Shown here piece by piece: positions 1 through 29,930 of a stretch of DNA of 29,930 nt. This stretch comes from Thermoplasmata archaeon (GTDB lineage: Archaea; Thermoplasmatota; E2; DHVEG-1). Numbering within the stretch: position 1 is the stretch's first letter; the number at the start of each line of letters is the position of its first letter. Made by a program: the position numbers and the translations under genes. The stretch is taken from contig QMTB01000001.1 in assembly GCA_003649845.1 (NCBI GenBank), positions 1-29,930 on the forward strand. Reading direction: 5' to 3'. The notes below the pieces were generated by a model. The model had not been told where the DNA came from and made no database searches. It worked only from the letters and a program-made list of their open reading frames with translations.

Positions 1-222
1 CGTATAAAAAAAGATATACAAATGTTTGAAGAAAACCTGCATAAACTAGATAATAAAAAAATAATAAACCATGAGATAATTGAACTTGCCAAACAATACT
101 ATCAAGATTCAAAGTATTATCTAGAAAAGAAAGATTACTTCACTTCCTTTGGATGTATAAACTATGGACACGGTTTACTAGATGCATTGCTAATAATAGG
201 AGGGTTAAAAGATGAAGATTAA
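1..222 (+). CDS. DUF357-family small helical protein, probably 5'-truncated by the window edge
   Basis: Frame is open from base 1 (RIKKDIQ-MFEENL...). The pattern ELAKQYYQDSKYYLEKKDYFTSFGCINYGHGLLDA matches the archaeal DUF357 consensus as I recall it. Confidence 0.75.
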   Translation, partial: RIKKDIQMFEENLHKLDNKKIINHEIIELAKQYYQDSKYYLEKKDYFTSFGCINYGHGLLDALLIIGGLKDED

Positions 223-760
223 AGGAAATATGGATAAATACTATTACTACTCCTTTCCTATGCAAGCAGTTCTTGTAACCTGTATGGATAGAAAAGGTAG
301 AACTAATATTATAACGATAGCATGGCATACACCTATATCCAAGGAGCCACCGCTATATGGAATAGCTATCGCACCTAAAAGATACTCTCACAAACTTATC
401 AGTGAAACCAAAGAATTTGTCATAAATTTTCTACCATTTAAACTAGTAGATAAAATTCATTTCTGTGGAACACATAGTGGTAGAGAGATAGACAAGGTTG
501 AAGAAACAAAATTTACATTAAAACCTTCAGAAAAAATAAATACACCTAGAATAGAAGAAGGTTATGCTCATTTTGAGTGTATACTTCATTCAAAAAACAC
601 TATAGGAGACCACTCTTTTTTAATAGGGAAAATAGAAAATATATTGATAGAAGAAAAAGTTTTTACAAATGATATACTAGATAATAAGAAAATAAAACCT
701 GCATATTATGTAGGAGGAAATAGTTATACTACATTATCCGATGATTTAGAAACCTTCTGA
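212..760 (+). CDS. Flavin reductase-like FMN-binding split-barrel protein (flavoredoxin family)
   Basis: Motifs P..AVLVT, NIITIAWHTP, PPLYGIAI, EFVINF, GTHSGREIDK, HFECI, GDHSFLIGKI. Overlaps the DUF357 3' end by 11 nt. An alternative start at 230 is possible. Confidence 0.9.
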   Translation: MKIKGNMDKYYYYSFPMQAVLVTCMDRKGRTNIITIAWHTPISKEPPLYGIAIAPKRYSHKLISETKEFVINFLPFKLVDKIHFCGTHSGREIDKVEETKFTLKPSEKINTPRIEEGYAHFECILHSKNTIGDHSFLIGKIENILIEEKVFTNDILDNKKIKPAYYVGGNSYTTLSDDLETF

Positions 761-1548
761 TTCAAATGAAACTCAATATGATCATCAGGTTTAACATCTA
801 ACTTCCCAGCAGCGTTACCTTGATTCATACTTATCTCAACGAAATTACTACTACCTATAACAACTAAAAGTTCACCTTTATCGGCAGAGGCATAATTTTC
901 TAAGAACCTTAATTTATAATCCTCTCCTTGAAGAGAGATTAAAATCTCCTCACCATATTTAACAAAATTCTGAAAACTTTTCCCATCTATATTTGTAATA
1001 ATATTCCCAAATCTATCAATATGTAATACAGTACTATAAACAGAATCATCTGAAAACACTGCATTTGGTAACTGAGAATCTATATAATCATATATTCTAG
1101 GTCCAATACTCTCAAAAGGTATACCTTTTGATATATGAGCTGCAACTGGTGCAAAAATATCTCTACCATGAAAGGTATTAGATATAGTATCAAGCATATA
1201 TCTTGTATTCTCAATACTATAAACTATGAAATCACCTAACATATGAGCTGCAGGCATAAGTAAACCATTATCAGGTCCTACAAAAACATGTTTCTTTGTT
1301 ATAACTACTATACCACGTCTATCTGTACCCACTCCTGGATCAACTACTGCAACATGTATAGATCCTATGGGAAAATATGATACTGCAGATCTTAGAATAA
1401 AAGCTCCTTCTCGTATATTTTGAGGTGTAACCTCATGGGTTATATCAATGATATTTGAAGATGGGGAGATAGAGGCTATAACACCTTTCATCTGTGAAAC
1501 ATAGCTGCTTTTCAATCCGAAATCGGTAAGTAGTGTAACTATAGTCAT
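724..1548 (-). CDS. SAM hydroxide adenosyltransferase / SAM hydrolase (DUF62 family)
   Basis: TLLTDFG, HVAVVDPGVGTDRR, FVGPDNGLL, STFHGRDIFAPVAA, IDRFGNIITN, GSSNFVEISMNQG. Start set at ATG 1548 because an AGGGTGG SD lies just upstream and overlaps the track's GTG at 1557. Confidence 0.93.
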   Translation of the reverse strand: MTIVTLLTDFGLKSSYVSQMKGVIASISPSSNIIDITHEVTPQNIREGAFILRSAVSYFPIGSIHVAVVDPGVGTDRRGIVVITKKHVFVGPDNGLLMPAAHMLGDFIVYSIENTRYMLDTISNTFHGRDIFAPVAAHISKGIPFESIGPRIYDYIDSQLPNAVFSDDSVYSTVLHIDRFGNIITNIDGKSFQNFVKYGEEILISLQGEDYKLRFLENYASADKGELLVVIGSSNFVEISMNQGNAAGKLDVKPDDHIEFHLNQKVSKSSDNVV

Positions 1549-1710
1549 AACAACCACCCTTTATTAGTAGCGAATGAGATATCAGTTAACCTACAGAGAG
1601 ATATAAATAAATTTCGTATTATACCATATAAATAGATAGGATCGACCTTTAACTAAAAAAGAGATGTCCTAATAAGTCTTTGATGTAAAAAACTTCATAG
1701 TACAATCCTT

Positions 1711-1728
1711 GTTGAAATTATTTATATT
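1711..1728 (+). promoter_or_regulatory. Putative BRE/TATA promoter of purE-guaAB-guaAA (probably leaderless)
   Basis: gttgaaatta-TTTATATT; the TATA begins about 31 nt upstream of ATG 1752 and no SD is visible. Confidence 0.55.
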
Positions 1729-1751
1729 AGTATTGATGATTCCCCTATTCT

Positions 1752-2201
1752 ATGAAAGTTCATATAATTATGGGTTCAAAATCTGATGAAGAAGTTGCTA
1801 ATAAAGCTGCTAGAATCCTAGAAGAATTTGATATCTCCTATGAGGTAACCGTTGCATCTGCACATAGAACACCTGATTATCTAAAAAAAATCGTTGAAAA
1901 TAGTGACGCTGATTTGTTTATAGGGATAGCTGGTTTATCCGCTGCTCTACCCGGTAGTATCGCATCTCATACTATTAAACCTGTTATAGGAGTACCAGTA
2001 AGTGGTAAAGTTAATCTTGATGCTATACTCTCTATAGTTCAAATGCCTCCAGGTATACCAGTTGGTGCAGTAGGTTTAGATAGAGGTGATAACGCAGCGC
2101 TTTTAGCGGTTGAGATTCTATCTCTCTCAAATGATAATCTAAAAGAAAAACTAGTAGAATACCGTGAAAATATGTGTAAGAAGATAGTCGGAGGAAAATA
2201 A
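1752..2201 (+). CDS. purE: AIR carboxylase / N5-CAIR mutase PurE
   Basis: [56 protein letters not shown]. Confidence 0.95.
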
Positions 2202-2205
2202 AGAG

Positions 2206-3153
2206 ATGTTCAAACCAGAGAGATTTATAGAGGAAACAGTTTCTAAACTTAGAAAGGAGATTAAAGGTAAAGCTATTATAGCATTCTCCGGTGGTGTTGA
2301 CAGTACAGTTGCTGCTGCTCTAACAAATAAAGCAATTGGTGATAGACTAACAGCAGTTCACGTTGACACAGGGTATATGAGGAAGAATGAATCTAGAGAA
2401 GTAAAAGATCTTATGGATGAAATGGGTTTAAACTATAGGTTTATAGATGCAAAAGAGGAGTACTATAAAGCCTTAGAGAAGATAGAAGACCCGGAGGAGA
2501 AACGTAGGATAATAGGTGAAAAATTTATACGTATCTTTGAGAGAATAGCTGAAGAAGAAAAAGTAGAATACCTAATACAAGGTACTATTGCACCAGATTG
2601 GATAGAATCAGGGGATCAATTAAGAGATACCATTAAATCTCATCATAATGTAGGGGGACTACCAGAATATATGAAGTTAAAACTAGTTGAACCACTACGA
2701 GATCTCTATAAAGATGAGGTTAGAAAAATAGCTAGAATACTCAAACTTCCTGTTGCAGAACGACAACCTTTTCCAGGTCCAGGTCTTGCAATAAGAGTCA
2801 TTGGAGCTGCAACAAGAGAGAAGACTGAGATTGTTAGAGAAGCTTGTGCTATTGTAGAAGAAGAGATAGATAGAGCAGTTAAAAACAATGAGATGACATA
2901 TCCATGGCAGTATTTCGCAGTATTATTACCTATTAGAACAGTTGGAGTCCATGGTGATAAAAGAGCGTATGGTTATACTATTGCAATAAGAGCTGTAGAA
3001 AGTATAGATGCAATGACCTGTAACTATAGTCATATACCTCATAATGTTTTGGATAGGATTTCAACTAGAATTACAAATGAACTGGGAGATAGAGTTAACC
3101 GTATTGTATATGATATAACAAATAAACCTCCTGGAACAGTTGAATGGGAATAG
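2206..3153 (+). CDS. guaAB: GMP synthase (glutamine-hydrolysing), ATP pyrophosphatase subunit B
   Basis: PP-loop AFSGGVDS, VDTGYMRKNE, PEEKRRIIG, QGTIAPD, IKSHHNVGG, RQPFPGPGLAIR, C-terminal DITNKPPGTVEWE. Confidence 0.97.
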   Translation: MFKPERFIEETVSKLRKEIKGKAIIAFSGGVDSTVAAALTNKAIGDRLTAVHVDTGYMRKNESREVKDLMDEMGLNYRFIDAKEEYYKALEKIEDPEEKRRIIGEKFIRIFERIAEEEKVEYLIQGTIAPDWIESGDQLRDTIKSHHNVGGLPEYMKLKLVEPLRDLYKDEVRKIARILKLPVAERQPFPGPGLAIRVIGAATREKTEIVREACAIVEEEIDRAVKNNEMTYPWQYFAVLLPIRTVGVHGDKRAYGYTIAIRAVESIDAMTCNYSHIPHNVLDRISTRITNELGDRVNRIVYDITNKPPGTVEWE

Positions 3154-3157
3154 AATT

Positions 3158-3736
3158 ATGGTTCGAATATATGTGATAGACAATGGTGGACAATGGACGC
3201 ATAGAGAATGGCGTACCCTTAGAGATCTAGGAGTTGAAACAAGGATTCTACCAAATACTACCCCCTTCAATATAATAGAAAAGGAGAGGGTAGATGGATT
3301 GATTTTATCTGGTGGAGCACCTAGAATGGGTTTACAAAGCGAACTTGGTAACTGCGGGGAATACCTTGAAAAATCTTCTTTCCCTATCCTAGGTATATGC
3401 GCTGGACATCAATATATCGCTAGATTTTTTGGAGGAGAGGTTAAACCATCTAAAATACCAGAGTTTGGAAAAATAGAATTAGAAATCCTAGAATCAGATG
3501 ATGAGATATTCAAAGATATACCAAGGAGAATTATAGCATGGGAATCACATAACGATGAAGTTACTAAGATGCCATCGAATTTTATTCATCTAGCTAAAAG
3601 TGAAAACTGTCTCATACAGGCGATGAAACATAGAGATAAAGCAATCTATGGACTACAATTTCATCCAGAAGTAGAACATACAGAGTATGGAGAAAAAATC
3701 TTTGAAAACTTCATAGAGATATGCAGACAATATTAA
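3158..3736 (+). CDS. guaAA: GMP synthase glutamine amidotransferase subunit A
   Basis: IDNGGQWTH, LILSGG, catalytic GICAGHQ, WESHNDEV, GLQFHPEV (Cys-His-Glu triad). Start set at ATG 3158, 4 nt after the guaAB stop, rather than TTG 3140. Confidence 0.95.
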   Translation: MVRIYVIDNGGQWTHREWRTLRDLGVETRILPNTTPFNIIEKERVDGLILSGGAPRMGLQSELGNCGEYLEKSSFPILGICAGHQYIARFFGGEVKPSKIPEFGKIELEILESDDEIFKDIPRRIIAWESHNDEVTKMPSNFIHLAKSENCLIQAMKHRDKAIYGLQFHPEVEHTEYGEKIFENFIEICRQY

Positions 3737-4296
3737 TCTTTTGAACCCCAATGTTCATATAAAGAATGAGTAAAACCTAGTTGATCCAATATTTTACCGA
3801 TGATAAAATCTATCAAATCATCTATTGTCTTAGGCTTATGATAGAAGCCTGGAGATGCCGGCATTATAATAGCTCCATTCAAATAAACCTTCTGCATATT
3901 CTCAATAGCCGATAAATCTAGAGGAGTTTCTCTAATTACTAAAACCAATTTTCTCCTCTCTTTTAGAATACATAAAGCTGCTCTACTGGTAAGAGTATCA
4001 GAATAACCATTAGCTATAGCTGAAAGAGTTTTTAAACTACAAGGTACAACAACCATTGCATCTATATTAAAAGAGCCGCTAGCTGGTGGAGCAAAGAAAT
4101 CACTGTTATCATAGAAGTAGTCAGCTATCTTTCTGATATCCTCAAGATAGTATGATGTTTCATATTCTAGAATATCCATAGCATTCTTAGATATAATCAA
4201 ATGTATCTCTACATTCATCTTCCTAAGTTCTTTGAGTAAACGAACGCCATAGATTACTCCAGAAGCTCCTCCTATACTAAGTAGTATTTTATCCAT
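3733..4296 (-). CDS. ubiX: Flavin prenyltransferase UbiX
   Basis: GGASGVIYG, PPASGS, VVPCSLKTLSAIANG, RETPL, PASPGFYHKP. Start overlaps the GGGPS stop (TAATG). Confidence 0.95.
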   Translation of the reverse strand: MDKILLSIGGASGVIYGVRLLKELRKMNVEIHLIISKNAMDILEYETSYYLEDIRKIADYFYDNSDFFAPPASGSFNIDAMVVVPCSLKTLSAIANGYSDTLTSRAALCILKERRKLVLVIRETPLDLSAIENMQKVYLNGAIIMPASPGFYHKPKTIDDLIDFIIGKILDQLGFTHSLYEHWGSKD

Positions 4297-5039
4297 TAAA
4301 CTCCCTCTATAGCTTCTATAATAGTTTTAAGATAATCTTTTAGATTCTCTTTATTTTTCTCTAAAGCAGTACCTGTAACTATGATATCCGCTCCTGCCTT
4401 AGCTTTTCCTCTAGCAGTTTTGGCATCTCTTATACCTCCGCCAACTAGCAAAGGTAAATCTACATTCTCTTTAACAGCAGATATCATCTCATTCGGCACT
4501 GGTTTAGGTGCACCAGAACCAGCTTCTAGATAAAAAAATTTCATTCCTAGATATTTTGCAGCAAGAGCGAAGCCAACAGCTGTTTTAATATCATTTCTTT
4601 TAACTGGATCGACTTTACCAACTCTACCAACAGTCATACCGGGTTCAACGATAAGGTATCCCATAGGTAGCGGTTGAATACCAGTGTCTCTAACAAAAAA
4701 AGCTCCTTTAACATGCTCTCTTATAACATAATCTACATCCCTAGAGTTTAATAGACTCATGAAGAATATACCATCCGCGTATTTGCTTAGATGTTCTGCA
4801 CTAGATGGAAAAAGTATAACAGGTAAGGTGCTTTGGGCTTTTATAGCCAAAATTGTTTCATCGACTTGTTTACTAGAAGCGATTGTTGAACCACCAACCA
4901 TAATAGCGCTGCTACCTGCCTCTTCTACAGTTTTTGCTAAAACCCCTGCATCATCAGCACTCTGTTTATCTGGATCTATCAAAGAAAAATGTAATTTTTT
5001 CTCCTCTAGTTTTTGAAGGATATAATCAGTAAGATTCAT
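4296..5039 (-). CDS. Geranylgeranylglyceryl phosphate (GGGP) synthase, group II
   Basis: LIDPDK, IMVGGS, LFPS, FFMSLLNS, MGYLIVEPG, YLEAGSGA, VGGGIRD, VTGT. AAGGAG SD upstream. Confidence 0.95.
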   Translation of the reverse strand: MNLTDYILQKLEEKKLHFSLIDPDKQSADDAGVLAKTVEEAGSSAIMVGGSTIASSKQVDETILAIKAQSTLPVILFPSSAEHLSKYADGIFFMSLLNSRDVDYVIREHVKGAFFVRDTGIQPLPMGYLIVEPGMTVGRVGKVDPVKRNDIKTAVGFALAAKYLGMKFFYLEAGSGAPKPVPNEMISAVKENVDLPLLVGGGIRDAKTARGKAKAGADIIVTGTALEKNKENLKDYLKTIIEAIEGV

Positions 5040-5100
5040 ATTTTCTCCTTAGGCAACATTCTACATAGTTTTAAAGTTTTTCAACAACTAGATTATGATA

Positions 5101-5150
5101 AATTTTTATAATCAAAGATTATTCTAAACATAAGAAAAAGTTGGTGAGGG
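5101..5150 (+). promoter_or_regulatory. Putative TATA box and SD of the pilin gene
   Basis: TTTTTATAA at 5103-5111; GGTGAGGG at 5143-5150, 6 nt before ATG 5157. Confidence 0.5.
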
Positions 5151-5156
5151 AAAAGG

Positions 5157-5579
5157 ATGAAGGTATATGGGTTTATAAAAAATCATAAAGGAGTATCTAC
5201 AGTTATAGCATCCATTCTTACTTTAGCTATAGTTGTAGCATTAGTAGCAGTAGCATACGTCTATATTAACAGCTCTACTTCAAATCTCTCCCCGGAGATC
5301 TCAGCGTTTATTACAGTTGATTATAGCAACGGTCAGATCAATATTGTTATGAATTCTGGGGATATGATAAAAAATGCTTTTAAAAATGGTTCATGGTATA
5401 ATCTAGAAGTTAAAATCAATGGAGCTATTGTAAATACTAGCAATGTCACTTGTTCAACTGGGGATGATTTCTTAGCTGGGAGTAAGATTACTATAACAAA
5501 AACTCTTCATAGTGGAGATACGGTATCCGTTATATATAAACCAGCGAATCAGCTACTTAGAGAATACACATATTCCTAA
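5157..5579 (+). CDS. Archaeal type IV pilin-like protein (class III signal peptide)
   Basis: Short basic leader ending KNHKG, then VSTVIASILTLAIVVALVAVAY, a prepilin-peptidase-type site followed by a hydrophobic helix. Small beta-rich head with five N-X-S/T sequons. Confidence 0.85.
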   Translation: MKVYGFIKNHKGVSTVIASILTLAIVVALVAVAYVYINSSTSNLSPEISAFITVDYSNGQINIVMNSGDMIKNAFKNGSWYNLEVKINGAIVNTSNVTCSTGDDFLAGSKITITKTLHSGDTVSVIYKPANQLLREYTYS

Positions 5580-6361
5580 ATCTTTGAGTTAAGAATCTTA
5601 TCGATTAGAGATTCACTACATGCAGCTATTATACTTGTTCTTTCATCTAGATTCAAAGGCATATCTATATCATAACCTCTACGGTTTCTTACTATTCCAC
5701 CTGCTTCTCTGAGTATTAAAATAGAAGCAGCTATATCAGTTACTCTTAGATATTCTCTACCCATTATATAGAAATCTATTGCACCTATAGCAACCATACT
5801 CATCTCCAGAGAAGCTGCTCCAAGAGATCTCACATTATTTTTATCTACAAATTGCAAAGCAAGATCATCTACATTTCTACCTAAATTAAGGCTTGATAAG
5901 ATACTATTAGAAGGGTGATCCGGGGTAAAAATCTGTTTATTATTAAAATAGGCTCCCCTTTCCTTTTCAGCTATAAATATATCACCAGTTGGAATATTCA
6001 ATACAATCCCATATTCAACACTATCTAAGGTATCTCTACCGATAGCAAGAGATGTAGCATAGAAGGGTATACCTCTAATAGCATTTCTAGTTCCATCTAT
6101 TGGATCTAACACCAAAGTATATTCTCCATTCATATCTATATACCCTGACTCCTCGCTGAGTAGATTCACCGGAATCTTAGATTTCCTAATATATCTAATA
6201 GCTACATCCTCTGCTATCTTATCTATATATTCTGTTGGTGTTCCATCTGCGCCGATACCAATATTTCTTCCTAGGTTGATATCCTGTGACTGTAAACTTC
6301 TAATCTTCCTGGAAATACTCTTCGTTATCCTCAAAGCTAATTCTTTAATCTCTAAATTCAT
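5576..6361 (-). CDS. Inositol monophosphatase/FBPase-family (FIG superfamily) phosphatase, possibly NADP phosphatase-like
   Basis: GADGTPT..IDK.AE, LLSEESG, VLDPIDGTRNA, RSLGAASLE, DIAAS..ILREAGG. Confidence 0.9.
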   Translation of the reverse strand: MNLEIKELALRITKSISRKIRSLQSQDINLGRNIGIGADGTPTEYIDKIAEDVAIRYIRKSKIPVNLLSEESGYIDMNGEYTLVLDPIDGTRNAIRGIPFYATSLAIGRDTLDSVEYGIVLNIPTGDIFIAEKERGAYFNNKQIFTPDHPSNSILSSLNLGRNVDDLALQFVDKNNVRSLGAASLEMSMVAIGAIDFYIMGREYLRVTDIAASILILREAGGIVRNRRGYDIDMPLNLDERTSIIAACSESLIDKILNSKI

Positions 6362-7232
6362 CTTTTCTATCCATCCATATATATTCTACTCCAAATACCA
6401 TTAGAATACCTATAATTATAAATAAAGCCATGGATATTGAAAAGGGATATATTATTAATTTATCTATAGGTCTTTTTAATCCACCGATCATGATTCCTAT
6501 TAGAAAGGATAGAGTAACAAACCTATATTTCTTTATAAGGAAGGAGAGCAGATGAGAGAAAGATAGTATACCTATAACCGCTCCTATGAGATAAGCAAAT
6601 ATCGGTGGGAGATAAAAAACCCTCACAGCATTCAACATATAACTATATTGCCCTAATAGCAACATTATAAAAGCACCTGATATACCTGGAAGAATCATAG
6701 CGCATATGGAGATAATACCAGACACAAATATTATAGGTAAAGAATGATCTAACTGTATTTTAGATAAACTTAGGAAAAGATAAGAAGATAGAAAACCTAG
6801 AAATAAAGATATTAGATAAACTATTCTTTTCTCCTCCAGTCTAATATACAACACTATAGCGGAGGATAATATAAGTCCTAGGAAAAAGGAGTATACATAG
6901 ATACTATAGTTAGAGAGCAAGAAATGTATAATCTGTGCTAATACTAGAAAAGCTGTTCCTATCCCAAAAATTAGAGGCAATAGAAAATAAAAATCTATTG
7001 AATATATAGACTGCTTTACTCTATCAATATACCTCCTATCTGATATAGATAATATAAGATATAGAGGTATCTTTGGATCTATAGATTTGATAGCAAAAAC
7101 CAATTTATCATAGATACCTGTGATGAGAGCAATAGTTCCACCGGATATACCTGGTATAATATCAGCACTTCCCATAAGTAAACCTTTTAAAAAAAATATT
7201 AAAAGATGGCCTTTCTTAGCACTTCTAGACAT
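6345..7232 (-). CDS. DUF368-family membrane protein (putative polyprenyl-phosphate transporter)
   Basis: KGLLMGSADIIPGISGGTIALITGIYDKLV and a second repeat AMILPGISGAFIMLLLGQY; multiple hydrophobic segments. Confidence 0.92.
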   Translation of the reverse strand: MSRSAKKGHLLIFFLKGLLMGSADIIPGISGGTIALITGIYDKLVFAIKSIDPKIPLYLILSISDRRYIDRVKQSIYSIDFYFLLPLIFGIGTAFLVLAQIIHFLLSNYSIYVYSFFLGLILSSAIVLYIRLEEKRIVYLISLFLGFLSSYLFLSLSKIQLDHSLPIIFVSGIISICAMILPGISGAFIMLLLGQYSYMLNAVRVFYLPPIFAYLIGAVIGILSFSHLLSFLIKKYRFVTLSFLIGIMIGGLKRPIDKLIIYPFSISMALFIIIGILMVFGVEYIWMDRKDEFRD

Positions 7233-7251
7233 CCACTTCCTCCTCTCAATT

Positions 7252-8562
7252 TTAATCCTTAAAATCCTCTTTATTTGATTCTACAAATAAACCAAAACCC
7301 TTTTCACCTATAAATTCTCCATCATAGATTACTGGTTCTCCTCTAACAAAGAGATATCTAGGAAAAATTGCATGGAAACCTTCAAAGGGAGTCCAACCAC
7401 ATTTTGAATGCATATCCTCTGATCTAATAATTCTGCTTTCTCTATAGTTTACAACTATAAAATCTGCATCATAACCTATTTTAATACCGCCCTTTGGTGC
7501 ACCTAATAGCTTTGCTGGATATTCACATATAAGTTGAATAACTCTCCTCAAGGGTATCTTTTCTATCTTAGAGAGATAGAGGAATAAAGGATACATTGTT
7601 TCAACACCTGGAATACCAGAAGGTGCTTCATTAAACTCTGTCTCTTTTTCATCCAATAGATGAGGAGCGTGATCAGATTCAAGGTTATAGGCATATCCAT
7701 TGTGTAATGCATTGAATAGTTTCTCTCTATCACTATACATTCTAATAGGAGGGTTTACTTTAAACCAAGTTTCAGGTTTAGATGTTTTCTCTATACTATC
7801 AATATCTAATAGCGCATGATGAGGTGTTATACCATAGCTTATATTCTCAGGTTGATTCTTTAAAAAATCTATAGTTTCAGATGAAGAGATATGACAGAAA
7901 TGAATAGAATTCCTTATAGAATTAGATAAAACTCTTTTAATAGCCTCTATCTCACAAATAGATGGCCTCGCAGATAGATGATCTCTAAGATTATATTCTA
8001 TCCTCTTATATTTTTGGAGACATAATTCATCTTCTGCATGAAATAAGATAGGTTTCCCTGTTTCCTCTATTTTCTCCATAGCTTGTTGTAGATAAATAGA
8101 GGGTAAACTAAGAGAAGAAGTTGTTTCTCCAAGATATATTTTAAAGCCACTGCAGATTTTACCTAACTCATCAATTATATCGATGTTGCCTGCATTTACA
8201 CCTGCATAGATTCCAAAATCAATGAAAGAATGTTTTGAAGCTAATTCTTTCTTCTCTAAGAAACCCTCTATATTGGTTGTATTCGGCTTAGTGTTTGGCA
8301 TATCAAAAAAACAGGAGATACCTCCATATGCGGCTGCCTTGGAACCTGTTATAAAATCTTCTTTATATGTAAAACCAGGTTCCCGGAAATGCACATGGAT
8401 ATCTACACCAGAGGGTATTATGATGCTATGAGGAAATCTTTCTCTTCGATCGCCATCTAAAATTTTTTTGATAGATGTAATCTTCCCATCAGTTATACCT
8501 ATACAAGCTTCTTGAAAACCTTGCTTTGTATATATATTTCCTTCCACTACTATTTCATCCAT
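7252..8562 (-). CDS. pyrC: Dihydroorotase (amidohydrolase superfamily)
   Basis: DIHVHFREPG, DMPNTKP, FKIYLG, FHAED, HFCHIS, KVNPPIR, SDHAPH, APSGIPGVET. Start set at ATG 8562, overlapping the upstream stop (ATGGATGA). Allantoinase cannot be fully excluded. Confidence 0.85.
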   Translation of the reverse strand: MDEIVVEGNIYTKQGFQEACIGITDGKITSIKKILDGDRRERFPHSIIIPSGVDIHVHFREPGFTYKEDFITGSKAAAYGGISCFFDMPNTKPNTTNIEGFLEKKELASKHSFIDFGIYAGVNAGNIDIIDELGKICSGFKIYLGETTSSLSLPSIYLQQAMEKIEETGKPILFHAEDELCLQKYKRIEYNLRDHLSARPSICEIEAIKRVLSNSIRNSIHFCHISSSETIDFLKNQPENISYGITPHHALLDIDSIEKTSKPETWFKVNPPIRMYSDREKLFNALHNGYAYNLESDHAPHLLDEKETEFNEAPSGIPGVETMYPLFLYLSKIEKIPLRRVIQLICEYPAKLLGAPKGGIKIGYDADFIVVNYRESRIIRSEDMHSKCGWTPFEGFHAIFPRYLFVRGEPVIYDGEFIGEKGFGLFVESNKEDFKD

Positions 8563-9151
8563 GTAAAGGTTTCTCCTCAATTCTACCTCTAGGTTCTATC
8601 TCTGTAAATATCTGCCCCGAGAAGGTGTAGAGTTTTGCATCTCTATCAAGCCATGCATCTGGTGGTAACCATGCTTTCATACATGTATTCGCTAGAAATT
8701 CTTCTACATCCCAATTCTCTTCAACTGGCACTTGAGGTAATAGTAAACCAGAGTAGCTACCTTTTCTAATGATAAGCCCATCACGACCTATTTTAATCTT
8801 AGATAGATATTCTTTAGGATCAACTACGTCTAACAATTTCGGAGGAGTTAAAATAGTTACCTCAACAATAATGTCATCTAATTCTTTCTCGGATAGAGGT
8901 GGAAATCTTGGATCTCTAGTTGCAGAAGTAGCTGCTTCAACTAAAGCATCTTGTAGAGGCATAATAGGTTCAGGTATACCTATGCATCCTCTAAGCATAT
9001 GAGAGGGATATGTATGTATAGTTACAAAAACACCTTGTTTCTCTCTAAATATAGATCCTAGGTCCTCTTTTGGAATAGGATCTTGTTTAACGTATGCCTC
9101 AATAACTTTACGTGCAAATTTAACTGCCTTCTCACCCTCTTCGAGATTCAT
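8555..9151 (-). CDS. AMMECR1-domain protein (archaeal TIGR00296-like)
   Basis: GVFVT, LRGCIG, AATRDPRF, VEVTILTPP, IGRDGLII, GLLLPQVPVE, CMKAWL. Confidence 0.93.
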   Translation of the reverse strand: MNLEEGEKAVKFARKVIEAYVKQDPIPKEDLGSIFREKQGVFVTIHTYPSHMLRGCIGIPEPIMPLQDALVEAATSATRDPRFPPLSEKELDDIIVEVTILTPPKLLDVVDPKEYLSKIKIGRDGLIIRKGSYSGLLLPQVPVEENWDVEEFLANTCMKAWLPPDAWLDRDAKLYTFSGQIFTEIEPRGRIEEKPLHG

Positions 9152-9169
9152 AGATACAGAGATACTGTT

Positions 9170-9190
9170 GGAAATAAATAAAATTTGGGG
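9170..9190 (-). promoter_or_regulatory. Putative TATA for the AMMECR1-pyrC-DUF368-IMPase genes (leaderless)
   Basis: Minus strand reads AAATTTTATTTATTTCC about 20-35 nt upstream of ATG 9151; no SD. Confidence 0.4.
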
Positions 9191-9207
9191 AGAGAGTGTT
9201 ACGTTAG

Positions 9208-12200
9208 TTATTCTTCTCTTGCCAACAGTATATCAAAGGTTTTTACACCCTCCCCAACATTGACAATTAGATGTCCACTATAAGTATAGGTAACAATTTG
9301 ACCACTTACATTTACAGGTTGGCTAACAGAAACATTATATGTACCAGGTCTAAGTAATACACTATAGTAACCTGTTTCATCTGATCTAGCAGAGGAAAAT
9401 CTAGCGGTATTATTTGCGATAGAGCGATCAGGTGCAAATGCAATAGATACATTATATATTGGTATCATATCTTCTTGATCAATAGTTTGACCACTCACAT
9501 TTACAGGTATATAATCAATTGATACGTTTACTAATTTGGTCTTATTAGATTCAATAGTTACATTTTCTACACCAAAGTATCCAGGTAGTTTTGTAACATT
9601 AATCTGATAATCGCCTGGGGTGAGAGATCTAAAGGAATATCTACCTGTAGCATTTGTCACTAGAGAATCAACAAATTTATCAGTTGGAGTAGTTGTATAT
9701 ATAAGATTAACAGTTGCACCTTCTACTTCTTCACCAGCATCATATTCTCCATTATCATTCTTATCAAAGTATATTATACCAGATACATTACCTGGCTTTG
9801 GAAGTACTACATCATGGGTTGTGTTGCCCTCCGGCACCTTTATAAGTGTGTTCTCAATTTGGAAGCCATCAGGAGTTAAAACAGCTATCTGATATATACC
9901 TGGTAGTAAACCGGAGATGGTATAAGAACCATTTATATCCGTTCTAACATCTCGTATCATATTATAATCATATGTCTCTACTTGTCCTGTTTGGTTATCA
10001 AATGAGTTTATACCTCTAACTGCAACCTGTGCATTTGCAAGAGGTTGATCAACAGATGCATTATAACCACTCTCATTTCCCTTCTCATCATATACATAGC
10101 CTTTTATTGTCCCAGGTTTAATTTCAATTGTAATGAAACGAGTATTGTTATCAGTATTGCGCATAGCTTCATCTTCTGTTATAGGTGCTAGAGACGTATC
10201 ATTTTTGCTATTAAACGTTACATTAGTTACAGCAAAAGCATTGACACCGAGTTCAGGATAACGACGGACTTGTATACTTATATTACCAGCAGGCGCTATA
10301 ACATGGAATGAACCATTTACAGCTAAATCTCTATCATGATCAATTGGAATCTCTCCACCATAGAGAGATACATTCTTTCGAACTACAACTTGTAGATTCT
10401 GAGGTTTACCATCAAATAAAATAGTTCCATTGATATAGGCACCTTCATAGTATTTAGCGATAACTACAGCGGTTTTACCAGGGTTACCTTGGTAATATAT
10501 ATATTTTGGATATGGAGAAACATACTCTGCATAGAAATGGCGCATATTAAGACAGGGAATCTGATAATCTGGTTCAGTTTTTACTTTACCTCCACCAACG
10601 CCAGAGGATTTCTCAGTTGCAGGACCAATGTATGTTTTATAGAACATCGTATTGAAATATGCATCTTTATAGACTGTTTTTGTCTGTACAACTGGATCGG
10701 ATCTACTCTCAGCAACTGTCCTATCCTTCCATTCATCATATGTTAATTCTCTGCCACTCTGGGTAACAAATTTAATTTGAATAAAATCATCTTCAGGTAC
10801 ATCACCTTCTCTCATGGCAAGTAGAACTAAACTTTTATCTGCCAAGAAAGAGAAGATATTGAATATCTGTTTATCATATCCTTCAACACCATAGTATCTA
10901 ATACTTTTACCCGTTACCTTTTGTAGGTCATGATATAGCCAGGTTATATCCTCATCGTCTAATTTATTAGTTAGAAGAGCAGAGGCATCATGATAGACAG
11001 CATTCATAGGCCATTGTTCTCCAACTGGATGATCTTTAGCGATCTTATGATCATATGCAAGGGCGATAGGACGCCCATATGAGGGGGATTCCTCTGGATT
11101 CTCAACCCATTGAATAATCTTACTGCTATCGTTTTTCCCGAGGTGATCCTCTAAAACATTTTTAACAGACTCTGTGAGTTTACCATCATTATGGAAAACA
11201 TCTCCTTCAAGTAATCTAATTATCCATATGGAAACAGCTTCTTTCTCACTCGTAGCTGTATGAAAGTTTGCAGCAGGTGGTATACCATCTTGAAAGTTAT
11301 CAGCAACCGTAGGATGCCCACCTACAGCAACCTCATAAAATCCATAATCCCACCAGGAGATAAAGGCAGGTCTCTCAGCAGGATCTTCTATATCAGTATC
11401 CTGTGAAGCAAGCCATGTGTAGGCATCTACCCAATAACCCTCTTTACCGAGACCAGTAAAGAAAGCACCATTAGGTAGATCACCAAAGACCTTTTTCTTC
11501 TCTGTGAAAGGCACAGCAGCATCTAATGAAAGATAAGCATTTGGCAAGATAATAATCAAAGCTATGAGAAGTATTCCAAATATATGCATGAATTTAACCC
11601 CTCTCTTTAGACCATGTAAACCACCGCCAACGTTGCGTATAACTTTAACCATTTCAGGATAATTGATCTTATCAACTACATACCATGTGAAGTAGCTGCT
11701 AAATAATGCAACTAATGGGACTAAATCATTTAGGAAACGACCTGCACTAGCAGATAACCACATTTCTATAAAGAAAACAACTATCAGCAGGAGATGATCC
11801 CTACGTTGATTATATCTTATAAATCTATAAGCTATCAACAGGAAACCAGCCCAAGCAATCCAATATAATGCTGGACCAAAGGACATCACCGTTCTACTTA
11901 TACCATATACATTAGCCTCTGCGATAGTTTGAGATACTTTCTTACCATAAACTCCACCGCCATATATAATAGTCCATATATCCTTAAGGTGAGCAAGAGG
12001 AGGGAATATATCTGAGAGAACTGGTATAAAGTAAAGGAATATTAGTCCTGCTACAATAACAAGTAGGATAATAGGTACAGATAAAGTCCAAGGAATTCTC
12101 TTTCTATTTAGAATATAACATATAATTCCTAAGATAATTACTCCGGTAATTGTTAACAGAGGGGTATTAAAAACTATGCCATGTTTGGCAGATATCACTG

Positions 12201-13074
12201 GGAGAGAAATAATATAACCTGTAAATAAAACAAGGAATGAAGAAGTTGCAACCTTTAAATCAATTTTACTTCGATAGATGTCAACAAATATCTGAATTAT
12301 CGTGTAAGCAAATATAACTACGTATAAAAATTTAGCTTCAACCCAAACCATAGATAAACCTGCAAGGGGCATGCCCCCTAAAAGGGCATATAATCTGGAT
12401 TTTGTTTTATCAGATTCCTTTAAACTTTTTATAAGAAAAGCATAAGTTAAGAAGAAAAGGAGGAGGTTGAGAGAATCATGATCAAATAAAGTATATGCAG
12501 AACCATGACCGGAGCCTAGATGAATTGGAATTAAAGGTATAAATAGAGCAGCTAGGAGGCCTTCTTTTCTACCGAAAACAGTCCTTCCAATAACATATAT
12601 TGGGAAAACTATAAGCGCTCCAAATAAAGCAGGTATAAACTGCATAGAATAACCTATTGCATCAACCTCGCTCATAAAAGGAGTAAGGAACCTAGCAAAA
12701 GCTATAGCAAGCATATTCATAAGTGGAGCTCTACCGCCACTCCTTCCAAGAGGATAATTCAGTAGGGGATCATTATACGAATAATAGGGGTAATGTCCAG
12801 GGTTTTCACCATATAATGTTTCCTTAATTAATCTCATATTATAATATGGATCTGGACCGGATAGATAATATTTGGAAAAACCTTCACCAGTAGGATTAAA
12901 TGGTTCTCCACTTGTTACATTGAAATACGAGTTTAGAAATAAAACTAATAGGAAAATTGCAACTAGAGATAGAGCAATCCACCAGTTTTTAGGTAAAAAG
13001 CTTTTTAATGATTTAGCCTCTGTTGTTTTAGCAGATTCAGTTGATTTGGTTTTTTTCACTGCTCTTTTCCGCAT
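9208..13074 (-). CDS. aglB: Oligosaccharyltransferase AglB (STT3 family), long form with C-terminal carboxypeptidase-regulatory-like/SdrD-B-like beta-sandwich repeats
   Basis: About 13 TM segments; GPDPYY, FDHD, TIAE, WWDYG (11341-11355), ADNFQ. Start set at ATG 13074, preceded by AGGTGA, with a TTTATAAG box at 13122-13115. Confidence 0.95.
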   Translation of the reverse strand: MRKRAVKKTKSTESAKTTEAKSLKSFLPKNWWIALSLVAIFLLVLFLNSYFNVTSGEPFNPTGEGFSKYYLSGPDPYYNMRLIKETLYGENPGHYPYYSYNDPLLNYPLGRSGGRAPLMNMLAIAFARFLTPFMSEVDAIGYSMQFIPALFGALIVFPIYVIGRTVFGRKEGLLAALFIPLIPIHLGSGHGSAYTLFDHDSLNLLLFFLTYAFLIKSLKESDKTKSRLYALLGGMPLAGLSMVWVEAKFLYVVIFAYTIIQIFVDIYRSKIDLKVATSSFLVLFTGYIISLPVISAKHGIVFNTPLLTITGVIILGIICYILNRKRIPWTLSVPIILLVIVAGLIFLYFIPVLSDIFPPLAHLKDIWTIIYGGGVYGKKVSQTIAEANVYGISRTVMSFGPALYWIAWAGFLLIAYRFIRYNQRRDHLLLIVVFFIEMWLSASAGRFLNDLVPLVALFSSYFTWYVVDKINYPEMVKVIRNVGGGLHGLKRGVKFMHIFGILLIALIIILPNAYLSLDAAVPFTEKKKVFGDLPNGAFFTGLGKEGYWVDAYTWLASQDTDIEDPAERPAFISWWDYGFYEVAVGGHPTVADNFQDGIPPAANFHTATSEKEAVSIWIIRLLEGDVFHNDGKLTESVKNVLEDHLGKNDSSKIIQWVENPEESPSYGRPIALAYDHKIAKDHPVGEQWPMNAVYHDASALLTNKLDDEDITWLYHDLQKVTGKSIRYYGVEGYDKQIFNIFSFLADKSLVLLAMREGDVPEDDFIQIKFVTQSGRELTYDEWKDRTVAESRSDPVVQTKTVYKDAYFNTMFYKTYIGPATEKSSGVGGGKVKTEPDYQIPCLNMRHFYAEYVSPYPKYIYYQGNPGKTAVVIAKYYEGAYINGTILFDGKPQNLQVVVRKNVSLYGGEIPIDHDRDLAVNGSFHVIAPAGNISIQVRRYPELGVNAFAVTNVTFNSKNDTSLAPITEDEAMRNTDNNTRFITIEIKPGTIKGYVYDEKGNESGYNASVDQPLANAQVAVRGINSFDNQTGQVETYDYNMIRDVRTDINGSYTISGLLPGIYQIAVLTPDGFQIENTLIKVPEGNTTHDVVLPKPGNVSGIIYFDKNDNGEYDAGEEVEGATVNLIYTTTPTDKFVDSLVTNATGRYSFRSLTPGDYQINVTKLPGYFGVENVTIESNKTKLVNVSIDYIPVNVSGQTIDQEDMIPIYNVSIAFAPDRSIANNTARFSSARSDETGYYSVLLRPGTYNVSVSQPVNVSGQIVTYTYSGHLIVNVGEGVKTFDILLAREE

Positions 13075-13112
13075 TATTCTCACCTTATCTTGATTCACAC
13101 TTGTAAAAAGAT

Positions 13113-13127
13113 GGTCTTATAAATACC
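13113..13127 (-). promoter_or_regulatory. Putative TATA box of aglB
   Basis: Minus strand GTATTTATAAGAC immediately after the prs stop; its spacing places GTG 13098 at or before the expected transcription start. Confidence 0.5.
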
Positions 13128-13985
13128 TTACTTACCTTTTAGCATCTCTGCTAACAGTGGAGCAACCTTAACTTTGCTAAAAGGATTAGGTATTGTGTCT
13201 GTTGTAACTATCTCATCACATCCAGCGTTTCTTATTTTTTCAATGGCATTACCTGCAAAAACACCATGGATGCAGGCTGCAATAGCTTTCTCTGCCCCCT
13301 GTCTTTTAAGTTCCTCTATAGAGGAAGCTATGGTTCCACCTGTAGAAATGATATCATCTACTATAGCTATATTTTTCCCATTTACATCGAGTTTCTTAGG
13401 AGTAACTTCTATAGTTATCCCATCTATACGAGTCTTCTCTAGATAGTCTACTTCACATTTTAGGATATCTGCAGCTACTTCTGCTCGTTTCAATGCACCT
13501 TTATCTGGTGCAAGAACCATATCTATGTTTTTATCTTTGAGATAATCAGCTATCAATGGAATCGCTGAAGATACCTTACAAGGTATACCAAAGAAATCAG
13601 AAATATATTCTTTATGAGGATCGATTGTAACAACGTCATCTGCGTCTATACTAATTATCCTAGCAATAGCCTTAGCGCTTATTGGTTCACCTTCATTGAA
13701 TTTTCTATCCTGTCTTGCATATCCCATATATGGGATAACAGCCGTTATATTATCTGCATTAGCCTCTCTAGCAGCATTTAGAATTAGAAGCAATTCGATA
13801 ATACTTTCATCTGGATATGCTGTTTGTATAACTACTATTCTATGCCCCTTTATTTCCTCTGGAATTCGTAAGTATAACTCTCCATCTGGAAATCTCTTAC
13901 TCACTAAATCTATCAAGGGCATTTTGAGGAGTTTTGATAAATCCTCTGCAATTGATTTTGATCTACTCCCGCCGATTATCATCAT
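13128..13985 (-). CDS. prs: Ribose-phosphate pyrophosphokinase (archaeal type)
   Basis: RFPDGELYLR, PYMGYARQDR, GEPISA, LAPDKGAL, PRPP-binding IVDDIISTGGT, HGVF, TDTI. ATG 13985 preferred over GTG 13997. Confidence 0.96.
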   Translation of the reverse strand: MMIIGGSRSKSIAEDLSKLLKMPLIDLVSKRFPDGELYLRIPEEIKGHRIVVIQTAYPDESIIELLLILNAAREANADNITAVIPYMGYARQDRKFNEGEPISAKAIARIISIDADDVVTIDPHKEYISDFFGIPCKVSSAIPLIADYLKDKNIDMVLAPDKGALKRAEVAADILKCEVDYLEKTRIDGITIEVTPKKLDVNGKNIAIVDDIISTGGTIASSIEELKRQGAEKAIAACIHGVFAGNAIEKIRNAGCDEIVTTDTIPNPFSKVKVAPLLAEMLKGK

Positions 13986-14040
13986 GGTTTCATTCACAAT
14001 AATAAAAATTTAGTTTTAAATTGTTTTCATATCATCGAAT

Positions 14041-14058
14041 ACAAAATTTTTATAAACA
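14041..14058 (+). promoter_or_regulatory. Putative BRE/TATA promoter of the large surface protein gene
   Basis: acaaaa-TTTTTATAAA at 14047-14056, about 40-50 nt upstream of ATG 14097. Confidence 0.5.
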
Positions 14059-14096
14059 CAGTTGGCTATAGTTCTTCTATTCTGGATGTGGATGTG

Positions 14097-16256
14097 ATGT
14101 ATATAAAATGGTGGCTAATAATAGCAAGCATAATTTGTTTTACAATTCTTCTTACAATCCCCTCTTTTGGAGAGGAAACAAGCAGTATCTCTGCAGATAT
14201 AAATATAGATGTTTCAACAGGAACAAATTTTACAACATATATAGATATGAAAGTGGAAAAGATATATCTATCTGCAAGTGAATTAACCTATACAGCTGAG
14301 GAGATAGCAGATCTTGCAAATAATAATCCAGAGATACTCGGTGCTATAAAATATGCTCTCAAGGATTTTATTTTAAATCAGCTTAGAGAGAGTTTTAAAG
14401 AAGCGAAGATAACGCCTCTAAAAGAACTACCTACATATGAAGACAATCTTTTCCATGATGAATATAAAATAGATTTAACGCCTAAATTTTTTAGTCTAAA
14501 TGATTCCATCGATATATATAATCTTATAAACGGTTTACTTAACATTGGAGGGATAGTAAATTATTCTTTTCCATTACATGCAGAGGAGGGTTGGAAAAAC
14601 ATCTATAAATTCATATTACCTACTCATCTAACATTTAAAAGAACAACGGGACTAGTTAAAAACAATGAGATAACATGGATCGTAGATAATAAAGATGGAT
14701 TGATAAATCTTAGAAAGGCAGAACTATCACTTATGTCTAAAAAATCAAATGAATTGAATAAAAATGAAGATGTTTTGATGGTAAATTTTATTTTAAATGC
14801 AACAAAACCAGAGAAGATTGGGTTAACCTCAGAGATGCTAATAAAAAACCTTGGGTTAAAAAACTATAGGATATCACCCGATTTCATATACAATATCTCT
14901 GGATTACCCGCAGATGGTATAAGATTGTGTGCAAAAAATGGTCTTTTACATTGGGATACAATCTATGAGAGAACATTATCATCTCAGATATATAGAATTA
15001 AAAAAGTCTTGGAAAATTCTTCTCTAAATCAATCGATAGAGTTGAACTTCTCATGGGATCCATCCACTACAACAGATTGTAAAAATCCATATAATGTCTC
15101 TCATATGGATGAAACACCACCTGTTAAAGGTATTTTAAGAGATGAAGAAATCAATCTAACTATACATAGATTACCCGCAAGAGCAGTATTTGGATTGGTT
15201 AATGCTGGAGCGAAAGTAAACCTAAATAATATGGATATAAATTTTGGGGATCATCTAGGAGATATAAAATTACCTTACAATTGTACATTCATTCTACCAG
15301 ATCATATTTTCATCAATGGAGAGAATCCATATAGATGGAATGAAAATCACTCCCTTAATGGAGAGATGTACTCAGATATAGCCCCTATATATAGTGAAGA
15401 AAAAATAGATACTCATATAGATTTCTCAATAGAAGATATGGATCTCAATCTACTGAGTTTCTTCTCAGGTAGAACAGAGATTTCAACTGGATTGTATCTT
15501 GAAGAGAAAGAAAATCGAAGTGTATCGAAGATTCCATATACATTTCATATACCAAGCGAGATAAATATATCTCTTCTAAATTCTGATGCTTTTAGAATAT
15601 GCATAGAAGAAGGAGTATTTAAGGAAAATGAGGTTAAAACATTTTTAAATGATGAAGCAAGTTTATTTAAAATTCTGATAGAAGAGATACTACCTGGTGC
15701 AGATATAAACGTTAAATCAAATGTAGATAAATTTCAGGAATCGTTGAAATGGGATGAAGATATCTCTATTATGGATGGAAATAAGCCCATAAGTATTATT
15801 TCAACCTCTCATGTAACATATCCCCTCTCGTTTAACTTCTCAATTATACCTCCTTCTTTTAAAGTTTTACCATGGAATCTAACCCTAAGAGGCATCAGAG
15901 ATCAAAACGTTACATATAGATTGATATTCCCAGATGGAATATATGTAATGGCTAATGATTCTCTAGGCAAAACATCTACAAAGAAAATTGGAAATCATTA
16001 TCTAATTGAGATTAATTTCAACAAAGAAGAAGCAAACTCCACAGATTACATCTCTATCAAAATGCAACCTTCCTTATTATTTATAATAGGCTTATTTTCA
16101 CCTTGTCTATTAAGTATAATAGTAGCCTCTATATTGTTTATACTAATATACATTCTAAGGAGGAAGAGGAGAAGAATATATCCCTCTCAAGAACAACAAA
16201 GATACGAAGAGCAGGAGTATTATATACCTCCACCTCCTCAGAATCTAAATAGATAG
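14097..16256 (+). CDS. Hypothetical secreted, C-terminally membrane-anchored surface glycoprotein with about 3 internal repeats
   Basis: N-terminal signal peptide (KWWLIIASIICFTILLTIPSFG), 19 N-X-S/T sequons, C-terminal TM followed by RRKRRR and a Q/E/Y/P-rich tail. GTG 14088 is an alternative start. Confidence 0.8.
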   Translation: MYIKWWLIIASIICFTILLTIPSFGEETSSISADINIDVSTGTNFTTYIDMKVEKIYLSASELTYTAEEIADLANNNPEILGAIKYALKDFILNQLRESFKEAKITPLKELPTYEDNLFHDEYKIDLTPKFFSLNDSIDIYNLINGLLNIGGIVNYSFPLHAEEGWKNIYKFILPTHLTFKRTTGLVKNNEITWIVDNKDGLINLRKAELSLMSKKSNELNKNEDVLMVNFILNATKPEKIGLTSEMLIKNLGLKNYRISPDFIYNISGLPADGIRLCAKNGLLHWDTIYERTLSSQIYRIKKVLENSSLNQSIELNFSWDPSTTTDCKNPYNVSHMDETPPVKGILRDEEINLTIHRLPARAVFGLVNAGAKVNLNNMDINFGDHLGDIKLPYNCTFILPDHIFINGENPYRWNENHSLNGEMYSDIAPIYSEEKIDTHIDFSIEDMDLNLLSFFSGRTEISTGLYLEEKENRSVSKIPYTFHIPSEINISLLNSDAFRICIEEGVFKENEVKTFLNDEASLFKILIEEILPGADINVKSNVDKFQESLKWDEDISIMDGNKPISIISTSHVTYPLSFNFSIIPPSFKVLPWNLTLRGIRDQNVTYRLIFPDGIYVMANDSLGKTSTKKIGNHYLIEINFNKEEANSTDYISIKMQPSLLFIIGLFSPCLLSIIVASILFILIYILRRKRRRIYPSQEQQRYEEQEYYIPPPPQNLNR

Positions 16257-17425
16257 GGTAGGAAAGATGCTGCTTTAAGAGGATGATTTCTAATCATATA
16301 TCTAACTAGTTTAGAGGGATAATCAATATCACCGTATTTAGATATAGTTTCTAGAATAATCGGTTGATCGATTTTACGAAGTATAGCATCTATTTTATCG
16401 TCAGTAAGTTTCAAAAAAACATTCCTTAATTTCATGTCAAAGAGTAGCTCGCGACCTATATCTTTCATCCAAGAAAGATGATAATTCTGCAAAGCCTTCT
16501 CTATAAGCACAGGGGTCTTTAAATCAACTGCTCTACTAATAGCATCTATACAATATTTCGCTGCTGATAAACCTGGATAGAGTCCTCCACCAGATGTTGG
16601 TTTAACTTGTGCTGCAGCATCTCCAACTAGAAGGATATTTGATTTAACAGTTTTTTTAAGAGGGCCTAGAGGAATTATACCTCCGGTATAATTAATAATA
16701 GTGGATCTCTCAGTACCTCTCTGAACTTCTGGATGATTTAAAAGTTTATCAAGATAATGTTTTGGAGGAAGTTTATCTCTATTTACACATAAACCAATAC
16801 GTGCCTCTGTTCCCCTAGGAGTTATGGGTATAATCCATGCAAAAAATCCAGGTGCAATATTTAATCCAAGGAATATTTCAACATAATTTGGATTGAATGA
16901 TGTATCCAAAAGATTTACACCTATACATTTGAGATATTCCATAGGTTGAGGGAAATTAAAAACGCGTCTTACAATAGAAGCTGCACCATCTGCTCCAATT
17001 AAAAATCTGCTAGATAATTCTTCCTTAGATGTTTTAATTTTAATCTCATCATTGTAGGATCTCATCTCCTCTACTTTATTGTTTAGAAAAACATCTGCAC
17101 CTTTCTCAATTGCATAATTCATCATAGCTTTGTCAAAAGCTATACGATCTATAGCTAAAGCATGGATTCTATCTCCTCCAATAGAAAGTTTGTAACCAAG
17201 AGGGGAATGGATAACAGCTCCTTTAATTCTATTTAAAACTAGATTTTCAGATGGAAAAGGTGTTAGTGAGAGAACACGAGATGTAACAAGACCTGCGCAG
17301 TGTAAAGGTAAACCAACGTTCTCATGTTCTTCAAAAACAACTGTGTTTACACCTCTCTCAGCTAATCCTCCAGCTACGAGAAGACCTATAGGACCTCCAC
17401 CTACTATACCTACTGTATATCTCAT
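16238..17425 (-). CDS. Geranylgeranyl reductase-family FAD-dependent oxidoreductase (paralog 1)
   Basis: GGGPIG Rossmann motif, HCAGLV, IDRIAFD, GADGAAS, APGFFAWIIP, VGDAAAQVKPTSGGGLY. Confidence 0.9.
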   Translation of the reverse strand: MRYTVGIVGGGPIGLLVAGGLAERGVNTVVFEEHENVGLPLHCAGLVTSRVLSLTPFPSENLVLNRIKGAVIHSPLGYKLSIGGDRIHALAIDRIAFDKAMMNYAIEKGADVFLNNKVEEMRSYNDEIKIKTSKEELSSRFLIGADGAASIVRRVFNFPQPMEYLKCIGVNLLDTSFNPNYVEIFLGLNIAPGFFAWIIPITPRGTEARIGLCVNRDKLPPKHYLDKLLNHPEVQRGTERSTIINYTGGIIPLGPLKKTVKSNILLVGDAAAQVKPTSGGGLYPGLSAAKYCIDAISRAVDLKTPVLIEKALQNYHLSWMKDIGRELLFDMKLRNVFLKLTDDKIDAILRKIDQPIILETISKYGDIDYPSKLVRYMIRNHPLKAASFLPYLFRF

Positions 17426-17444
17426 GAGAATATAGATAACAGCA

Positions 17445-17460
17445 AAGGTTTATAATAGAA
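17445..17460. promoter_or_regulatory. Possible shared TATA between divergent GGR paralog 1 and the 96-aa gene
   Basis: AAGG-TTTATAAT-AGAA with a palindromic TTATAA core; 24 nt from ATG 17425 (minus) and about 38 nt from GTG 17494 (plus). Confidence 0.4.
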
Positions 17461-17493
17461 TTGAGGATTCACTTCTAGTGGGAGAGATAAAGA

Positions 17494-17784
17494 GTGGTTT
17501 TAGTTAATATTGCATCTAAGAAAAAAAAGGAGGAAGGCACATCTAAAGAAGAAGATTTAATATGTCGTTTTGTCGTAGATGGAGCAGGTAGAGAAATAGG
17601 GGAAAGCATAACCCTTAAAGAGGATATACTAATAGTTAAAAAAGGAAAAAAATTCCTTGGCATACCGGTTAAACATATTGAGGATAAAGGAAGTACTCTT
17701 TTAGTAAAGGGATTAATAGACTTAGAAAAAGCAGAGGAACTAGGTGAGAGATGGCTTAAGAAAGAGGGATTCGATGGATTTTGA
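17494..17784 (+). CDS. Small PRC-barrel-like hypothetical protein (DUF5749-like)
   Basis: CRFVVDGAGREIGESI...LIVKKGKKFLGIPVKHI...AEELGERW resembles a small archaeal beta-barrel family; overlaps pth2 by 11 nt. Confidence 0.6.
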   Translation: MVLVNIASKKKKEEGTSKEEDLICRFVVDGAGREIGESITLKEDILIVKKGKKFLGIPVKHIEDKGSTLLVKGLIDLEKAEELGERWLKKEGFDGF

Positions 17785-18133
17785 ATACAAGATGGTTATA
17801 GTTGCAAGGGAAGATCTAAAGCTTTCACCAGGAAAACTAGCGGTACAGGTAGCCCATGCAGCGGTTGTCTGTACATTGGAAACAAAGAAAACTAACAGAA
17901 AATGGTTTAGGAGATGGATGGAAGAAGGCGCAAAAAAAGTAGTGGTTAAAGTAGATTCTCTTGAAGATTTCTTCACTCTAAAAAAGAAAGCAGAGGAATT
18001 AAAGATTACTTACTGTATAGTATCTGATGCTGGTTTAACAGAGATCCCACCGGATACAAAAACAGTTATGGGCTTCGGACCAGCACCTGCTTCAATAATA
18101 GATCAAATAACTGGAAATTTACCCCTTCTATAA
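17774..18133 (+). CDS. pth2: Peptidyl-tRNA hydrolase Pth2
   Basis: KMVIVAREDLKLSPGKLAVQVAHAA, KKVVVKV, DAGLTEI, GPAP...IDQITGNLPLL. Start set at ATG 17774 rather than GTG 17744. Confidence 0.96.
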   Translation: MDFEYKMVIVAREDLKLSPGKLAVQVAHAAVVCTLETKKTNRKWFRRWMEEGAKKVVVKVDSLEDFFTLKKKAEELKITYCIVSDAGLTEIPPDTKTVMGFGPAPASIIDQITGNLPLL

Positions 18134-18157
18134 AGAAAAATAGAGAGATTAGAAAGG

Positions 18158-18907
18158 TTATTGATGTCTCCTTCTTTTCAATAGAATAAATGAGGCTCCA
18201 ACTGCAGCTATAAACACTAGTGCTTCGAAACCAGGTGTTCTCGGAGGAGTTACACCTCCGTTACCATTTTCTCCGCCGGTACCTTCATTACCGCCACCTG
18301 CACCTTCATCGCCACTAGTATTATCATTATTGGTAGAAGAACCTCCGCCGGCGTTTTGTTCTCCCCACCAAGGGGAATGTTCATTTGGTATCCAATCACC
18401 CCACCATTCACTAAAAGTATCACCAGGAGATATATATTCTGCAGCATAACCCCAGAGATCTATATTGCTATAATCTGTTCCAACTACGGTGAATGTACAA
18501 GAAATAGTGTCACCTGTAGCCTGTATATCCGAGGTTTGATTAAACTGTCCACTATACCCATTTCCACTCATAGCAAAACCATATCCTGAGCCGTTACTCC
18601 AATACATCCAGTAGTTTGCATCTGAGGTATTGAGATAAGCCCAATATCCAACTAACTCAGAGTTTTGTATTGTACCAGATACTTTAAGATTAATCGTTAA
18701 TTTATCTCCATTTAATGTATAAGATAGCTCAGTTATATCAATCTCAGGTTTATTACCTATGTTATACTCCCAACCCCAGGAGGTTGCAGTAACCCTCCAA
18801 TGTGCTACATCACCAGTTGGATCTGATATTGCTTCAGCTGATGCGAAACCGCCTAAGAATATAAACGCTGATAGAGCAGCTATAAGAATCTTATTTCTTT
18901 TTTTCAT
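18158..18907 (-). CDS. Secreted surface protein with a PGF-CTERM (archaeosortase) sorting signal
   Basis: Signal peptide MKKRNKILIAALSAFIFLGGFASA; aromatic-rich beta domain; Gly/Asn/Glu-rich linker; C-terminal TPGFEALVFIAAVGASFILLKRRRHQ (PGF at 18227-18235, TM, basic tail). Confidence 0.88.
   Translation of the reverse strand: MKKRNKILIAALSAFIFLGGFASAEAISDPTGDVAHWRVTATSWGWEYNIGNKPEIDITELSYTLNGDKLTINLKVSGTIQNSELVGYWAYLNTSDANYWMYWSNGSGYGFAMSGNGYSGQFNQTSDIQATGDTISCTFTVVGTDYSNIDLWGYAAEYISPGDTFSEWWGDWIPNEHSPWWGEQNAGGGSSTNNDNTSGDEGAGGGNEGTGGENGNGGVTPPRTPGFEALVFIAAVGASFILLKRRRHQ
18244..18353 (-). repeat. Low-complexity Gly-rich linker within the PGF-CTERM protein
   Basis: Encodes AGGGSSTNNDNTSGDEGAGGGNEGTGGENGNGGVTP. 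Confidence 0.7.
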
Positions 18908-19062
18908 ATTTGCACCTATTTATTTCCTTATGCGACTCCTTTAAATGCTAAGTACTTATTAAATATATCGGAGAGAGATCAAATGGAAAAACTATGGGAA
19001 ACCAAAATATTTTTATCATTAACTTTGTTTTATGCATATCTATCCGGTGGAGGATGATGAGG

Positions 19063-19446
19063 ATGAACGAGGTATTGAAAATGATCGGTAATAATGCTGG
19101 GAAGATATGGAGGGTTCTAGACAGAGATGGACCCCAAGTTAGATCTAAGATTTTAGAGAAAACAAATCTCACAGAAGATGAGTTTTATGGTGCAATAGGT
19201 TGGCTTGCAAGAGAGAATAAAATTCGAAAGGAGAAGAGAACATATACGTTAGGTGAAACTAATTTAACGGAGAAAATAGGGACAGATGCAGGCAAGATAT
19301 GGAGGATACTTGGAACTAGAACGGATATGGATGTATCTTCTATAGCTAGATTATCTAATATTAAAAAACAGGATTGTTATTCTGCATTAGGATGGCTTGC
19401 AAGAGAGGGAAAGATTACAGCTAAGATAATGGTTAGAAAAAAATAG
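19063..19446 (+). CDS. Tandem winged helix-turn-helix protein (two DUF2582-like domains)
   Basis: IG..AGKIWR.L ... A.GWLARE.KI occurs twice, 64 aa apart. GGTGGAGG SD precedes ATGs at 19054, 19057 and 19063, so the track's start at 18994 is unlikely. Confidence 0.85.
   Translation: MNEVLKMIGNNAGKIWRVLDRDGPQVRSKILEKTNLTEDEFYGAIGWLARENKIRKEKRTYTLGETNLTEKIGTDAGKIWRILGTRTDMDVSSIARLSNIKKQDCYSALGWLAREGKITAKIMVRKK
19102..19407 (+). repeat. Intragenic direct duplication, 192-nt period
   Basis: AAGATATGGAGG at 19102 and 19294; TGGCTTGCAAGAGAG at 19201 and 19393. Confidence 0.85.
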
Positions 19447-19499
19447 TTTCAATGGGATGGAAAAATTAGTATAATAAAATCTTCTTCCTTCTTGATATA

Positions 19500-20072
19500 A
19501 TGAAAGTGGAGATTAGATTACTTGGTATTGACGACGCTCCCTTTTCCTTTAGAGAGGATAAAACTCTTGTTGTTGGCGTAATAATGCGTGGAGGGGCGTA
19601 CATAGAAGGGGTTTTAAGGAGAGATATATCGATAGATGGTTTAGATTCAACAGAGGCATGTATAGATATGGTATTAACTACTAGACATAGAAAACAGTTG
19701 AGAGCTATGTTATTGGATGGAGTATCTCTAGGGGGGTTTAATATAGTAGATATTGAAAAGGTTTTCAATGAAACAGAGGTGCCTGTTATTACAGTCACTA
19801 GAGATAAACCTGATTTTGATAAAATAAAATCTGCATTGAAAAAACATTTTTCTGACTGGGAGAAACGTTTTGATATGATATCTAAAGGTTCATTGCATGT
19901 TATTAAAACATCCTATAATCCCATATATGTTAAATGCGCTGGTATCTTAATTAGTGAGGCAAAAGAGATAATAAAGATTTCAACTATACGAGGGGTTATA
20001 CCTGAACCTATTAGAGTGGCGCATCTCATTGCCTCTGGTATAAAGAGAGGTGAATCATATGGTAAAGCATAA
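19500..20072 (+). CDS. DUF99/UPF0215-family protein (endonuclease V-like fold)
   Basis: LLGIDDAPF, VVGVIMRG, DGLDST, LLDGVSLGGFNIVD, IPEPIRVAHLIASG. Confidence 0.9.
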   Translation: MKVEIRLLGIDDAPFSFREDKTLVVGVIMRGGAYIEGVLRRDISIDGLDSTEACIDMVLTTRHRKQLRAMLLDGVSLGGFNIVDIEKVFNETEVPVITVTRDKPDFDKIKSALKKHFSDWEKRFDMISKGSLHVIKTSYNPIYVKCAGILISEAKEIIKISTIRGVIPEPIRVAHLIASGIKRGESYGKA

Positions 20073-20244
20073 AGCAAAGGTTGATGAGAGAGAATGTTTA
20101 TCATGCGGTGGATGTATATCTGTATGTCCTGTAGATGCGGTTTTTATGAAAAATCTGAGAGCTTTTGTTGATCAAAGTTTATGCATTGGATGTAGTATAT
20201 GTGTGAATACCTGTCCAATTGGAGCAATTAGTTTGGAGGAATAA
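20059..20244 (+). CDS. 2[4Fe-4S] ferredoxin
   Basis: CLSCGGCISVCP and CIGCSICVNTCP; GAGGTGA SD before ATG 20059. Confidence 0.95.
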   Translation: MVKHKAKVDERECLSCGGCISVCPVDAVFMKNLRAFVDQSLCIGCSICVNTCPIGAISLEE

Positions 20245-20246
20245 TA

Positions 20247-21458
20247 ATGAGGTATGATGTAATAGTTGTTGGTGCTGGTCCAGCTGGGAGTGTCACTGCT
20301 AGATTTGCCGCTAAGAGAGGAGCTAAGGTGCTTCTATTGGAACGTAGAGCAGAGATTGGTATACCTGTATTATGCGGAGAGGGGGTAAGTCAAAGGATTG
20401 ATAAATGGAATATATTGGAGAGTAAAAATTGGATTGCAAACAAATTGGATGGTGCAAAGATTTTTTCTCCTGATGGTACGAAGGTTACTTTATCTAAGGA
20501 AATGGCGGGTAATGAAACAGGGTATGTAATCTATAGAGATGTTTTTGATAAAGAACTCGCTCATCTTGCAGGTAAAGCCGGAGCGGAGGTTATGTTAAGA
20601 TCAGAAGTCATAGGGTTAGTTAAAGAAGGGGATAAAATCAAAGGTGTTAAGGTAAGGAGGATGAAAGAGGATTTTGAGATTGAAGCAGATATAGTAGTGG
20701 GAGCAGATGGAGTAGAATCAAAGATTGGTAGATGGGCAGGGATTGATACTACTGTTAAACCAAATGATTTAGAAACATGTGTTCAATATACCTTCTCTAA
20801 TGTAGACTATCCAACAGATTATGGAGAGTTTTATCTAGGTAAAAAGATTGCACCTGGAGGTTATATCTGGGTTTTTCCAAAGGGTGACGGTGTATTCAAT
20901 GTGGGGATAGGGATTCTTGCAAATTTTAGCAAACCAGGTCTAGCATTGAAGTTACTTAATGCGTTTATTGAAAAAAAACTACCAGATTTTAAAAAAGGCA
21001 TTCCTTTGCGTTTACTTGCAGGTGCAGTACCAGTTGCAAAACCAGTGGAAACAGTGAGGGACAACCTTCTATTGGTTGGAGATGCTGCTAGGCATGCTGA
21101 TCCCATAACAGGAGGGGGGATAACAACTTCATTGGAAGGCGGGAGGATAGCGGGAGAGGTTATTGGAGATGCTGTAGAGAAACAACGTTTCGATAGAGAG
21201 AGACTTGCAGAATATGAGAAGAGATGGAAAGAAGCTTTCGGGCAGAAACTACTTAGAAATTATATGGTTAAAGAGATAATGTTAGATTTCGATGATAAAA
21301 CCCTTAATATGTTAGCGGATTCCTTGAAAGATTATAGTTTTGAAGAATTCAGCACTTTGAGTTTATTAAAAGCATTGGTGTTGAAACATCCAACGTTACT
21401 TATGAAACTTAAACCTCTAATTAAGCTATCAGAGAAGAAGATGGAGAAGAAGATATGA
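20247..21458 (+). CDS. Digeranylgeranylglycerophospholipid reductase (GGR, paralog 2)
   Basis: VVGAGPAGS, CGEG, GADGVES, PGGYIWVFP (PxxYxWxFP), VGDAARHADPITGGGI; directly follows a ferredoxin gene. Confidence 0.93.
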   Translation: MRYDVIVVGAGPAGSVTARFAAKRGAKVLLLERRAEIGIPVLCGEGVSQRIDKWNILESKNWIANKLDGAKIFSPDGTKVTLSKEMAGNETGYVIYRDVFDKELAHLAGKAGAEVMLRSEVIGLVKEGDKIKGVKVRRMKEDFEIEADIVVGADGVESKIGRWAGIDTTVKPNDLETCVQYTFSNVDYPTDYGEFYLGKKIAPGGYIWVFPKGDGVFNVGIGILANFSKPGLALKLLNAFIEKKLPDFKKGIPLRLLAGAVPVAKPVETVRDNLLLVGDAARHADPITGGGITTSLEGGRIAGEVIGDAVEKQRFDRERLAEYEKRWKEAFGQKLLRNYMVKEIMLDFDDKTLNMLADSLKDYSFEEFSTLSLLKALVLKHPTLLMKLKPLIKLSEKKMEKKI

Positions 21459-22267
21459 AATGGGGTATTGTATGTAGTTCAAATGTTAAGAAATCTTTTT
21501 CTGTTGCAAGAGAGGTTTATCAATTTTTGTTAAAACATGGAGATGTTTTCCCGGAGAAAAGTTTTGCAGAGAAGATGAATTTATCAGGATATGCATTATT
21601 GGATATAAATAAAAAAAGTGATATTGTAGTTACAGTAGGTGGGGATGGGACGATCCTTAGAACGTTAAGGGAAGTTGAGAAACCTATTTTCGCTATTAAT
21701 TCTGGTGGGATGGGTTTTTTAGCAGAGGTAGAAGCAAAGTATGCTATCGAGGGATTAGAGAGGGTTATAGAAGGTAAATATAATGTTGAAGAGAGAGCTA
21801 AACTAAAGGTTATACTTGATAATAGGCGTTTACCTGATGCTGCTAATGAGGTCACCCTTCAAACGGGCAGGATAGCTAAGATAATGTATATGCAGTTATT
21901 TGTAGAAGATGAGTTATTTGAAAATCTAGGTGCAGATGGAGTAATTATAGCGACACCAACAGGTTCAACAAGTTATTCTCTCAGTGTAGGAGGTCCTATT
22001 ATGGATCCAAGTGTGAACGCTATGATAGTTGCACCCCTTGCTCCTTTTCGTCTATCAGCTAGGCCATGGGTTATACCTTTAAATAAAAAAGTTAAAGCAA
22101 AGGTTTTACCTAAGAGTAAGGAAACAAAATTGGTGATAGATGGAAACTATACAGAGGATGTATCCCCTAAAAATACTATGATAGTAACTGGTTCAGAGAA
22201 GAAAGCAAGGTTTATAAGATTCGGAGAAACATTTTATCAGATGGTTAGATTGAAACTAGTGAGATAG
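21455..22267 (+). CDS. nadK: NAD kinase
   Basis: TVGGDGTILR, GFLAE, AANEV, ADGVIIATPTGSTSYSLSVGGP; ATGA overlap with GGR. Confidence 0.95.
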   Translation: MKWGIVCSSNVKKSFSVAREVYQFLLKHGDVFPEKSFAEKMNLSGYALLDINKKSDIVVTVGGDGTILRTLREVEKPIFAINSGGMGFLAEVEAKYAIEGLERVIEGKYNVEERAKLKVILDNRRLPDAANEVTLQTGRIAKIMYMQLFVEDELFENLGADGVIIATPTGSTSYSLSVGGPIMDPSVNAMIVAPLAPFRLSARPWVIPLNKKVKAKVLPKSKETKLVIDGNYTEDVSPKNTMIVTGSEKKARFIRFGETFYQMVRLKLVR

Positions 22268-22269
22268 AA

Positions 22270-22671
22270 ATGTTATGGAAAAAAGAGAAACCTAAGATTA
22301 CATGGAAGATTACACGTGGTTGTCTATCCTTAATTTTTGAGAGTGCAAAAGCAACATATCCAAAAGAATTTGCAGCATTATTAAGAGTATACCCTGAGGC
22401 AAAGGATACTATATCAGAGCTCGTATTATTACCGGGTACGATATCTGGTGATGCTCACGCTATTTTTAGAATGCATATGCGTCCAATTGATTTTAGTATA
22501 GTAGGTACCATCCATAGTCATCCATCTACCTCTTGGTTTCCCTCTAGAGCAGATCTACAGTTATTTAGGAAATATGGACGTATACATATTATAGTAGCAT
22601 ATCCCTTTAATGAGAATACCTGGGGAGCGTATGATTATAATGGTTCATCTGTAGAGGTAAAGGTTATTTAA
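22270..22671 (+). CDS. JAMM/MPN+ metalloprotease (Mov34/MPN/PAD-1 family)
   Basis: YPKEF (catalytic Glu) and complete H-S-H-x7-S-x2-D motif (HSHPSTSWFPSRAD). Confidence 0.92.
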   Translation: MLWKKEKPKITWKITRGCLSLIFESAKATYPKEFAALLRVYPEAKDTISELVLLPGTISGDAHAIFRMHMRPIDFSIVGTIHSHPSTSWFPSRADLQLFRKYGRIHIIVAYPFNENTWGAYDYNGSSVEVKVI

Positions 22672-22705
22672 CCATCTCTACTTTTAGAAAAATTGTGGAA
22701 TAGGG

Positions 22706-23755
22706 ATGACAGGGAGTTGGATTGATATAATCATATTTGCTCCACTTGCTCCAATTAGTGGAGTTATACTTTTCTGGTTTCTACAATTAGTATTTATCGA
22801 GAGTGAGAAATATTTTCTATCTAAAATCAAAGATAGACATATTGCCTTATGTAGATTCACAAACTTTCTAGGAGTATTCTTTCAAACGATATGTCATGCT
22901 TTAGGATACACTGTGACAGGTAGCGGCATATCAGAGTTTTATCTAAGCGTACATTATGGTAAAGTTGCTCCAAAACGTAAGAGGGAAGGTTTCTTCGAGT
23001 GGTTTTCCAATGGATTCCTATTTATAGGACCGTTTTTTATACCATCCCTCCTCTTGCTTTTAACACTATTTTTTCTAATACCATCTGGATTTCATTTTAC
23101 TATACAACATGAATATACATTCTCTGAGAGTTTAATCAACTTCGGTGCCAATCTATATATGTTTTCAAGGAGTTTCATAGGTTTCCTTGTAACAATAGAT
23201 CTATTTCACCCTGCGCATATAGGTTTCTGCATCCTATTTTTATTAATCGGACTTGGGATACGACCGAGTTATATAAAACAGGAGAAAAAAAGAGAGAAAA
23301 TAGATATGCTGTATGACTTGAGAAATATAAAGAATTACCTACTAAATAAGCCTCTATATGGATTAATTTTCTTTATAACCTCATACATCTTCTTCTATAT
23401 CTCCTTTCTATTGCATTCAAATTGGTATCTCTCTTTCTTCTCGATATTAGGTTGGCTATCGATTATAGCGATAATCTCTATACTAGTAGCTCATCTACTT
23501 ATATTTATGATAAGAATAACGGATAGAATACCATCTATATGGAGGTACATGCCATATATAATAATGATAGTTTCTTACATTGGTATGCGTGTATTCTTTT
23601 TATTTATACCTCTGGAGCATTCAAAGAGTTTATCCTTACTAGGTATGTTTATATTAACCATTATAAGTACATGGTTTATTCTTAAAAGAGAAACCAATAA
23701 GTTTAAAACCATTATAGATATGGAAAGTCTAAGGGATTTAGATGGATCAAGATGA
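22706..23755 (+). CDS. Polytopic membrane protein, peptidase M50B-like with a degenerate zinc motif
   Basis: About 8-9 hydrophobic segments; GVFFQTICHALG..TG....YLSVHYGKV...IGPFF resembles G..LHELSHA...G...GxV...AP. Confidence 0.55.
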   Translation: MTGSWIDIIIFAPLAPISGVILFWFLQLVFIESEKYFLSKIKDRHIALCRFTNFLGVFFQTICHALGYTVTGSGISEFYLSVHYGKVAPKRKREGFFEWFSNGFLFIGPFFIPSLLLLLTLFFLIPSGFHFTIQHEYTFSESLINFGANLYMFSRSFIGFLVTIDLFHPAHIGFCILFLLIGLGIRPSYIKQEKKREKIDMLYDLRNIKNYLLNKPLYGLIFFITSYIFFYISFLLHSNWYLSFFSILGWLSIIAIISILVAHLLIFMIRITDRIPSIWRYMPYIIMIVSYIGMRVFFLFIPLEHSKSLSLLGMFILTIISTWFILKRETNKFKTIIDMESLRDLDGSR

Positions 23756-24656
23756 ATTATTAGAGAATGAGAGAGTAGAAAGGATTCTATCGCCCCATCC
23801 TTTATCCTTTATGAAACTACAATCTCTATGTATATTTCTATTGATATGGGGTATACTGATAGGATGGTTTGCCAATTTCTCAGAGTGGTGTAACAGTTGG
23901 TTTAACGGTTTTATTCAGATTATACTTGTATGGAGCATAGTTTTACTTATATGGGGTATAATAGCATCTCTAGTTACCATTAGATGGCGTATCTTTTTCT
24001 TATATCTTGGAGTTGTATTGGTTGGCATTCTATTGATAATATGGCAGAATTGGCAGAGTATAACAGGGATTGTAATACCATATTACACTATATTTGTCTC
24101 GATTATCGGATTCTTACTAGTAGAGTTATATCGTAGATCACATAAGTATATCATATCGAATCATAGAATTATCTTCAAAGGTGGAGTACTAACGAAGGAG
24201 GAGAGGACATTGAGGTATGATAAGATTTCAGATATAAACTATAAACAAGGTATATTAGGGCAAATCTTTGGATTTGGAACAGTTATCCCTATAAGTCAAT
24301 CTGGTTTTGGTTTAGGTAGTGATAGTACTTTTGCTGCAGGAGGAGTCGCAGTAGGTAAAACCAGGGCAAAGTTTTTTGGATTAGCAGGAGGTGAGAAGGA
24401 AGTACAAACGCCTCGAGCTAGGAGTTACTATGAATTACATGGAGTATACCCTTTCAAGGAGATAAAAAAGCTTGTAGAATCATTAGTACAAGGTAGCGTT
24501 ATAACACAGTATCAACAGGAACAAGTTGAGTTTCAAAGGGAACAGGTGGATATACAGCGGGAGATGCGTGATCTATTGAAAAAACAACTGGAGTTACCAG
24601 GGGATTTATCTATCAACAATGTTGAAGAAGAATCGTCAGAGGAAGAGGAGGAATAG
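23742..24656 (+). CDS. Membrane protein with a bacterial PH (bPH_2-like) domain, Q-rich coil and acidic tail
   Basis: Four N-terminal TMs, then YIISNHRIIFKGGVL...LRYDKISDINYKQGILGQIFGFGTV; ends EEESSEEEEE. Overlaps the upstream gene by 14 nt. Confidence 0.8.
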   Translation: MDQDELLENERVERILSPHPLSFMKLQSLCIFLLIWGILIGWFANFSEWCNSWFNGFIQIILVWSIVLLIWGIIASLVTIRWRIFFLYLGVVLVGILLIIWQNWQSITGIVIPYYTIFVSIIGFLLVELYRRSHKYIISNHRIIFKGGVLTKEERTLRYDKISDINYKQGILGQIFGFGTVIPISQSGFGLGSDSTFAAGGVAVGKTRAKFFGLAGGEKEVQTPRARSYYELHGVYPFKEIKKLVESLVQGSVITQYQQEQVEFQREQVDIQREMRDLLKKQLELPGDLSINNVEEESSEEEEE

Positions 24657-24695
24657 ATATATTTAAATTCTATATTTTTATTTCCAGGAGAAGCT

Positions 24696-25238
24696 ATGGT
24701 ACCAAGAAAGGTTTTCTTCACTAAAGGGGTAGGTAAACATAAACATGAATTGCAATCCTTTGAACTTGCGCTTAGAAGCGCGGGTATAGAAAAATGTAAC
24801 CTAGTTAATGTATCTAGTATTATACCTCCAAATTGTAAGATTATTCCAAAAAATATTGGTGTATCACAATTAAAACCAGGTGAGATAACATACTGTGTGA
24901 TGTCTAGAAATAAAACTAATGAACCTAATCGTCTAGTTGGAGCAGCTATAGGAGTTGCAATTCCAAAGGAAAAGAATTCCTATGGGTATATATCAGAACA
25001 TCATAGTTTCGGAGAGGTGAGTAAGAAACTCGGTGATCATGTAGAGGATCTAGCAGCTACAATGCTCGCTATGACCCTTGGATTAGATTTTGATCCAGAT
25101 AAAGCATGGGATGAACGTAAACAAGAATATAAGATGAGCGGTAGATTCGTTAGAACTCAGAGTATCGTTCAAACAGCTAGGGGAGATAAAAATGGACTAT
25201 GGACAACAGTTATAGCTGCCGCAGTTTTTCTACCATAA
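24696..25238 (+). CDS. pdaD: Pyruvoyl-dependent arginine decarboxylase
   Basis: [24 protein letters not shown] (self-cleavage Ser-Ser), [29 protein letters not shown] upstream. Confidence 0.94.
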
Positions 25239-25239
25239 A

Positions 25240-25253
25240 CTAATATTTTTTTG
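25240..25253 (+). terminator. Putative oligo-T terminator after pdaD
   Basis: T7 run at 25246-25252 just after the stop codon. Confidence 0.45.
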
Positions 25254-25326
25254 AAGATTAGAAGAGTTTTAATAGGAGATAGTGTTGTATCCATGATATT
25301 TACTATAATTTGAGGTGAAAAGCTCA

Positions 25327-27756
25327 ATGGAAGAAGTATTTGTTAAATGGTTTGAGGAACTAGGAATCCAAGATGTCCCTCTGGTAGGAGGTAAAAATGC
25401 TTCTTTAGGCGAGATGATAAGAAACCTTAGTTCAAAAGGTGTAAATATCCCATCTGGTTTCGCTATAACTGCATATGCATATAAATATACAATAGAGAAG
25501 GCAGGTATTGACCAGAGGATTAGAGAGATTCTATCAGATCTTGATACTCATGATGTCAATAATCTAGCTGAGAGGGGACGTAAAATCAGAGAGCTCATTA
25601 GAAATACTCCTATTCCGCAGGAACTAGAAGAGGAGATAAGAAGATATTATAGAGAGATGGAGAATAGATATGGTAAAAACGTTGATGTAGCTGTTAGAAG
25701 TAGTGCAACCGCTGAGGATCTACCTGATGCTAGTTTTGCAGGGCAACAGGAAACCTATCTAAATGTTCGAGGAGAAGAAGAACTTTTAGCTAAAGTCAGA
25801 GAATGTTTTGCATCTCTATTTACAGATAGAGCGATATCATATAGAGTGGATAAAGGTTTTGATCATTTCAGTGTGTATCTCTCTGTTGGAGTGCAAAAGA
25901 TGGTTCGCTCTGATTTAGCAGCATCTGGAGTAATGTTTTCTATAGATACAGAAAGTGGTTTTAAAGATGCTGTATATATAACAGGTGCATATGGACTTGG
26001 AGAGAATGTTGTACAAGGTACAGTGAATCCAGATCAATTCTATGTATTTAAACCGACTTTGAAGAAAGGGTTTAAAGCAATTGTTGAGAAAAAACTTGGT
26101 TCTAAAGAAAAAAAGCTAGTATACAATGAGCAAGGTGGAACACAACAACAGGAGGTAAACGAGGAGGATAGAAATAAATTTGTTTTAAATGACGATGAGA
26201 TACTTAAACTTGCTAATTGGGCTTGTATAATAGAAGAACATTATAATAAACCTATGGATATAGAATGGGCTAAAGATGGGATTACCGGAGATCTATTTAT
26301 AGTACAAGCTAGACCTGAGACTGTACATTCACAGCGTGATGTAGCGAAACTGCAAACGTATGTACTTGAAGAAAAGGGCAGATTAATCGTTCAAGGTGAA
26401 GCTGTTGGAACAAAGATTGGACAAGGAGAAGCTAATATAATTGAGGATGTAAAGGATATAAGTAAATTCCAGAAGGGTCAGGTTTTAGTTACGGATATGA
26501 CTGATCCTGATTGGGAGCCAATTATGAAGATTGCAAGTGCAATAGTTACCAATAAAGGTGGTAGAACTTGTCATGCAGCTATAATATCTAGGGAACTTGG
26601 CATACCTTGTGTTATAGGTGCAGGAGATGCAACTTCTAAGATTATGCAAGGTTCAAAGATTACTGTTGATTGCTCTGAAGGCATAGGGAATATATATGAG
26701 GGATTGCTAAAATATAGGGTAGATGAGATAAAATTGGATACAATACCCAGAACAAAAACACAGATCATGATGAATGTTGGCGTACCAGAAAAGGCTTTTC
26801 AACAAGGTCAAATCCCTAATGATGGAGTAGGTTTAGCTCGAGAAGAATTTATTATAAACTCTCATATAGGTATACATCCTCTTGCAATATTAGAGTATGA
26901 GAAACTTAAACAGCTTGCACCTGAGAATCCTGAGATAGCGGAGATAGTTAATAAGATAGATGAGAAAAGCGCAGGGTATAATGATAAGATAGAGTTTTTT
27001 GTAGATACATTAGCTAGAGGTATATCTAAAATCGCTGCAGGGTTTTATCCAAATGATGTCATTGTTAGATTATCTGATTTTAAAACAAATGAATATGCAA
27101 ATCTAATCGGTGGGCATCTCTATGAACCGGAGGAACATAACCCTATGATAGGTTGGAGAGGAGCTTCTAGATACTATGATGAGAAGTTTAAACCAGCTTT
27201 TGGATTAGAATGCAGAGCGATTAAAAAAGCTAGAGATGAAATCGGTCTTACAAATATCAAGGTAATGGTGCCCTTCTGCCGTACACCAGAGGAAGGTAGA
27301 AAGGTTATAGAAGTCATGCAAGAGTATGGTTTAAGACAAGGAGAGAATGGATTAGAAGTATATGTAATGTGTGAGATACCCTCTAATGTAATCGTTGCAG
27401 ATCAATTTGCTGATATATTCGATGGGTTCAGCATTGGATCAAATGATCTAACGCAGCTTACCCTAGGATTGGATAGAGATTCTGATCTAGTTGCACATAT
27501 CTTTGATGAGAGAAATGAAGCTGTAAAAAGATTAGTCGCCCAAGTTATTGAAACAGCACATAAACATATTCCTAGGAGGAAAGTAGGCATATGTGGACAA
27601 GCACCTTCTGATTTCCCAGAGTTTGCAGAATTCCTAGTGGAATGTGGTATAGATAGTATATCATTGAATCCAGATACTGTTGTTAAAACCCGTTTGAAGA
27701 TAGCAGAGGTGGAAAAACGTATGCAACAACAAAGAGAAGAAGAGGTTATCAGCTAA
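25327..27756 (+). CDS. ppsA: Phosphoenolpyruvate synthase (pyruvate, water dikinase)
   Basis: VGGKNASLGE, VRSSATAEDL..ASFAGQ, phospho-His GGRTCHAAIISRE, RLSDFKTNEY, ENPM-like HNPMIGWRGASRY, SIGSNDLTQ, GICGQAPSD. GAGGTGA SD supports ATG 25327. Confidence 0.97.
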   Translation: MEEVFVKWFEELGIQDVPLVGGKNASLGEMIRNLSSKGVNIPSGFAITAYAYKYTIEKAGIDQRIREILSDLDTHDVNNLAERGRKIRELIRNTPIPQELEEEIRRYYREMENRYGKNVDVAVRSSATAEDLPDASFAGQQETYLNVRGEEELLAKVRECFASLFTDRAISYRVDKGFDHFSVYLSVGVQKMVRSDLAASGVMFSIDTESGFKDAVYITGAYGLGENVVQGTVNPDQFYVFKPTLKKGFKAIVEKKLGSKEKKLVYNEQGGTQQQEVNEEDRNKFVLNDDEILKLANWACIIEEHYNKPMDIEWAKDGITGDLFIVQARPETVHSQRDVAKLQTYVLEEKGRLIVQGEAVGTKIGQGEANIIEDVKDISKFQKGQVLVTDMTDPDWEPIMKIASAIVTNKGGRTCHAAIISRELGIPCVIGAGDATSKIMQGSKITVDCSEGIGNIYEGLLKYRVDEIKLDTIPRTKTQIMMNVGVPEKAFQQGQIPNDGVGLAREEFIINSHIGIHPLAILEYEKLKQLAPENPEIAEIVNKIDEKSAGYNDKIEFFVDTLARGISKIAAGFYPNDVIVRLSDFKTNEYANLIGGHLYEPEEHNPMIGWRGASRYYDEKFKPAFGLECRAIKKARDEIGLTNIKVMVPFCRTPEEGRKVIEVMQEYGLRQGENGLEVYVMCEIPSNVIVADQFADIFDGFSIGSNDLTQLTLGLDRDSDLVAHIFDERNEAVKRLVAQVIETAHKHIPRRKVGICGQAPSDFPEFAEFLVECGIDSISLNPDTVVKTRLKIAEVEKRMQQQREEEVIS

Positions 27757-27779
27757 TCCTCCTTTTCTAACTTTTTTTG
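27757..27779 (+). terminator. Putative pyrimidine-rich/oligo-T terminator after ppsA
   Basis: TCCTCCTTTTCTAACTTTTTTTG directly after the stop. Confidence 0.5.
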
Positions 27780-27780
27780 A

Positions 27781-27792
27781 AAAGTTTTTATG
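27781..27792 (+). promoter_or_regulatory. Putative TATA for the HisA-like/DUF2240 pair (leaderless)
   Basis: aaag-TTTTTAT about 25-31 nt upstream of ATG 27816; no SD. Confidence 0.45.
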
Positions 27793-27815
27793 GTTAAACC
27801 TTTTTCTTTTTTATC

Positions 27816-28400
27816 ATGGAGATTATAGCTTTGATTCATATAAAGAAACATAGAATAGTTTCTAGTTTAACAGTTGAACAATTAAAGGATATACAGTTTG
27901 GAGGGAAAAAAACTTATGTATTAGATGGTGATGGGATTTTAAAAGATAAACCAAATGTATCTCTATATCAACAGATGGCTAGATACCATGAGATATGGGT
28001 TGATGCTGGTCCTAGAAATTTAGGTGACCTAGTTGATATAATTATAGCTGGAGCAAATATAGTAATTATTAGAATAGATAGATGGCTTGATTTTAATATA
28101 GATGAGATTAGGGAACTAACAGATACCCCTGTATATTTAATGGTTAAACCTACTGAGGAGGATAGATATGAGATGAAAAATCTTGCTTCACTGGCTGATG
28201 GATTAGTTTTGTTTACATCTTTTGAAGATATACGTAAGAATTTTGTGATAGAAGGGGTGCTTAGAGATTTATCTAAAGATAATAAAGTCTATGCATATGA
28301 AGATAAACCTGAGTATATTAGATCATGGGAGAGTATCGGTGTAAAAGGTTTACTAGTAAATATTGATAATTTAAAGGAGTTTAGAGAATATGGAAGCTGA
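27816..28400 (+). CDS. HisA/HisF-related (beta/alpha)8-barrel protein, shortened and degenerate
   Basis: MEIIALIHIK, VLDGDG...KPN, IWVDAGPR...D..I.AGA..VII and C-terminal GVKGLLV align by eye to HisA strands and loops. Confidence 0.6.
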   Translation: MEIIALIHIKKHRIVSSLTVEQLKDIQFGGKKTYVLDGDGILKDKPNVSLYQQMARYHEIWVDAGPRNLGDLVDIIIAGANIVIIRIDRWLDFNIDEIRELTDTPVYLMVKPTEEDRYEMKNLASLADGLVLFTSFEDIRKNFVIEGVLRDLSKDNKVYAYEDKPEYIRSWESIGVKGLLVNIDNLKEFREYGS

Positions 28401-28869
28401 AGCTAGGAGGATAATTGCATCTGTATTCAAAAAAAGCGGTAAAAAGAAGTTGTCATCCTCAGATTTCTTCCTTATATTATCTATGGATTTAGGATGGTTT
28501 CCACCTGCAGAAGCTAAAAAATTTGTTAAATGGGCTGAGGAAAACAATTTATTGAAAAAAGATGAAGAAGATATATTGATCCCTACCTTTGATATTAAAA
28601 CAATTGATATCCCCATTGATTTTCAACCTTCTATGAAGAAATGGAAAACTGAGAGGAAACCTCTTAGAGAGAGAATATTGGAATACATAGAGAAGAATAG
28701 TAATATAGAGGATATAGATGAAAGAATTAAAGAGATAATGGAGGATAAGAAGATATTTTTTGAAGTAGCAGCATTATTTGTTGGTATAAATCTCAATTTA
28801 GATATGGGAAGGTTTTTTAGCGAAGTAGAACAGTTTATCTTACATGAGGAAGTAGAGGGTTATGGGTAG
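28390..28869 (+). CDS. DUF2240-family protein
   Basis: RRIIASVFKKSGKKKL....F..ILSMDLGWFPPAEAKKFV..A....LL; overlaps the upstream gene by 11 nt. Confidence 0.85.
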   Translation: MEAEARRIIASVFKKSGKKKLSSSDFFLILSMDLGWFPPAEAKKFVKWAEENNLLKKDEEDILIPTFDIKTIDIPIDFQPSMKKWKTERKPLRERILEYIEKNSNIEDIDERIKEIMEDKKIFFEVAALFVGINLNLDMGRFFSEVEQFILHEEVEGYG

Positions 28870-29928
28870 TAAGAGTACACCCATACAGTGACTCCGTCTA
28901 ACACCCCAGGAGATTGGGAGTAGACCTATAAAGGTTGCTACTAGTAATACTAGGAGTCCATTTAAACCTGTAAATAGAGAAACTAGTATTATTATAATAA
29001 CTATAGTTGCAACTACCAAAGGTTGATATGGGATGCCTGTGAAACGCTGAGCGAAGATTTTACCTATAAAAATAGTGAAGAAATAACTTAGTGTTCCACT
29101 GAAGAGAAGAGATGCCATTAGATATACTAGATTTAAAGGTATGTTCATTGTATTCCATTCTTCTATAGGTATAAGCTGCTGGATAGCTAGAGCAGCTCCA
29201 CTCCTCGCTTTGAGAATTATAAATAAAACTAGTATCACAGAGAAAGCACAAGCAGTATTTACCGCTGACAAAGTTACAATTGTTTGTCGTCTACTGGATT
29301 CGCCTCTTATATTCATAGCTAGTATTGTACCAGTGGCAGAGGTTATACCAGGTATTATAGAAACTAGTATTCCAGCTAATGAACCTGTGATAATAGATAG
29401 AATAGAGGATTTCTTCTCCTTCTCTTCGATTTCAACATCTTCAATAGTCTGAGTTGGTATAGTTGGTTTTGTTAAAGCAGATGTAAGTAGAGTTGGTAAT
29501 CCAAATAGTCCTGCTAACGCAGGGAATAACACAGGTGCAGGTAGCCCAATGGGTGATGCCACTGGGAAATCTAATATCATCAATCCGAATATTCCTGATA
29601 TTATAAATACTATAAATGCAAATATTATTCCTAGAATAGAGGGTATTACACCTTTATCTGTGAAATCTGTTATTCTTCCTTTTTCTGTTGCAATCATTAA
29701 AATGGTGATGGCTATCAATATATAACCCATTATTTCATGTAAAATATTATACGAGTTAAAGGGAGAATCTATTATAAAACGCATTGGTAGTATTAGCAGT
29801 ATTGAGAATAATATTGCTCCATAACTCCCTAGAGCCGAGAGAGCAACTGCTTCATATCCTTTTCCTTCTAATAGTAGACTATGTGCTGGTAGTAGTGTTA
29901 AAGCTGAATCTTCATCGGGTGCACCGAG
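28840..29928 (-). CDS. Tripartite tricarboxylate transporter TctA-like permease (archaeal DUF112 type), 5'-truncated
   Basis: Frame stays open beyond the track's ATG to the window edge, giving LGAPDEDSALTLLPAHSLLLEGKGYEAV; also LFPALAGLFGLP, IIPGITSA, RSG and C-terminal RRSHCMGVLLLP. Confidence 0.88.
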   Translation of the reverse strand, partial: LGAPDEDSALTLLPAHSLLLEGKGYEAVALSALGSYGAILFSILLILPMRFIIDSPFNSYNILHEIMGYILIAITILMIATEKGRITDFTDKGVIPSILGIIFAFIVFIISGIFGLMILDFPVASPIGLPAPVLFPALAGLFGLPTLLTSALTKPTIPTQTIEDVEIEEKEKKSSILSIITGSLAGILVSIIPGITSATGTILAMNIRGESSRRQTIVTLSAVNTACAFSVILVLFIILKARSGAALAIQQLIPIEEWNTMNIPLNLVYLMASLLFSGTLSYFFTIFIGKIFAQRFTGIPYQPLVVATIVIIIILVSLFTGLNGLLVLLVATFIGLLPISWGVRRSHCMGVLLLPITLYFLM

Positions 29929-29930
29929 GA

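Follow-up and report, generated by a model that had tools for sequence, protein, structure and literature searches.

The DNA analyzed here (the window) is a 29,930-nt stretch of contig QMTB01000001.1 from a Thermoplasmata archaeon (order DHVEG-1; assembly GCA_003649845.1). It includes a same-strand run of genes for ribose-phosphate pyrophosphokinase (prs), the oligosaccharyltransferase AglB, an AMMECR1-family protein, dihydroorotase (pyrC), a DUF368 protein, and an IMPase/FBPase-family protein (Table 1). The run is compact: prs and aglB are separated by 29 nt, aglB and the AMMECR1 gene by 56 nt, and pyrC and the DUF368 gene by 19 nt. The end of the AMMECR1 gene overlaps the start of pyrC by 26 nt, and the DUF368 stop overlaps the IMPase start by 17 nt. 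The IMPase gene is followed by a convergent pilin-like gene and then by genes for GGGP synthase and UbiX. AglB has an STT3 core with a WWDYG motif and C-terminal beta-sandwich domains, and it is the sole STT3 match in its own 1.72-Mb, 84%-complete assembly.

Table 1. Features of the DUF368 locus (positions in the window; strand as encoded)
Feature	Coordinates	Strand	Description	Support
DUF368/PopT-family gene	6345..7232	-	295 aa; candidate polyprenyl-phosphate (dolichyl-phosphate) translocase	PF04018
PGISG motif 1, residues 27-31	7140..7154	-	sits at helix break	
PGISG motif 2, residues 182-186	6675..6689	-	sits at helix break	
IMPase/FBPase-family gene	5576..6361	-		PF00459; NF009321, 233 bits
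19-nt spacer between pyrC and DUF368	7233..7251	-	Shine-Dalgarno-like GAGGAGG	read from sequence
Dihydroorotase, pyrC	7252..8580	-	upstream flank of the slot	TIGR00857, 300 bits, above cut-off
AMMECR1-family gene	8555..9151	-		PF01871, E 1.5e-53
56-nt spacer after aglB	9152..9207	-	T-rich, TATA-like run; putative terminator/promoter	read from sequence
aglB, oligosaccharyltransferase	9208..13098	-	1296 aa	PF02516, TIGR04154
prs, ribose-phosphate pyrophosphokinase	13128..13997	-	first gene of the conserved block	PF13793, PF00156
GGGP synthase and UbiX	3733..5039	-	downstream part of the block	NF003198, 318 bits; TIGR00421, 234 bits

The GAGGAGG sequence ahead of the DUF368 start fits translation of the gene as an internal member of a polycistronic message. 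Some 20-35 nt upstream, the AMMECR1 and aglB starts are each preceded by a T-rich, TATA-like run (9152-9207 and 13099-13127), with TTTATAA upstream of aglB; these runs suggest separate promoters within the same-strand run. Judging from these spacers, aglB and the AMMECR1-pyrC-DUF368-IMPase unit may be separate transcripts.

An earlier note on this DNA had claimed a DUF368 gene with two intact PG(I)SG repeats, and both claims hold. The plus strand of the interval contains stops throughout, while the minus strand is an open frame. The predicted protein matches PF04018 (VCA0040-like / undecaprenyl phosphate translocase-like) with an E value of 2.4e-67 and 227.5 bits, versus a 26-bit cut-off, and its residues 20-254 cover model positions 1-227 of 246. 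The only NCBIfam matches are two polyprenyl-phosphate transporter models, NF052564 (PlprenPhTpVIBCH, 225.0 bits) and NF052563 (PopT, 82.1 bits), neither of which reaches the equivalog cut-off of 400 bits. The protein is a PF04018 family member outside both NCBIfam equivalog groups. It shares about 38-45% identity with bacterial members and 48-51% with its closest homologues outside the order, which are in Methanobacteria; in itself it is an ordinary archaeal member of the family.

The repeats are IIPGISGGT (residues 25-33) and ILPGISGAF (residues 180-188). Both motifs are invariant in alignments with 11 members of the same order and with 35 archaeal and bacterial homologues; across the latter the invariant positions are P27, G28, S30, and G31 in the first motif and P182 through G186 in the second. 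BLASTP aligns the N- and C-terminal halves with each other in the motif regions (E 2e-5; 40 aa at 40% identity), indicating an internal repeat with one PG(I/V)SG motif per half. In a confident AF2 model built from the 35-sequence alignment (pLDDT 93.1, pTM 0.86), the first motif falls in the break between helices 4-25 and 31-38 and the second in the break between helices 165-180 and 186-192. No sequence relative was found in the PDB, and Foldseek with the model returned no match at E <= 0.001. A wide VIA-align search gave a best Z of 6.3, below the level that the tool deems meaningful; aquaporin and formate-channel folds, at Z of about 5.5 over about 150 residues, are likewise below it.

Bacterial DUF368 proteins have been tied experimentally to translocation of undecaprenyl phosphate (UndP) (bioRxiv 10.1101/2022.02.03.479048; PMC9876793). 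Staphylococcus aureus PopT was described as a polytopic protein whose fold shows inverted two-fold symmetry, the motifs lying on helices that are re-entrant or broken (bioRxiv 10.1101/2022.02.03.479048). The window protein has PF04018 and the duplicated PG(I/V)SG motifs in common with PopT (SAOUHSC_00846) and Vibrio cholerae VCA0040, is similar in size and polytopic build, and in its AF2 model has helix breaks at the motifs. It differs from them in falling short of the equivalog cut-offs and in its host, an archaeon that lacks peptidoglycan and in which dolichyl phosphate (Dol-P) would serve as the carrier.

Many archaeal genomes carry a DUF368 gene, as reported by Roney & Rudner in 2022, who found 37% of archaeal duf368 genes in glycosylation clusters, often adjoining aglB, and proposed that the archaeal PopT homologue recycles the Dol-P freed by AglB (bioRxiv 10.1101/2022.02.03.479048). 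In the same year Sit et al. showed that the Haloferax volcanii DUF368 gene partly restores growth of V. cholerae delta-vca0040 under alkaline conditions (PMC9876793). The idea of Dol-P recycling by archaeal DUF368 is plausible; having been published in 2022, it is not new. Our literature searches found no later paper on archaeal PopT, no experiment on an archaeal DUF368 protein in an archaeon, and no description of the positional alternation described below.

A distance of 1,975 nt separates the aglB stop from the DUF368 start downstream of it, which bears out the earlier note's placement of the gene about 2 kb downstream of aglB on the same strand. Two genes, AMMECR1 and pyrC, lie between them. 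From this arrangement and the family assignment the note had proposed a Dol-P recycling flippase. The family assignment stands and a polyprenyl-phosphate translocase role is plausible, but the proximity to aglB turns out to be a weak argument. Within the order, the prs-aglB-AMMECR1-pyrC-DUF368-IMPase(-GGGPS-ubiX) block is conserved wherever DUF368 fills the slot between pyrC and the IMPase gene, and this synteny holds at DUF368 identities of 41-67%. Beyond the order the linkage is lost: whole-genome HMM searches of 10 other archaeal genomes, from Methanobacteria, Methanomicrobia, and other Thermoplasmata, put the DUF368 and STT3 genes on separate contigs in all 10. A tblastn search with the window AglB found no match within 10 kb of DUF368 at 13 other archaeal loci. 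At the class level the slot is associated with pyrC, not with aglB.

The surroundings of the gene also differ from the published duf368-aglB synteny. As with H. volcanii DUF368 (HVO_RS12060) and its archaeal counterparts, the window gene is near aglB on the same strand and has the same proposed role. However, the two genes are not adjacent, being separated by two housekeeping genes and a TATA-like spacer, and the linkage is limited to one order. The window gene lies outside any agl cluster: its neighbours are AMMECR1, pyrC, the IMPase-family gene, and prs, and no other agl or glycan-assembly genes were found next to it. Because the synteny is an order-level feature of a housekeeping block whose flanking genes are not involved in glycosylation, the DUF368-aglB proximity, although real and conserved, is weak evidence for functional coupling.

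Some DUF368 genes occur in quite different settings. At the DUF368 loci of families f6 and f9 no block genes were seen. A divergent DUF368 gene (28% identity to the window copy) in a genome of sister family f6 (G067; L145:4793-12788) lies within a trp operon, in the order trpE, trpG, trpD, trpC/F, DUF368, trpB, trpA, and in another f6 genome (G091) DUF368 adjoins a Trp/Tyr-tRNA synthetase gene. A Candidatus Iainarchaeum MAG (DPANN; L033:612-1331) has a DUF368 match with one in-frame stop, which pseudogenization, an error in sequencing, or recoding might explain.

The more informative feature of the locus is the slot itself. DUF368 is patchily distributed, being present in 12 of the genomes of 41 relatives and in 4 of 24 sampled members of the window's own family. 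Inspection of pyrC neighbourhoods in genomes lacking it revealed an intact block in which the slot holds a membrane protein of 150-200 aa. Against PF06695 ('putative small multidrug export protein'; cut-off 30.7 bits) this protein scores 132-140 bits; one member also has a VTT_dom match (E 4.7e-4) that is below the VTT_dom cut-off. Its AF2 model has a pLDDT of 92.1. The PDB contains no sequence relative of the PF06695 profile, and Foldseek with the model gave no match at E <= 0.001. The PF06695 gene lies between pyrC and the IMPase gene in 22 relatives. In every relative examined pyrC adjoins the slot, and directly after pyrC, in about 45 genomes, we found only DUF368, PF06695, or an empty slot. 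The slot is truly empty in one genome (G004), where it measures 20 nt. It is also empty in G027, which has a different, methanogen-like DUF368 gene elsewhere and no high-scoring PF06695.

A few apparent exceptions were examined individually. The DUF368 gene of G025 looked like a remnant but proved to be intact, with a stretch of 100 N breaking it up. Apparent absences of DUF368 in G001, from the same genus as the window's genome, and in G003 are uninformative, as the contig ends inside pyrC in the former and a scaffold gap lies inside pyrC in the latter. In G059 (L153:5713-9378) a 1221-aa subtilase-family gene follows DUF368 with a 26-nt overlap and fills the roughly 4 kb between it and the IMPase gene. 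In the G030 MAG, contigs C70 and C16 (L023, L024) end or start in near-identical DUF368-IMPase sequence; these are probably strain variants or an unresolved assembly overlap, and not a true duplication.

To describe the distribution more broadly we scored slot-type PF06695 (112 bits or more) and DUF368 in 151 genomes of the class: 41 have DUF368, 81 have slot-type PF06695, and 29 have neither. No genome has both, except for one borderline case from family f6 at 111.6 bits. In the window's family (n = 68) the corresponding counts are 23 with DUF368, 37 with the PF06695 type, 8 with neither, and 0 with both. About 12 genomes would be expected to have both if the two were independent, a figure to be read with the caution that kin are not independent; switch events were therefore counted too. 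Some of the genomes with neither gene reflect assembly gaps, as in G001 and G003. A tree inferred for 45 genomes from seven flanking proteins, concatenated, requires no fewer than 8 switches from one of DUF368 and PF06695 to the other; counting empty slots as well raises the number to 10.

The history of the slot can be partly reconstructed. The PF06695 tree follows family structure, and in four other families of the class PF06695 adjoins pyrC without aglB; PF06695 is thus the ancestral occupant. The slot-borne DUF368 genes fall into two clades. The window copy pairs as sister with the one in G030, a genome that belongs to a different family (support 99/97 and 96), whereas the sister of the window's genome in the flank tree (G071) carries the other DUF368 clade. 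This points to separate lateral acquisition, and the window gene was probably acquired from another family of the order. Members of a single genus also differ, two species having PF06695 and two DUF368, with clean breakpoints: DNA similarity of 70-77% extends across aglB, AMMECR1, and pyrC, stops where pyrC ends, and picks up again in the IMPase gene.

Slot-type PF06695 is one of several classes in these genomes. A second paralogue class scores about 75-106 bits and a third (210-250 aa, 45-67 bits) is nearly universal. The window's genome has one member of the second class, a 160-aa, 101-bit protein whose gene (L136:7785-8267, G000:C36) adjoins a TauE/SafE-family gene near TiaS. Many DUF368-bearing genomes have a similar paralogue at 100-106 bits, as do G008, G009, and G158 in addition to their slot type. 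Its long-type gene (L139:2916-3572, G000:C92; 218 aa, 64 bits) overlaps the fibrillarin end by 4 nt and is tail-to-tail with a polyprenyl synthetase gene (3562-4536); this long, low-scoring type was found in nearly all 41 relatives. Since two other PF06695 paralogues are present in the window's genome, the loss of DedA-type genes is not total. Neither a canonical DedA nor a BacA was found in that genome.

The remaining known UndP flippases belong to the DedA family proper (bioRxiv 10.1101/2022.02.03.479048; PMC10127716). PF06695 was placed in the DedA superfamily by Okawa et al., who stated its function as unknown; the superfamily has eukaryotic members, TMEM41B and VMP1, in ER membrane and lipid processes (bioRxiv 10.1101/2020.12.18.423352). 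Bacterial genomes encoding COG2035/DUF368 have few COG0586 DedA genes (PMC10127716). The situation here resembles that of the DedA UndP flippases UptA/YngC and PA4029, in that DUF368 and a DedA-superfamily gene are alternatives that are anti-correlated across genomes. It differs in that the alternative is PF06695, an uncharacterized branch of the superfamily, and in that the alternation is positional, involving one slot, clean breakpoints, and many switches.

We considered canonical DedA (PF09335) as a clean third alternative and rejected it as a rule, as it co-occurs with DUF368 (G017, G021) and with PF06695 (G019, G024). Three genomes without DUF368 and slot-type PF06695 (G004, G079, and G120) have two canonical DedA genes each. 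An approximately 85-bit PF09335 subtype (G004:C32:15060-15434, G079:C6:520320-520694, G120:C89:2066-2446) occurs, among the sampled family genomes, only in those without both occupants, and this subtype may be a third substitute.

With moderate confidence, we predict that the window DUF368 protein is a translocase for polyprenyl phosphate and carries Dol-P back to the membrane's cytoplasmic side. AglB, and any transferases that use Dol-P-linked sugars, would release Dol-P at the outer face, and the DUF368 protein would bring it back for reloading of the carrier. The two PGISG half-helix motifs probably come together in the middle of the membrane to bind the phosphate head group, with the polyprenyl tail remaining in the bilayer, a mechanism already put forward for bacterial PopT. 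The protein would be expressed from the third gene of the tight AMMECR1-pyrC-DUF368-IMPase unit just downstream of aglB. In this order the slot has two interchangeable occupants, DUF368 and the small PF06695 protein.

The alternation of the two families in one slot hints that they do the same job, and as both come from families or superfamilies linked to UndP flipping in bacteria, the swap supports the translocase reading to a limited degree. It is better support than proximity to aglB, yet still limited. Under homologous recombination, sharing a slot leads to automatic replacement, so the mutual exclusivity is partly structural. In addition, two or more genomes (G004, G166) lack both occupants, and the function may therefore be dispensable or covered by other proteins. 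That DUF368 and PF06695 are, in this order of uncultured sediment Thermoplasmata, equivalent Dol-P-return cassettes which lateral transfer and homologous recombination have swapped eight or more times at the one slot is a serious possibility that we put forward tentatively. The choice of cassette may reflect energy coupling or niche (pH, sodium).

The same observations could be explained in other ways. DUF368 could be a broader lipid translocase, for example a scramblase for archaeal ether phospholipids or their precursors in membrane growth, and not a dedicated Dol-P recycler. GGGP synthase and UbiX are encoded within the same conserved block, and the alternative slot occupant is an uncharacterized protein of the superfamily that includes TMEM41B and VMP1, which take part in membrane and lipid processes of the ER and are described as phospholipid scramblases. 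To our knowledge, no archaeal lipid scramblase has been identified. The block is functionally mixed, however, and in the window the IMPase gene and the convergent pilin gene separate the GGGP synthase gene from DUF368; moreover, all experimental data on DUF368 concern UndP. We regard a general scramblase as unlikely. A second possibility retains polyprenyl phosphate as the substrate and changes the pathway served, to one that builds a lipoglycan, an O-glycan, or another surface polymer on a polyprenyl carrier. Methanobacteria, the source of the closest homologues outside the order, build pseudomurein on such a carrier, and the separation of DUF368 from aglB in all 10 other archaeal genomes fits this idea. 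Against it, AglB is the only STT3 protein of the genome and is highly conserved in the block, which offers no other glycan-assembly gene next to DUF368. In any pathway built on a polyprenyl carrier, moreover, the carrier is freed on the outer side, and the mechanism would not change. A role separate from AglB seems to us distinctly unlikely.

It is also conceivable, and in our judgment highly improbable, that DUF368 is an ion-coupled transporter of a small soluble solute, and that its nearness to aglB and alternation with PF06695 reflect a neutral, recombination-prone slot. Conserved housekeeping flanks favor cassette exchange by homologous recombination, the slot of G059 also houses the large subtilase, and DUF368 occurs in unrelated contexts, such as the trp operon of G067 and beside the tRNA synthetase gene of G091. 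Yet across the roughly 45 genomes just two families, or nothing, follow pyrC directly; both come from families or superfamilies linked to polyprenyl-phosphate flipping, and bacterial genetics place DUF368 in the UndP cycle.

The swap offers a clue to what PF06695 proteins do. The window gene adds one example to a published hypothesis; what is new here is the alternation of DUF368 and PF06695 cassettes. It amounts to a natural replacement experiment repeated many times and gives PF06695, which is a large family, a functional prediction that can be tested cheaply. If the prediction is true, PF06695, which is widespread in bacteria, archaea, and plastid-bearing eukaryotes, would be a third group of polyprenyl-phosphate translocases. 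More broadly, the swap suggests that archaea exchange their genes for carrier recycling as cassettes.

Follow-up and report, generated by a model that had tools for sequence, protein, structure and literature searches.

Introduction

AglB is viewed as a single-subunit oligosaccharyltransferase (OST), the C-terminal part of which forms a compact globule made up of the units CC, IS, P1, and P2. In the B repeat of SdrD, a staphylococcal protein, Ca2+ is held by an EF-hand-like DxNxNGxxD loop. One of the described systems closest to the locus reported here is Archaeoglobus fulgidus AglB-L (AfAglB-L; structures 3WAJ, 3WAK, 5GMY, and 7E9S), in which the units follow one another in the order TM-CC-IS-P1 (PMC3703281). 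Two other archaeal proteins are relevant to what follows: Haloferax volcanii AglB, which is itself N-glycosylated and provides a precedent for self-glycosylation of the enzyme (PMC8241124), and SlaB, the S-layer stalk of Sulfolobus acidocaldarius (8QOX), which consists of three N-glycosylated beta-sandwiches in a row that project from the membrane (PMC10903991).

In the present work we analyze aglB of an uncultured sediment archaeon of the Thermoplasmata (GenBank assembly GCA_003649845.1), encoded in a window of 29,930 nucleotides that comprises positions 1 to 29,930 of contig QMTB01000001.1. Its product has in common with AfAglB-L a 13-TM-type STT3 domain, the WWDYG motif, the CC/IS globule, and, after it, a beta-rich P1 unit. 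Whereas AfAglB-L stops after P1, at 868 aa, the protein described here adds about 300 aa in three domains and, unlike AfAglB-L, carries 23 sequons in its four C-terminal domains (D1–D4; Table 1). Our literature search, with subscription papers (e.g., Nikolayev et al. 2020) lying outside its reach, found no description of such AglB tails, and the phylum-wide fusion of AglB to a domain array rich in glycosylation sites is undiscussed in the literature searched.

Table 1. Features of the aglB locus, with positions given in the window
Feature	Residues	Position	Strand	Basis and remarks
aglB		9208..13074	(-)	1288 aa from ATG at M9; ORF list and translation
N-terminal polytopic membrane domain	9-529	11512..13074	(-)	Pfam STT3 and phmmer to 3waj; catalytic motifs; one sequon
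Extracellular catalytic globule, CC/IS	530-877	10468..11511	(-)	AF2 model and 3waj match, Z 17.9
WWDYG	582-586	11341-11355	(-)	Within CC/IS globule
D1	878-994	10117..10467	(-)	Transthyretin-like beta-sandwich, P1 counterpart; 7 sequons; domain-only AF2 pLDDT 81.8
D2	995-1102	9793..10116	(-)	First added CarboxypepD_reg/CnaB-like domain; 5 sequons; hhalign
D3	1103-1198	9505..9792	(-)	SdrD-B-type, DxNxNGxxD loop; 6 sequons; Pfam and structure matches
D3 loop FDKNDNGEYDAGEE	1111-1124	9727-9768	(-)	DxNxNGxxD motif at 1112-1120
D4	1199-1296	9211..9504	(-)	Terminal transthyretin-like domain, no membrane anchor beyond; 5 sequons
722-aa sequon-rich membrane protein		14088-16256		Candidate docking partner

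The aglB gene and its catalytic core

The gene occupies a single, uninterrupted open frame of 1296 aa (9208..13098, minus strand) that extends to a GTG at 13098. Translation likely starts at M9, the point at which homologues in the database begin, and the identical database protein has 1288 aa. The product is an intact AglB/STT3 oligosaccharyltransferase (GT66), with Pfam PF02516 scoring 63.1 bits against a cut-off of 24.5 over residues 78–475 (E 4e-17) and phmmer aligning residues 67–619 to AfAglB-L 3waj (E 5e-16). Four catalytic motifs are present, namely GPDPYY (81–86), which provides the acidic residue of the first external loop and pairs with GNDPWY of AfAglB-L, FDHD (205–208) as DxD, TIAE (391–394) as TIXE, and WWDYG (582–586), the last being invariant among 59 homologues. 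For the kinked helix, the conserved segment YDKQIFNIF (741–749, of which D742, I745, I748, and F749 are invariant) is an exact fit to neither the DK motif, DxxKxxx[MI], nor the MI motif, MxxIxxx[IVW], on a comparison of sequences only. The CC fold matches 3waj with a Z of 17.9 (268 residues aligned, rmsd 4.4) and yeast OST 6c26_A with a Z of 10.1. Membership in TIGR04154, the archaeosortase A-associated archaeo_STT3 family, was considered and rejected, since that family requires 450 bits and the score of 198.6 indicates a related protein that is not a member. This aglB is the one STT3 gene found in the genome, which is 84% complete; the gene downstream of it is AMMECR1.

Fold and kinship of the C-terminal domains

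The first-pass annotation had proposed that four extra beta-sandwich repeats follow the catalytic domain. The AF2 model of residues 530–1296 does contain four all-beta domains, modeled as beta-sandwiches in tandem with high confidence (pLDDT 88.6, pTM 0.76), but the additions number three (D2–D4), with D1 being a counterpart of P1. This division follows from the mutual homology of D2–D4 (hhalign probabilities of 98.9% for D2-D3, 96.5% for D2-D4, and 94.1% for D3-D4), from the dissimilarity of D1 to them, and from the alignment of D1 to the P1 of AglB-L. We rejected the idea that D1 is one more copy of the D2–D4 repeat, since hhalign against D2–D4 gave probabilities below 2% (E 0.03–0.26), with a transthyretin-like fold being shared weakly. 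Modeled alone, D1 finds its best PDB matches in AfAglB-L 635/662–868, at moderate Z values of 9.2/8.7 over 123–137 aligned residues, and then in transthyretin (Z ~7). In the 3waj alignment, residues 20–462 of the model pair with 496–868 of the chain, so that it ends both at the last strand of D1 and at the chain end. To judge from the models, and with the moderate Z of D1 in mind, the enzyme is of the AglB-L type, a beta-rich P1 unit coming directly after CC/IS.

Three Pfam families score above their cut-offs in the protein: CarboxypepD_reg (PF13620; 69.5 vs 32.3 bits, three stretches including 1121–1193), SdrD_B (PF17210; 68.6 vs 29.7 bits, two stretches including 1108–1175), and SpaA (31.8 vs 23.1 bits). 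D3 matches the UafA B domain (3irp, Z 11.2, 30% identity) and SdrD (4jdz, Z 10.9; 8vdk, Z 11.1), as well as carboxypeptidase D (1qmu, Z 11.1, rmsd about 2 Å); D4 matches the transthyretin-like domain of human carboxypeptidase D (5aq0, Z 11.2, rmsd 1.7), and the matches of D2 lie only within tandem-domain alignments to pilin and TIE proteins. D3 thus has the fold of the staphylococcal Sdr/UafA B repeats and of CnaB-type pilin domains (Z about 11, rmsd about 2 Å, 25–30% identity), and the AglB tail resembles the Sdr/UafA repeats in its tandem, head-to-tail arrangement and in the place of the DxNxNGxxD loop within the domain, but it is archaeal and laden with sequons, its fusion partner is an enzyme in place of a ligand-binding A domain, and it has no cell-wall sorting signal. 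The transthyretin-like domain of carboxypeptidases D, N, and M has the same single-domain fold and is likewise C-terminal to an extracellular enzyme domain, although that enzyme is unrelated and the AglB tail has three tandem copies.

The loop of D3, FDKNDNGEYDAGEE, had been read in the first-pass annotation as a calcium-binding loop of the SdrD-B kind. The loop is real and nearly invariant, D1112 being invariant among 59 homologues and N1114, N1116, D1120, G1122, E1123, and E1124 conserved in at least 90% of them, and SdrD_B scores above its cut-off; that it binds Ca2+ is suggested by analogy. The residues of the tail that are invariant in the same 59 homologues are R980, G1000, G1057, G1107, D1112, G1152, Y1164, Y1174, G1203, and G1252, with overall conservation being 55% in D1 vs 38–46% in D2–D4. 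Neither AglB nor eight relatives from its class have a hydrophobic segment after the core, and the relatives also end in the conserved C-terminal domain. HMMs of D1–D4, run against all ORFs of the genome, picked up only a single further protein of 342 aa (C273; E 1e-6), so that this repeat subtype is not a common module in the genome; generic CarboxypepD_reg matches occur in two of its surface proteins.

Sequon excess in the tail

AglB contains 25 N-X(not P)-S/T sequons, of which 23 fall within residues 883–1296 (414 aa) and two precede them, which bears out the count of 23 in the tail and few in the catalytic part given in the first-pass annotation; the 348-aa CC/IS globule carries one, N656, conserved in 86% of homologues. 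From its composition the tail would be expected to hold 5.25 (SD 2.0; z = 8.7), and sequons take up 62% of its Asn residues vs 6% elsewhere in AglB. Among homologues, tails have 9–27 sequons vs 0–4 in the TM part; 13 of the 23 positions recur in 50% or more of the homologues and six of these in at least 83%, with N890, N1013, N1185, N1191, N1229, and N1255 among the conserved sites, and retention is higher for the Asn of sequons than for other Asn (55% vs 36%) and for the S/T at +2 than for other S/T (64% vs 46%). The excess is non-random, directional, and in part conserved by position. It is very improbable that it arose as a by-product of composition or of beta-strand periodicity in an AT-rich genome, the sites being unused: the tail is indeed 8.9% Asn in a genome of ~34% GC, but 20,000 shuffles that kept composition gave 5.3 +/- 2.0 sequons with a maximum of 15, so that none reached 23, the reversed motif S/T-X-N occurs 5 times and D/Q-X-S/T 3 times, and the positions of the sequons are conserved above background.

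The density of sequons is less distinctive when it is set against that of other exported proteins. It amounts to 4.4 times the mean of the "secreted" class, a crude class resting, as do the gene calls, on simple ORF and hydropathy rules; yet it matches that of the densest surface proteins, which are of PKD, CARDB, and Big types and carry 28, 27, 25, 22, and 22 sequons per 414 aa against the 23 of the AglB tail, which ranks fourth among the 388 large proteins of the genome. Dense sequons are therefore a general property of the exposed beta-sandwich domains of this organism, which says little about a function specific to AglB and tempers the idea put forward in the first-pass annotation; a density matching that of other exported proteins had been named there as a refuting outcome, and it is borne out in part.

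Integrity and spread of the fusion

More than 120 full-length homologues share the fusion of AglB to the tail (49–86% identity), with 120 of them, 1256–1412 aa long, spanning 99% of the query. The full-length form occurs in all 35 genomes sampled within the same family, and the number of domains within the class varies from 2 to about 6, and in some genera the array has grown to 5–7 domains; a class-wide fusion that has expanded in some genera suggests more than passive decoration. The chance that misassembly or sequencing error has merged two genes, aglB and one encoding the tail, is negligible. Logan contigs from the probable source runs do break at about 9832, within the tail, but what interrupts them there is a SNP bubble (C>A, at about 40% of the depth) with contigs that overlap, one contig spans 9833–13300, and a contig from an independent vent sample runs across 10210–10590, the junction of core and tail; the same fusion is, moreover, encoded in the more than 120 independent assemblies.

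The first-pass annotation was right that Thermoplasmata have long AglBs, for giant forms were found in other classes of the phylum Thermoplasmatota (2061, 2081, and 2611 aa). As in the AglB described here, their AglB core precedes a beta-sandwich array rich in sequons; the D1 HMM matches them, and D3/D4-like repeats come next. Judged by these HMM and repeat matches, the tail is homologous to that portion of the giants' far longer rods which lies nearest the membrane. All three giants have a C-terminal TM helix with a K/R tail, and directly downstream of two lies a homologous, doubly anchored partner gene of ~280 aa, whereas AglB and its class relatives (1118–1645 aa) are without a C-terminal membrane anchor, and two queries with the partner gave no blastp or tblastn match better than E 0.05 in the 84%-complete genome. 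Next to the giants, the protein described here is a short relative with a free end and represents the minimal form: it has three added domains and lacks both the second anchor and the partner gene. The fusion can therefore be kept even where anchor and partner are absent.

Possible roles of the tail

We lean towards reading the tail as a glycan-coated, free-ended extracellular stalk with a structural role, carried by the single OST of the cell. On this reading the catalytic globule, consisting of CC/IS and the P1-like sandwich, would be lengthened by three tandem transthyretin-like/SdrD-B-type domains with a free end, which should lie outside the cell because they come after an extracellular domain with no further TM segment. 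AglB itself, acting in cis or in trans, would glycosylate the ~23 sequons, as no other OST gene was found in the 84%-complete genome. The earlier suggestion that AglB may glycosylate its own stalk gains from the single STT3 gene and from the H. volcanii precedent, and it holds on condition that the sites are used. The D3 loop may bind Ca2+ and stiffen the array, as in the staphylococcal Sdr B repeats, and by this analogy the stalk is probably stiffened by calcium. It could serve as a spacer or contribute to the glycocalyx or pseudoperiplasm, with its glycans protecting it. Because almost all of the invariant residues of the tail are Gly, Tyr, Asp, and Pro at structural positions, the tail is unlikely to be a further catalytic module or one specific for a ligand.

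Two other readings would assign the tail a binding partner. As a docking or anchoring device it would bind an S-layer or some other protein of the envelope, for instance the syntenic 722-aa protein, and would place the OST where surface proteins assemble or tether the envelope to the membrane. Anchoring in a surface layer and recruitment of substrates, both suggested in the first-pass annotation, are speculative. The strict conservation of the fusion is consistent with this, as are the divergent position of the 722-aa surface protein next to prs-aglB, both in this genome and in four relatives belonging to two families, and the alignment of the three-domain tail with the beta-sandwich stalk of SlaB (8qox_B), which reaches a Z of 11.3 over 229 residues but superposes poorly (rmsd 19.9). 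SlaB differs from the AglB tail in that it has its own C-terminal TM and coiled coil as an anchor and binds SlaA. D2–D4 have neither a conserved surface patch nor invariant residues other than structural ones; together with a variable domain number within the class, more in keeping with a spacer than with a specific interface, this makes docking unlikely, although still worth considering. A lectin-like carbohydrate-binding module, directed at the lipid-linked glycan, the glycosylated product, or an environmental polysaccharide, seems improbable to us: CarboxypepD_reg/transthyretin-like domains do adjoin carbohydrate-active enzymes, and rhamnogalacturonan lyase (1nkg) and a putative carbohydrate-binding protein (4iyk) are among the structural matches (Z about 9), but these are matches at the level of fold, no conserved aromatic or polar binding site is present, and dense glycosylation of the module would block its binding face.

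The favored stalk might, in a more ambitious form to which we give little credence, be a working part of the OST machine in this class: the self-glycosylated stalk could be a built-in acceptor and spacer that fixes how far the membrane-bound active site lies from the envelope, or could pass nascent surface proteins, the syntenic 722-aa glycoprotein perhaps among them, on to the enzyme, with the anchored giant AglBs and their partner protein being elaborations of the same device. Were this true, single-subunit OSTs would possess an accessory module that has so far gone unrecognized, with a function like that of the non-catalytic subunits in the eukaryotic OST complex. At about 300 aa, the three added domains are a tractable construct for experiments.

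Domain organization of the AglB tail

The tail of AglB, the STT3-type oligosaccharyltransferase (OST) of the window, consists of four all-beta domains (D1-D4), which follow a mixed alpha/beta part in an AlphaFold2 model of residues 530-1296 (59 homologues as input; mean pLDDT 88.6, pTM 0.76). The best structural match to this model by VIA-align is A. fulgidus AglB-L (3waj, Z 17.9), with model residues 20-462 aligned to chain residues 496-868; residue 868 is the last of AglB-L, and model residue 462 is AglB residue 991, where D1 ends. When residues 826-996 are modelled on their own with AlphaFold2 (pLDDT 81.8), AfAglB-L 635/662-868 is again the best match (Z 9.2 and 8.7), with transthyretins next (Z about 7). 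Because the AfAglB-L alignments finish where D1 ends, and D1 itself is matched best by AfAglB-L, these models identify D1 as the counterpart of P1, the 'peripheral' unit known from AglB-L (PMC3703281), and not as an addition. Its conservation (55%), which is close to that of the catalytic globule (59%) and above that of D2-D4 (38-46%), fits a domain that would be part of the enzyme proper.

Profile-profile comparison finds D2, D3 and D4 mutually homologous (94-99% probability) and detects no homology between them and D1. D3 and D4 each fit single transthyretin-like domains (Z 10.6-11.2, rmsd 1.7-2.3 A). D3 matches carboxypeptidase D, CnaB2 and the B domains of SdrD and UafA, and D4 matches 5aq0, the transthyretin-like domain of carboxypeptidase D. 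For D2 the single-domain match, 4eiu, is weaker (Z 9.7). Taken as an array, D2-D4 resemble the SlaB stalk, pilins and the TIE protein of B. anthracis. The first-pass annotation had counted four extra repeats: the homologous set D2-D4 stands as three additions, and D1 has to be withdrawn from the count, since it matches the P1 unit of AglB-L. The SdrD-B-like loop proposed there is borne out, as FDKNDNGEYDAGEE (residues 1111-1124) lies inside the Pfam SdrD_B match of D3 and is strongly conserved, with D1112 invariant and six more positions at least 90% conserved. In Sdr B repeats, Ca2+ held by such loops makes the repeats rigid.

Sequon content and conservation

A recount of N-X(not P)-S/T sequons returned the 23 tail sites reported at first reading (residues 883-1296), out of 25 in the whole protein. 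The excess is real and directional, because shuffling the tail at constant composition gives 5.3 +/- 2.0 sequons (maximum 15 in 20,000 shuffles; z 8.7), there are just five copies of the reversed motif, and 62% of tail Asn lie in sequons vs 6% in the rest of AglB. Within the protein the contrast is striking: the extracellular catalytic globule bears a single site in 348 aa, whereas the stalk bears 23. Homologues carry 9-27 sequons per tail vs 0-4 per membrane domain. Across 59 aligned homologues, 13/23 tail sites are kept as sequons in at least half, and N890, N1013, N1185, N1191, N1229 and N1255 in at least 83%; retention is 55% for sequon Asn vs 36% for the remaining tail Asn, and 64% vs 46% for Ser/Thr at +2.

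The sole core sequon, N656, is conserved in 86% of homologues. Around it (residues 654-660; window about 11120-11140) the family consensus LGxNxTxNITxW is a double sequon, the second of which is absent from the window's AglB and present in 47% of homologues. This region is reminiscent of eukaryotic STT3, for which a double-sequon motif and an essential N-glycan have been reported.

A genome-wide comparison based on crude ORF calls and hydropathy classes gave 0.49 sequons per 100 aa for cytoplasmic proteins, 1.26 for signal/anchor proteins and 5.56 for the tail. By best 414-aa stretch the tail, with 23 sequons, ranks 4th of 388 proteins. Three exceed it: a CARDB protein with 25, a DUF4785-domain protein with 27 and a PQQ-propeller/PKD/Big protein with 28. 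Two others, one of the NosD/PKD kind and one bearing a dockerin, are on a par with it at 22. The tail is thus typical of the organism's surface proteins: the suspicion that its density merely matches that of other exported proteins holds for the most exposed surface proteins, which it equals without being denser, but not for the signal/anchor class mean.

Distribution of the fusion and relation to the giant AglBs

There are at least 120 homologues (1138-1412 aa, most 1256-1412 aa; 49-86% identity), nearly all with 99% query coverage and the same Pfam architecture. They come from uncultured Thermoplasmata/Thermoplasmatota MAGs of estuaries, sediments and Guaymas Basin, SM1-50 and UBA202 among them, which we take to be Marine Benthic Group D (GTDB class E2). 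Among 301 sampled genomes of the phylum, AglB is full-length (1283-1646 aa) in 35/35 genomes of the same family, about 1279-1301 aa in the same order and about 1118-1204 aa in other families of the class. The shortest class form is D1-D3-D4 (about 1165 aa), the D1-D2-D3-D4 form has about 1285 aa, and the longest forms add one to three D4-like domains (1375-1646 aa).

An assembly error joining a separate ORF, raised earlier as an objection, is excluded: in the Logan contigs of the probable source runs, 9833-13300 is continuous, an identical 381-nt contig from an independent hydrothermal-vent sample spans the core/tail junction, and the sole interruption, near 9832, is due to a SNP bubble. The C>A polymorphism at 9832 (about 40% of depth in the two probable source runs) falls near residue 1089, in the part of the tail where D2 ends, and indicates strain heterogeneity in the sampled population.

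Giant AglBs from three genomes of other Thermoplasmatota classes (frames of 2061, 2081 and 2611 aa; 40-102 sequons) end in a C-terminal TM helix and a basic tail, whereas the window's AglB and eight class relatives end in a D4-type domain and have no C-terminal hydrophobic segment. In two of the three, a doubly anchored gene of ~280 aa lies directly downstream, its products bearing a hydrophobic segment at each terminus and 6-12 sequons; a search of the window's genome (84% complete) found no such gene, and a cytoplasmic AMMECR1 gene comes next in all nine class members. The D1 HMM recognises giants (E 6e-11 and 7e-7), in which D3/D4-like repeats come next, and the two kinds of tail are on this basis homologous. 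With anchor and partner absent and three domains added, the comparison shows the window's AglB as the minimal, free-ended variant of a phylum-wide design.

Proposed role of the tail

Homology establishes that the C-terminal globule of AglB is extracellular, and the tail follows it with no further TM segment. The fold, the conserved sequons and the single OST gene are likewise established. We consider it somewhat probable that the tail is a structural stalk: it would be glycosylated by AglB molecules, may be stiffened by Ca2+ at D3, and could serve as a glycan-coated spacer or glycocalyx element. Glycosylation of AglB by AglB has a precedent in H. volcanii (PMC8241124).

In D2-D4 the residues that never vary are Gly, Tyr and Asp at structural positions, and this speaks against both a specific binding face and a second active site. 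A lectin function is very improbable. Docking of the tail to an envelope partner is less improbable but still unlikely; in its favour is a sequon-rich protein of 722 aa with a C-terminal anchor, whose gene lies in divergent synteny with prs-aglB in the window and in four relatives. The relatives represent two families, with identities of 28-37% and E values from 1e-19 to 1e-57; the protein itself has no Pfam match and may be a major surface glycoprotein or S-layer protein.

We regard the tail as domain accretion whose role is inferred, at a sequon density usual for this organism's surface. Enzyme and domain families are already known; the short unanchored fusion is conserved, real and undescribed, no published account of such tails having been found in the openly searchable literature, the part outside subscription.

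The aglB gene and its neighbours

No STT3 gene besides aglB was detected in the genome (1.72 Mb, 84% complete), and the genes around it are housekeeping genes typical of archaea. Its start should be annotated at 13074, because database homologues and an identical database entry begin at the ATG at residue 9 (1288 aa); the 8 codons upstream (13075-13098) reach a GTG. Pfam matches STT3 at residues 78-475 and, weakly, an AglB_core-like region at 573-624. Three stretches of the last third match CarboxypepD_reg and two match SdrD_B; SpaA is matched there too, and each of these families scores above its gathering threshold. phmmer aligns A. fulgidus AglB-L with residues 67-619 (E 5e-16). Membership of NCBIfam TIGR04154 is ruled out by its score (198.6 bits vs a cut-off of 450), the protein being related to that subfamily only.

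Features of AglB, its gene neighbourhood and the giant-AglB partner genes
Feature	Position	Strand	Remarks
aglB open frame	9208..13098	minus	single long frame, ORF list
GPDPYY	residues 81-86		catalytic landmark
FDHD	residues 205-208		catalytic landmark
TIAE	residues 391-394		catalytic landmark
WWDYG	residues 582-586		catalytic landmark
TM domain			1 sequon
CC/IS globule	residues 530-877		1 sequon
D1	residues 878-994		7 sequons
D2	residues 995-1102		5 sequons
D3	residues 1103-1198		6 sequons
D4	residues 1199-1296		5 sequons
PRPP synthetase (prs)			upstream neighbour
AMMECR1			downstream, first
amidohydrolase			downstream, second
VCA0040/DUF368-like translocase	6345-7232	minus	downstream, third; Pfam E 2e-67
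inositol monophosphatase			downstream, fourth
GGGP synthase			downstream, fifth
722-aa protein	14088-16256	plus	signal/anchor, 19 sequons, C-terminal TM, basic/acidic cytoplasmic tail
giant-AglB partner	L011:8225-9070		homologous to next, 30% identity, E 2e-16
giant-AglB partner	L012:2484-3326

The VCA0040/DUF368-like gene shares the strand of aglB and lies ~2 kb farther downstream; its product is undecaprenyl-phosphate translocase-like and is possibly a dolichol-phosphate recycling flippase.

Follow-up and report, generated by a model that had tools for sequence, protein, structure and literature searches.

An undescribed repeat domain in a predicted envelope protein of Thermoplasmatota

The gene at 14097..16256 of the window (the whole 29,930-nt stretch of Thermoplasmata archaeon DNA analyzed here) encodes a 719-aa protein containing three homologous domains, A, B, and C, that belong to an undescribed family. 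We tentatively propose that the protein is a membrane-anchored, heavily N-glycosylated envelope protein, in which the three sandwich domains are stacked and the tail docks a cytoplasmic partner; we give this reading a little less than an even chance. Repeat-built archaeal surface glycoproteins are already known as a kind, and what is new is the domain family. The features of the gene and its product are as follows.

14047..14058 (+): TTTTTATAAACA, putative TATA-box-like promoter-type element, ~40 nt before the ATG
14097..16256 (+): complete CDS of the target protein, 719 aa plus stop
14097..14171 (+): predicted signal peptide, residues 1-25
14175..14753 (+): repeat domain A, residues 27-219, with GLLNIGGIVN (146), GW (165-166), and YKFILPTHL (170)
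14754..15389 (+): repeat domain B, residues 220-431
15390..16070 (+): repeat domain C, residues 432-658, membrane-proximal, placed by model and profiles
16071..16157 (+): predicted transmembrane (TM) helix, residues 659-687, with conserved G665, P669, C670, and S673
16158..16253 (+): predicted cytoplasmic tail, residues 688-719, with the stop-transfer stretch RRKRRR and then 26 residues that include YEEQE-YYIPPPP

The ATG at 14097 is preferred as the start over an in-frame GTG located 9 nt upstream (14088), and the homologs begin at an equivalent M-x-IK. The spacer between the target gene and the divergent prs gene is 99 nt long (13998-14096) and contains TTTTTATAAACA, which, as read from its sequence, may be the target promoter. 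The signal peptide, C-terminal TM helix, and Y/P-rich cytoplasmic tail claimed in an earlier note on this DNA were all recovered. At the N terminus, K4 precedes a hydrophobic stretch (residues 5-22) and SFG/EE. An AlphaFold2 model was calculated on an alignment of 25 sequences, consisting of the target and 24 relatives at 33-74% identity (pLDDT 86.6, pTM 0.69). It opens at the N terminus with a hydrophobic helix (residues 5-19), continues with three α/β-sandwich domains, and has a C-terminal helix (residues 660-694) that covers nearly all of the predicted TM segment; the pLDDT is low at residues 20-26, the end of the predicted signal peptide. The sequence and the model helices together give a type I topology, with a signal peptide, external domains, and a single C-terminal TM helix.

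A threefold repeat of homologous domains

A cryptic threefold repeat had been proposed in the earlier note from motif pairs seen by eye. All nine of the quoted motifs were found in the 719-aa translation, and their spacings (224, 226, 211, 220, and 222 aa) were correct. The positions given for the NIS, GL.N.G, and MD..P motifs were exact, but those given for the three Y/C-x-hIhP motifs were 6 nt too high (correct starts 14604, 15282, and 15915). In the single sequence, the repeat is invisible to self-BLAST, which returned the identity match alone, and Smith–Waterman alignment against shuffles gave z = 2.1 for B–C and about 0 for A–B and A–C. The proposed self-alignment was not significant with the single sequence, but it was significant for all three pairs with homolog profiles. 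Profile–profile comparison based on the 25-sequence alignment gave E = 1e-9 to 5e-9 for B–C (probability 96% at 5e-9), and the A–B and A–C matches were weak but colinear. Deeper profiles drew on the wider family, with 73 segments for A, 87 for B, and 100 for C, none of them overlapping. With these profiles, the E-values were 1e-15 (local) and 8e-19 (global) for B–C, 2e-8 and 8e-10 for A–C, and about 7e-5 to 8e-5 and 7e-6 for A–B, and the alignments span 170-195 columns, nearly the whole domain. Control comparisons with six reversed and 15 column-shuffled profiles gave E-values of at least 0.12 in every one. The motif pairs of the earlier note fall in register within the profile–profile alignments. 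Because of these E-values, the clean controls, and the motif pairs in register, the threefold repeat is confirmed as genuine: A, B, and C are three homologous domains, with B and C as the nearest pair in the profile comparison.

In the model, each copy of ~195-230 aa is a β-sandwich with an inserted helix pair. In A, B, and C alike, two long strands lead into a short one, which is followed by helices of 9 and 21 residues and then by five to eight strands. When domain B was modeled alone from 64 sequences, the pLDDT was 94.4. The three parts are copies of one fold, so the model does not display the three unrelated folds that the earlier note had named as a refutation. Domain B contains the motifs PADGIRLC (helix 272-280), NQS..F.WD, MDETPPV, GLVNAGA, and CTFILPDHI, and domain C contains NSDAFRICIEEGVF (helix 496-504), SLKWD, MDGNKPI, and TYRLIFPDGI. 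A D-x-x-R-[LI] motif on the first short helix is conserved in B and C, and D497, R500, and P612 of domain C are nearly invariant superfamily-wide. The invariant polar residues D273/R276 and D497/R500/E505 are located on an exposed helix.

No sequence match in Pfam, NCBIfam, or the PDB was found for the target, its 24 relatives, or 50 distant relatives, in line with the earlier suggestion of an undescribed repeat domain. Weak matches to TMEM154, Syndecan, and EphA2_TM were rejected; they cover the TM helix and the basic tail alone. A phylum-wide, unannotated domain of ~200 aa is now defined, whose boundaries are clear, whose motifs are conserved, and for which the model is confident; it could be registered as a new family.

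Family distribution and chromosomal context

A profile search over 1.8 billion representatives retrieved 266 proteins at E ≤ 0.001. All relatives that bear a name are "hypothetical protein" entries from Thermoplasmatota MAGs, and the match to a well-characterized family that the earlier note had named as a refutation was not found. The target is single-copy in its genome. The lineage of the window is the one to which the SG8-52-1 and SM1-50 MAGs belong. Among 301 surveyed genomes of the phylum, full-length orthologs are present in two families of the window's order (34/35 and 4/4 genomes) and were not found in the sampled other orders of the class; weaker matches are spread over many other Thermoplasmatota families. 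Members from the order are 715-750 aa in length and 33-74% identical. Using domain HMMs, two to six domain copies were counted per relative, a variation that the earlier note had overlooked. The architectures range from A–C (~490-516 aa) through A–B–C, which forms the majority, to proteins with up to six domains (1.1-1.5 kaa), and domain C always adjoins the TM helix, whatever the domain count. The target family is best read as vertically inherited in Thermoplasmatota.

The neighboring genes were compared in 72 loci from species-representative MAGs, and the counts below refer to the informative loci. The neighbors of the target gene in the window are as follows, with the Trm5/TYW2 genes of other classes added in the last line.

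9208..13098 (−): aglB, STT3-family oligosaccharyltransferase (1296 aa), divergent from the target gene, with prs between them
13128-13997 (−): prs, between aglB and the target gene, divergent from the latter
16238..17425 (−): geranylgeranyl-reductase-family (GGR) paralog, convergent, with a 19-nt 3′ overlap with the target gene
In other loci: Trm5/TYW2 tRNA methyltransferase at L087 5723-6748, L096 5212-6237, L104 7774-8424, and L105 6723-7814

The conserved block consists of amidohydrolase–AMMECR1–aglB–prs (−), the target gene (+), and then the convergent GGR paralog, DUF5749, and PTH2. The GGR paralog, which lies directly downstream of the target gene in 62/62 loci, is its most conserved neighbor and is also its convergent partner in four distant families (loci L087, L096, L104, and L105). 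Upstream, prs is present in 60/63 loci, and aglB in 49 of the 54 loci of the order, the five exceptions being upheld by a lenient search. No aglB adjacency was found in other classes, where aglB is located on a different contig or at a distance of about 0.9 Mb. The divergent upstream neighbor there, including that of the two-domain orthologs, is the Trm5/TYW2 methyltransferase gene, which replaces prs–aglB. The prs–aglB block appears to be set beside the target gene solely in the window's order. Since the whole block is syntenic in the order and the aglB link is lost in other classes, the proximity of aglB is lineage-specific synteny, not conserved functional coupling, and it was down-weighted as functional evidence. 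The target gene holds a conserved chromosomal position amid housekeeping genes (GGR paralog, DUF5749, PTH2, and prs or Trm5). STT3/AglB ORFs elsewhere in Thermoplasmatota are very long (1279-3185 aa in G021:C7, G003:C4, G141:C4, G037:C1, and G018:C15) compared with the 1296 aa of the ORF in the window.

Glycosylation sites, cytoplasmic tail, and proposed role

The count of 19 N-x-S/T sequons in the earlier note is correct, and the sites are enriched: 2000 shuffles of the ectodomain gave 7.8 ± 2.4 sequons, and none of them reached 19. The sequon density of the target is 3.0 per 100 aa, versus 0-0.7 per 100 aa (0-2 sequons) in the cytoplasmic neighbors. The 24 homologs have 9-22 sequons each, and at five alignment columns (N135, N155, N311, and the columns at residues 167 and 415) a sequon is present in at least 60% of them. 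This enrichment and the topology elements agree with the earlier description of a sequon-rich type I surface protein.

The YYIPPPP heptad at the end of the tail spans Y708-P714 (nt 16218-16238), and conservation in the 25-sequence family is 90% or higher at Y709, P711, P712, and P714. The YYxPPPP tail is a mark of the order-level family, and a search across the genome found no second protein with this motif, which is unique to the target. A genome search for WW and SH3 domains as possible tail partners gave sub-threshold noise alone, the same as in control genomes. The tails of distant relatives vary: some are short and basic, others are long and acidic, and still others carry zinc ribbons. 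Among P0146, P0159, P0107, and P0112, some have zinc-ribbon or IBR-like cytoplasmic tails, and others have acidic tails of well over 75 residues. Judging from the sequences, the external repeats appear to be joined to very different intracellular ends across the superfamily.

Here, we propose how the target may function as an envelope protein. After removal of the signal peptide, the A, B, and C copies would constitute the ectodomain, whose many N-x-S/T sites, including several conserved ones, would be glycosylated by AglB. The aglB gene at 9208..13098 probably encodes the enzyme that glycosylates the target. The single C-terminal helix would hold the protein at the outer surface of the cytoplasmic membrane, and the near-invariant YYxPPPP motif most likely docks a cytoplasmic partner. 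The protein may be a structural coat or stalk, and the repeat number (2 to 6 in relatives) would set its height. In favor of this reading are the homology of the three domains, the confident model, the fold families matched in common by A, B, and C, the sequon enrichment, the single-copy gene with its Thermoplasmatota distribution, the variable domain count with C always beside the TM helix, and the conserved chromosomal position. Counting against it, the sequence is strongly conserved for a coat (identity of 33-74% within the order, with invariant charged helix residues), and a match to an S-layer or cell-surface domain family was sought and none was found. The conserved tail suggests a specific molecular interaction over a passive coat. 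Sediment Thermoplasmatota are abundant but uncultured, and the family is predicted to mark an N-glycosylated protein of their envelope that is conserved and probably major, with the near-invariant tail motif as a hint of a cytoplasmic binding partner.

Fold comparison and alternative readings

In a Foldseek search of the PDB with the whole model, the top eight matches were Ost1/ribophorin I chains of the yeast and human oligosaccharyltransferase (OST) (E = 1.5e-7 to 8e-5), and the next family followed from 7e-4. Ost1 (ribophorin I or RPN1; Pfam PF04597; PDB 6S7O_E, 8B6L_O, 6EZN_A, 6C26_1, 7OCI_A, and 8AGB_E) is a eukaryotic OST subunit with two similar β-rich lumenal domains and one TM helix (PMC7226087). 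Taken singly, domains A and C match the same fold families (M1/M61 peptidase N-domains, pLGIC ectodomains, PIG-T, and Ost1), and domain B matches them more weakly. The single-domain matches of A tie with Ost1 (Ang-1, 8.2; PA4063, ZrgA, and LppM, 7.3-7.4), all within the tool's common range. On our reading of the models, the three domains represent one sandwich fold without a close solved relative, and no single one of them looks specifically Ost1-like. Ost1 seems distinct in that, among solved proteins, it alone combines this tandem arrangement with a C-terminal TM helix. As modeled, the overall build of the target most resembles that of Ost1, a likeness that the earlier note had missed and that does not imply true kinship.

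The whole-chain similarity favors the main alternative, in which the target is either distantly related or functionally analogous to Ost1/ribophorin I and acts as a non-catalytic partner of AglB. It would sit beside the external domain of AglB and handle nascent acceptor or glycosylated peptides, and the ancestral Ost1-like build would be seen in the two-domain A–C orthologs. We consider this alternative unlikely in view of the weak per-domain scores, an aglB linkage that is not conserved, and the negative tests with the Ribophorin_I HMM. This profile (PF04597) had no match at E ≤ 10 in the target, the 25 family members, or the genome, did not appear (E ≤ 1) in the list of 25 families obtained for the 50 distant relatives, and had no match above the cut-off in the 301 Thermoplasmatota genomes. 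The sole weak match in the phylum (L073, G174:C27; E 0.006, positions 5-53) is a false positive in the ATPase head of an SMC coiled-coil protein. That the target family is a very divergent Ost1/ribophorin-I homolog working with AglB is, in our estimate, distinctly unlikely. OST1 has been placed in eukaryotes, Asgard, and TACK archaea only (PMC11417166, PMC10307638). If the homology were true, the family would be the first non-catalytic oligosaccharyltransferase subunit outside these three groups; a two-domain Ost1-like helper would be older than the major archaeal lineage split, and it would have been triplicated or expanded in Thermoplasmatota. The Ost1-like build makes the target a concrete candidate partner of AglB in a lineage whose OST is taken to have a single subunit.

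The remaining fold neighbors bear on another alternative, a surface receptor, sensor, or ligand-binding protein, whose domains would bind peptide, glycan, or metal and whose tail would relay a signal or anchor the protein. These neighbors either are ectodomains that bind ligands or form the walls of peptide channels (pLGIC ECDs; the metal-binding PA4063/ZrgA/Ang-1; M1/M61 N-domains). The invariant polar residues on the exposed helix, the diverse cytoplasmic tails of distant relatives (zinc ribbons included), and the near-invariance of YYxPPPP also point in this direction, and we regard the alternative as decidedly improbable. The periplasmic metal-binding β-sandwiches PA4063, ZrgA, and Ang-1 (HupE/UreJ) and M. 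tuberculosis LppM are 6-11% identical to the target and, unlike it, are single-domain and soluble or lipid-anchored. The N-terminal β-sandwich of M1/M61 aminopeptidases (APN, ERAP1, LTA4H, and tricorn factor F3) and the DUF3857-type domains (PDB 3KD4 and 4G2A) are fold neighbors. In contrast to these, the target has neither a catalytic domain nor a Pfam match, and it adds the helix-pair insert, the tandem triplication, and the membrane anchor. An M1 N-domain/DUF3857 profile match or a peptidase/transglutaminase catalytic domain was sought for the target family and not found. Feature and structure searches in the ESM Atlas gave leads alone (TM 0.25-0.5, with a poor Atlas model). A viral fold library gave no credible match to the target model (best probability 0.20), and a class II fusogen reading was dropped, the match to dengue E having a probability of 0.18.

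A lattice-forming S-layer protein of these archaea, which the earlier note preferred, is very unlikely: the large sequon-rich ectodomain with a C-terminal membrane anchor and the location near aglB and an anchored surface protein (18158-18907) speak for it, but there is no S-layer family match at the Pfam and NCBIfam cut-offs, the protein shows unusually strong conservation and little length variation in the order (715-750 aa), the gene is single-copy in a housekeeping chromosomal context, and S-layer proteins do not typically have a conserved cytoplasmic tail. None of the results points to a lattice or to an adhesin. The target shares with archaeal S-layer glycoproteins a signal peptide, a sequon-rich, repeated, β-rich ectodomain, and a C-terminal membrane anchor, and the enrichment of N-glycosylation sites in its predicted exported, anchored ectodomain is an S-layer-type feature. 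It differs from them in its domain family, in having no PGF-CTERM or archaeosortase signal, and in its conserved cytoplasmic tail.

The protein encoded at 18158-18907 (−) of the window is a 249-aa exported protein with a G/N/E-rich linker. It has no Pfam match, and it ends in PGFEALVFIAAVGASFILLKRRRHQ, a PGF-CTERM-like archaeosortase signal. This protein was found in just 15 of the 72 related loci.
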